From assembly GCA_951406725.2 (NCBI GenBank), contig OX597824.1:97464001-97528000 (forward strand): DNA of 64,000 nucleotides, given 5' to 3'. A program made the position numbers and the translations under genes. The notes under the pieces were generated by a model that searched no databases, was not told the origin of the DNA, and saw only the letters and a program-made list of their open reading frames with translations. Shown here one piece after another: positions 1-64,000 of this stretch. Within the stretch, counting starts at the first letter, position 1. Each line of letters opens with the position of its first letter. Source of the stretch: Octopus vulgaris. Taxonomy: Eukaryota.

Positions 1-107
1 TAGTCAAACAAGACAACTGTGTGTTAAAGTTCAGCTCACTTTACGTTAAATACAACTGTCTATATTTGCGAAAGATAATGGCTGCACGGTCAGTTTTTGA
101 ATCGCCA

Positions 108-188
108 TAGCAGCAGCGGCACTAGCAGCAGCGGCACTAGCAGCAGCGGCACTAGCAGCAGCGGCACTAGCAGCAGCAGCAGTAGCAG
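108..188. repeat. 15-bp minisatellite (TAGCAGCAGCGGCAC)x4 decaying into (CAG)n
   Basis: Four exact tandem units at 108, 123, 138 and 153. Confidence 0.9.
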
Positions 189-242
189 TTGTTGTTGTAA
201 TTGATGTTGTTTATGAAAGTAATATTCTTTATGATGATGGAA

Positions 243-471
243 GTCGGCGAGCTGGCAGAAACGTTAGCAGGCCGGGCGAAATGCGTAGCCGTATTTCGTC
301 TGCCGGTACGTTCTGAGTTCAAACTCCGCCGAGGTATATTTTGCCTTTCATCCTTTCGGGGTCGATAAATAAAGTACCAGTTACGCACTGGGGTCGATAT
401 AGTCGACTTAATCCGTCTGTCTGTCCTTGTTTGTTCCCTCTGTGTTTAGCCCCTTGTGGGTAGTAAAGAAA
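243..471 (+). mobile_element. SINE family B (tRNA-derived), full-length copy with target-site duplication
   Basis: Head GGCGAGCTGGCAGAAACGTTAGC (A-box-like), B-box-like GAGTTCAAACTCC, body GCCTTTCATCCTTTCGGGGTCGATAAA. Flanked by a 16-bp direct repeat AATATTCTTTATGATG (221-236 and 474-489). More than 10 other copies in the window. Confidence 0.9.
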
Positions 472-1109
472 CAAATATTCTTTATGATGGTGATGGTGGT
501 GGTGGTGATGTGATGATGATGGTGGTGGTGGTGGTGGTGGTGGTGGTTACGACGATGTCCCTGTACAGCTGTTGTTGTGGCTGCTGCTGTTGCTACCACA
601 AGTAATGGCGATGACCATCAAAGCCACCGCCACGACAATGATGGCGGTGGTGCTGACAGTGGCGTTGTTGACGAGGTTATTTTTTCCAAATTCTTGCTCA
701 GTGAAGCAGAAAATATACACACATATACATATGCGCAGTCACATGATGAATGTTAGCGAACCAAAACTTCGAAGTCACTTTCACCCTTCTAGTAAAAGTT
801 TCTTTGCATCTTCTCTAGCAAAAAGTAATGTACAATCCTTCAGTTTGATGTTAAATTGTTATTTTATAAAACTTGACATACAAACGAACACACACTCACT
901 CACACACACATATATATATATATATACTCACACACACATACAGAGCCATGTAACAATGGGTGTGTGTGTACGCGTGCTGTGTGTGAGTGTGCGTATGTGA
1001 AATCTATATAAGTCTTGAAGTTTATTGTTCTTCGTGCACGAACTGAACTCAGTGATCTGATATGTGAGAGATTAAATGAACTATAACTGTCAGATTCCAG
1101 TATTTCACA

Positions 1110-1110
<1 letters not shown>

Positions 1111-1180
<70 letters not shown>

Positions 1181-1183
1181 CGC
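1111..1183. repeat. (TG)n microsatellite ending in (CG)n
   Basis: Direct read. Confidence 0.95.
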
Positions 1184-1489
1184 GTTCTTGAAGAAACTGT
1201 TATGTGTCATTCCCATTTGGAAACTATGTCTATTCTTATACGACAACCAATGCCGCCAGATTATTTTGTCTTTTGTTTAGAGAACACTCAATGTTCTTAT
1301 TCTTTTTGAAGAAATAAAAAAAAAAAAAAATTTTGTATGTCTTTTGTCAGAGTAAGAAGGGTGACAGAACTGACCTCTCAGAGGGTTTCTAGACTAGACA
1401 TAGAAATGTAGGGGGTTAGCCTCATACTCGGGAGCTGGTCTGATTCCAACAGATTCATCATTATCATAAACCCGCTAGACCTTACTGTT

Positions 1490-1705
1490 TCGTAATTCGG
1501 GGACAGTAAGGTCGAGGGTCGTTTCCCCAGTGTCCATGGTATCTAAGCGACCGTGATCCCAACACCCGACTGAACGGGAGGCCAGTTCGTCGCATGGGTT
1601 GTTTATTTACAACTGAGTGGATTAGTGCAAGAAGAAACGAAATGTTTGGCTCAAGGATACAACACATCGCTCGGTCGATGAATGGAAACCACTCTCTAAC
1701 CATCG
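1490..1705 (-). mobile_element. SINE family C, degenerate
   Basis: CTGAGTGGA...GAAATGTTTGGCTCAAGGATACAAC matches the copy at 32945-33092 and the reverse complement of 35226-35480. Confidence 0.5.
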
Positions 1706-3124
1706 TTACTGCAAATCCCTAACCTCAAATCCATGTAATTTCTAATCCATTTCGTTGGAATCTACTAAACATACCCACGGACCGTTTTACAAGTTTAGTG
1801 TCCACGAACGATCCTGCTGACACCTGACACTTCTCTACACTACTTTCCATCAATTAAATTTCATTCAGTTTCACTTAAAAGATTCTAGTCAACTGGAAAT
1901 TTGGTCGAATATATTTTCCGATGATGCCGCTCACTGGGATCGAACTCACAACCACGTTATTTTAGTGGTGACTTAGGTCTAAATAACAACAGTATGAATT
2001 CCGGGGTTATTCTCAAAGGATCTGATCTGAGAAGGCGTTTCCCATCATTTCAGAATCTACGAATGATAAATTGATTGACAGTGTTTCTCGATTTTGTACA
2101 CTGAAGTGTTCCATGAAGAAGATCCCGGGAATATAACCAAAATACTAACAGAAACGATGAACATATTGAACTATTTACGACTTGGGAACTGGAGGTCATT
2201 GTCACGTGACACAAATAATTAATTGCAAAAGCGTAGATTTACTCCTTTGATAATATTTTACGTTCCAAATTATGAGTTGTAACTGTATATTTTTGGAAGA
2301 ACCAAATATAGCATTCGTCACGTGCTTGAATACTAAAAGTCAAAACACAAGGCCTTACTGTGTTAGTGGTGGTGGTGGTGGTGGTGGTGGTGGTGGTGCG
2401 TGCGGTGGCGGTGCTTAACCAAAGCCATCATTTTCCGAGATAATGGGAAACAAATTTAGATTTAATGGAACTTCTGATCTTGTCACGGATAAGAAACAAT
2501 GGAGAAAAGGGATTAGCCATTATGGGATGTGTATTTCTGAAGGCGTGGACTTTAAAGAAACGGGAAAAGATATCGAAGGAATAAATCAAAATTTGTCGCA
2601 CAATTGCCTGGAATTTGAAATATTTACTTATAAATATATTATTAAATTCTTTGAAATAGCGAATGCTGTAGAAAAGAAGCACATTGTTTGGGAATCACAA
2701 CTTCATATTTTAACCATTCATGAAAATATTTTCTCTACACACACACATCCGTACCTACATACATGAACATACACGGACATACATACAAGCATGCACACAC
2801 ACACAAATATGCATGGGTACGACTAAATTGAGAGAGTATGCACGTACGAAATTCCCACAAGTCTGTGGGAAATTCGAACACAGCAAGATTAACAAATTAA
2901 CGGCGATCTCTAATTACCGGTTAACAACCAGCATTCTTAAATTAATTCTCAAATGTATTCCATTTTAACCCAGGGTTGTAGGGATACAAAACAAGGCTTT
3001 TATTTCTCTTAGTTAACTCACTTGTTACACTTTATTCTCCTTTTTGCTTCATTACGGAAAATTCCGGAATTTTCCAATCTATACTTAGTCTTAGATGTAA
3101 AAATCGTTTTTGTTTTTTTACGTC

Positions 3125-3281
3125 GACCGCAGTGCACAACTGGTACTTATTTTATCGCTTCCGAAAGAATGAATGACAAAGTCTACCGCTGCGACATTTG
3201 AACTCGGAACATAAAAAGCCAGAATAAGGTGCCACTAAGCATTTTGTCCGGTGCTCTAACGATTCTGCCTGCTAGCTACCT
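3125..3281 (-). mobile_element. SINE family B, diverged
   Basis: CTGGTACTTATTTTATCG...ATTTGAACTC...CTAACGATTCTGCC is the reverse complement of the family-B body and head. Confidence 0.75.
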
Positions 3282-4096
3282 CAGTCTGGTGTAATAATGT
3301 TTGTACAACGGGTGGCGATGAAAAGCTGAAGACGATCGCTCGAAGCTCTATTTATAGTAAAACCGTTCAACGCGACATGAGTCACTATCCCAGTAATATA
3401 TTCAAATTGTCTATAACGAATCTCATCATATAAAACATACATAAACTATTTTATCGTCAATGCATTTAATATGCAGAATGTCGAAAGCAAATAGACTCGC
3501 CTTGCAACGAAAAACGATTTAGGAATGTTTCGATTGGTCACACTTTTGATTTTTACTTCAGAACTCGAGCAATTATGACACTGAATTTCTCCTTTTCTTC
3601 TTCTTCTTCTTTTGAAAACATTTGTTGTCAGACAAAGAAGAAAAGAGTAAGAATGATAAAGATGGAGAGATTAAGAATGATGAAAATGATAAATCTATAA
3701 TCTCCATTTATCAAACTCTCGGTAAATAAAGCTTTTTTGCAAGGATGTCACGAATATATAAATATAAACTCAGATTCTTGTGAACTCAAGATATTTCTTA
3801 AGATACTGAAAAGACAAAAAACGATGAAAGAGTTTCCACTGAAAACTCAAGACAACAAAATAATGGCTTAACTCAGTCGATATTGGCACAATTAGATTTA
3901 CCAAAGTGATTTGGTTACGAAATTAGACTGAAAGATGATTATAGTGAATGAGATAAACTTGGCTTGTCTACAGCATTAACAAATCCCTTAGTGAAGTGTT
4001 AAGAGATAATCTTCACTTTTAAAATCTGCTCCCAGAGCATGTAAAAGTTCTTATTAACAGGCCAAGGACATTAATGTCGTCCACAGAGCAAATGCA

Positions 4097-4134
<38 letters not shown>

Positions 4135-4394
4135 GAGAGGTAGATAGCTAGACAGACAGACTTAGAAGTAGATAGATAGATAGATAGATAGGTATGTAGA
4201 TAGACAGATAGATAGATAAAATATTGTGTGAAGGCGACTATATATTCTGTATACAAACAGTAATTGGGAACCGAGCGTACTGGAGCATTTTGGAATTAAA
4301 ATTTCCTATCTACTAACACGCCTTTTACCCTCATCAAGTCTCTGTTATGCATTCCAATACATTCTATGATACTCATATGCATTTTATTTCTTGC

Positions 4395-4770
4395 ATAGAA
4401 AGAAGTATAATGGGGAAACGCCGTGAGGAGGAGGAGGAGGATATGTTGTAACTGAATAAACCAGGGCAGTTAAGACAAGTTCAGTTAAGACAAGTTAAAA
4501 GGAGTTAACAGTTCTTAAGAACAAAACAAGGGAAAATGTTGAAACAGTGTGAAAAATTAGAAGAGTGAAATGTGTTCTATAGCTAAATAAACTTCATAGG
4601 CTTAAAAATTACTCAAAGGAAAGGTTTCTGTATAAGAATTCATAGAATTTCAAAAATACTTTAAAATTCTCAAAGAATATCGAAAACTTTTGTAGGTTTC
4701 AGAGTGATGAAGTTATAAAATTTCAAATTTTTTGAAGATTCAAAGATTTAAAATTTTTACGTAGATGGAT
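4395..4770 (+). repeat. Left arm of a diverged ~380-bp inverted repeat (unclassified element)
   Basis: AGTGATGAAGTTATAAAATTTCAA and AAGAGTGAAATGTG...CTCAAAGGAAAGGTTTCTG are reverse-complementary to blocks in 5283-5670. Confidence 0.75.
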
Positions 4771-4816
4771 AGGTCGATAGAGAGAAGTATACATATATAT
4801 ATATATATATATATAT

Positions 4817-5047
4817 TGTTATATTTCGGAATGGTCATTTTGCCAGTTTAGCCAATAAAAACACACGCACTATATATTTGGTGTTACTTTGCTTCAGTGT
4901 TATTTATATTTTACATTAATCTTAATCTTATTTCGGCCAGAGTTCTTTCGTCACACTCCTGTGACCGCATCAGTGGTCCTTTGTATTCTTCTTTCTTATT
5001 GGTGTCTCTCCTTACTAACCGTCAGCCATTTTGTATTTCTATAACAA
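4817..5047 (-). mobile_element. (TA)n-embedded short element carrying a hammerhead motif (Penelope-pLTR/retrozyme-like)
   Basis: Unique 230 bp between two (TA)n runs, ends TTGTTATA...TATAACAA, contains the HHR fold at 4935-4978. Confidence 0.6.
4935..4978 (-). ncRNA. Putative type-I minimal hammerhead ribozyme
   Basis: Minus strand: GACCA-CUGAUGC-G-GUCAC(AGGAGU)GUGAC-GAAA-G(AA)C-UC-UGGCC. Helix I CCA/UGG, 5-bp helix II, CUC cleavage triplet; A9 is replaced by C. Confidence 0.65.
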
Positions 5048-5057
5048 ATATATAAAC

Positions 5058-5106
<49 letters not shown>

Positions 5107-5176
5107 GAAAGAGAGGGGGTAGATAGCTAGATAGACAGAAGTAGATACATAGATAGGTATGTAGACAGACAGACAA

Positions 5177-5233
<57 letters not shown>

Positions 5234-5282
5234 CTTGTGCGAGTGGCGTGTAATCTGTGGATATCCTTCGTTGCTAGTTTAT

Positions 5283-5670
5283 ATCCATCTATATATATAC
5301 TTTAAAACTTTAAAACCTTAATAACTTGGAATTTTATAACTTCATCACTTCAAAATTTTTCGAGATCTTGAAGAATATTGGAGAATTTTGGAGATTTTAT
5401 GAATTTCAGAAACATCTCCTTCGAGTATTTTTTTTAAGCTTCTGAAATTTATTGAGCTGTAAAATATATTTCACTCTTTTACATTTTCACACTTGTTCGC
5501 TTTTTAGTTTTTTCCAATTTTTTCCCTTTTTCACTTCTCACCTTCTCTTGTTCTTAAGTACTTTTAACTTTACTTCCCCTGATTTATTTATTTACACTAT
5601 TTAGCCCTCCACCTTTACCGTCCAAAACCTTCTCCTACTGACTATGTTACACTATTACCTTTCTTTCTAT
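5283..5670 (-). repeat. Right arm of a diverged ~380-bp inverted repeat
   Basis: TTGGAATTTTATAACTTCATCACT and CAGAAACATCTCCTTCGAGTA...TTTCACTCTT pair with 4395-4770. Confidence 0.75.
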
Positions 5671-7204
5671 ACTATACCATAACCATGTTGCCAGAGATGC
5701 ACCTTCACATTATTTATGTTCTGTCTCACATAATAATCAAATTGTTGCAGTGAATATTTTAACTAAATATTTCATTTTTTTTCTCTCGTCTTCCTTTTGC
5801 ATTTAATAACTAAAAAACGTGTGTATAAATAAATATTAACAAAGTTGCCAACACTTCCTCTGTGATACCCTGTAGTAGAGAAAATTTGTATTTCCCCCTG
5901 TTTGTTTCGAACAGTTATTGATGTGTTGTTCACTGCCTACCAAATCATAGAACAACGGTGTCCAGCATGGTGCTACATTGTTAACTTTTAGATATTTCTA
6001 CATTTTTGGTAGAAGTTTATTCGTTAGCTGGGAGTAAAACTGAAACGTCAATTGGATGCAGATACACAAGAAACATCAAATTTTAACCCAAAATGCATTT
6101 CTTGGTATCATGTCATCAAAGCTGAAGTTGTTTTAACCAGCAGCGGAAATGGTGTGAAAGTGTATTCCATTACCGTTGATGGCATCTCAGACGTCAGATT
6201 TATTGAACAAGTAGCGATATACCTCAGATCTATCCCGAAAGAAGAATTCAATGTGTTTTATATCGCAATATCATGCAACACATTCTCCTGAAAAGGGTGG
6301 CTTAAAATATACTCGAAAAGTTGTATCTTGAATGAGCCAAAATGTTTTAATGGCGCAGCAAATGTAAGTTGGTCTTTTCTTAGGATTTTTGCAACAAGAA
6401 TATATGAAAGTTCTTCAAAAGCCCGATTGACTTCCAGTTACCATATATAGTTATTGTTAATGTAAATCTTGCTTTCCAAGATACATTTATAAATTCTGGG
6501 CCACTTCTCAATGCTTTAAACGCTATACAGAAACCTAACCAGCATTTTAGAAGCCAGTCACGGATGTTGTGTAAACTTCGAAAGCATCGCGACCGATGCA
6601 ACACAAATATCATGGAGACATGTCAAAGCGCAAGAAGATGGTAAGAAGTAAAAACCGTAATGGAGCGATTCCCTCCTATTTTAAAGGTAGGACTTTACAA
6701 ATGATCGAAACCGAAACTGACAGGTACGGATTGCAATGAATTATTGAATGGAATATGTAATTTTAATTTCATAATTTGATGATTTCATCGAAAGTAAAAT
6801 CGTGAAACAAAATGAGACTCAAAGAAAATCTTCCAAGGAAGCGGAATGAATGTTAGACTAGAAAAGCTAGAACCACCAGAAATCCCTTACAAACTGCAGA
6901 GATGAAAATAATTTTGAAAAGAGTTTGGAAAATTAGATAAAATCAAATATATTGTGCAGAACCTTAGCTAAGCTACAGAATTCTCATTTCAGAAAGCAAG
7001 AACTCCTGAGAAGAAATGGTATCCCATTGATTGTAATCCTTGGAGGAGAATCAGCAACGAAAGTGCTTCTGGATTGAACTATCGACGACGTCAATCACAT
7101 GTCTTCCCTGTATTTCATTTCGGATAAAATGTATCGAGGAAACTGAATCACTAATTAATGGTAGTGATCAAGTCATTCTTGGTGATTTCAGCCAAATTAT
7201 CTTC

Positions 7205-7584
7205 GCAGGAGTGGCTGTGTGGTAAATAGCTTGCTTACCAACCACATGGTTCCAGGTTCAGTCCCACTGCGTGGCACCTTGGGCAAGTGTCTTCTGCTAT
7301 AGCCTCGGGCCGACCAAAGCCTTGTGAGTGGATTTGGTAGACGAAAACTGAAAGAAGCCCGTCGTATATATGTATATGTATGTTTGTGTATCTGTGTTTG
7401 TCCCTCCAACATCACTTGACAACCGATGCTAGTGTGTTTCCGTCCCCCGTAATTTAGCGGTTCGGCAAAGAGAACGATAGAATAAGTACTAGGCTTACAA
7501 GAAATAGATCCTGGGGTCGATTTGCTCGACTAAAGGCAGTGCTCCAGCATGGCCGCAGTCAAATGACTGAAACAAGTAAAGAGT
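7205..7584 (+). mobile_element. SINE family A (tRNA-derived), full length
   Basis: Head GCAGGAGTGGCTGTGTGGTAA, B-box-like GGTTCAGTCCC, conserved body GGCACCTTGGGCAAGTGTCTTC...GTGAGTGGATTTGGTAGACG...GAAAGAAGCCCGTCG, internal TA/TG tract, 3' end ATGACTGAAACAAGTAAAGAGT. More than 12 copies in the window. Confidence 0.92.
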
Positions 7585-8581
7585 CATGATTAAGATGAGA
7601 ATTATCACAAATTACGTCGTACTAATCCGTATTTCCTCAGGCCCAAACGGTAACCATCGCTAAAGTATTTGCAGATCATGGTTATTCTTCAGGTTAGCAG
7701 ATAGCTGCAACTGCTACTTTGAAAAATAATGAAGAAAATGTTCATGGGTTACTGCCAGTCTCACTAAAATCACTAGTACCTTGGTAACCATTTTTACTAT
7801 TCTACTGTATTCAGTAGAGCACCCCTTCCGTTGCCTCAGATGAATGCAGACATATTTGTTAAATACATTGGCTGGAACAGCATGGCAGTACGAAATATTG
7901 AGCGGAAGCATGCCATTATGTTGACCAAATAATTTATAATGTTTGCTGTTAGGAAACGCAGAAAACAATATTTCTTTTAAGCTTCATTTTGTATGATTTA
8001 TATTAACTTTGTGTCGTTGATTGATAAAAGGACTTTTTATTACAAAATAGCATTTTATTAGAAAATAGCTTTTTAGGACTGGCAATTTCCAACAAAGCTA
8101 CTTCTTTTAAGCAAAGCGCTAATATGTACATGTGTGCACGTATATATGTCTCTATACTTGCATTTATGTATGTATGTATGTATATATGATTGTTTGTATA
8201 CGTATCCCACGAACACACACACACACACACCACACGTATGAATGTGTGTGTGTGTGTGTGTAAAATGAATAAATAGTTAAACGTCAAGAAATGCATTGAG
8301 GTGAAACACTGCTGACTACAATGAAGCAGAGGGAGATGAATCATACTCGGTTCTGAGATTTCGACCTTCTCTCTTCAGAGTTTCTGTGTCTCTTCCTCGG
8401 GACTCGTCTGACAAACGGCAACGAGAAACCCTGACCATCGATTAGGGTTTTATGAGATTTTAGTCCTAAATATGCACATGAACACGCTCACAGGAACATG
8501 TACATATACACATATACGTGTTTGTGTGTGTGTGTACTTAAGCGTGCGAGTGCTTGTGCGAGATACAATATACAGACATAT

Positions 8582-8638
<57 letters not shown>

Positions 8639-8706
8639 CACACACTGGTAGATTGGCTGATACAAAATAGATAAACAGAGAGACAGACAGATAGATAGAT
8701 CGATAA

Positions 8707-8787
<81 letters not shown>

Positions 8788-9398
8788 CCTAAGAGTAAGC
8801 AGCAGAGAACTGAAAGCTCAATTCTTAAAACTATAATCAAAATGTATAATTAATTAGAAGCGACAACTTTATTGATCATAGTTTCTCATATTTATACACT
8901 CTTCGGGTATATAAATATATATATATATGCGTGGGTGGGTGCAGTGTGTATGTGTGCCTGTAGAGATTAAGAAATATGGCTTTGGTTGTACTACCATTCA
9001 GGGGAAAACATGATGTTCAATGTATCCATATAATTTTCGTGTTGAGCAATTCTTTTGATTCCAAGGTTCCACTCCGCTGCGATTCCAATGTTACAACAAC
9101 GCCAGAATAAATTGATGTTACGCTCTTTCGTTTAGCGTATCCAGCTCTTTCTTTGTTTCTTTATTTAATCATTCATTTATTCATTTAGCCATTCATTCAT
9201 TTTTCAAGTATCAAGACGCAATCTGTTTCTGTTTCACATATTCTAAATAAACGAAACTTAAATCGATAAAACGCTGAAGCAAGCTTTCCATAATGTTTAG
9301 TTTTTATACTTTTTACTGAATTCACTTACGACACACTGCAGAGATGCTGCGGCACAATATAATGTTCTGGTACTTACACTATCATTAATATACGCATA

Positions 9399-9431
<33 letters not shown>

Positions 9432-9434
<3 letters not shown>

Positions 9435-9631
9435 ACCTCGTGAGTACCGCTGGCGATTTTTTTCCTCTGTCTTCCCTTCTCGGGATCTTTCCTTCTCCTA
9501 TGTTTCCGACGAAGAGCTCCGCTCGAAACGTTAAACCCTCCTTCTTCCCTTCTTTCCTGAGCGTCCAATAATACTTTATTTGTTCCACGTCCTCGCGTTG
9601 TTGTGTTTTTTTTGTTTTTTTGTTTAGATTA

Positions 9632-9636
<5 letters not shown>
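9432..9636 (+). mobile_element. (TA)n-embedded ~200-bp HHR-bearing element (family shared with 21835-22008 and 54296-54490)
   Basis: Flanked by (TA)n on both sides. GAAGAGC...GCTCGAAACGT...TTCCYGAGCGT...TAATAC... followed by a T-rich 3' end is shared with the other two copies. Confidence 0.7.
9502..9536 (+). ncRNA. Putative type-I minimal hammerhead ribozyme
   Basis: GUUU-CCGACGA-A-GAGC(UCC)GCUC-GAAA-CG-UU-AAAC. 4-bp helix I, 4-bp helix II, loopless palindromic ACGU helix III (dimer type), GUU triplet, U4C variant core. Confidence 0.72.
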
Positions 9637-9693
<57 letters not shown>

Positions 9694-9723
9694 AAATATG
9701 GGGGTTTAGTTCAAAGGTGATCT

Positions 9724-9831
9724 AAACGACTAGGTTCGCTAGGTAAGTGCTGTAACGGATTACTAGGGCTCCAAGGTTATAACCGAGGCGGTAGTTATGG
9801 AGCCACTGTAGATTTCCGATGCAGCAGATAT
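9724..9831 (-). ncRNA. Degenerate hammerhead-like fold with very long helix II
   Basis: Minus strand: AUAU-CUGCUGC-[CGGA..GGCUCCA..UGGAGCC..UCCG]...GAACC-UA-GUC-GUUU. The core has several mismatches. Confidence 0.35.
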
Positions 9832-9916
9832 ATAATTGTTAAAGAGGACAACAAACGTTAAGGCAAGGCAAACATCTCAAGTCGTATACTTTATTATTAT
9901 TGGAAAAAAATTCGAA

Positions 9917-9955
9917 GTCTTACAGCTGTTTCTGGGATATTCCGTCATCGGACAC
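9917..9955 (-). ncRNA. Putative hammerhead ribozyme, left arm of H1
   Basis: Minus strand: GUGU-CCGAUGA-C-GGA(AUA)UCC-CA-GAAAC(AGCU)GUA-AGAC. Helix I has one mismatch. Confidence 0.55.
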
Positions 9956-10065
9956 AAATAGAGAAAAGGAGAAGGGTATGGCTTAATGAAATTAATCCCA
10001 TTCCTATACTCCTGTCCTCTATGTCGTCATTTTATTAATCTATACCCTTCTCATTTTCCATATTT

Positions 10066-10121
10066 GTCTCCGATGGCGGAATATCCCATACTCTGGGATG
10101 TCCCAGAAACAGCTGTAAGAC
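10066..10121 (+). ncRNA. Putative hammerhead ribozyme, right arm of H1
   Basis: GUCU-CCGAUGG-CGGA-AUAUCCCA(UACUC)UGGGAUGU-CCCA-GAAAC(AGCU)GUA-AGAC. Helix I GUCU/AGAC, 8-bp helix II, palindromic helix III. Confidence 0.6.
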
Positions 10122-10199
10122 TGGATTTTTTTCTAATAATGATAATATATATGACTTGCGATATTTGCCTTGCCTTCCTGTTAGTTGTCCTCTTTAACA

Positions 10200-10276
<77 letters not shown>

Positions 10277-10372
10277 CATTAAATAATTTGGAAAAATGAA
10301 TTTCGAAATCAGTCAGGTACAACTCTTTAGCATTACATGCATCTGCACATCGTACAGTGGGGTCTTTTTTAT

Positions 10373-10427
<55 letters not shown>

Positions 10428-10589
10428 CAAACAATAATAAAAAATAACATAATGAGTAAATCCTTTGAAGTATTATTTCGTGATGTGCAAATAGATAGCA
10501 CGTGTTTACCTTCAGATATACTCATTAGGTAATTGTTTGTATTATCTGAAATAATAGAATACCCGCATATCTATTATCCCTAAAACGTA

Positions 10590-10661
<72 letters not shown>

Positions 10662-12962
10662 GTATGTATATATGTATATATAGATAGATATCATACACAC
10701 ACACACGCTTCTAAACTTCCTTCACTACGCAGATGCCACCTGAAAGTTATAGTAGAAGGTTCGTGTCTGGTGTAGCAACAAAGGGATTGAACTCAAGCGA
10801 CGTGGATCCAAAATTAACTGCTTACCCATAGGGCTCTACATTCGATTTCTATTCGAAAGTTAATCTATTGCTCTTGAGATTCAGTCTCAAAAAGCTCTGC
10901 ACCCTACAAAACTATTCTTTTGGAAATCCATATTGGTCGTTAATGGTACCTGGTGCTATCTGACCTCAAATTCTCTTCAATCATTAATCAAAATGCTCCT
11001 TTTTTTTTTTTGTCTTGATAAGTTTTAGGGAACGTTTTTGTTTTCGTGAAACCCCAAGTCGACTCTGATCAGCCCAGAGAGTAAATCATTGTCATTCCAT
11101 TTGTCGATTATATTTCTAAGCATCTTGTATCCATCATTACATCATCCTTTATGTCCTTACTTTATGTTAAACGGTAAAGAATAAATTGATGGAGATTTAG
11201 TTATTATCTCTAGAAGATGGTGGAACCACGTAGATTCTAAATTAGAATCTTGTTTCAAATTTTGGAAGGATGTGTATATGTGGCTCCTCCATCGTGATAT
11301 GCTGTCAGCAGCCAACTGAACCTCATATATTGTGAGTTATATCATGGCAGAGGAAACTGTGGGAAAGTTAATTAAATTCATATTCAACATTGGTTACATC
11401 GATGTCGAAGCAGCAGACATTCAATGCCATTGTCGTCAGTCTTCCATGTATACTAGCGATTGATATCTTCTCAATTACGGTATTATTCACAGTTTAAATG
11501 CTTAAGAGTGCATACGAGTTGAGGTTTTGTATAAATATACATGCTTTTATCAGAAGGCAAATGGCCTACTTTGCCACTTTATGATATATGACTTAATCTG
11601 CTTTTATCGGAGCCTTTCTTAAACGTAAATTTCGTTCGTGCAATCTTTTTAAACTTATCATTTCTTCCGGTTCGCTCTGTGTGTTCCTGCTTATACAATT
11701 CTCTCTCTATTCATTAACCTCTGTCACAAACTCGATTTCGACATATTTATCTTCTTCCAGTATCGCTTTTTATTTCGTTGCTATTGTTGATCTAACGTAT
11801 AGAAAGATTGTGACGTCATGAAAGTCAGCACGAACTCCCTAAGGTTTTACCGTTGATATCAATATCTCGAGTCATTAAAATAACAGGCAAACAAAAGGAA
11901 AGGAATTTTGTTAAAGACCATTCTTTACCTTTGATACACAGAACTCGCGTATACTACGCACATCATACATATATACATATATACGTCTTTTTTTTTTATT
12001 TGTGAGTTGCACACACTCATACACACACACTCACAAACACACACACATATATATATGCATTATGTATATGTAATTTTTATGACTATACCATATATTGCAC
12101 ATGATCCATACTTATTTTAGACGTACGGTAGAATCCTAGGGAAGACACCTTTCTTGCATTGCACATGGCTAAACCATCGCAGACAACGCTCAGTATGCAT
12201 CGGAAATATGGTCTTAGAATTCCAACCAAGAAACTTATAAAAGGTGATTTTTTCTTCCATTCGATATCGCCAGTATTTTACAATATCTCATGTGATGGGC
12301 ATTTAACTTTCTCCCTTTTCTAAAATAAGCCAGCCATGTTTCCTACGTAGGGAAATGCCGCAGACGCAAGCGAGAGGTGCAGTATAATTACTTTATCCCC
12401 CTAGACATATTCATCGCGTTAATTATTACACTAACACCAATTTTGATTCTCTCATTAATCTCAGAATTTAGGGACAGGTTACTGGTGAAGATTAAACCAA
12501 AAAAGTATATATACATAGAAAAATAAATAAGTAAATGAGTGGAAATTTTACCGGTGAGTTTGTTAAACTATAAGGCACTAAAAGAGAATTACTCTCCTCA
12601 TATAAATTTTGTTCAGGTTATTTCTACAGATATTCCATAGAACTGGGTGTTGGTATGTAAACATTAAAGGTGTGTAGGAACGTGGTACTTCGTTATGCAA
12701 ACACAATATACTATAAGATATTTGGTAATCACCGATCGCCAAATATCACTTAACACTTCAAAAGCGCTTTTCTCACGGTAAAACAATAGTCTTTCTGTGA
12801 TCGACAACCTCTCTCCCTCCACCAGCTTCAGTTTTTGTACTTTTTGGTGACGGAAAAAGCACCTTTTATGGCAGTTATGACGAATTTGCTTTCTTATATC
12901 AGAGTGATTAGGCGTTTCAATAGAACATCTTTACCCCCGGGAATTATCAGGTACACCAGCTA

Positions 12963-12999
<37 letters not shown>

Positions 13000-13000
<1 letters not shown>

Positions 13001-13327
13001 TTTTATTTCTTTCAGTCATTTGACTGCAGCCATGCTGGAGCACCGCCTTTAGTCGAACAAATATACACCAGGACTTATTCTTTGTAGGACTAGTACTTAT
13101 TCTATCGGTCTCTTTTGCTGAACCGCTAAGTTACGAGGACGTAAACACACCAACATCGGTTGTCAAGCGATGGTGGGGACACACACACATACACACACAC
13201 ATATATATATCCGTCTACAAAATCCACTCACAAGGCTTTGTGGTCGGCCAGCGGCTATAGTAGAAGACACTTACCCAAGGTGCCACGCAGTGAGAGTGAA
13301 CCTGGAACCATGTGGTTGGAAGCAAGC
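13000..13327 (-). mobile_element. SINE family A with internal deletions
   Basis: TTCAGTCATTTGACTGCAGCCATGCTGGAGCACCGCC...CCAAGGTGCCACGCAGTG...GAACCATGTGGTTGG is the reverse complement of family A. Confidence 0.88.
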
Positions 13328-13377
13328 TATTGTTTCCACATATATACATTCATGTACAATGTATAAATATATGTATT

Positions 13378-13429
<52 letters not shown>

Positions 13430-13431
<2 letters not shown>

Positions 13432-13572
13432 ACTCACCCAACAAGAACTCACTACTTGAACAAAACTTGACTTAAACAGGATTCGAATAATCCTATCAGG
13501 TGGTGCTATTAAGTTAGACATGGCCTGGACCAATCTCTGGTCGAAACATATCTAAGTTTTATCTAAGTTTTA
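13430..13572 (+). mobile_element. (TA)n-embedded structured element with a degenerate hammerhead-like frame
   Basis: AAAACT (13462) pairs with AGTTTT (13555), enclosing hairpins AGGATT/AATCCT, CAGGT/GCCTG and GACCA/TGGTC, followed by GAAAC-ATAT-CTA. Confidence 0.4.
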
Positions 13573-14049
13573 TATATATATATATATATGTTTCTTTATA
13601 TGCCTATATATAAATATATATGTGTGTGTGTGTGTGTGTGTGCATACGATTTTCGTGTTACAGTGAAAGTTAATCTTTGTCTACAATCTATTTGTGGGAA
13701 TTTGTAAAAGGGTTTCGTCGCCTTCCTCTTCACATTTTTGTGGGGCGTGTTTTCACAACATGAATGTGTTCCCGACACAGCGACATTAAGAGTAAAGCGG
13801 AAAGTATTGAAAAGAAGAGGAATAAAGAGTATAAAGCAGCGATGCAACGAGCGAACGCCACAGAAAGTGATCTGTGTATGTATGTGCACAGGTGCGTGCG
13901 TTTTCTCTCGGATTCTATGCAAATATGAGTATATGTATAATGTGCATGTGTGTGTGTGCGTGTGTAAACGTGTGTGTGTAGTTGTACATCTATATGTAAA
14001 ATTTCGTTACATGTGCTTCTATAATGTGTATATTTCTTATATTAATATG

Positions 14050-14057
14050 TATGTATG

Positions 14058-14132
<75 letters not shown>

Positions 14133-14251
14133 GTAATTCTATCAATGTATCTATATATATGTGTGTATGAATATACTCACGTATATATATATATATATAT
14201 ATATATGTGTATATATGTAATTCTATCTAAGTATCTGTGTGTATGTATGTG

Positions 14252-14302
<51 letters not shown>

Positions 14303-14340
14303 GTACATATACATAAATATATATACACATATGCATATAA
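14050..14340. repeat. Compound (TA)n tract with a duplicated ATATGTAATTCTATC spacer
   Basis: Direct read; the spacer recurs near 14130 and 14214. Confidence 0.85.
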
Positions 14341-14929
14341 TCGTACATGTGTGTGCAGATATGTACGCTTCAATAATATATGTGTATGTAAATGTGTGTG
14401 CGTGCGTGTGTGTGATGTGATATGGGCCGGGTTATTGAGTGAATGTATGTATGTGTGTGAAAGAATAAAAGAAAGGAAATCATCGAGCCCCCCCCCCCCT
14501 CATCCTCTCCCTCTCTCCCCCCTCGTCCAATCTTTATCTTTCTTCTTTGTGTTTAATTGTGGTCTTTATCCAGTTTGGTGTGCAGCAATCAGAGAAAGGT
14601 TATAATCTAGGCATAAACGTCATCAAGTAATTAATTCAAACATCCCACGTTCTCTATTCTAATTATGTTTGTATTTGTTAATGAAATACGGCAGATTAAT
14701 TGTTGCTGACTCCATCGCCCACAGATCCTCCTTTATCTTCGGATAAAGGAGGAAACCATTAATGACCCTATTATTCCATCAATGATTAGGGTATTGTTGC
14801 TTTCGATGGTGTGGGATCCATGCTTATCCCTGATCCAATTTATTACATTCAGACAGAATAATCCCCATCATCATCGTCGTCGTCATCATCATGAACAACA
14901 GCAACTGCAAAGCAAGACACATTTAGTAA

Positions 14930-15360
14930 AGGTTTACAATTTTAGCACAAGGCCAGCAATATCGGGGAGGACGTAAGTCGATCGCATTGACTCCAGTAGT
15001 CAACTGGGACTTATTCAATCGGTTCGCTTTTGCCGAACCACTAAGTTACAAGGATGGAAACACTCCAACACCAGTTGTCAAGCGCTATTGGGAGACAAAC
15101 ACAGACACACATACACACATATATACATACATACATATATGCGTGTGTGTGTGTGTGCGTGTGTGTGTGTGTGCGTGTGTGTGTGTGTGTCTGTATACGA
15201 CGTGCTTCCTTCAGTTTCCGTCTACCAAATTCACCCACAAGGCACTGGTCGACCCAAAAATATCTTATAAGTCACATGCCCCAGATGCCTTACGGTGAGA
15301 CTGAACCCGGAACCATGTGATCGAGAAGCAAGCTTCTTACCAAACAGCCACGCCTCCGCC
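14930..15360 (-). mobile_element. Chimeric SINE: family-A 5' part and body joined to a family-B 3' tail
   Basis: 15008-15360 is family A. 14930-15015 (GCACAAGGCCAGCAAT...AAGTCGAT..ATTGACTCCAGT..CAACTGG) is a family-B tail. The junction lies in the shared ACTTATT module. Confidence 0.65.
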
Positions 15361-18125
15361 TAGTCACTCTTAATAATATCCTTAGAAATACAATATGGTT
15401 GAATGAAAGAAGTCGATTTTTTTTGATAATGGAAACTTACCAAAAGTTGCCAAGGAGGAAACACTAGAGAACTTGTCGAAATCCTGACAGCGTAAAGCCG
15501 ATCGTGGTCATGGTTAGACATTTCTAACAATATTTCTGCGAGGTTAAGGCTGATTTGATATTAAACAACAAAATCGATGCGGTGAATGTCTCCTGATAAA
15601 TTATAAAACTAAACTTAGAACGCATCAGCGATGCGTAACCACCACTAGGTTCATATTCGGCAGCCGAATCCATTTAATTGAATTCTCAATAAATTAGCGA
15701 TTATTAGTACGCTGCTATGTTAATAGGCATACTTAATCGCTACTAGCGGTTTCTCAACACACACACACACACACAGATGATACAGCACACTCACTGCAAA
15801 CACACAGACAGCCATTGCTGTATTTTCATCTGTCATACCTCAATCGCAAATGGCCCTTAGATCCAGCAATATTGCATCCCTTGCTCTGAGCACTCTCTTT
15901 CGAGTATGGCTTCATCCTGAAGATACAATGTACGAAAATAAAAGTGAATCTGGTGTTGATTTTGTCACCTGTACCCCCTCCTCCTCTGCTGTGTATGTCC
16001 TTCTAATAATAGAAAACATCCTTATTAACTTTGGTACTTTGTAAAAATACGTGCTGCTGCTGTTGTTACTACTGTTGTTGCTGGGTCCATGCTTATTTCT
16101 GATTAAGTAATTTACCTTCCACGGCATTTTGGCTATTACCTTCTTGCTTTTCGCCAAACCAAGGTTGTCTAGGACCGCATCATCAAATGTGTGCCTAATT
16201 TCTAAAGATAATACAGTGTGATTTACCGAGGGCTTAGAAGACCAAGCGGTACTTAAATGCTCCTGTTTAGTTTTAAAACAATTTGGTATAGCAGACGGAT
16301 CTTTAGCCAAGTGTGTTTTATTTATGACCATTCAATTACATATTCAGGCATGGGGCATCGAGAAATACATAATTGAAAGTGTTGTTTGGTTTTATTATTG
16401 TTGTTTAACTCCGCGTCACCTCTGATCCAACAAGTCTAGGATCAAAGATGTTTCACCGGTGCCAAGCTGTTGCGGGTTAACTCCAAACACGTCTTGATCC
16501 AGCTGTGCTATGGTTAAAGATAGCTTCTACACAAGCTGCGTAGGACTACATTTTCTTATTATATGTCCTTCCTTCCTTCTAGAAACTATCGATTCGAATA
16601 AACGTGAAATGCCGAATAAATTGTGCAGAGCGTTTTATTCTTTAATAAATTCAGTGGAAGAAGAAATACTGTCAACTTGCCAATGGTAAGTTTGTTCGTT
16701 GTGACAAGTCAGTTTGGAAAGATTAAGATAAAGTTATTGTTAATATAAAACTTTTTCAGTTTCGGTGACAAGAAATGTCATTCGATAAGTGTTCCACAGT
16801 GTTTGTGTATGTCTGTGTATGTCTGTGCGTGCGTGAGTGTGTATGTATGTGTGTTTGTGTGTGCAAATTCGTGTGCGTACCTACAAGTGAGTCTGTATGA
16901 GAATGCATATATGTATATGTGTGTATAGAAAGAGCATGAAGACGTACAAAGCAAGTCTGAGAGCGACGCGTCTGTATAGAAGAGACAACACTTCTGTGTG
17001 ACGCTCTAGCTGCCACGAGTTTGCAGAGGAAAGTAAGATGCGGTGCGGTTCTTAATGTCGAGTGGTCTACTTAGTGCAATTGACGACAAGGAGAGTTCAG
17101 TGATCGAAGTTTCAATAGTGCATAGCCAAAGTACTGTCTGAGTGAATGAGAATGGACTCTCAGACTTACCGAGAACCGTAAGACTACTTACATTAAGTGA
17201 AACTGTGACGGTTCTACTTGTGTTGGCTAAATGCTGTGTGATGATTAACTTTTCTCTTAACCATCTGTGTAATTGATGTTTCAATAGCTGTGTGATAAAA
17301 GTCATCAGTAATTAAATTTGTCTTTAAATATAACAGCATTCCAATCACTGATTTGTTCAGACATTAAGTTAATTCTACTACCACGTAATTTCCAGAGAGT
17401 TCTCTACGAATGCATTGCATTCTCTATTAGGAAAGATTCTTTAGATCATATTTTGTTATCAACACCCAGGTCCAATGTGATTAAACCCCAAAACAGGCTA
17501 GCTATGACCAAAACCATTTTTATTCATACAAATTTTGATTCGGTGTCTTATATGCTGTGGTTATTGATAATATCGAATCCCACGCAGTCAGTTTTAATGT
17601 AGTATATCTATTATCGAAGATATACTTTTTTATTTGTAAAGATTACTTCTACAGATATTGTATAACCTGAACATAGTATATTACGGTTGCATAACAAAAT
17701 ACCACGTAGCAACAAGTCATTAGTTTTTTGTTTTTATTTGTGTAAACTGTATCACTGACGACATTATAGTATGCCCCCTTCATTTCCGTGGTTCCGGTGG
17801 TGGTGTTTGTGGTTATTGTTCGAGCTAATGTGTGATCAGGGAAGTGACAACATTGAAAAATATAATTACATCTACCATTTAAAACTGACATAAATTGAAA
17901 CAAACAAATTTAATTATTTCTCTGGGTGATTTTTGTCGTTCTGAAATGAAATACAATATTGGTGAGCATTTTGTGAATGGGAAAAAAAGAGACCGATATT
18001 TAATACACAAACATATATAGACATATATAAGTACATATATACATACATACATACAAACATGTATGTGTGTGTATTTATATATACATATATATGTTTATAT
18101 ATTATATATATACACACATGCAAAT

Positions 18126-18156
<31 letters not shown>

Positions 18157-19350
18157 CGTATATACACACATATCTCTCAATTTATCTATTTTCCTATCTA
18201 CACACACATGGAAAGCAGTTTTAAAGACATTGATTGTGAAGTAGTAGTACACATGGTAGTCTTTTATTATTTTAGTAACTTAACTGCCTAGAAAAATTGT
18301 ATTTAATGGTCTGAAACAGAGTTCACGACATATAAATTTCTATGAATGTATACAAACATATATACACACACATAAAGCTAGCTTGCGTGACAAAGAGATA
18401 CACACATCGATCGATCGATCGATAGATAGATAGACAGATAGGGTTTTGATAGATAAACATCTTAAAAATACACACTGATACACAAACGTGCACACACTCA
18501 CACACATATACATACATACAGACAGATGTATTTATGCGTGTGTGTGAGACTGTATGATATATGTCATATTAAAAAACATCATCATACTAAATATAATAGA
18601 ATTTGTTTGAAATGGCCAAGATGATTCTAAGAACTTGTAATTCCCTCAGTTTCAACACGTGAACTCGTAACAAATCCCCTGCTAACAGAAAAAAAAGTAA
18701 CTTGTTGTTTAGTATGTTTTTTTAATTTTATTTATTTCCCAACTAATCTTCATGTATTTATCATTTACTTCTGTTGTTTGTGTTGTTTTGCTTTGTTAAT
18801 TTTCTATTCTTTGTCTAAGCGTTTACAATTAATTCCCATCAGGAATCAACTAGCGGCAAATAATACTAGAATTGAAGTTAATACCGTGAAAATTTGAAGT
18901 GTAATACAAAATACTAACCAAAAATGGCAGCCAAGTGGAATTGGTGATAAAATTCCTGTACAGATTTTGAAAATATCGATTTTAGTTTTCGAAACCTTTT
19001 TGTAAAGACAGCCTGATCAAACTAGTCAATGTTATTGTGAGAGATTTTTCATGCTTTATCGGAAACACTCTTCACTATAATTTGCCAAAGTATTTCTTGA
19101 ATAAGATATTAGTTTCTTAACTCGTACACACCCACCCCACACACAACATCAGTCTGCGATGCCACTGTGTAGTCATGTCTTTGTCAATCAATCGTTAGTT
19201 GCGGTTCTACACAGAATACCTGCCGGCTTTTCTTGGCTTCTGTTCAAAGCGTAAGCAGTATTGAATAATGAATGATAACTATAAGGCTGTTTTGTGGAGA
19301 AAAGGTAGCTGGGTAGGTGGGGGGTGGTGGCATGCTAGATAGAGGGGAAC

Positions 19351-19497
19351 ATAGACAGACAGACAGACAGGGAGATAGGCAGACGGTCAGATAGATTGCT
19401 AGATAGACAGATAGATAGATAGACAGATAGATAGATAGACAGATAGATAGATAGACAGACGTACAGACAGATTGCTAGATAGACAGACAGACAGATA

Positions 19498-19530
<33 letters not shown>

Positions 19531-19629
19531 CAGACAGACGTACAGACAGATTGCTAGATAGACCGACAGACATAGAGAGAGAGCGACGGATAGATAGAGA
19601 AAGAGACGGATAGATAGAGAGAGATAGAC

Positions 19630-19684
<55 letters not shown>

Positions 19685-19733
19685 CAGAGATATAGATAGA
19701 TAGACAGAGATATAGGTAGATAGATAGATACAG

Positions 19734-19792
<59 letters not shown>

Positions 19793-19797
19793 CAGAC
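19351..19797. repeat. Long (GATA)n/(GACA)n compound microsatellite with an internally duplicated unit
   Basis: Direct read; GACAGACGTACAGACAGATTGCTAGATAGAC occurs twice. Confidence 0.95.
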
Positions 19798-20104
19798 GTT
19801 GTTTAGCAAGAAAGCTATCTAGATAGTTTAGTAATATGGTTGGTGAAGACAATGGCGTTTGACTGGTGATCTGTGTTGGTTTATTTAATTGTGCTGTGGA
19901 TTGCTCTCCTCTCGCTACACAGACATTTCCTCCAACAAACTTCCTTCCATATCGATCCTTATGCATCATTTGTGCTGCCGGTGTTGTTAATGTTATTAAT
20001 CATTGCTATTAATCTTGTTGTCGTTATTATGTAACTATTGTTGTTAATATTCTTGTTATTATTTTTTTTTTCATATATATTTTTATTCTTATATTTTTTT
20101 TATT

Positions 20105-20420
20105 GGATTCAGTCATTGAATGCTGCGATTCCGGAGCACCGCCGTCAAGTGTTCTTGTCAATAATATAGATCTAACTACTTCTAGCATTCTGTTTCTTAT
20201 TTTATCGCTAAGTTAGGCTTTAACACAAAAAGTCACACATTGTTGCATCGGTTTACAATAATGGTAAATATAAATATTAACAGAAGCAGACTTGGGAAGC
20301 ACACAAAATTCGTCCACAAAATTCCATTCACAATTTGTATCTCAACCCAAGGCTATAGACACTTGCTCCAGGCACCGCGCAAATCGATCGAAACCGGAAT
20401 GACTTGGTTATAAACTGAAC
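20105..20420 (-). mobile_element. SINE family A, old and degenerate
   Basis: TTCAGTCATTG...GGAGCACCGCC and CCAAGGCTATAGACACTTGCTCCAGGCACCGCGC remnants. Confidence 0.5.
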
Positions 20421-20474
20421 TTTACATACATACACAGACATATATATTTATAGATAGACAATTAAATAAATAAA

Positions 20475-20560
<86 letters not shown>

Positions 20561-21009
20561 TATATTTCTTAGGAAAATACTTTTCGTGTGTACGATGTGG
20601 TTTGTGTTCCGACACAAATTGTTATCACCAAACTGACTCTCCTTATAAGGAAACAAATGCAAACACAACTGATGTAAAAAGTAGATACACAACACGCACA
20701 CATACGCATACATCTATACATAGGAAGAGGAAATCATATAAAAACATAAATATGCAAAAAATAATGAAACATTTCCTAGCGTGAATTTTTGTTTGTAGTA
20801 CAAAGTTGCCCCTTTTGGGTTTATTTTGAACATCACAGGGACATGTTCTAATTTTTCTGCTATGCAAAAGAGTTTTCTCCTCGAAAACTGAGTGCCATGT
20901 TTCGTTGGCTTTGAAATTCTTTTGCCTTCTTCTGAAGACTCCTTAATGGTTTAGTAGCAGACGAGAAGAAATGATAAAACAGACAATGGAAGTTGTGTGT
21001 AATAGTTTA

Positions 21010-21432
21010 CTAGCAGTATCGCCCGGCGTTGCTCGGGTTTGTTTCGACCCTTTAGAATTGTTTTTTGAAAAGTAAAACTTTTGCATTATGTAGCTTGTTA
21101 TTCTCTTTAAGTCAACATTTTTTTCTGGTTGAAATACACCGAAAAATGGCGACACAGCAATAAAAAAAACCGTAAAAAATAGGGATTTTCATAGAAAAAA
21201 AGCACCTTTTTGATGTAAATAATTTTTGGTGTTAACATGGTCTGATTTGAATATTATCTTCTACACAACACACACACATGCACACACGCAAACACATACA
21301 CAAACATACACACACACGAACACATGCAAATACATATAAACACACTCAAATAAACACACATACACACATAAACATACACACACGCACCGTTTCCCTCCTC
21401 TTCCCATCCCACTAACATCTATATTAAAGAGA
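21010..21432 (-). mobile_element. Non-autonomous Helitron with both termini
   Basis: Minus strand begins A|TCTCTTTAATATAG and ends with a GC hairpin CCCGAGCAACGCCGGG, 8 nt, then CTAG|T. These are the canonical 5'-TC, 3'-hairpin plus CTAG, and A/T insertion site without TSD. Confidence 0.8.
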
Positions 21433-21639
21433 TGACTGGAAGATTTGAATCAGATCCGGAGGAGAGAGCGGACACCATTGACGAGGTCGTGGATGGCGAC
21501 AAAAGTACTATGACAAAACTAGTTCATTTATCAACAGACTAATTAAGCTATTAACTGATGAGATTGTTGGTTAGTTAACTAAGTGACTCTCCCATAATAT
21601 CATGAAATATATACATACATATATATATATACATTTTAT

Positions 21640-22190
21640 CTCTTTATTTTTACTTGTTTCATTCATAAGACTGCGCCAATGGTGGGGCACAGGGTTGAAA
21701 AGTGTTACTCGTCGGATCGACCCAAAAATTATTCTTTTAAAAGCCAGGTACTTATTCTGTACTTCTCGTTGCTGAACTATTACGTTATCATGACAGAGAC
21801 ACAAACCCCGATATATATATATATATATATATATGAGGGAGAATTCACAAAAAGACAAAAGACGAAGGCAGGTGCTGTAGACAACAAAGAGATGTATTAG
21901 TATAACACTCGGGAAGGGAAAAAGTCTTTATCGTTTCGAGCCTATGCTCTTCCACAACTCAAAACAAGGAGAGAAAATAAAGAATGTGTAGTGGCTAGCG
22001 ATCTATCATATAAAGCACTGTTCCGTGGTACAAAATTCTACATATCTACGATGGGCTTCTTTCAGTTTCCAACTATCAAATCCACTCTCAAAGATTTGGC
22101 CAGTAGAAGAGTGTTGCCTAAAGTGTCACGCAGTGGGACTGAACTCGGAACCATGTGGCAAGCGTCTTACCACACAGCCACACCTGCGCC
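21640..22190 (-). mobile_element. SINE family A split by an insertion in its internal (TA)n
   Basis: 3' half at 21640-21806 and 5' half at 22047-22190 (GGGCTTCTTTCAGTTTCC...CACACAGCCACACCTGCGCC). Confidence 0.7.
21835..22008 (-). mobile_element. HHR-family short element with a decayed core, nested in a SINE
   Basis: Minus strand TTGTGGA-A-GAGC(ATAG)GCTC-GAAACGAT-AAAGACTTT...CCCGAGTGTTATACTAATACA aligns over its length with 54296-54490. Confidence 0.7.
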
Positions 22191-22199
22191 AATATGTAA

Positions 22200-22350
22200 T
22201 GTGTGGTAAGTAGCTTGCTTACCGACCACATGGTTCCGGGTTCAGTCCCACTGCGTGGCACCTTGGGCAGGTGTCTTCTACTATAGCCTCGGACCGACCA
22301 AAGCCTTGTGAGTGGATTTGGTAGACGGAAACTGAAAGAAGCCTGTTGTG

Positions 22351-22388
<38 letters not shown>

Positions 22389-22503
22389 CATTTGTGTCTG
22401 CGCTCCCCTACCACCATTGCTTAACAAACGATGTTGGTGTGTCTACGTCCCGGTAACTTAGCGGTGCTCCAGCGTGGCCGCAGTCAAATGAGTAAAACAA
22501 ATA
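22200..22503 (+). mobile_element. SINE family A, young-looking 5' part with a 3' internal deletion
   Basis: TGTGTGGTAAGTAGCTTGCTTACCGACCACATGGTTCCGGGTTCAGTCCCACTGCGTGGCACC... Confidence 0.9.
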
Positions 22504-22975
22504 ATACAGTGTACGTATATATGTGTGTAGTATACTGTGTGTGTGTGTGTGTGTGTGTGTTTGTGTATATTTGTCTAAACATTCTCAGATCTGTTGTGCT
22601 CTCCCCATCTCACGTGTTATCGTTTCTATACCCCACTTCGCACAATTACATTAAATCGCTTCTTCAGCGGCGGACCACCCTCCGTATTTAAATCTATTCT
22701 TTTTTCAAATATCTCTTCTTATCTCAATTTTTATCTCCCACACATTCCGTTAATTCATTTCTCTTATTCTTTTTTCCATCTTTTTCATTATTAACCGATA
22801 TCGCTTTCATGGCCGTCCTTATTCAGTGTCTTAATTGTTTTATGTTTACATTCTGCCACGAAGTTGATATCACTCTCCTCTATATGGTGTGAAGATAACA
22901 CGTGGAAATGGAGATTCTAGTTATCAATGTTTTGATTAAAACTTTTTTTCACAAATTAAGTATACACACACACAC

Positions 22976-23015
<40 letters not shown>

Positions 23016-23066
23016 AGTGAGGGGGAGAGAGAAGGGCGGAAAGAGAGAGAGAGAAAGACATATATA

Positions 23067-23121
<55 letters not shown>

Positions 23122-23380
23122 GTGCATAATGACACGTGGTCTTTTGTTATGGTTACTAAGTTCGCGATCTTAATATCTTGCGTTCAATTCCTGGACAAAG
23201 CCGAACGTTTTGCCCTTGCGCTGAAGCCTTTCATTATGAGTTGCTCGAATCTACTAGAATTGGGTGTTGCATGTTTCTGTGCCTGGAGGGGCCCACATAG
23301 ATTCAGCCGGGGTAGGAATACTTGGTCAGTCTATGTAAAAGTATTTCTTTGATTTTTCGTTCTTGCTTTATATCTTTGTT

Positions 23381-23932
23381 TCTTCTTATGTCACGCTGGT
23401 GAGACCCATATTGGAGTACGGGATTCAAGCCTCTTCTCCTTATCTCCTCAAAGACATACATCATCTCGAAAGAGTCCAGAAGCTGGCTACCCGCATGGTT
23501 CTTGGTATCAAGCATTTGTCTTATGAAGAAAGGCTGAAGACGCTCGACCTTTATTCTCTAGAAAAACGACGAGGCCGTGGTGATCTCATTCTTGCTCACA
23601 ACATCATAAGCGGAAAGTGTAACCTCTCGAAAGCGCTGTTCTTCACTCCTGCTCCAGAGCGTCGGCTGCGGGGTCACTCCGAAAAGCTCTATCTGTGACG
23701 ATTTCATCTCAATCGAAGGTGAGGGACTTTCTCCGTCCGGGTTGCGGATCCGTGGAATAAGCTGCCGGACGAGATAGTGAAGATGCCGACGACCGCTCGG
23801 TTCAAAGTCTCCCTTGACCACAAATGACCTGAACTCTTTGCATGAACACCACCCAGTACATAACTCCATGTCCCCCTACATGGCCTTGCTTTTTGCTTTT
23901 TGAGCCAAAAAATTAACTTAACTTAACTTATT
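23381..23932 (+). mobile_element. CR1-clade LINE, 5'-truncated 3' end (ORF2 C-terminus pseudogene, 3' UTR and (TTAAC)n tail)
   Basis: YVTLVRPILEY..SPYLLKDI..LERVQKLATR..LSYEERL..LYSLEKRR.RGDLI..RGHSEKL..FSVRV..WNKLP is the typical post-RT region of CR1 ORF2, with in-frame stops. Tail TTAACTTAACTTAAC. Confidence 0.9.
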
Positions 23933-24097
23933 AGTGCGCCTACAAGAGTCAACAAACTTTTGCTTCTAATTCTGAAAAACAGTTAGCATTTATGGTACTG
24001 TATTCGATGGTTATATAGAAATGTATGCTCAATTCTAGAACCATTTGTCATTTTGGCCAAAATATTATGTATGTAGTAACATATCCGTGTCCATTGA

Positions 24098-24298
24098 GGC
24101 GGCGAGCTGAGAGGGTCGTTAGCACACCGAACAAACTGCTTAGCAGCATTCCATCCGTGTTTGCGCTCTGAGTTCAAATTCTGCAGAAATCGACTTTATC
24201 TTTTATATTTTCGGAAGTAGATAGATTTAGTACCAGTGGAATCTGGATTCGATACATCGACTTACCACTTCCTCCCATAATTTCTACTTTGAAACCAA
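24098..24298 (+). mobile_element. SINE family B
   Basis: GGCGGCGAGCTG...GTTAGCAC...CTGAGTTCAAATTC...GACTTT...AGTACCAGT. Confidence 0.8.
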
Positions 24299-24813
24299 TA
24301 TCTACGTGTGTTTCGCATGGCTGCACATGTCTTTCAGGATTCATTGAAGTATGTATATGCTGCGAATATTTAAGTTTTAAGTGTATATGTGTAGAAATAT
24401 TACAGAGATAGAAATAAACAGACGGATAGAGAGAGAAGGGAAGATATAGAATTCTGTGCGAGTCTTTGGTGACCCGACATGAATTAGGTCAGACTCTCTG
24501 ATCCGAAAATATCTATTTGCATAACAGAACATCTGCCTGTCTGAGTTAACCAGTAAATATACGCTTGGCCTTCTCGCTTCGCTTTCAGTGGGATATCCGA
24601 ACTGCAGATTATGAAATGAAGATTCACAACAAAGAACTAAATTTATATATCAAGCAGAGATACCTTTGCTTACTGTCTTCCGACACCCATTTCAGTCTAG
24701 CTTCCGGTTTAAGTCTCCGATATTAGCTCTGCATCATTTTTACCATACACTTCCGTCTCCCTCTCCCTCACACACACTCTCTTAATACGTGAATGCATGT
24801 ATCTATCCATCCA

Positions 24814-24865
<52 letters not shown>

Positions 24866-25653
24866 TGTCTATCTGTTTTCCTGTCTGTCTATGTATCTAC
24901 CTGTTTGTCTGTCTCTCTATCTGTCTTTGTTTGCCTGTCTATCCTTATATCTCCGTCGACGCAGTACAAACAAACTATAGAGAGAAAAATGTTCTATTCA
25001 CATGATAGCCCTCAACTTTAGATATCATCTCCTATATGTTAGACATGTTCGTGTGCGCGAATGCTCACGCGCATGTGTGTGTGCGCGCGCGTTGTGCGTT
25101 ACTATATTTGCCAGTTTTTTTTAGCTTTATCAGACGGTACAAAACTGATTGAAACTACTCAAGAATAGCAACATCGACAACGACAACAACCTCAACTAAT
25201 CCATTGTACAACAGACAAGACGACTCCTGTCTCGACTGTTCTAACCGTGATACGCGTCCATGTTTCTGCAACGTGTGCTGATACCATTTGCAATGTTACC
25301 GAAATGTTTCGCGGTTAAAAAGAACGAGAAGGCAGTCGTGCGTTAAAGACGGCTACTGATGAGGATTAGTGGAGTTAGGAATGGAACATCCAAAGGGAGT
25401 AAAGTAAATTAAATAAAGGAGATAAAGGTTGATTAGAGAAAGTGTATCGCATAAATAAAGACGGGTTTGAACCAGTGAGTGGACGACCTAATTAGAGAAT
25501 AAGAACCAAAGTTGCCAAAATCAAAAGAATAGAAATGAAGAAATAATAAGATTAAAGTTACTTTTATTAATGAAACCAGAATTATCAATTTGATATTCTT
25601 GGAGGAAATTAATGAAATAATTACACAAGGATTAAATGACATAATTACACATA

Positions 25654-25820
25654 GGCGCAGGCGTGGCTTTGTGGTAAGAAATTTGCTTCCCAGCGATATG
25701 GTCCTGTGTTCAGTCCCACTGCGTGGCACCTTGGGCAGTTATCTCCTACTATGGCGTTGGGCCGACCAAACCCTTGTGAGCAGATTTGGTGCATGGAAAC
25801 AAAGAAGCCCGTCGTATATG
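25654..25820 (+). mobile_element. SINE family A, 5' half
   Basis: GGCGCAGGCGTGGCT...TTCAGTCCCACTGCGTGGCACCTTGGGC...AAAGAAGCCCGTCGTATATG. Confidence 0.85.
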
Positions 25821-26061
25821 TTGCAGATGTTGGAATTCTAATGAAGGAGCCTTGGATCTAGGTTAGAAACCGGCTCTTTCTCTATTGGTCACAGATCTTG
25901 AAATAAAACTGAATGACATACATACATGCATGCATGCACGCGTACATATATGCATGCATACATACATACATACACATATACACTCATACATACATATATG
26001 CATACATACATGCATGCATACATTTACATACATATACACATGGATATGTCAGCGAGATTGT

Positions 26062-26205
26062 TTCGGTTTTCACCAACCAAATTCACTCAACAAGCTTTGG
26101 TCCGTCGGAGGTTAATGGTGAAGATGCTGGCCCAAAGTGCCTTGTTGTGCAACTGTACCCAAGACCACATGGCTGAGAAGCAAGATTCTCAGTTCCACAA
26201 TCATG
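26062..26205 (-). mobile_element. SINE family A, 5' half, degenerate
   Basis: TTCGGTTTTCACCAACCAAATTCACTCAACAAGCTTTGGTC...GAAGATGCTGGCCCAAAGTGCC. Confidence 0.55.
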
Positions 26206-26399
26206 TCTGTGTCTTTTTTAAAAAGGTAAGAATCAAAGGAAAGAATGTGCAGAAACTCTCAAAGGCTAAACTCAGACTTTGGGGTGAGTAAATTTCGAAC
26301 ACACAAAAAATGGAAAGATGTCAAGGAATGCTGATTATCGGTGAAGGTGGAGTATTGGGGAATGAGAGCGAAGGGATGTTGCTGGTAACGGAGGGACAA

Positions 26400-26690
26400 G
26401 TTACCTATGCCAGTGAAATATAGAAGATGTAGACAACTGTGTCTCGAAACGCTGGATATGTTCCACCAACGATGTCCACGGAAAATATTCGAAGTCGCCT
26501 TCAGAGAATGGATTACAAATGAGTAAATCCTTTTGTGAAGCAAATCTCACCTACTGCAAAACGTGAAGACGGTGAATGGATTTCGCCTGGCAGACCACGA
26601 TTAGTGGACAAAGGCTGAGGAGAGTATGGAAGTCTTGAGCAGAGTAGAGAGGAGAACTGTTGGAAGCTGGCAAAATTGAGGAGGAAATTA
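26400..26690 (+). pseudogene. RTE-clade LINE ORF fragment
   Basis: Frameshifted TYASEI*KM...LETLDMFHQRCPRKIFEVAFREWITNE*I matches the RTE post-RT motif (YGSETW...L..FH.RCLR.I..I.W...ITN.E). Confidence 0.65.
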
Positions 26691-27729
26691 AGATAGGAAA
26701 ACACCCACTGAGAATCGGGGAGAGTATCCATGCCTTTGGGAGCTGAACCTTACTGAATGGGTGAGAGCTGACTTATTTAATGGGTGAGAGTCGCCATATT
26801 TGTAACTAACTTTGTTTTTGCACTCCAATGAAGGTTTTTCTCCGTGTTCCCTCAGCTTACGGAAAAAGCAACCGAGCTCTCTAAAATCACACACCTAAGT
26901 CTGATAAAAGGAAGGACATATTGAATATGGAATAATGTACATAGGTACAACTAAGATTAAAAAAACACTGAACAAAAACAACAAAAGCAACAAATTGCTA
27001 TTTTCGTTTTTGTTCATTTTTCTCCTTTTCCATCCTCTTTTTTATTCTCTTTCCTAAATCCTCAATTCCAAACAGTTTCTTGTAAAAGCTTTCCACATTT
27101 CTAATAAATATAATTATCCCCATGCGATATCTTCGTTCTTTATTTCCTATTCTCTCTTCTCTTTGACTCTGTTCTCCTCTACAAGTTATATAATATACAA
27201 TAAATGAAATATGAAATGTTGCACGTTTAAAGCAGCAATTCTAAGAATCTTACAACCAACCAAAGGTAGTGATTTCTTAGAGAGAGAGTAAGGAATGCCA
27301 CATATTATCAATATTTACAGGCTAGATACGTATCATTTAATTATATACCTACATGTACACGAATATCTGCGTACATAATATCAGTTTACAGGTGCTTACA
27401 CATACATATGTACATATTCAGAACTAAATATACACATGTAGGCTACACATGTGTGTATCTGAGATTGTGCGTGAGTAGATATCTGCATGTATGTTGTGTA
27501 TGCATGTCTGTGGGGAATCGAAACAGATATGTGCGTATGTGTCATATAGGTTGCGTTTGTGATATGTGTGTGTGTGAAAGTGAGAGAGGTGGGGAGACAA
27601 GGAGGTATGTAACATATTTTATTTTATTTTATTTTGACATAAAATTCAATCTAATATTTTAAAGCAAATGCCGCACAGGTGAACCAGACTCAAACTCACT
27701 TATTTGGTTATAGATTTCATCAGTTGATT

Positions 27730-27997
27730 TACATACATGTATATACGTATGTATATACATACATACATACACATACATACATACATAAATACATACATAC
27801 TAGCATGCTGTTATGTATGAATGTGTATATGTGTAATATATATAGATATATGTGTAACCATATATATATATATATATATATTATTATATTATATTGTTCC
27901 GCGAAGATAAGATCAACAAAGCATTAATCCACATTAAACAACACATATACATATTTATATATATGTATGTATATATATAAATGTATATATATATATA

Positions 27998-28033
<36 letters not shown>

Positions 28034-28071
28034 CACAGATATATATATGTATACACACACACACATATATA

Positions 28072-28119
<48 letters not shown>

Positions 28120-28264
28120 TATATATATGTATACACACACACACATATATATGTGTGTGTGTGTGTGTGTGTTATATATATATATATATATTTTAGTATA
28201 TTTTATTATATTATTTTGTTCCGTGAAGATAAGATCAACAAAACAGTACTGCATATTTTATGTA

Positions 28265-28333
<69 letters not shown>

Positions 28334-28335
28334 TA
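27730..28335. repeat. Compound TA/CA/TG tract with duplicated unique spacers
   Basis: TTATTATATTATWTTGTTCCGYGAAGATAAGATCAACAAA occurs at ~27881 and ~28203. Confidence 0.85.
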
Positions 28336-28337
28336 TA

Positions 28338-28668
28338 GGTGCAGGAGCGGCTATGTGGTGAGAAACATGCTTCCCACCACATGGTTTTGGGTTCAGTCCT
28401 GTTACGTGGCACCTTGGGTAAGTGTCATCTATTAAAGCCTCGTGCCTATTACAGCCTTGTGAGTGGATTTGGTTGACAAAAAGTGAAAGGAGCCTGTCGT
28501 ATATATATATATATATTTGTGTGTTTATATCCCACTGTCACTTGCCAACCGATGTTGGTGTGTTTAGGTCCCTGTAACTTAGTGGTTTGGAAAAAAGAGA
28601 TCGATTTGATCGACTAAAGGCGGTGCTCCAGCAATACCGTAGTCAAATGACTGAATCAAATAAAAGAA
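28338..28668 (+). mobile_element. SINE family A
   Basis: Head, body and 3' GGCGGTGCTCCAGC...AAATGACTGAA are all present. Confidence 0.85.
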
Positions 28669-28669
28669 T

Positions 28670-28700
<31 letters not shown>

Positions 28701-29050
28701 CATACATACATACATACATACATACATACATACATACATACATAATATACACACACACTCACACACATAGACAAACGCACTTACGTGTATGGGATACGGC
28801 TAAGTGTAAGAGACATTCGGAAATATAGTTGAGTCAGGTATTGAAATAAAATATGCACAGTGTTTGTAATATAGTGCGAAACGATACAGAGGACAAAATG
28901 CGTAAAATGTAGGATATCGATTTTATGCACGACATTTCGGTGGCTGAATGTGTATGGAAACAAACGGAACGTCATAAAAATCTAGAAACAAATGAAACGC
29001 CATAAAAACCAGTTTGCTGACGATTTTTGTAATAAATGTGTAATATATAT

Positions 29051-29435
29051 GCGCAGACATGGCTGTGGGAAAAGAAGTTCACCAACCACATGGTTCCGGG
29101 TTCAGTCCCACTGCATGCTACCTTGGGCACGTGTTTTCTACTATAGCTTCAGGCCTACCAAAGCCTAGTGAGTGGATTTGGTAGACGGAAACTGAAAGAA
29201 GCCCGTCGTATACATATAATGTGTGTGTGTTTGTTTGTGTGCATTTGTGTCAGTGTTTGTCCTCCACAGGTGTTGGTGTGCTTACGTCACCACAACAGTT
29301 CGACAAAACGAAACCGATAGAATAAATACCAGGCTTTACAAAAATCAATAAGAAATGGATGGGGTCGATTCGAGCGACTAAAATTCTTCAAGAAGGTACT
29401 CCAGCATGGCCGCAGTTTGATGACTGAAACAAGTT
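29051..29435 (+). mobile_element. SINE family A
   Basis: CCACATGGTTCCGGGTTCAGTCCCACTGC...GTGGATTTGGTAGACGGAAACTGAAAGAAGCCCGTCG...CCAGCATGGCCGCAG..TGACTGAAACAAG. Confidence 0.88.
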
Positions 29436-29961
29436 AATGATAAACGGTAAAATAGGGGAACCATTATTATTGTAATAGTTCATTCGTCCGAGACGGCTTT
29501 GAAATAAAATTTTACGATCAATATCTTATATGAAAGACTCGTGCAATGAACCAGACCCTTGCATTCTATCATCTGTCTGAACTCATTTAAATATAGACGA
29601 CACATTTTATAATGTAAGTAAAATTTTATAATGAAAGTAAAATTGAAAAACTGATTACGCCTACGATGCGATTGCAGAACCAACCTGTAACTATGCAAAC
29701 GAACAAATTATAGTTTTCTATTGGTCAGAATGTGATTTAATTTTTTTTTTTCTTTATGAGTCTGTTATTTCTAATCGGTTAAGTTGGCGAACGTAGAACT
29801 TCATCCGTTGTCGTGATTGCTTAGAGGGAGGTCAAGAAATACATCGGTGCCAAAAATAAAGTGGCGAATGTAAAATGAAACTCGAAGAGGAATGTGCTGA
29901 CACATTGAGGTCCGTGCTTTTCCCTTGACCTCCGTGACACACTGGCAGATACGTAAATATA

Positions 29962-29994
<33 letters not shown>

Positions 29995-31122
29995 GTGTTG
30001 CGTTATATTTATGTGTGACTCTTTGCGTACATTGTTGTCCTATCTGAGTAGATGTCTCATTAATATCTGTGCAAAAGTAGCTCATATCTACTTCATTTGG
30101 TCATTGTTTAGAATGTTCTCTTATCTTATATGACACATTAATTTTGAGCGCTGCCTCATATTTACCTGAGTGGCACACTAAGAGATGCATTATATCTACA
30201 GAGGTGGCACACTGACTGCAGAGTTCTGTTATGTCTATCGTGGGTCATAACGGGTTTGGAGCGGCGTTATATCTACCTAGGTGGCACACTGAGATGGTAC
30301 ACAGGCATCTGTGCCATCTCATAGCCACCTCTATAACACCATCTGTCTAAAACGGGATATTCCATTCACTTCTCCCAACGACCAAACTGTTGCATTCCTT
30401 GATTCTAGAACCGTTCTTGTGGATGCACACCCTCATCAGCCTCACTAAGATTCCATATTTTAGCCAAAATATCTTTCGAATATACAGACAACCTTCACCT
30501 TTTAATAAATGTTTATTCGTTGCAGAGTTATTTTCTGTATTGAGAAACAATTGTGATGTTATTGTCGGATGGAAGAGGTGTTGATGTAAAGGGGTAGCGT
30601 GGTCCGATCGGTGGGGTGGTTTCTATAGGATGGAAACTAATTACAATGCTGTCCCCAACACTGACCTGTGGAGAGGGTGGATACAGGGTGAGAGAGAGGG
30701 AGGAGAGAGAGAGAGACAATATTTGTGGGGTGGTGTGGTGAGATTTTCTATCAGACATTTCCATCGATATAAACAAAAACAAAATGGCTCCCCACGCAGG
30801 AAATATACCTGTGTATACATGGTTAGTCGACTTTGAGAAGAAAATAATAGAATAGTGCGATAAGAGAACAAAAGAAGAACGCCATCACCTACACCTTCTC
30901 CACCACCACCCCCTAACAATAAACAACAAAGAATGAAAGAATATGATAATCACAACGAAAGAATTGGTTAGTAATATGAAGCTATCGATAAGAAACAGAC
31001 CAGAATTATCTCCATGTTATAAGATTTGTTTCAATAACAACTTTTATTCTTTCTCCAAATTCGTGTTTTTTCTTCAAAGAATCTGAGTCTATGGGAATAT
31101 ATGTATACCTGTGTGTATCTAC

Positions 31123-31173
<51 letters not shown>

Positions 31174-32326
31174 CACACATGAACGAAATAATGCCTTGTC
31201 ATCGAAATTCACAAACCTAACTATACCGACACACGCACACTCTACACACATAAATATTTGCGTAAACTCCTGGCTTTATATATGCAGGACTGTGTCAGCG
31301 TGTATATAGGTGTGTCAGCAGATATATTTTTTACGGATACAAAGAGAAATATAATGGCGTATACATGATTTGAATATGTTTTTGCATACGAGTGTACGCA
31401 TATATATATATACACATAAACATATGTATATAGCCATACATATGCATACATATTCATTCATATGTAATATAAATATAGGTATATATATATGTGTATGTTT
31501 ATGAATATGTATGTATGCATGTACATATATCTCTATATATTTATATATAATTATGTCTGTGTATTTGTCTATCTTTATACACACAAACATATAGATAGAT
31601 AGATAGATAGAAAGATGGGGAGAGAGAGAGAAAACAGCATTTTCTTTCATGTAAATTTCATTAAATACACGAATACACGACTGGTCAAAATTTATCGTCT
31701 TATCTTAGATTTTTTAATATTTTCGTATTAGCTTTTTACAGATGGTTTGAAACAATAGAATTCTTAGACAAATATGCGAAGTTGCAAGACTTACGCATTA
31801 TCATTTTCAAGAATTTTATTATGTTTAGTTTCTATACTGCGACTCATATACAGAGTGAAAACCTGAAGACTTTCCCACAAATGGTTTTTAGGGCATCAGT
31901 ATCACTGACATGCAGCAAGTGATCTGCTAGTCGCGGCCAAATTTTGATCATTAGATTTTTCAAAAACGCTTTTTTTTAAACATCAGTAGCCGTGTTTTAA
32001 TCTTTTCGATGTGTGAATTTGCGTAATAATTATGGGATTTCGATATGGACTACGTTTTCCCTAATTTCTCTTCTATTTTTGTGTGGAATTTTATAATGTA
32101 TGTATCATCTTGTGGCGTGAGGTGTTGCAAGTGAAGGACGAGCCTATGTCAGAGTGTTTTACTGGTTCATCCAATGTAACAGTTGGTTTCCTGAAGTTTG
32201 CAACTTTTGGAGAAACGGTCTAATTAATAGATCACGTTGGTCATCCGATGTTTGGTTCACAGCACGCATGTGTGTTACGCTTTACTGATGTTAGTTAAGG
32301 TGTTCGTAGGTCACACACACACATAT

Positions 32327-32504
32327 TCTTTTATTCGTTTCAGTCATCTGACTGCAGCCATGCCGGAGAAACGCCTTGAACGGTTTCAGTCGAACAAACT
32401 GACCCCGTGACTAATTTGTTTAAAGCCTAGTACTTATTTATCGGTTTCTTTGCCGAACCGCTACATCCAAGGAACGTAAACACACCAACACCAGTTGTCA
32501 AACG
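32327..32504 (-). mobile_element. SINE family A, 3' half
   Basis: TTTCAGTCATCTGACTGCAGCCATGC...TAGTACTTATT...TTGCCGAACCGCTA. Confidence 0.75.
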
Positions 32505-32944
32505 GGGTTTTTATCACCTTTAGTCTTTATGTTGGAGCGGGTTCTCGTTTTTTCATTTAGAAAAAGAGATATTTGAACCCGAAAATCCGAGAGCCGAAAC
32601 AGATCCCACATGACATGCCATCAAAGTCTCTAGCATTCAGCAGATACTTTGTTTCACAACCTCGAAAATATCAAAACTTGAACACAGAGCGCAAGATTTT
32701 GAACAAATAGTCAGATATTCCATTTGACTCCCTTATACTTGTAAGAATTATGTATGTATTAATGTATGTGTATAATGTGTGTGTATGTATGTGTATGTGC
32801 GTGTGTGTGTACATGCATATGAATGTACGTATGGGAGCGATAGATTAAAGAAACGCGCGTATACGTATGAAGAGATGAAAGGCCCTTCGCCAGACATAGG
32901 TTCGTAATGACGGTTTTCCAGATTCTGAGACGTATGTATATTCG

Positions 32945-33092
32945 CTGGCCGGGTGGGAGGCCACCTGAGTGGAATGGAACAACGTGAAATTAAGTGTTTT
33001 GTCCAAGAACATATCGCATCGCGCGGTGCAGGAGTCGAAACAATGATCCTATGGTCATGAATGCAACAGCTTTACCGCTAATCCACGCTCCT
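32945..33092 (-). mobile_element. SINE family C (tRNA head plus CORE-like block)
   Basis: CTGAGTGGAATGGAACAACGTGAAATTAAGTGTTTTGTCCAAGAACA...GGAGTCGAAAC is the reverse complement of the copy at 35226. Confidence 0.6.
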
Positions 33093-35225
33093 CCGCTATA
33101 CATGCATATACGCACGTGTATTCATACCTACATAAAGAAAGAAAGGAAGAAAGAGCAAAGAAAAAGAAAGAAGCCAGTGTTAGATATATGCTTATGTATG
33201 TAGGTCTGTGTTTATGTATGATACAGGTGCATGTATTCGCCTGTGCAGACATTTGCAGTTGAGATATGTTACTCTAGAAAGACACCAGAGAAGCCGACAC
33301 GCAGTACGAATTGCACACAAACGCACGCATACACGAAACAAACTCAACATTCATATATATATATCTATATATATATACACGCAAGCGCATTTATTTATAT
33401 ATATATATATATAACAAATATATATATAACAAATATATATATACTTATATATGCACGTATATGTTTCATTGCGTAATTTACAATATAAAAAATGTATGTG
33501 TACTATTTACGAAAACAATGACCCAATCCCACAATCGGGAATGTCAGAGAAAAGAAAATTGCTGATATAAATAAAATAACACACACACATACACGCACGC
33601 ACACACGTTCACATAAGCACCTATATACACACTTGTACACACGCACTCATACACATTCACGTACACACTCACACACAAGCACTCATGTACACACTCGTTC
33701 TCACACATACAAACCAAAATCTAATTAATATTATGTTTCTGATTTATCTCCTCTACAAGAATTTTTTCCAGATTATTATTCTTGTATTACGTTATACTTG
33801 TATACATGACGTTTGATAATGTAGCTAACTAGTAAATCAACTGGTTTTCAGTTCGATTACCCTGCACAGCACCTCAGATAATTATGTTGTTATAGATACC
33901 CGTAGATCAAAGCCTTTTGGAAACGGAAACTGTAAGGAATGTCCTAAATCCATTTCAGAGGGACAATCTCTTGGTGTTACATCATAGTTTTCACCTGGCC
34001 CTTGGGCGCTTTTAATGAAATCCACTACGCTGCTAGAATTTATCCTTCGATTAGTTTAACACAATCTCATGGCTCTTTGGTTGTCTTTGGTGAGGTGTAA
34101 TCTATGAAAATTTTCCTCTGCTTGACGAGGACTTCCTCCCCACAGCCTCAGGATTTTTTTTACATGCTCACAGAACTCGTTCTTTCACTTCTGACCAAAT
34201 CATAAAAGAGTATCGTGGTTATACTCTCAGTTTCGTTGTTCTTTTATTAATTCCAAGACACAAGACACCGGCCATGCTGAGATACTGCCTTTAGTAATAT
34301 TTTGTCGATTATACCAAACAAGGAGAGATGATGGAGTATCTAAATTATCTGCGGGAGAAAGATGGAAGGAGAAATCTGCTTCCTAATGATAAGATGGGGC
34401 CAGATTTTGTGGAACACTTAGAAGACACTCCGCTTGGCAAAACAGAGGAAACAGTTTGTCAAGAACTGCATCTTAACTGGACTCTTTGGGTGGATTCTTG
34501 TACAACGCTCAGAATCCTGGCGTAACTTTCGTGAGTCATACATTCCTATACCAAGTACAAAAGGTTATCCAATTAACTGGTGGACTCATTCTCTTGTTGA
34601 ACGGATGGTTCTCACTTGATGATACTGATGTTACGATCGTTTCTGTGAACGGTCATTTTGTTTTTATTCTATAGCTATATGTAATACGAAGAAAATAAAA
34701 TAAAATTATATAACTATTATTGCTCGTTCTCCTCATCGGACATCATTTTTTGACATAGTAGACTTGGTAAAAATAAATATGTAATGGAATACATATGTAC
34801 AACACTTCTTAGAAGGGTTATTAATCTAGATAGGAACTGTTCCTTATGCAGTTGTGATGGAGGCTCATTACATATGTGCACTAATATAGATTTTTTTTTT
34901 ACGGAACCTATATAAATGTGTAAATATACACAAGCCAATGTAGACGTGTGTTGTAATACATATTTACATTTTTACATTGCATTTATTTACTCATTTAAAT
35001 TGCTTCTGTTAACTATTGTATCACGGTACATTTATCTGATTATTCTATATCTCAGGTAAGCAGCTCCTATTAAACGTCTCTAATGCAATTACCTCCCAGC
35101 GAGCTCACTGAAATTATGCAAATCTGAACTACCAGTTCGCTTGTATTACCATATTTGGTGAGCTTATAATGTCGATTATTTCTCTAGTGTCGGAGTAAAG
35201 ATTACCCGGTATATGAAGAAGCATA

Positions 35226-35480
35226 GGCGCATGGTCGAGTGCTTAGGCTGTAAGCACTAGACTATGATCGTAAGCACAGGGTTTCGATTCCCTGACCGAA
35301 CAGTTGCGTTGTGTTCTGCAAAATGCTTCATATCACGTTGCTCCAGTTCCCTCAGCTGTAAATGAATTCCAGCGAAAGCAGGAAAAATTAACCCTGCAAC
35401 AGTCAAGCGTCCAGTTCATGGAGACTGTTGGAATCTCAGTTACTTACGCGCCACAGTTTGACTGCACCAACGGTGTATCC
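35226..35480 (+). mobile_element. SINE family C (tRNA head plus CORE-like block)
   Basis: GGCGCATGGTCGAGTG (A-box-like), GGTTTCGATTCC (B-box), then GTTGTGTTC...TCACGTTGCTCCAGT.CCTCAGCTG. Confidence 0.6.
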
Positions 35481-36322
35481 TGGTATTCCTGCGATTTGAC
35501 TGTCATTTCTGTTAGGTCGAGAGACTAGGGAGGATTTCTTTCACTAGATCAAATATGTGTGCGAGCGATTGTATGTGTGAGTGGGATTGTGTGGTGTGTG
35601 TTTGCGTCTGCGTCTGAGACTACATGTGCTTGCATGCGTGTGTGTGTGTGTGTTTGTGCATGTATGTTTGACAAATGGAAAATTATATTTAATAGAAAAA
35701 AATCAAATGAAAATACAAAAATCGGAATAAGTTAAATTTTTGAAGAAGACAGAACGGGAAGTATGAATACATACGGGCACTTATGAATCTATACATACAT
35801 GTGTACACACAAAGACGCACGCGTGCACACACAAACGCACATATATTCTTACACACACATGCGTATACATATGCGTATACATAAATAAATAAACACTAAT
35901 ATACATATATACATATGTATATATATGTGTATATACATACACATAATTACATACATCCATATGTACAGATAGATAAATAGACACGTGTGTGTGTGTTGGT
36001 GTGTATATATATATATCATTGAATTCGCTGCAACATTAATGTAAACAAAATATATAAGAATATAAACTATAAACTTCATGATTCAAGAAGTGAACAATAG
36101 ATGATTAATATTCAACATGGCCGCAGGTAGAGCTAGATATCACATCATTGTAGGACAGCCGCTCTATCATAACCAGTGTCACGTTGATATTGTTTATTCA
36201 CTTCCACTGTGTAACAATTGACAACGAGAGTTGTATGACTCAGGAGGATTGTACGGCATAGAACATGAGTAGTACTGCTGTGGTTTCAATCTTAGCCTGA
36301 TATTTATATATACACATATCAA

Positions 36323-36544
36323 GGCGGCGAGCTGGCAAAACCGTTAGCACGCCGGCCGAAATGCTTAGCCGTATTTCGTCTGCCGGTACATTCTGAGTTC
36401 AAATTCCGCCAGATCGACTTTGATTTTCATCCTTTCGGGGTCGATAAACTAAGTACGCACTGGGGTCGATGTAATCGACTTAATTCGTTTGTCTGTCCTT
36501 GTTAGTCCCCTTTATGTTTAGCCCCTTGTCGGTAATAAAGAAAC
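36323..36544 (+). mobile_element. SINE family B, full length
   Basis: Closely matches 243-471 along its length. Confidence 0.9.
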
Positions 36545-36637
36545 TTAAAATTATATATACACATATATATGTACATGCATACATACATATATATATACAT
36601 ATATAAATATATATATATATATATATGCGCACAATAT

Positions 36638-36813
36638 ATCGCTTGACAACCGATCCTGGTGTGTTTACGTCCCCGTAACTTAGCGGTTCGGCAAAAGAGA
36701 CCGATAGAATAAGTACGAGGTTTACAAAGAATAAGTCCTGGGATCGATTTGCTCGACTAAAGGCGGTGATCCAGCATGGCCACAGTCAAATGACTGAAAC
36801 AAGTAAAATAGTA
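36638..36813 (+). mobile_element. SINE family A, 3' half
   Basis: ATCGCTTGACAACCGAT...CCCCGTAACTTAGCGGTTCGGCAAAAGAGACCGATAGAATAAGTAC...ATGACTGAAACAAGTAAAA. Confidence 0.9.
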
Positions 36814-36869
36814 TATATATATATATATATATAAAATATGAATTAGAGATAAAACCACTATTAGGCAAC

Positions 36870-37715
36870 TACCATGCAAACGTCCTTAAAGGTGGATCCG
36901 ACCCATCGTGCGGAAAATTCACAGAGACAATTGATCATGTTGTTTCTGGCTGCCCAGTCCTCGCTGAAAAGGAGAACCTCATAAGACATGACAGGCTAGG
37001 GCAGTACATCCACTGGAATGCTTGTAAATAGTACAAAATTAAATCCCATGATAAGTGGTACAGGCATCATCCAGAGGATCTAGTAAATGACGAGGGCGTC
37101 ACCATTCTTTGGAACTTCCCAACACAGACAAAAGAATTGACCTCAATCGATCAGACATTGTGATTAGGGACACACAACAGAGGAACTTGTCTGTTAGTAG
37201 ATACGTCTGTCCCACAAGATCAAAAAGTCTCGAGAAAAGAATATGAAAAGCTTTCTTACTATAAAATCTGCAAATTGAAATCACAAAAATGTGGAAGCTT
37301 AGTACTACGATAATACCAGTAGTAATTGGTTCGGTGGAAATGATGAAGAAGGGAGCTGAGAAATATATTAAGCAACTCCCTGGTAACTCCAGTCTCCATG
37401 AACTACAAAAGATATCCTTGATGGGTCCAGCCCATAATACTACTGAAAACACTCTCCATCTAAAATGGAACAAATGTGGTGACATCTTTAGCATGCATAG
37501 CAAAACGAAAGTGCCCCTGCTAGTCTTGGCCTCCGGAGGATGCCCGGTACTAAAGTAGATGAAAAAGTTATAATGAAAGGAAACCATAAAAACAACAATA
37601 TTAATTGTACCCAGTGTCACTTTGCTCTCTCAATAATAATTATAAATATAATAATAATAATAATAATAATTATAATAATAATTATAGAAATAATAATAAT
37701 AATAATAATGATAAT

Positions 37716-37762
<47 letters not shown>
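36870..37762 (+). mobile_element. Dong/R4-clade non-LTR retrotransposon 3' fragment (CCHC knuckle plus restriction-like endonuclease) ending in (TAA)n
   Basis: SCGKFTETIDHVVSGCPVLA...RHD..GQYIHW...TILWNFP...NRSDIVI...MWKLSTTIIPVVIGS...LHELQKISLMG, with stops and frameshifts. (TAA)n at 37632-37762. Confidence 0.88.
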
Positions 37763-37764
<2 letters not shown>

Positions 37765-38499
37765 TTTCGGGATAACTGGACGAATGAAATCTACTGTTGA
37801 CCTATGTTTCCTTAAAACGATGGAATAGGCCTGGTTGGAATGCCTTTGATCTTTCTTCAAGCTCCACCAGACAGGGGGGAGGTAAACGACAACAAAAACA
37901 GCAACAACGTCAATGACTGTATTGAAAGCTCTCTCGACTATTTTAATCTTAACAAACTGGTAATAATTCGCTAATGTGTTCACTGTTTCGTGAAGTATGA
38001 AATAACGGTTTAAATGAGAAAGAAAGAAAGGAGGGAAGGAAAGAAGGAAGGAAGGAAAGCAACAGAGAGGGAGAAGAGAAAGAGTAAGTGTGGGAGAGAA
38101 GAGAAGAGAGAGACTGTGTTTATCCACTGATTAGACTTGCTAGTGAAATGCAAGTTGTGAACTCTTCGTTCTGGTGACGTGCTTTTGTAGTTGCCGAGGA
38201 TATTGCTAATCCGACGGTGATGCGCTACGAATGATGTACAATATTTACGCTGTGCAAGGTGGTAAGAACATCTCAAGAGACACTGAATGGCTTCCACTTG
38301 GACGTCTGAAGTATATCAACAGAAATTTGGCCATTAATCAAACATATCTAGAACACCATACAAACACACACATATATAAATACATATATACATACATGCA
38401 CACATTCATATACACACACATATATGTACATATATACATACATGCACACATTCATATACACACAAATATATATATATATATACATACATTCATATACAC

Positions 38500-38534
<35 letters not shown>

Positions 38535-39304
38535 CATACAACAGACAGAAAGAGGTATACTCACACAAAGAAAGAAAGAAAAAGAGGAGCGAGAATTTTA
38601 CAGCTCCAGAGGGTGTTCGTAATTGGCAGATAGTAATATAGCTTCTATATAGATATGGAAGTTAGCTGCAAATAAACCAGCGGGATAGCAGTGAACTTAA
38701 CAACAAAAACATTCGCCATTGTTCAACGATAAACGTATATCACCGAGGAATCTATAAATACTGAAGGCTAAAATAGATGAGCCCACCGCCCTTTACTGAC
38801 GCACTTTTAATATTTCGTTGAACTTTTAATGTTCCGAGAGTCGAGAGAATGTCTGTAGAAAAGGTGGGATATGTGGGAATAGAGAAGGAAAGAACTGAGA
38901 GAAAACAACTGACATGAGGAAGGAGTAGGGTCTCTGTAAAATTCATGTACAGGGAAGGAAATGATAAGAATTTTGAAAAGGTAGCTGATTAGTATTATGG
39001 TTGAGTGAGGTATGTAGTTGGCCGAAGCGTTGAAGAATGAAAACGAAAACCAGGTGATGAGAAAATTTTCGAAGAAAGTGTGCTAATAATGTGAGATTTA
39101 TTGGAAAATCTAAATACAAATCAATGTATCAAATAATTAAAATTAGCTGATTAAACTGACTTTTCGTTCCGTTTCAATGTGCTTGGGAAATATTTGAGCA
39201 GCAAAAATGCCCTTTTCACTGCGGTTTGCCACGGTGAAAAACTTTCTCACTTTAAGCAAACGTGTAAAACACCAAAGCTATTCTGGAGCACCACCAATGC
39301 ACAA

Positions 39305-39342
39305 TATATACATTTCGAGCTCTTTATGCTCTCATCAGAACC
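39305..39342 (-). ncRNA. Hammerhead core without a recognisable helix I
   Basis: Minus strand: CUGAUGA-GAGC(AUAAAGA)GCUC-GAAA-UG-UA. The flanks do not pair. Confidence 0.3.
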
Positions 39343-39878
39343 AGATGCCAAACGGAAAACTACGAAATGACTAACAGTTTTCGGTTTCTTATTAGAAATT
39401 TTTAGGAATTACTCACGGACGACGTGCTCTAGTTGCCAGACCAGAACTAACTATATGCTACGCACGCGAAGCAATCTTGTAAAATAAAAATGCTTTCGAT
39501 AAGCTTAAATAAGTTTAGGACATATTTGACCACTTAAAAGTTCATTTTGATTGCGGTTTGCCATTCCTTAAAATTCTCTCTAAGTGGTTGAAAACGTTTG
39601 TTTTTCCACATCACCCTCTCTCGCGTGCAAACCATGTACTTAGTTAAGTAAATATTAAGCAAATAACATTTCAGATGAAACTCTTATTTTCAGAGAAGTG
39701 GTGTTCAGTGTTGGAAATGTGACATTGCGAAGGTCGTTTTATACACGCACGTATTCAATATTCTTTTCATTTTTATATGTATGTGTGTATACATATATAC
39801 ATGTATACATATATACATGTATACACACACACACACACATATATATATATATCTATATGTGTGTATACATATATACAT

Positions 39879-39944
<66 letters not shown>

Positions 39945-40409
39945 TGTATATTATCATTATTATTATATTTACTGTTAATCTGCATATTTGTTAAAATCAC
40001 TTGCTGAGACACACCCAGCGTCCTAAGGCGAGTGAAGGATAAAAGATGTTACAGTATGACTGAAAGATTGAGGAGGGGAAGTGGCAGGGACAGTAGCGAA
40101 ATATCTTCACGTAATACAACACGGGCGTTTAAAGTGACGGGAAAAGGACACATTAGATAATGTAATTGTAAAAAACATAACGTGATTGACGGAAGTATCT
40201 GTAATGATATTGGCTCCGGATCTTATGGAGACAATCACCATTTCAACGTATTCATGAGATTGTACAGGGAGAGTCTGCAACCAGGTGCAGAACTAATACG
40301 GCACAGTACTTCGTTCAAAGGTGATTTTTTTTTTGTTTTTGGTGGGTGGGGGCTCTCGCTGATGTTTAGATCTTTAACTGATCTACATCGGTCACAAACA
40401 TACACACAC

Positions 40410-40459
<50 letters not shown>

Positions 40460-41442
40460 AACTAACACACACACATAGGGTTTTGCATTTCTGTAGACAA
40501 GTAAAAGTAACAGAACAAAGCTTTTGTATGACTAGAAAGCGATAAGACTTTGGGAGCTTCACAAGACTGATTGTGATCTATTTGAAAACTTCGCCATTCA
40601 TTTTATTAGTTAAGATTTCAAAGAGAGAAAAATAGTCAAAGAATTTCAAACATGTGAGATTTTCTTTACAGTAGATTCAAACTGCAGGAAAACTAATTTT
40701 TGTTTTGAGAAAATGGAGATTTTAAAACTTAACATCTTTTGTAGTATGCCCTATTAAATTTATAGCCATGTAAAAATGTGAAATTTAGTTGAGAAGGACA
40801 CCTAATGGCAATTGGAGAATACGATGGTAACTGTTTTCAGAAATAAGAGAAAAAAGTTGAAATCGATGTTTACAGCTAATAGTTTCTTAAAAACTTAGAT
40901 CCAACTTAAGTTTGAACCTGTTCCCATAGAAAATACTAGCCATTTCTAATCGTTTTTCTGGTGTGTTTTTTTTTCTTTCAATGTAATGTTGTGATCACTT
41001 CATATTTCAGAGAATATATAATCATATTTCTGCTACATTATTTCAGCCAAAATATCCATAAAGATGTCAATTTAGCTATGAATTATTACTTAGTATGACC
41101 TTCCATTTTAAACGTCCCTCTCCGCTATACTCAAATCACAATGGTTTTGGCAACAGGTTTTATCTAAAAGCTTTTGCCAAAAGATTTCATGTACAAAATT
41201 TAAATCTTGCGATTTGATTTACATCTGCAATATTTTACAAATCCAATTTTATTGAAAAATTGGCAAAATATTTTTATAGAGAATATGGTCTTTGTTAACA
41301 TACACTTGTTTAGAGACTCATGAATATCAAAACATCTTCTTCACATGATAATATAGATATATATATATTCTTATATAGGATTTTGATTATTCAGTTTATG
41401 TCGGATATAATACGTACACACACAAATATATATATATATATA

Positions 41443-41758
41443 TTTTAAGAGGTCATGGGCCAACAGGTTTTGGGGATCCGACCACACGCTATAAAGCTAA
41501 ACCCTTTATGGATGAGAAACGTAAGGTAATACCATAAACTGGCCTTTATTTAAATTATTTTAATAATTTTTTAATTTTTAACTTTTATATTTTTAAATTA
41601 ATTTTATGTATTGGCTTATGTTTTTCACTGTTTGATTTTATCTCTAATTTTATCTCTAATTTAATATAATATAATATAATATATTTATACTATAAAATTG
41701 GATTTAATCCTAAATCTAATTTTTCCCTGTAAGTTTGGATTTATTCCCTAATATTATC

Positions 41759-41815
<57 letters not shown>

Positions 41816-41972
41816 TATATAAAGTATAGGAAAGAATGGAGCTGAACGAAGATTTAACAAAATTCCTTTCTTTTATTTTCGACATATGTTTCGAAGTCTG
41901 CAAAGTCCCTAATTGTTACCCAGGTATCGGTTATCTTTCGAATTATCCGTAATAAGATAATTCATTTGTCTA
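41443..41972. mobile_element. Two adjacent (TA)n-embedded elements with hammerhead 3' half-motifs
   Basis: 41443-41760 has GAAAC-GUA-AGGU at 41516-41527. 41822-41972 has minus-strand GAAAC(AUAU)GUC at 41881-41892. Both lie between (TA)n runs; the 5' cores are not recognisable. Confidence 0.4.
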
Positions 41973-42019
<47 letters not shown>

Positions 42020-42022
<3 letters not shown>

Positions 42023-42440
42023 CACACATCATACAATATTGTGGTACAGTTTTTCTTTTTAGCTGAACTGTTTTACAGGTTGTGCGTTCGTAAAAATTAA
42101 TTATTCTGAGAGAAACCAAAAATGAAAATGGCCCCAAAACATTCAAATGGTGCCTAGGACAAATTCCTTCCCAAAATACCAGACAGACCAACGATAAATA
42201 GATACACCTCGGTCAAGAAAAAACTCCTTAATACAGTTAGACATGTCCAGGACCAATAACACCGGAAACCTATCGATATTCTTTAAGCTATAATACGTAA
42301 TACATACATTTTCTCTGCAACATAAAGCAAGGTACGGATTAACGTTCTCTGCAAATTGAACCTCTCCCGACGAATTGAGAAACAAGCTGAGTTTCATAAA
42401 ACAATATTCATTAGGATACGAAACACTTTTTTTTTACTTT
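42020..42440 (-). pseudogene. Possible Tc1/mariner transposase remnant
   Basis: SSGEVQF..NVN.....CRENV.....LKN....VLL.L....IKEFF loosely follows the FSDEAHF..G.VN...W..ENP...L....VW.....I.GPFF spacing. Weak match. Confidence 0.3.
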
Positions 42441-42529
42441 TCTATCGTGCGCTCTTCAACAGAAAGAAATAAAATGAAATAAACAGAGAGAATGAAAAAA
42501 AAATAGAATTCAGCCGTCCAGTATATGTA

Positions 42530-42536
42530 TATATCG

Positions 42537-42577
<41 letters not shown>

Positions 42578-42735
42578 GAGAGAGAGAGAGAGAGAGAGGT
42601 GTATTTATGTATGTATGTAGTCATGTGCGTATTCATGTATGCATGTATGTATGCATGCTTGTATATATATATATATGCATGTATATATATATATGCATGT
42701 ATATATATATATATATGCATGTATATATATATATG

Positions 42736-42767
<32 letters not shown>

Positions 42768-42965
42768 CATGTATATATATATATATGTGCATGTATATAT
42801 ATATATGTGCATGTATATATATATATATATGCACGTGTATATATATATATATGCACGTATATATATATATATGCACGTATATATATATATGCACATATAT
42901 ATACATGCACATATATATACATGCACATATATATATGCATATATATATGTATGTATGTATGTATA
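42530..42965. repeat. (TA)n-derived minisatellite with TGCATG/TGCACG interruptions
   Basis: More than 12 units of ATATATGCATGT-like sequence. Confidence 0.9.
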
Positions 42966-42967
42966 TC

Positions 42968-43144
42968 CAATGAGGAGGCATCTACGCGGTCTCTTGATGT
43001 ACTTAGATTAGCGAAGAACACATTAAACAAATGTCGTGCATATGCTCTTAGAAAACTGGTTATAAACGGTTGGAACTTCTTTGATCTAAGGTCTGGATAA
43101 TCAAGACTAACCTGGAGCTAAACAACAATAACAATAACAATAAC

Positions 43145-43181
<37 letters not shown>
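42968..43181 (+). mobile_element. Unclassified retroposon 3' end with a (CAA)/(TAA)n tail
   Basis: TTTGATC...CTAACCTGGAGCTAAACAACAA. Related ends at 62750-62847 (+) and at 16395, 43935 and 11040 (-). Confidence 0.45.
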
Positions 43182-44234
43182 TAGAAATCGTAATAAATTT
43201 AAAATAGGCAATAAATTTAAGAAAGGGTATTGAGTCTATGAAAAAAAAACTGATTATGACTCGCTTTCGGATAAATATTTCCTTTTAAGTGCTGAACAAT
43301 GCTTTCAGCTTTGATCTAGAGGACTGGAATTGGTAAAACAGCCAAACTTCACATATTTTAATGACATCTGTAGTAGTTTTTTTATATTTTTTACTTTATT
43401 CTATTTTGTTTTCTAGTTCCATCGTCGTAATCTTGCCATACCACAAACATAGCATCGTTGAACGTTGACAGAATTGAGTAGCAACGCTTGGAATGTTGCC
43501 ATTTTCGACAGTAGTACAATAGTGGAAGAGAAAGGTTTCGTTTGGAACAAAATGGGACTTGGGAAAATAAAAAGAATGAAACAAATAAAAACAACTTTAT
43601 TTATGATTTCCTATTGAAATGGTTATTTTGGTGAGTACCGTATTAAAATCCAGGGCATGAAGCCATAATTGCACACTTCTTAGTGCCAAGCCGATCTACC
43701 ATCAGAAAATTCTCGCCGTTATTGGATAGAAAATTCAGTGAATTGAATTTAATCAAAGGAGAGATCTTGCTCCTTTCGTTGGCAGGGATCTGATGATTCC
43801 TAGTTTAAATGTGGACAGAAACGAATATAAACTGCTATATAAAACCCTACTATATCCAGAGGCGATTACCCGGGAAATAAATACCTATCGGAGCTGGAAG
43901 TGTATATCCTGTTTAATTCTAGTTAAGTTTTGGGTTATTATTTAGCCCCGAGTCAGCACTGAACCAGCTTAACTTTGATCAAACAGATTTTAATCATAAC
44001 AAAACCGATTTATATTCTGGCACTGTTTATCTGAAACTTCGGTAGCCAATACAGTGACCTGTTTGAAATACCAGCCTAATCTCTTTCGAACTTTACCATA
44101 ACGTCTTAAGTAAACAGGAATAACGTTAGACAAAGAATTTTTTAATACACAGAACGACCAAATGGTCATGTCTGGAGCACCTGCGTCAAAATTCTATGCA
44201 ACTTGTGCTGGCCTGTGGTTAAACACCAAGATCA

Positions 44235-44405
44235 AAACTAAATCCTTTCTATTGTAGGTACAAGACCTGAAATTTTCCGTGGGTGGGGATGGTTAGAAAT
44301 TGCTCAAAAGGCAAAGTCGGCCACGGCGGAATTTGAACTAAGAACATAAAACCAGGAGGAATACCCGTGAACATTTTGTCCGGCGTGCTAACAACTCTGC
44401 CGCCA
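44235..44405 (-). mobile_element. SINE family B, internally deleted
   Basis: AAAGGCAAAGTCGGCCACGGCGGAATTTGAACT...TTTGTCCGGCGTGCTAACAACTCTGC. Confidence 0.7.
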
Positions 44406-44555
44406 GGAGGCCACCTTATGATCAACAACTATAAAGACAGCAACGACGTTAACAACAATGAATGGAACAACCACAAGGAGAGCAACATATATTGGTACAA
44501 CAAACTAACGATATATTTATGTTTAATATATCCTCGATGGTTGTATAAACTCTAT

Positions 44556-44968
44556 CTTTACTCTTTTACTCTTTTACTTGTTTCAGGCATTTGACTGCGG
44601 TCATGCTGGAGCACCGCCTTTAGTCGAGCAAATCGACCCCGGGACTTATTTTTTTGTAAGCCTAGTACTTATTCTATCGGTCTCTTTTGCCGAACCGCTA
44701 AGTGACGGGGACGTAAACACACCAGCATCGGTTGTCAAGCAATGCTAGGGGAACAAACACAGACACACAAACACACACATACATATATATACATATACAT
44801 ATATACGACAGGCTTCTTTCAGTTTCCGTCTACCAAATCCACTCACGAGGCATTGGTCGGCCCGGAACTATAGCAGAAGACACTTGCCCAAGATGCCACG
44901 CAGTGGGACTGAACCCGGAACCATGTGGTTGGTTAGCAAGCTACTTACCACACAGCCACTCCTGCGCC
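44556..44968 (-). mobile_element. SINE family A, full length, with an (AAAAGAGT)n tail
   Basis: Best-preserved copy: the complete reverse complement of 7205-7584 plus a tandem CTCTTTTA tail. Confidence 0.93.
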
Positions 44969-45404
44969 TATATACATTGCTTTCGATTTGAGCATAGATT
45001 GATGACTGTCGCCATAGCCATGCAGAGAGAGTCAGAACATATTTAAATACATACAACATTCCATTTCCTATTCATTGAAATTAATAAACCATATTTAACA
45101 AATTACTGTGTTGCTAATAGAAGCGTGGGTTTCGTAGGTCAGGAATTGATTAAACTTCGGACTGAAGACCAGAAAGTTATTCGCAAGATTTCTGAAGTTG
45201 CAGTGATTCCATTGTTTCTAATTTGTTAGTATTCTGGTTTCATAAATGATTTTAAATGAAACTGTTATATTCAAAGACGTGGCAATTAGTGCCTGAAATG
45301 TGAAATAGGGTGGGGTGGGGTGTATTTATGGATTTATCGCTTTAACACTACTTCTGAGCATGTGTGAGTGTGTATACATATATTCATACACCCACACAGT
45401 CATA

Positions 45405-45573
45405 TATTGTTATTGTTATTATTATTTTGGTTAGGCCCAGCTTCGGTCTTGTTCCTGGTATGGTTTATGTGGGTGGACGGTTACTAACTGTAATCTTAGG
45501 TATCCTCAAGTTTTCAGTAGTCTTTCAAGTGTTTAGAACACTTTTGATAATTCTTCTTCTTATTATTATTATT
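45405..45573 (-). mobile_element. Tiny 5'-truncated Dong-like 3' end inside (TAA)n
   Basis: Minus strand ATTATCAAAAGTGTTCTAAACACTTGAAAGACTACTGAAA...CCACCCACAT aligns with the ORF end and 3' UTR of 49440-50340. TAA repeats on both sides. Confidence 0.65.
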
Positions 45574-45575
45574 GA

Positions 45576-45965
45576 GGTGACAAGCTGGTAGAAACGCTAC
45601 CACGCCGGTCAAAGTAGCAGCATTTCGTCCGCCTTTACGTTCCGCGTTCAAATTCCACCGAGGTCAACTTCGCCTTTCATCCTTTCTGGGTCAATGAAAT
45701 AAGTACAAGTCGATGTAATCAACTTATTCCCTCCTTCTAAGTTTCTGGCCTTCTGCCAAAATTTAGAACCATTTCAGAATCGGTAGAACGCCGGACAATA
45801 TATTAATACTTAGTCTCATTTCGTCAGTCTTTACGCTCTGAATTCAAATTCCGCAGAGGCCAACTTTGCCTTTCATCCTTTTGGGGTCGATAAGATAAGT
45901 ACCAGTTGTGTACTGCGGTTGATCTAATCGACTTATACCTCTTCCAAACTTGCTGGCACTGTGAC
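45576..45965 (+). mobile_element. Two tandem SINE family B copies
   Basis: B-box TTCAAATTCC plus GCCTTTCATCCTTT occur twice (~45650-45690 and ~45845-45885). Confidence 0.8.
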
Positions 45966-46142
45966 TAGAAACACCTGTAAACTAATGAAGTTTATCACAC
46001 ACACACACAAATATATATATATACATATGTACATATATATATATGCATATGAGTATACATATGTACATATATATATATGCATATGCGTATACATATGTAC
46101 ACACACACACACATATATATATATATATGCATATGAGTATAC

Positions 46143-46189
<47 letters not shown>

Positions 46190-46423
46190 GAGAGAGAGAG
46201 AGAGAGAGAGATTTATGTGGGTAAACAAATAAAACTACCTGTGTTTGATAGCCTTAGGGCTGAAAAGTATAAAAGATTAAAAAATGTTTGCATGTAAATA
46301 GAGAAAAAACAAAGACTGAAATTTTTCAGGCGATGAAAATTCAAATATGAAAACTGATAGATATTTATATATTTAGAGAGCAAACTTACGCAAGAGTATA
46401 AACGATAAATTTAAAGGAGAGAA

Positions 46424-46784
46424 GGTATGGTGTTATAAGTCCGACAGCTTTCTCTGGGACTTCGAAAATCTGCTATAGTGTTTGGTAGATGTAGTTTACC
46501 AGAATATGCATCCAGTAATGGAAGCAAATACACATTAGATGAATCCAGCCTCCGTCTCTACGGTAGAAAGAATCTCAGACATTTTAGATCATGATGGGAA
46601 GAAGTTTTAAACTTCCCTCCATCTTGATCTGAAATGTCTTTGTCTACCCGAAGAAGAAGGTTGGATTCCTCCAGCATTTATTTGCTTCCATTACTGGTTG
46701 CATATTCCGGTGGATTACATCTGCGACCGTTATGAAGGATCTCCGAAGCCCCAGAAACAGCTGTTGGACTTGTAACACCATACC
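46424..46784. mobile_element. Fold-back element H2 (near-loopless palindrome) with a hammerhead-like GAAAC-AGCT-GTT
   Basis: GGTATGGTGTTATAAGTCCGACAGC / GCTGTTGGACTTGTAACACCATACC; CCAGTAATGGAAGCAAATA / TATTTGCTTCCATTACTGG; centre GAAGTTTTAAACTTC at ~46608. Confidence 0.85.
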
Positions 46785-47036
46785 CTATGTACTTGTACCC
46801 ATACCCTATGTACTTTGTATATCTAACCCAAGCAGTTTTATTTGGTTATTCTCGTAACTGTCTCCATATCTGCTCACCTAGGTCCTTCTTGTAGCCAGTC
46901 TCCACCCCGCGGACGTGGTATCTGGTGAAGACCTCGGAGTATAAGTTGAAATCATTTGAGCGCAAGAGAATTCTACAAAGAGAATCTCCGAATCTCATCT
47001 GTTGACTCTCTCACTCCCACCCCCTTCTGTGTGTGT

Positions 47037-47090
<54 letters not shown>

Positions 47091-47510
47091 CTTGCCTTGG
47101 ACCCTCAATTCTAGATGGTGTGGTAGGAGAACCATGGTAATATACAGAAAGCGTTGGCCCTTTGTAGGTTTTACAGGAACGATCCTTCGCTATGTCTGAA
47201 CACCGCCCAGTTCTTGTAGAAAAACAGATAAACCCACGGAAAAAGAAAGTGAAGACTCGACCAGAGTACAAGAGTCGTCTCCTACTCTATTCATTGTCCT
47301 TTGAAAAATGAAAAAGTGTATTTGGTCTCGGGTGGGTTTGAACTCACAATTCGGAAGGACACAGAGAGAGAAAAGAGATGAATAAATATATATAAATATT
47401 CACTGTTATATGCAGTTATATTTAAAACCGCCAAACAGATACACGCGCATGCGCACCAATGTACGCATGTGCAAATATATTATGTGTATGCGTACATATA
47501 TCTAATATAC

Positions 47511-47542
<32 letters not shown>

Positions 47543-47678
47543 ATATATATATACGTGTGTACGTATACATATTTATATGTATGAATATGTATATATATGT
47601 ATATGTGCATATGTATATATATATGGGTATGCATGTGTATTATATATACATACAAAGATTAAGCCTACGGTAGCATGA

Positions 47679-47714
<36 letters not shown>

Positions 47715-48210
47715 AAAGAGTTCGAGAGAAAGGGATATGGTGAGATGTTTGGAGTATGTGTACACAGGTTTACATATTTAAACAGTGCCATCTGATACGG
47801 CATTACTGTGTAGTTACACAGTCAGATCGGTAACTCTCTTTTTTTTTTCGCAAATTCCTCTTAATCACAAGAAATTCTTTAAATCAGATATTCCATGGTC
47901 GAAGCATAAGGTCATAGATTTCAACAAATGCTATATACACCAGCGCCGTTATATCCTACATACTCTCATGAAAAGTGATCGAGACCATTCAAAGATAATC
48001 ACATAAAAATATGAATACATACAATTATACATACATGCATATACATACACACGTACGTATACGCACATGTTTTGGTGAAGACCTGAATTCCTAAGTTCCT
48101 AATTTATACTGTATGTATATATTCTCGTCCGCATGGGACATACAACTAACACATATACGCACATTTTACTTGAAACTCTTGATTATATATATACATATAT
48201 ATAAATATAT

Positions 48211-48247
<37 letters not shown>

Positions 48248-49439
48248 CATATGCGTATAATATATATATACATATATATTATATAAATATATGTATATAT
48301 ATTACATGCATATGCATGTATATATAGATGTGTGTATATATATTTATGTATCTATTTATATTTATGTACGAGTGTGTAGGTGTTTGGATACATATATGTG
48401 TGTCTATGTGTGCAAGTACACGTATTTGTATGAGTAAAACTACAGTTTTTAATTTTAGATAAATACCAATACACATGGCTAAGCACACATAAAAGTATAC
48501 ACATTTGTGGAGGATGCATTAAAAATACGAAAATAAAAGGCTGTTACAATGTCTGGCCGATACATACCGAGATATTAAGTCTGAAGCGCTGATATATCAG
48601 AGTAGAGACCAAAAGTACATAGACATCAGTAAACAAGCGCAGCGACTGTGTCTACAAACCCACTGCAGTATTAGAAACGTTTCTTGCAGACACTTTACAT
48701 ACGTCCATTAATTTTCTTGTTCAATGGAATGACAACCAGCAAACGAGCTGGAAAATAGCCGCCTCTTTGCCGTCCACCGTTCCGTCGTCAGCTCTCCATT
48801 CCACCACCACCACCACCACCACCACTGCACATCGCCACCATTCGTCCACAAACTCTCCATCATTCCATGCCTACCGTCCAACAACACGTCACCCACAATT
48901 TCTTCCCCAGGCTTCCCGTCGTTCGCCATTCACTTTTTCGCCATTATCGATACAGTACGCCACGGAGAAGTAGTTACAGCATGCATGGACAGATGAGATA
49001 CGTTAAGTAAGGTTAGGTTAGATTAGTTATTAATGGTTGGAGCTTCTGCCGAAAATGGTGTGATGGTGGAATCGTTAGATCGCTGGACAAAATTCCTGCA
49101 GATATTTCTTCCAATTTATTACGTTTTGAGTTCAAATTCTGTCGAGGTTCAATTTGTATTTCAGCTCTTCGAGTTCAATATAATCCACTACGCTATTATC
49201 GATCAATTTTTTGATTATGGAGTCACAATGATAAAAAATTTCTCTCCATCCCCTATTTTTATAAATGTATATGTACAACTACGTTGTCCATAGTTCTTTT
49301 TTCCTTGTCATAGTGTGATTAGTAACAGATCTGACTGCTACTTGTAGCAGGTCGAATAAACAGGTTGAGACGAATTAGCAAACAATCTTGTCTTTCATTA
49401 ATCGGGGTCGATAATTAAAGCAATACACTTTTATTAAGG

Positions 49440-50340
49440 GTGACACAATGAGGTTTATTCTCATTCCTGCAAGAATTAATGTGGGTGGCGGGTTATTACG
49501 TGTAACCTATAGATGTCCACTGGCTTTCAATAATCTTTCAAGTGCTTAAAAACCTCCTGATAATCCTTCCTGTCTCGAAAAGACAAACTTTCTTCAGAAG
49601 CTCTACAGAACATTCTATTCCTGCCTCCTTCAATCATTTGTCCAAACCACTATTCACAGTCCCTAATGCACCTGTTATTACAAGACAACCTTTACCATTT
49701 TAATAATCCAAATTCTCGCTATTGCAAGTTTTAAAGGTTTGAGTTGTTTTTTTTCTTTTCTTCAACTTTCTTTAAAATCCTGGAATCAAACGGACATGGT
49801 GGATCGTTTAGTAAGCAACTCCACGTTTTCTTGCCTGTTATTGTTATGCCTGGTTTGTTTATTATTTTCTAGCTTCTTATCCGTTTGAATAGGGAAATCC
49901 CATAAAATCTTGCATTTCTTCGAATCAAAACGCTCTTTCGACCTGACGATCAAACCATTTGCTTTCAGCTTCAAATCCTCCATTCTGACAAAGCTTCCAG
50001 TGCAAACTTTTCACAACTTGGCCATGCCTCCATTTCCTATATCCTCCCTGAGCCAACTTGAGACATCCTGCAACGATATGTGCCATTGTTTCATCCTAAA
50101 TTTCACATACACTACATTTTGCTGACATCTCTCGATTCTCAGAAGTCGTTTGTTTTTAACGTTTGACCTTGAATCGCTATAATAAGGCTATTCGTTTGTT
50201 TCTTTTTTTTTAATTGCCTCATTTTCAACCAAACCCAGGGTTTTGTTACACACACATCCTCAGTGACTTTCAGAAAGTGATCAAGCAAAGATTCTCTTCA
50301 ATCTACTTGCTCTCTTTGAATTTCCTTCTTGTCTTTTCCC
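49440..50340 (-). mobile_element. Dong/R4-clade LINE 3' fragment
   Basis: Minus strand KCKILWDFPIQTDKKLENNK(PDI)...GRIIRRFLST* is the RLE domain and ORF end; heavily decayed. Confidence 0.75.
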
Positions 50341-50477
50341 CTATTCCATGATCACCTCTTTTTTATTCACTGCCTCTGTCATCGTCGCCATCATCATCAT
50401 CATCATCATCAATTTACACCCCTGCCCCGATATTGCTGGCCTTGTGCCAAAATTTGAAATCAGTATTTTAATTGATG

Positions 50478-50685
50478 CAGTGAGCTGGCAGAATAGTTGT
50501 GGCGCAGGACAAAATGGTTAATGTTATTTCTTTCTGCCTTCTGCTTTGAGTTCATATTCCTCCAGGAACAACTTTGTCTTTCATCCTTTTAGAGTCGATA
50601 AAATAAGTACCAGTCAGATACTGGGGGAAATGTAATCCACTCGCCCCCTCTCCCAAATATCCACTTCTCGTGCCTATAATAAAAA
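50478..50685 (+). mobile_element. SINE family B
   Basis: GAGCTGGCAGAAT...GAGTTCATATTCC...TTTCATCCTTTTAGAGTCGATAAAATAAGTACCAGT. Confidence 0.75.
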
Positions 50686-50699
50686 TGATTATTATAACT

Positions 50700-50911
50700 A
50701 ATTTCAAATTTTGGCACCAGGCCAGCAATTTAGAGGGAGAGAATAAGTCGATTACATCGACCCCAGTGCTCAGCTGGTATTTATTTTATCGACCTTGAAA
50801 GGATGAAAGGTAAAGTCAACCTCGGCGGAAATTGAACTCAGAACGTGAAGAGAGATGAAAATGCCGCCAAGCATTTTTTCCGGCCTGCAAACGATTCCGT
50901 TTGCTCGCTAC
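50700..50911 (-). mobile_element. SINE family B, tail-to-tail with the previous copy
   Basis: AAGTCGATTACATCGACCCCAGTG...AAAGGATGAAAGG...CTCGGCGGAAATTGAACTCAGAACG. Confidence 0.8.
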
Positions 50912-51544
50912 CTGAAGGAGTTTTATTATTGCTATTATTCGTGTAGTCATTGATGTCGTTCCCGTTGTCCGTGGTGGTGGACAACAATCGAATTCCATTG
51001 CCCTTCATAATTTCAAAGAGAAGGGAAATTGACCCCACCCAAATATCGGGTAAAAAACCTATTGATCCGATCATCCACACACCTTTCCAAAACTTAATCT
51101 AACCTCGAGTATATCTTTAAAAAAGATCAACATATTTCTTACCGCCATCATATTTACCGAATAGTCTAGAAATATTTCGTTTTGTGTTGCATTTTTTTTA
51201 AAGTTTTAACATTTCATTTCATATATCTCTTCTTCCATCTCCCTCTGTTTATCCTTCCATCTACTTCGTTGTAGTTCATGTTTTATTCCTTCTGTCAGCA
51301 TCTGTCTCTGTAATAAACACTAAACGATGAAACAACTGATATCTCACCGCCAGTTATGAGACATGACACTTACAGTTCAGTGCATCAGCGAACTGAATCG
51401 CAGAGTAAATACTGAACTGTTGTTTGCGTCAGAGAAACTAACTTCAAAATGAAGGTATTCGGTTTCCTACGGTGTGAGGGGGTTTGTAACACGACGTCGT
51501 TTTTGCTGAATTTTTTATTCAATGATTTAATGCACCAATATCAT

Positions 51545-51593
51545 CTCTCTCTCTCTCTATATATATATATATGTATCTATATATATATATCCC

Positions 51594-51626
<33 letters not shown>

Positions 51627-52150
51627 TACATACACACATGAATGCATACATACATATATACGTACGTGTGTGTGTATGTATAAATATGTGTATATATGTG
51701 TATGTATATATTATATATATATATAATACATATATACATATATACGTGTATATATATATATACTTATATACATATGTACATATATACTTATATATATATA
51801 TACATATACATATATACTTATATATTTATATACATATATATATATATATACTTATATATATATGTACATACATATATATATATACTTATATATATGTACA
51901 TATATATATATATACTTATATATATGTACATACATATATATATACTTATATATATGTACATATATATATATATACTTATATATATGTACATACATATATA
52001 TATATTATATATATGTACATACATATATATATATACTTATATATATTTACATACATATATATATACACACATATATACTTATCTATACTTATATACATAG
52101 ATATGTATACTTATATACATACATATATACTTATATATAATATATACATG
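51545..52150. repeat. (TA)n-derived minisatellite with a ~30-bp unit (TATACTTATATATATGTACATAYATATATA)
   Basis: Regularly spaced ACTT and GTAC interruptions. Confidence 0.9.
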
Positions 52151-52160
52151 GATATATGTC

Positions 52161-52381
52161 TTGCCCACAGGTGGCTAAACACAGAGGGGACAAACAAAGA
52201 CAGACCAAGGGATTAAGTTGATTACATCGACCTCAGTGTATAACTGGCACTTATTTAATCGACCCCGAAAGGATGAAAAGCAAAGTCTACCTCGGCGGAA
52301 TGTGAACTCAGAACGTAGCGGCAGACGAAATACGGCTAAGCATTTCGCCCGGCGTGCTGACGATTCTGCCAGCTCGCCGCC
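52161..52381 (-). mobile_element. SINE family B, full length
   Basis: Reverse complement of 243-471, ending TTCTGCCAGCTCGCCGCC. Confidence 0.9.
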
Positions 52382-52395
52382 ATAATCTGTCTCTC

Positions 52396-52457
<62 letters not shown>

Positions 52458-52616
52458 TGTTTATGTATTTATGTGTGATAGATAGATAGATACACACACA
52501 TATATATCATATAACAAATTATATAATTCATAAAGAATAAACATCTGTGTTCTGAACATTATTAGCTTTACAGCTGGTTCTGCAATAGGCTGCAATGCAC
52601 TCATAACTGAGTGCGT

Positions 52617-53080
52617 GTGTACAGAGCGTAGTAAGAGATTATACACATGACAAGGAAACAAGAAACCACGTAGTGAACTTCACTAGCTTACAGCTGTTTC
52701 TGCTAAGACTTCAACCTATGTTCCACTGTATAAGTATATTATGCACAAATTTATCCAAGCTTCATATTTCTGGAGTGGCTTTTCCCCTTCAGACTCGATA
52801 CTACATTTTGTCATAGCTTCGTTATAGCTTTCAAAATGAAGAGCAAATTTATTTGGGACAGCATTTCTATAGATGGAAACCATCAACAAAATTTAGTATC
52901 GAGTTTAAAGGGGAAAAGCCACTCCAGAAATATGAAGACTTGGATAAATTTGGGCATATATGCGTATGCAGAGGGACATTGGTTGAAGTCTTCGCAGAAA
53001 CAGCTGTAAGCTAGTGAAGTTCATTACGTGGTTTCTTGTTTCTTTGCCATTTGTATAATCCCTTATTACGCTCTGTACAC
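52617..53080. mobile_element. Fold-back element H3 with GAAAC-AGCT-GTA in both arms
   Basis: Arms ~52617-52811 and ~52886-53080 are highly complementary (AACAAGAAACCACGTAGTGAACTTCACTAGCTTACAGCTGTTTCTGC / GCAGAAACAGCTGTAAGCTAGTGAAGTTCATTACGTGGTTTCTTGTT). Confidence 0.9.
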
Positions 53081-53579
53081 GACCAATGCTTTCTCTGAAG
53101 CGTATGTGTGTTGAGTTCCAACACTAGGTTCTAAGTATGACTATGCCTACAAGAAATAGTAATGTAAAAATTTTCAAAAAATCATCCCATCCGGAAGAGT
53201 TCAAACGTATATATATTGTGTGAGTGTGTGCGTTATATAGATGGGGAGAGAGACAGACAGACAGACAAATAAATAGATAGGGATAGATAGGTAGGTACAT
53301 ACATACAAACATACATACATACATACATACATACATACATACATACATACATACATACATACATAGACACACATGAAAAGGATGAGGAGAAAATCTGTAA
53401 AAATGCAGAAATTTTCTTCCATGAAAACTAAAATAACATTCATTTTAATATATTAGGAATATTTCTGGTTCATAGACTTTAAACAAGATGAACAGGAATT
53501 GGAACAGAATCGAGACAGTTTTGTCGAATACCATTTGGCCAGAGTTGTCCTTGTAATGACAATATTATGGGACGTGAAA

Positions 53580-53798
53580 GGCGGCGAGCTGGCAGAAATG
53601 GTAGCACGCCGGACGAAATGCATGGCGCTATTTTGTCTGTCTTTACGTTGTGTTCAAATTCCGCCGAGGTCGACTTTGCCTTTCATCCTTCCGGAGTCGA
53701 TAGGTTAAGTACCAGTTGCGTACTAGGGTCGATCTAATCGATCGCCCCCCCCCACCTCCCCAAAAAGTTCGGGCCTTGTGCCTAGAGTAGAAAAGAAT
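53580..53798 (+). mobile_element. SINE family B with an alternative 3' tail
   Basis: GGCGGCGAGCTGGCAGAA...TTCAAATTCCGCCGAGGTCGACTTTGCCTTTCATCCTT...GGCCTTGTGCCTAGAGTAGAAAAG. Confidence 0.88.
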
Positions 53799-54206
53799 AT
53801 AATGGGACATTAAATCTAAGAAGGCGAAGCCATAAATGACATCGTTGCTGAGACTACTTTTTATAAGAAAACGTAAACGTAGACCTACATAAAATCAATC
53901 CATACATGCGTGTGTGTGTTTGTGTGTGTGTGTGTGTGTATGTGTGCGTGTGTGTGTGTTTCCTGTGGTTCTCTGTGTATGGGTGTTAATTTATGGTTAT
54001 TTATTTAAAGCAAGTTTAAACTTAACAAAAGAATATTTGCTAACGAGGTGATAAACTCTGAAAGTAGAACCGAATTTCTAATAAATTTGTCTTCACGAAG
54101 GACTGGGTTTCATCGCATAGTTTGTTGGCTAAAGAGCTAAGCGGACCCTAAATACAAGTCCAAACAAATATATTACGCATGCGCACCTACACCCACATGT
54201 ACACAC

Positions 54207-54278
<72 letters not shown>

Positions 54279-54295
54279 CATATATATATAAATAT

Positions 54296-54490
54296 AATGA
54301 TTGACCGCTAGCTCACAAAGATTTTTTTTATTCTCTCTCTCTCTCTCTTTATTTCCTCGTGTTCCTTTCTGTTGAAGAGCGTAGGCTCGAAACGTAAAAG
54401 ACTTTCTCACTTTCCCGAGCGTTAAACTAATACACTTGTTTATTGATTATACACCCGTCCACGTCTTTTGCTTTTTTTGTAAATTTCAAC
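54296..54490 (+). mobile_element. (TA)n-embedded ~195-bp HHR-bearing element
   Basis: Lies between (TA)n runs; homologous to 21835-22008 and 9432-9636. Confidence 0.72.
54365..54400 (+). ncRNA. Putative type-I minimal hammerhead ribozyme (A6U variant)
   Basis: CUUU-CUGUUGA-A-GAGC(GUAG)GCUC-GAAA-CG-UA-AAAG. Helices I and II are fully paired, palindromic ACGU helix III, GUA triplet. Confidence 0.65.
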
Positions 54491-54510
54491 TATATATACG
54501 TGTGTGTATG

Positions 54511-54549
<39 letters not shown>

Positions 54550-55197
54550 AATCCAAAAAGTCGAAGAACAAACACACAAAAAAATCAGCCTCTGTTTCTT
54601 TATTCAAGTCGGTTTATTGACAAAAATATTTCCTCATATTTACCAAATATATATTCTTCCTGTAACTAATAGTTTAATGCGCCGTTCACCATTCACTGAT
54701 CGATTAAATGGGCTGTTCGTTTGCATGGCATTTTCACAAATATATTGGTCTTATTAGCGATAAACGAAATATTTTTGGCTGATTAGGGCCATTTCCTCCT
54801 TCGTTTAGAAACTGGCAGTCTGTTACGCCGGCGTGTATACATTAATAGCCTGTACGTTTAATAATATCCACACTATCTATATTCATGATGATAATGGTTA
54901 AACGCGTGTTATTTTCTCGCTTGCATTTACTCAAGGTACATTGATCAATGTCCACACAACAAATATATATTTTATGGGTGTTTATTTTAATATACGTAAC
55001 ATACATTTATTTTTTTTTACGTAGCATTTTCACTAAACTTGTTATAGATACACACAGACACGCACACACACATATACATATACACAAATATATATTTTTC
55101 TATTCGTTAGTGTGTCTGTATATAATCTATAAATATGAGTGTGCATCTATATATGAATGTACATTTATGCATATGTGTGTGTGTTTTCTGCATGTAT

Positions 55198-55241
<44 letters not shown>

Positions 55242-55342
55242 TTATGTAAGTATGTATGTTTATATCCATGTGTATGATTGCATATACATTATATAAGCAG
55301 ACTTATACATTTATAAATATATAGTTATATAGTTATGTGTAT

Positions 55343-55377
<35 letters not shown>

Positions 55378-55410
55378 TGTATCTATAATATCATAGAATA
55401 TGTGCATCAT

Positions 55411-55452
<42 letters not shown>

Positions 55453-56094
55453 ATATACATACGTATGCACATATATATGTGTGTGCGTGTGTATCTATGT
55501 ATATATATATATATTGTGTGTATGTATATAAATACGTACACACATATCGAGTGTCTACGACATCCGAGTCTGCGAGTAATATAACAATAAATAGACACAA
55601 CTGCCATGTTAGTTGATATCCTTATTATTCACTATCGATATTGAACCGAGACACATACATGTATATATGTATGTATATATGGTGCTATATATATAATACT
55701 GTTTGTAGAGCGTGTGAGTGAGTGTGTATGTTATAACTCTGCCATCTCATTAAAGTAAATATCTATATTGTGTTTACATCTAAACTTAATCTGCCGCCCT
55801 CCTCTGCACATCTGCTGGACGATGGATATTTCAGCGCTTTTCTCACAAACCGCTTCTCTCAAATTATGATCAATGCTCGCAACATCTGTGCTGCGGTCGC
55901 AAATTTCAGTGCCTCAAGCTGCGTCGGTGTGTCTGTCCGTGCATGTGTCTGTGAGCGTGAATTTGTATGCACGCACACAGAAACACAGACACACACATAC
56001 ACAACGCACGCTCACAGTCACATACACACACACACACATTACAGACAGATGGACAATCAGATAGATGGGAAGAGAGAGAAAATCGGGCAACAAA

Positions 56095-56108
56095 TAGATG
56101 GATGGATG

Positions 56109-56197
<89 letters not shown>

Positions 56198-56416
56198 GTA
56201 CGTGCATAAACATATATTGTTATTGTTCTTTCTTAGGAAAAATATAGAACTGCTTAAGAAGTGCTCGGCCTGAACCCGAGACCAAAGATAAGAATTAAGA
56301 TAGAAATTCAAATTAGGCAATCGAACTCATACAGTTATAAATACGACTTAAAAATATGAATATCTAAAAAAAGATATTTATAATATATAAACATTTATAT
56401 ATATATATATAGATAT

Positions 56417-56503
<87 letters not shown>
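56095..56503. repeat. Two (GATA)n microsatellites
   Basis: Direct read, 56095-56196 and ~56410-56503. Confidence 0.9.
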
Positions 56504-56504
<1 letters not shown>

Positions 56505-58050
56505 GCTTTATTTTATAATAAACATTGAAGTGGGTACGATGTAAAAATTTACTCTGTCCCCCCTATCCCAGAAATGACAGGTTTAATGTGGAACCGATCC
56601 CATGAAGACCTTCTATGCCCTGAGGCTTAACTCTTGCCGATAAGCCTTCTACATTGTTAAGATATATATTAATAATATATAATATTCACTTGGTTTGGCT
56701 TACAAGTTGCCCGAATGATATAGGCTACCCTTCTCACTTACAATGCCTGGTTTTAGCTCTGTCCTGAACCAATATGAACTAAGCCCAATGCCATTCCAGA
56801 ATGACCGACCCTCCTGTGTTTCAGCAGATATATAGATAGATATAATGTACGTAGAATTACAGTATCATTATCGTTATTATTATTATTAAGACGTCCAAAT
56901 GACGCAATGATTAGCACTCTCTGCGAAGTTTCCTCCGTCTTTACGTTCTGAGTCCTGTAAAGAAGCCCGTCGCTGTTTAATTCAAAAGGCACAACCGTGT
57001 CACACACTGTGTCACTCTGATTCTATTTGAGGATCATATTAACGGTGCCCGTGCCTGTGGAATACTCAGCCTTTTATGAGTTAATTTAATGAACAAGTCA
57101 TTCAGATGATCGAACAACTGAATCCTCATCGTCGAAACCGACGGAGATCCATTTACTTACCGCTGTCTCCATATTTATTGTTGTTAACTCACAAATCTGC
57201 CTTTATTTAACGCAGCCTAAGGTTGAAGACAGTCCAAGCTTGACAATCTCGTCTTTTTGTATATGGTTTCGGCGCTTGTCCTTACTGTTGTTCCTGTTGC
57301 TGCTTAGTTCCACATAAGTCTTGGTCGAATACTCCTGCCATGACCATCAGGTGTTTTTTCTTCTCAAGATATAACCATGGTTTCAAATTTTGTATCGATG
57401 ACGGCAGTTTTGTGGGAAGAAGGTTTTGTGGGAAGTCGATTCCATCGAGCTCCGAAGAGCGAGAGCAAAGTCAACAGCGTCGGGATCTCAACTGAAAACC
57501 TAAAGAGTCGGGAACTAATAAGCTTACTATATAAAATGCAGCTTCATTACCCAATATGTTCTTTCTTTTTCAAGGTAATTGGTATCACATGCAGTAGATT
57601 TGACTGCTATTTCTCGCAGTCTGAGAGGGCACAAGTGCTCTCTTGCTAATTTCTTGATGGAATTGGTGTTATTGTTTCTGCTCGTGTTCTCGTCATGTTC
57701 TTCTTCTGCTGAAGTGCAGTCATTGCAGTTGCACCACTCCGTGTTGTCACCAACTTTATATTCCTCAACGTCATCACTGGAATTCATATTTACACCATTT
57801 TGAAGAGAATCCAATTTCCTTCCAACACCTTACATTCCACTATTTCTCGCCATGGTAACATCCCTAACAGAAATGACACAAGGCACAGCTATCTTGGTTT
57901 TTTCTTTTTACGCTGGCCTTGTCACTAAGAAAATGAATTATTAATTTAATCCCTCAAATAAGGAGTTTTAGCCCCCTCCATACACAAAGCCCATTCTCGA
58001 GAGTAAAGTTTCATTCACGGGTTAAAAAAGACACAATTATCAATGACATG

Positions 58051-58097
<47 letters not shown>

Positions 58098-58099
<2 letters not shown>

Positions 58100-59632
58100 G
58101 ATAAATAAGACAATGAACATGTTTGGAATAGCAAAAACATGGAGGAAATGTTTAATGAAAGTACGAAACATTGGAATACTGAATTGATTAGAGGAAACCA
58201 AAACCTCGGAAGTGTGAACATGAGACATGGAATATTCCAAGGTGATAGCTTATCTCCATTCCAGTTCGTATTGGTTATGGCACCACTCACTATGATACTA
58301 CGAAAAGTTAAAATTACGATTTGGGAAAAGGAAATATTTAGATAAATCATCTCCTTTTCAAGGATGATATAAAGGTTTATGGGAAAAATGAGAAACAGTT
58401 TGAAAATCCTGAACATATCCGCATTTTCTTAAATGACGTAGGTATCGAATTTGACATAGAAAGGTGCACTATATTGAAAATGAACGAGGAAGATTCGAAA
58501 GAAACCAGGGAAGTGAAATACCAAAAGGGCAAACAATGAGAGCGGAGCGCAGTTGGGAAAGGACGGTGGTGTAAGTACTTGGGAAAACTGGAAGCAGACA
58601 AAATAAAAAGTGAAGAAATGAAACAAATACCCACTAGGGAGTACACAAAGAGAAAATTATTGCAGTCAAAGCTGAATTAAAAGCTCTCATTGAAGCAATA
58701 AGAGCAGTACCCTTAATCAGATTTGGAGCTGGAATTATAGACTGGACCAAAAACGATGCAAAGGAACTTGACAGAAAAACTAGAAAGTTTTTAACAATAT
58801 ATGGAGCCCACCATCTGAAAGCTGATATCAACTGGCTGTACTTGAGGAGAGACCAGGGTCGAAGAGGTTTAACAGAAATAGAAGAATGTGTACAGGTAGA
58901 AAGAAAAAGCCTAGTAGAGTATTTACAAAACAACACAGAAAAACTATTAAAGGTAGTTAAGAAAGAACAGGTGATGAAGCGCGAAATAAGATAAAATAAC
59001 AAGAATGAAATACAAGGAGAGCACATCAGACAGGTTGAAGAAAAACTGCTGCATGGCCTATTTTGGAGAGTCACTGAAGATGTAGGTGGAACAATATCCT
59101 GGGCTTGCTTAAAAAAGGGACAATTACAAAAAGAAACAGAGAATCTAATTGTAGCAGTCCAAGATCAAGTGATAAAAACATAATTTGAGAAAAGCTATAG
59201 AGAGAGAGAGTAAGTGTCAGAAAAAAGTAGAGCCTGTGAAACATGGAACGAGACAGTGGCACACATTGTGGCAGAATGCCCCAACCTGGCACAGGAAGAA
59301 TATAAGAAATAGAGGCACGACCAGGTTGTAAATGTTTTTACACAGGAAACTGTGCCAGAAATGGGGATTTGAAGCTGGAAACACATGGTACAAGCAACAC
59401 GCCGAAAGAGTACTGGAGTCGGAGAAATTTTGTGGGACTTTTCTGTTCAGATAAAGAGTTAGAAAATATTAGACCGGACATAACAATTATAAATAAGTAA
59501 AAGCGAAGTTGCTTTCTATTCGACCCGTTTGATTCCAGGATCGTAAAGAAAGAGGACAAGAAATAAAAAGAATAGAATCTCTTGAAAGTTGAAATAGGAA
59601 GAATTTAGAGCACGAGGACAGTAAAGGTCGTG
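58098..59632 (+). mobile_element. Dong/R4-clade non-LTR retrotransposon, 5'-truncated RT-to-endonuclease pseudogene starting at (TAA)n
   Basis: RHGIFQGDSLSP (RT), DDIKVYGKNE, KYLG, FGAGIIDWTK...LDRKTRKFLT...LYL.R..GRRGL, KLLHG, ETENLIVAVQDQ, AC...NETVAHIVAECPNLA...RHD, WDF...IRPDI. Many stops and frameshifts. (TAA)n at 58052-58097. Confidence 0.93.
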
Positions 59633-60294
59633 CAGAATAGACAACACGACCGATAGTCACAAATGTGGAGAGAAGAGTGACACGGTATGGCACATCGTTA
59701 TCGAATGACCGAAATTGGCACAATGCAAAAACAAACGACGCATGACAATGTGACAAGAATGATCCACTGGGAATTGTGAGGAAATCACGACCTACAAAGA
59801 GCAAAGATGTGTTATGAGAAAAAACCCCAGAAGGAGTCACCGAGAATGAGAATTGCAAAATCCTGTGGAATGTAATGATCTGGTGCTTACACCTGATCTG
59901 ACATCGGAAACCGGACATTGTTGTGGTGAATAAAAAAAGAAAGAACTTATATGATAATCGACAGAGCATACCCCGGTGATAACAGAATCAATGTGAAAGA
60001 AGAAGAAATAAACAACTATGAACATTTAAAGAGGGAAATACGAAGGTTGTGGTGAATGGGGAGAGTAGACGTGATACCAATAGTAATTGGTGCAATTAGA
60101 AGTATCAGCACTCAACTACCAACATGGCTGAAAAAGATTGGTGCAAATGTGAAGGTAGAACACTTAGAAAAATGAGCATTGAATTCTTCGCAGTGTTCTT
60201 GAAACATGACTAGTAAACAAGTGTCCCCTTAGTCTACTGGCTGTGGACAGCTGACACTTACCATCATACACAGCACAATAAACTGTGAGTTTTC

Positions 60295-60348
<54 letters not shown>
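59633..60348 (+). mobile_element. Second Dong/R4-clade 3' end fused directly to the first, with a (TAA)n tail
   Basis: KCGEKSDTVWHIVIE*PKLAQ..HDNVTRMIHWEL..CKILWN..RKPDIVVVNK..YPGDNRI..YEHLKREIRRLW..VIPIVIGAI, followed by a 3' UTR, (TAA)n, then (GAA)n to 60393. Confidence 0.9.
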
Positions 60349-60376
<28 letters not shown>

Positions 60377-60723
60377 AAGAAGAAGAAGAAGAAATCAAAG
60401 CTAATAAAGCGAAGTGAGAGAATGTATCTCCGATACTATGGGGATGGGAGAAGAATGTTTCGGTAAAGAATCATTGGACAGGTTTTAAGGGCAAGACCAA
60501 CCGGCAGGGAACCCAGGTGCACAAAAGCAAGATGGTTAGATAACAAACATTAATGAGCTCGTTTAGACTCGCTTGTTCGCTTGGAAAACCAGCAGGATGA
60601 ATTGGGGGTGATTGCTTTGAAAGGACCCGATGGAAGGATTCATTAAAGACGCTGCGCCCCTCCCAGGATTATGCGGGCGAAGAAGATGGGATTGTTATTT
60701 TTGTTGTTGTTATTCTTGTTAAT

Positions 60724-60926
60724 GCAGCGAGTTGGCAGAATCGTTAGCACACCGGGCAAAATGCATGGCGTAATTTCGTCCTTCTTTGCGTTCTGAGTTC
60801 AAATTCTGTCGAGGTTGGCTTTGTGTCTCATCCTTTCGGGGTCGATAAATTAAGTACCACTAGGCATGATGTAATCGATTAGACTTCTCTCCACAAGTTT
60901 CAGTCCCTGAGCCTTTAGTGGAAACG

Positions 60927-60927
<1 letters not shown>
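60724..60927 (+). mobile_element. SINE family B
   Basis: GCGAGTTGGCAGAATCGTTAGCAC...CTGAGTTCAAATTC...TCATCCTTTCGGGGTCGATAAATTAAGTACC. Confidence 0.82.
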
Positions 60928-60964
<37 letters not shown>

Positions 60965-61499
60965 TGCTTACATAACTATATTTCTTTAGACATCTTATAA
61001 GTATTATGTCTGTGGTCGAATAGATTTAAACAAAAATATTTTCAAATTATTTTCAACATTCCAACACTTCAGCAAAAGACATACATTCATAAATACACCT
61101 GTATGGATATACTTCTCTGACTGTATGCGTGCTTATGTGTATGTGTGTGTTTGTGTGAGTGTATGTGTGTGTGTGTATTATTCGCTCCAGTATTGAAATC
61201 AAACAAAAGTTCTAATAGTCCATTATTTTGATGGAAACAAACTGTGAAAATATGAAGTAATTAGTTTGGATAACAATAGAATATTAAAGAAATGTGCAAA
61301 ATAAAGGAATATTAATGAATAAACATGAAGAGAGACTAATTGAAAGACGAAATACTAAGCTGTAGCCCATACATAATATGTGTAGATACAAACTGTATAT
61401 ATGTGTATATATAAATTGTAATATAGATTGTATGTAAGTAGTAACTACCATAGCAGTAGTAGAAAGACTTGAGCTGGGTTTCTGGCAAAACTATTAGAA

Positions 61500-62120
61500 T
61501 CTATCTGTGTTTCGTCTCTTCGTTGGTTTCGATCTCTGGATTAGTCAGAAGGAGGGTGTCGTTGCCCATGGATTTCTTTTTATGCCACGACCTTTCTGTG
61601 CTTTGGGCTATCGATACGGTTTATTTCAGCTTTGATATCCGTGAGTCGCCGCTTGTAGACGACAGCATTGATGGCTGAATCGAAAAGCGCTTTCGTATAC
61701 GAGAGTAAGCTGTCTGGAACATGAAGACGCAGCAAAATGGTTGTAGGGAATGTGAGTTAGCTGGGGACATATAAGGGCCAAGTGGCAGTTGAAACCATGA
61801 GACGGATTAAATCTTCTACCCACAAGGTTGGCTGATGAGGACAGAAGTTTGGAGAAGGTTGAAATTAAAGTTGACATTTTGCGAATAAAAGTTTTGTTGA
61901 ACTGCTTAGTTTGGGAGTTGGGCCGTGGGACTCGGTGTGAGTAACAAGCAGAGGAGAGACATACGATTAATTTTGCCTTCATTCATCTCGTTGGAGTCAA
62001 TGTTTACATTAGTTACCGGCTCCCCTCGTAACTCAGTCAAACACCCAAAGCACAAAGAAACCAGGGATGGTCAGCGTCAGTAATAATCTGTGAACTGGGA
62101 GACTTCTTAGAAGCGTTTAG
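61500..62120 (-). pseudogene. Possible very old CR1/Jockey-group LINE remnant
   Basis: YTDA (YADD-like) upstream, then ISTFSKLLS..LVGRRFNP....LALICPQL resembles the HI..I.K.AS....RRFF.P...YKA.IRP.L stretch. Weak match. Confidence 0.3.
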
Positions 62121-63226
62121 TAATTCCAATTGCTATAAGGGGTGAGAAAACCTAACGTTTTCAATCTTTGCATCTCATCTACAACTAAGACTTCCAGCAT
62201 GTATAAAGTGCATCCGTTAGTTTTACTTTTGTAACTTCTGATAGCTTTATCAGGTAAAAAAGTACCACACCCTTTTCAATGCCACCAGCCTTACTGACAG
62301 GTCGAGAATTTGGCCCCAATTTTTTTTACAATTCAGAACTCTACCAAAGTTTTCGTAGGATCAACTGCGTACGATGGATTGAGACTACCGTCACGGATTA
62401 GTGGATTATATAGGCTTAAATAATACGTAACAACCGAGAGTATTAAGCATTCTTTCGCTCAAAGATTGTTCATACTTTGTTGACCTGGACATCGTCATCT
62501 CAAGATCCAATTATTTTAAATATCACACTAGCCTTAACTACAAGCAAATCATAACCTTATGCAAACGCAACTAAAGATATAGTTAAAATAAATTAAAACT
62601 CTTACCATCCAACGTCAATTGTGCATCAAGCTAGCAAATAACACCAGAAAGGCAATAATGGATCTAGATTCAATACAGACATATTCAGTAACAATATACT
62701 CCACTTCAATAAGTTATTGAGGATGAAAATAAAATAAGAATATGCGGAACGACCCTTATACATTATCCGTTGGGACAGATATGGCTAGAACGCTTTTGAT
62801 TACAGGTCATCAGGATCAGGACTGACCTGGGGCTAAACAACAACAATTCAAGCTAAAGGTATCGACTGAGAGACGGACATCTTCAGCCAATTCCAAACAC
62901 CAAACTGCAATGAAATAATTGAATAGAAACTACCATTAATGAAGAATTATCTTCAGTAATCAAAGACACTATTGTTCCATTAATGGCCATTCCATTTATA
63001 CCAGTTTTAACTTCAATGATGTTGTTAATAGAGTCAATAGCCGATGGCGGTAAGTAAACCTCGATATATTGGAGCGCATTTCCTCAAAGCAATTCACTTT
63101 TACGGTCAACCAGTAAATACGAAGATAAAGAGGTCAATCGCTACTCATACAAATAATCGAAGACCAATCGCTTCACTGCGTCATAACACCGTTTTATATA
63201 AGCCTGAAATACACAAAGTCAACGCA

Positions 63227-63312
63227 ATGTGGTTGAGACGCTTGCTTCGCAACCATGATGTTTTGGGTTCTATCCCACTTCACGTCACTTTGGCCAAGTG
63301 TTTTTTTTTTAC
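63227..63312 (+). mobile_element. SINE family A head fragment
   Basis: TGTGGTTGAGACGCTTGCTTCGCAACCA...GGGTTCTATCCCACT...TTGGCCAAGTGT. Confidence 0.65.
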
Positions 63313-63389
63313 TGTGGTATCGAATAGATCTGGTAATAGAAACGCAGAAGAAGAGAGAAATAAGATGGAATATAAATAGCCAAATATCT

Positions 63390-63472
<83 letters not shown>

Positions 63473-64000
63473 TAAATAGATAGATAGATACACTTATATA
63501 CATAGATATATATATATATTTATATATAAATATATATTTCGTTTTTGGATTTTTATCCAAGCACCCAAAGGACCCAACCCTCAGACAAGTACAGGGTTTG
63601 TCCTCATAAATTAAACATCTCCACTACTAAATAACAAATACACGTAGTAGGTAATTATACCACATACCCACAGTTTATATTTATATACAGGTAGAATAGT
63701 TAGTGGGCCGTTATACAGATGTGTGTGTGTATAAGTATATATACATGTATGTTAGTGAATGGATATGAATATAAACAGATAGACATAGAGACGGATAGGT
63801 ACATCGGTAATATGAACAGACAAACACACATACATACACATAACCAAATGAAGACTGAAACACATGATCATATACACACACACTTCACTTCACACAAGGA
63901 CACATATACGGACACACAACCATACATACAGACACTGTACATAGTCACAAAAACCCATACACACATACAGACATGCACACTCAGCAGTGGTACACCCACA

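What the first reader, a model, noticed from the sequence alone, without database searches (positions are those of the whole stretch)
9833..10203. Fold-back element H1: back-to-back hammerheads on opposite strands
Seen: a 370-bp palindrome in which each strand carries one HHR in its 3' arm and the antisense of it in the 5' arm. The arms differ by a 17-nt indel located exactly in helix II, and both versions still form a stem. Established: Penelope-like elements often leave inverted pLTR structures. Inference: a MITE-looking element that is really an inverted pLTR dimer. The long hairpin would mask the ribozyme, giving a possible conformational switch and a dsRNA substrate for ADAR or Dicer.
Basis: partly seen in the sequence, partly recalled or inferred. 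Interest (0 to 1): 0.7.

Follow-up and report, generated by a model that had tools for sequence, protein, structure and literature searches.

The report
Old head-to-head Penelope retrotransposon insertion
This mirror-image DNA is one old insertion of a common jumping gene of a known type, likely made when its RNA was copied from two fixed start points into both ends of a cut TA repeat; its two predicted self-cutting RNA motifs are mutated and are unlikely to act as a switch.

Summary
The palindrome is real, but the insertion is longer than reported. It spans 9693-10203, with a 140-nt tail on the left arm only, and lies between TA/CA repeats. It is a doubly 5'-truncated, head-to-head copy of a Hydra-clade Penelope-like element; longer copies carry RT and GIY-YIG with RWK, DKT and CxCX5C motifs. 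It does not move as a unit: its junction pattern occurs once in the genome and junctions differ between copies. All 51 of 51 outward-facing pairs join one short end with one tailed end. Arms of one insertion share rare variants, which fits two primings on one RNA at TA-like sites. Both hammerheads are damaged: U4C in both, A9G on the right, a broken helix I and an almost lost helix II on the left. The 17-nt indel is a recurrent slippage deletion. In read-through RNA the antisense arm comes first and is predicted always to mask the core, so no switch. No RNA read crossed the junction. The architecture is in print, and this scan noted it before in this and many other genomes.

The parts
9693..10203 (.). 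Whole insertion: two 5'-truncated copies of the 3' end (pLTR) of a Hydra-clade Penelope-like element, head to head, 511 bp
   Evidence: family reference aligns 9992-9693 at 87.5% and 10000-10203 at 89.9%
9693..9992 (-). Tailed (T) arm: starts 178 nt upstream of the short-end site and runs through the tail
9693..9832 (-).
9917..9955 (-). Decayed minimal type-I hammerhead: U4C, G.G mismatch in helix I, helix II cut to 2-3 bp by a 17-nt deletion; predicted cut site between 9921 and 9920
9993..9999 (.). Junction with 7 nt of filler, unique to this copy
   Evidence: (1 match genome-wide, itself)
10000..10203 (+). Short-end (S) arm: starts 207 nt upstream of the short-end site and ends at ...TTTAACAATTA
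10066..10121 (+). Decayed minimal type-I hammerhead: U4C and A9G, full helix II (10077-10105), palindromic helix III; predicted cut site between 10117 and 10118
10089..10105 (+). 17 nt present here and lost in the left arm, bounded by the direct repeat ATATCCCA (exact placement ambiguous)
9636..9692 (.). (TA)n target microsatellite, left flank
10204..10275 (.). (CA)n(TA)n target microsatellite, right flank

Best explanation
H1 is a single old, head-to-head, doubly truncated insertion of a Hydra-clade Penelope-like retrotransposon, likely built at the moment of insertion by two primings on one element RNA, and its two hammerheads are likely inert passengers. Shown: parent family and clade motifs, a TA/CA target, one short and one tailed end, a unique junction and damaged cores. 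Inferred: the GIY-YIG endonuclease cuts both strands of a (TA)n tract. One 3' end anneals at the RNA's short-end site, where the element continues TATAT. The other anneals 140 nt downstream at the tail end, where it continues GTATA. Each end primes a cDNA; both stop early (here at -207 and -178) and are joined in the middle with a few bases of overlap or filler. The arms then drifted apart by about 12%, and slippage between two ATATCCCA repeats removed 17 nt of helix II in one arm. Any RNA read through H1 makes the antisense arm first, so the core is predicted to be paired before it can fold.
For: Parent: L184 has RT, thumb, linker and GIY-YIG, then about 1 kb, the hammerhead, the short-end site and the tail, plus an inverted short arm at its 5' end. 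L213 has pLTR plus tail, then an ORF with RRMRWK and SDKT. End rule: 39 of 39 pairs and 12 of 12 further pairs from an independent pattern search are short + tailed; single ends were 36 tailed and 27 short. Flanks start with alternating dinucleotides at 35 of 39 short and 34 of 39 tailed ends. The first bases outside are TATA at 34 of 51 short ends and GT at 36 of 51 tailed ends, matching what follows each site in the element. Not a unit: the H1 junction pattern has 1 genome-wide match. Among 37 tight-junction pairs only L002/L004 agree within 3 nt, and they share 0 and 1 derived sites. One template: arms of one insertion share derived non-CpG variants at 1.89% (106 of 5598 sites, 33 of 51 pairs long enough) against 0.48% permuted. 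Variants found only in the two arms number 7 against 0.77 (0 of 5000 permutations), and 6 of 27 pairs stop at the same RNA position against 0.74 expected. Deletion: 26 genome-wide matches on both U4 backgrounds; it is in one arm only in 6 of 6 informative pairs. Masking: core bases pair with the upstream arm at P 0.9-1.0 on both strands, except one mismatched base.
Against: For H1 itself the only shared derived site is U4C, a common variant, so one RNA is not shown for this copy. Gene conversion between arms could also give shared rare variants. The U4 position is discordant in 7 of 18 pairs; CpG decay of 22% may explain this, but two templates are not excluded. Two of the 6 symmetric junctions sit in the self-complementary helix II and may be alignment effects or fold-back products. 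Frangieh 2024 found priming at RNA sites not homologous to the cut DNA in a Poseidon element, unlike the microhomology inferred here. No TSD can be read inside microsatellites. No cleavage or retrotransposition assay was run.
Confidence: 0.8

Rival explanations
1. Same element and same twin priming, but each arm is copied from its own RNA molecule, for example by the two subunits of an RT dimer.
For: U4 is discordant in 7 of 18 pairs. Contemporaneous source copies would share subfamily variants. An earlier unchecked note (e1-9536500) reports mixed arms in about a tenth of palindromes of another family in this genome.
Against: It does not by itself explain why all 51 pairs are short + tailed. 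Doubletons are 7 against 0.77, and matched stop points 6 of 27 against 0.74.
Confidence: 0.1
2. Fold-back self-priming: one cDNA folds on itself and is copied back, or an antisense template self-primes, as proposed by Arkhipova et al. 2013.
For: Some junctions are symmetric, two of them centred on the helix II hairpin; shared variants between arms are expected; the model is in print (PMC3846280, passages).
Against: A fold-back from the tailed cDNA needs the tailed arm to reach at least as far 5' as the short arm. The short arm reaches further in 20 of 37 tight pairs, including H1 (-207 against -178). A fold-back from the short cDNA cannot make the tail. The antisense-template version was not tested separately.
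Confidence: 0.05
3. H1 is a non-autonomous unit (MITE-like, or a Penelope-mobilised palindrome) that is copied whole.
For: Outer ends are constant across copies, and several palindromes of similar size exist.
Against: The junction is unique, truncation points differ, the ends are asymmetric, and there is a continuum up to 3.8-kb RT-bearing copies.
Confidence: 0.02
4. The palindrome has been kept as a ribozyme switch or as a regulated dsRNA substrate for ADAR or Dicer.
For: A read-through RNA would form a very stable hairpin. U4C is reported to lower but not abolish activity in a viroid (PMC3088659, passage).
Against: Both cores are damaged; masking is one-way; the arms diverge like those of other copies (12.6% against a mean of 11.3%); the indel is recurrent; no read crossed the junction (low power).
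Confidence: 0.03

Closest known systems
EN+ Penelope-like insertions with an inverted 5'-truncated pLTR and a one-sided tail (Craig et al. 2021 PMC8557442 fig. 2 legend; Adineta Pen2a, PMC3846280)
   Same: Head-to-head inverted pLTRs, 5' truncation, tail at one end only, hammerhead in the pLTR, microsatellite target.
   Different: The tail is 140 nt rather than 30-40 bp. It is called optional or 'often' one-sided in print; here 51 of 51 pairs have exactly one.
Hydra clade of C-terminal EN+ PLEs (Craig et al. 2021), including Hydra-1_Obim
   Same: RWK, DKT, CxCX5C linker, CxxC and CxH around the EN, (TA)n target, hammerhead in the pLTR.
   Different: A separate family: the N-terminus resembles Hydra-1_Obim by eye, but the listed hammerhead differs and three short family motifs were not found in any Hydra entry of the supplement. 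It has a long Asn/Thr-rich spacer before the EN and about 1 kb between EN and pLTR.
Minimal type-I hammerheads of metazoan PLEs (Cervera and de la Pena 2014, PMC4209133)
   Same: 4-bp helix I, long helix II, an unpaired base after A9, palindromic helix III predicted to need a dimer; pairs 100-700 bp apart on opposite strands were already reported in Schistosoma.
   Different: An extra A stands between C11.1 and G12 in the three families seen here (selected on a 24-mer that contains it); a U4C lineage exists; both H1 copies are mutated.
Poseidon of Anolis, PAc (Frangieh et al. 2024, PMC11167929)
   Same: Two RT start sites that delimit the tail; both DNA strands cut and extended; AT-rich target; hammerhead cleavage dispensable in vitro.
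   Different: Other clade; PAc start sites lie inside the ORF and are not homologous to the target, whereas here both lie upstream of the ORF and are followed by TA-like bases.

Membership tests
EN+ Penelope-like element | Single ORF with RT and C-terminal GIY-YIG endonuclease linked to this pLTR | tested here: met
   L184 and L191 align to an 806-aa homologue over RT (YRDD/YRDE), thumb and EN. All copies seen are broken. Pfam did not hit the family copies; three homologues hit GIY-YIG below the curated cutoff.
EN+ Penelope-like element | pLTR with hammerhead at both sides of the ORF; tail | tested here: met
   5' pLTR plus tail before the ORF in L213 (about 73% to the family reference, a sister subfamily); 3' pLTR plus tail after the EN in L184, L055, L056.
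EN+ Penelope-like element | Variable 5' truncation, inverted truncated copy | tested here: met
Hydra clade | RWK motif and DKG changed to DKT | tested here: met
   L213 RRMRWK and SDKTGN; L203 SDKTGN; definitions
Hydra clade | CxCX5C linker; CxxC and CxH flanking the conserved E and N of the EN | tested here: met
   CNCRSGRDC, CRLC/CGLC and CKH in L055, L187, L184
Hydra clade | Insertion into (TA)n | tested here: met
Hydra clade | Placement in an RT phylogeny with the reference Hydra elements | not tested
   Assignment rests on motifs only.
Neptune clade (first guess) | CX2-5CxxC linker | tested here: not met
   Linker is CxCX5C.
MITE / non-autonomous DNA transposon | Symmetric terminal inverted repeats at both ends | tested here: not met
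   One end carries 140 nt that the other lacks in 51 of 51 pairs.
MITE / non-autonomous DNA transposon | Many copies of constant length and interior | tested here: not met
   Spans of 215-3844 bp, junctions differ.
MITE / non-autonomous DNA transposon | Superfamily-specific TSD | tested here: inconclusive
   Flanks are microsatellites.
Minimal type-I hammerhead ribozyme | Core CUGANGA ... GAAA ... UH with helices I and II (family level) | tested here: met
   The family majority reads GTCT CTGATGA, helix II, GAAA CAGCTG TA AGAC; the motif is shared by 3 families whose flanks do not align; core substitutions 24 against 44.6 expected, p 4e-4, U4 and G5 left out.
Minimal type-I hammerhead ribozyme | Intact core and helices in the two H1 copies | tested here: not met
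   U4C in both, A9G right, helix I mismatch and 2-3 bp helix II left.
Minimal type-I hammerhead ribozyme | Self-cleavage | not testable with these tools
   Needs an in vitro assay. No pile-up of 5' ends at the predicted cut (-86) among 29 arms (small sample).
Non-LTR retrozyme | Tandem direct repeats each with a hammerhead | tested here: not met
   H1 has two inverted copies and no tandem unit.

The most novel reading that the evidence does not exclude
Hydra-clade Penelope elements insert by an obligatory ordered twin priming on one RNA: the two cut ends of a (TA)n tract anneal to two fixed TA-like sites 140 nt apart in the 5' leader, so every head-to-head insertion has exactly one short and one tailed end. 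This would give a base-pairing explanation for both the tail and the (TA)n preference, testable in vitro.
Probability: 0.55. Interest if true: 0.45.

Novelty: new member of a known kind. Interest (0 to 1): 0.22.

Why it matters
The locus itself is ordinary debris. The family statistics bear on an open question named by Craig et al. 2021: how Penelope-like elements form inverted pLTRs, tails and their microsatellite bias. The strict one-short, one-tailed rule, the shared rare variants and the TA-like bases at both start sites narrow the models and rule out simple fold-back for most copies. It also warns that such palindromes look like MITEs or ribozyme switches when read alone.

Tried and rejected
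Rfam at gathering thresholds: no match. First clade guess Neptune: rejected on linker and N-terminal motifs. First impression that the 17-nt deletion was private to H1 (35 arms): wrong, it has 26 matches. The idea that the two arms come from two subfamilies differing by the indel: rejected, since the deletion is one-armed in 6 of 6 pairs and on both U4 backgrounds. Copies stopping at the ribozyme cut, a lead from earlier notes: no cluster at -86 among 29 arms; could not test it because they select arms that include the hammerhead. Pfam on family fragments: nothing above cutoff. The Atlas gave HTH_animal clusters only, a lead not used further. Expression: no RNA holder listed. In three raw RNA runs 88-99% of laid reads ran on into unlike sequence (other family copies) and depth was zero over 9967-10051, so editing and small RNAs could not be assessed. 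Whether H1 lies in an intron was not tested. Lunse et al. 2017 on dimer-cleaving PLE hammerheads was not held; it may already describe the extra A before G12.

Full report
Observation. The arms 9833-9992 and 10000-10203 are inverted copies with a 17-nt indel, and the RNA folds at -208 kcal/mol, z -23.8, with 0 of 100 shuffles as stable. A hammerhead-like motif lies in the 3' arm on each strand: + 10066-10121 and - 9955-9917. A contig from a public run not on record as RNA spans the junction with 4 differences in 132 nt. Rfam finds nothing at gathering scores.

True extent. Aligning other copies shows that the left arm continues for 140 nt to 9693, where a (TA)n tract begins, while the right arm stops at 10203 before (CA)n(TA)n. 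The element therefore has two fixed 3' ends: a short end (S) and a tailed end (T). The family is abundant: 2276 first-look candidates of which 40 were scored, and 196 exact matches to one 27-mer. A few thousand arms is my estimate.

Parent. Upstream of the arm, longer copies run into a broken ORF. L184 carries RT motifs, thumb, linker and GIY-YIG, about 1 kb more, the hammerhead, S and T, and has an inverted S arm at its 5' end. L213, a sister subfamily about 73% alike, has pLTR plus tail followed 33 nt later by an ORF with RRMRWK and SDKT. With the CxCX5C linker, CxxC and CxH and (TA)n targets, this meets the motif definition of the Hydra clade (PMC8557442, section 11 read). No tree was built. 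Pfam did not recognise the decayed copies; three homologues hit GIY-YIG below cutoff. The family differs from Hydra-1_Obim in the supplement passages seen.

It does not move as a unit. The H1 junction pattern matches only H1. One search examined loci L001-L197 less 26 duplicates and counted ends at 72% identity or more: 39 outward-facing pairs of 215-3844 bp and 63 single ends (36 T, 27 S). All 39 pairs were S + T; one further S + T pair (L133) fell under the identity filter. An independent pattern search gave 12 more pairs among 26 new loci, again all S + T; three loci with a partial tail arm were not counted. Random pairing would give a mixed pair about half the time, so 51 of 51 is about 1e-16 by hand arithmetic. 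Ten of the pairs came from the search with H1 itself, but that query held no tail. Among 37 pairs with tight junctions only L002 and L004 agree within 3 nt, and they share 0 and 1 derived sites.

How the pairs likely form. The element continues TATAT after S and GTATA after T. The flanks begin with TATA at 34 of 51 S ends and GT at 36 of 51 T ends. This suggests that cut (TA)n ends anneal at these sites and prime two cDNAs (inference). Arms of one insertion differ by 11% overall but share derived non-CpG variants at 1.89% against 0.48% in permutations (33 of 51 pairs had 50 or more shared sites). They share 7 variants seen nowhere else in the set against 0.77, and 6 of 27 pairs stop at the same position against 0.74. 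This favours one RNA. Against it: gene conversion could contribute, U4 is discordant in 7 of 18 pairs (CpG decay is 22%), two symmetric junctions lie in helix II, and H1's only shared variant is the common U4C. Fold-back copying of a tailed cDNA cannot explain the 20 of 37 pairs, H1 included, whose S arm reaches further 5'.

The hammerheads. The 24-mer spanning the 3' half has 1069 exact matches. In 97 sampled arms these fall into three families (52, 27, 13) plus 5 unclustered; most keep GTCT CTGATGA at the right distance while flanks and the helix II loop differ (not counted exactly, and the 3' half was selected for). Within the H1 family, nine core positions show 24 substitutions against 44.6 expected by base composition (64 arms, p 4e-4, U4 and G5 left out). 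So the motif was selected in active elements. The majority core is canonical; U4C is a lineage variant, seen as CCG or CCA in 9 of 30 arms picked by upstream sequence. H1 carries U4C twice, A9G on the right, and a helix I mismatch on the left. The 17-nt deletion lies between two ATATCCCA repeats, has 26 genome-wide matches (18 with U4, 8 with C4, 20 fetched), and is in one arm only in 6 of 6 informative pairs. It is recurrent slippage, and it leaves helix II at -0.9 instead of -12.8 kcal/mol.

Switch and dsRNA. On either strand the antisense arm is transcribed first, and the core is paired to it with probability 0.9-1.0 (one mismatched base excepted), already in the prefix that ends at helix I. 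There is no predicted on state. Such hammerheads also need a same-strand partner to extend helix III and cleave weakly (PMC4209133, parts 1-2 of 4 read). A read-through transcript would be a dsRNA like any inverted repeat, but no read from three RNA runs crossed the junction (about 6% of each run, species label possibly not this one). This is low-power and not evidence of silence.

What is known. Inverted truncated pLTRs with a one-sided tail: PMC8557442 (passages, outline, section 11, supplement passages) and PMC3846280 (passages). Hammerheads 100-700 bp apart on opposite strands: PMC4209133. Two RT start sites delimiting the tail, both strands extended, ribozyme dispensable in vitro: PMC11167929 (parts 1-2 of 4). 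U4C lowering activity: PMC3088659 (passage). Also seen: PMC6765202 (passages and part of section 11) and bioRxiv 10.64898/2026.07.22.740005 (part 1 of 5 and passages; its supplements are closed). I did not find the strict S + T rule or a one-RNA test in searches, but subscription papers and Lunse 2017 were out of reach. This scan's notes hold 495 findings with these words in at least 45 genomes and 872 fit a looser look-up in this genome. Several reach the same twin-priming reading; these are unchecked AI notes and not independent support. They call this genome an octopus, which I did not test.

Verdict. A real but ordinary fossil: a new family of a known clade in a known arrangement. The mechanistic statistics are the only part of wider use. 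Interest 0.22.

Noticed in passing
window 9431-9610 (+): A second, unrelated repeat with a minimal hammerhead (core CCGACGA at 9506, 4-bp helix II) sits between TA tracts 80 bp left of H1. It recurs in at least 14 other fetched loci at 71-98% identity, with both CCG and CTG cores. Probably another Penelope-like family; its ORF was not sought.
   Followed up: partly
window 39338 (-) and 61832 (+): Two weaker hammerhead-like pattern hits from a relaxed scan; may be chance.
   Followed up: no
97 arms (e.g. L062, L119): At least three families share the same hammerhead frame with helix II loops from 5 nt to more than 20 nt, and an unpaired base on both sides of the base of helix II (N after A9, A before G12); the A is part of the 24-mer used to select them.
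   Followed up: partly
family-wide: U4C lineages appear in three separate hammerhead-bearing families of this genome; the change creates a CpG, whose decay can return the canonical core.
   Followed up: partly
L060:3-2355 (+): A 784-codon open frame of a different Penelope-like element (RT, CGKPNCGIC linker, GIY-YIG), Neptune-like by the linker definition.
   Followed up: no
L184:2714-3400, L196, L055, L059: The family has a long Asn/Thr-rich in-frame spacer between thumb and endonuclease, like the N-rich inserts described for Adineta Penelopes.
   Followed up: no
L033, L036/L055, L039/L059 (G000:C1:157.2-157.5 Mb): Three copies lie in a local segmental duplication (92-98% alike with flanks), next to the RT of a more distant Hydra-type family.
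   Followed up: no
RNA runs X21-X23 on window 9810-9886: A transcript from another family copy, with a constant unrelated continuation, is seen in all three runs, so some copies are embedded in expressed RNA.
   Followed up: no
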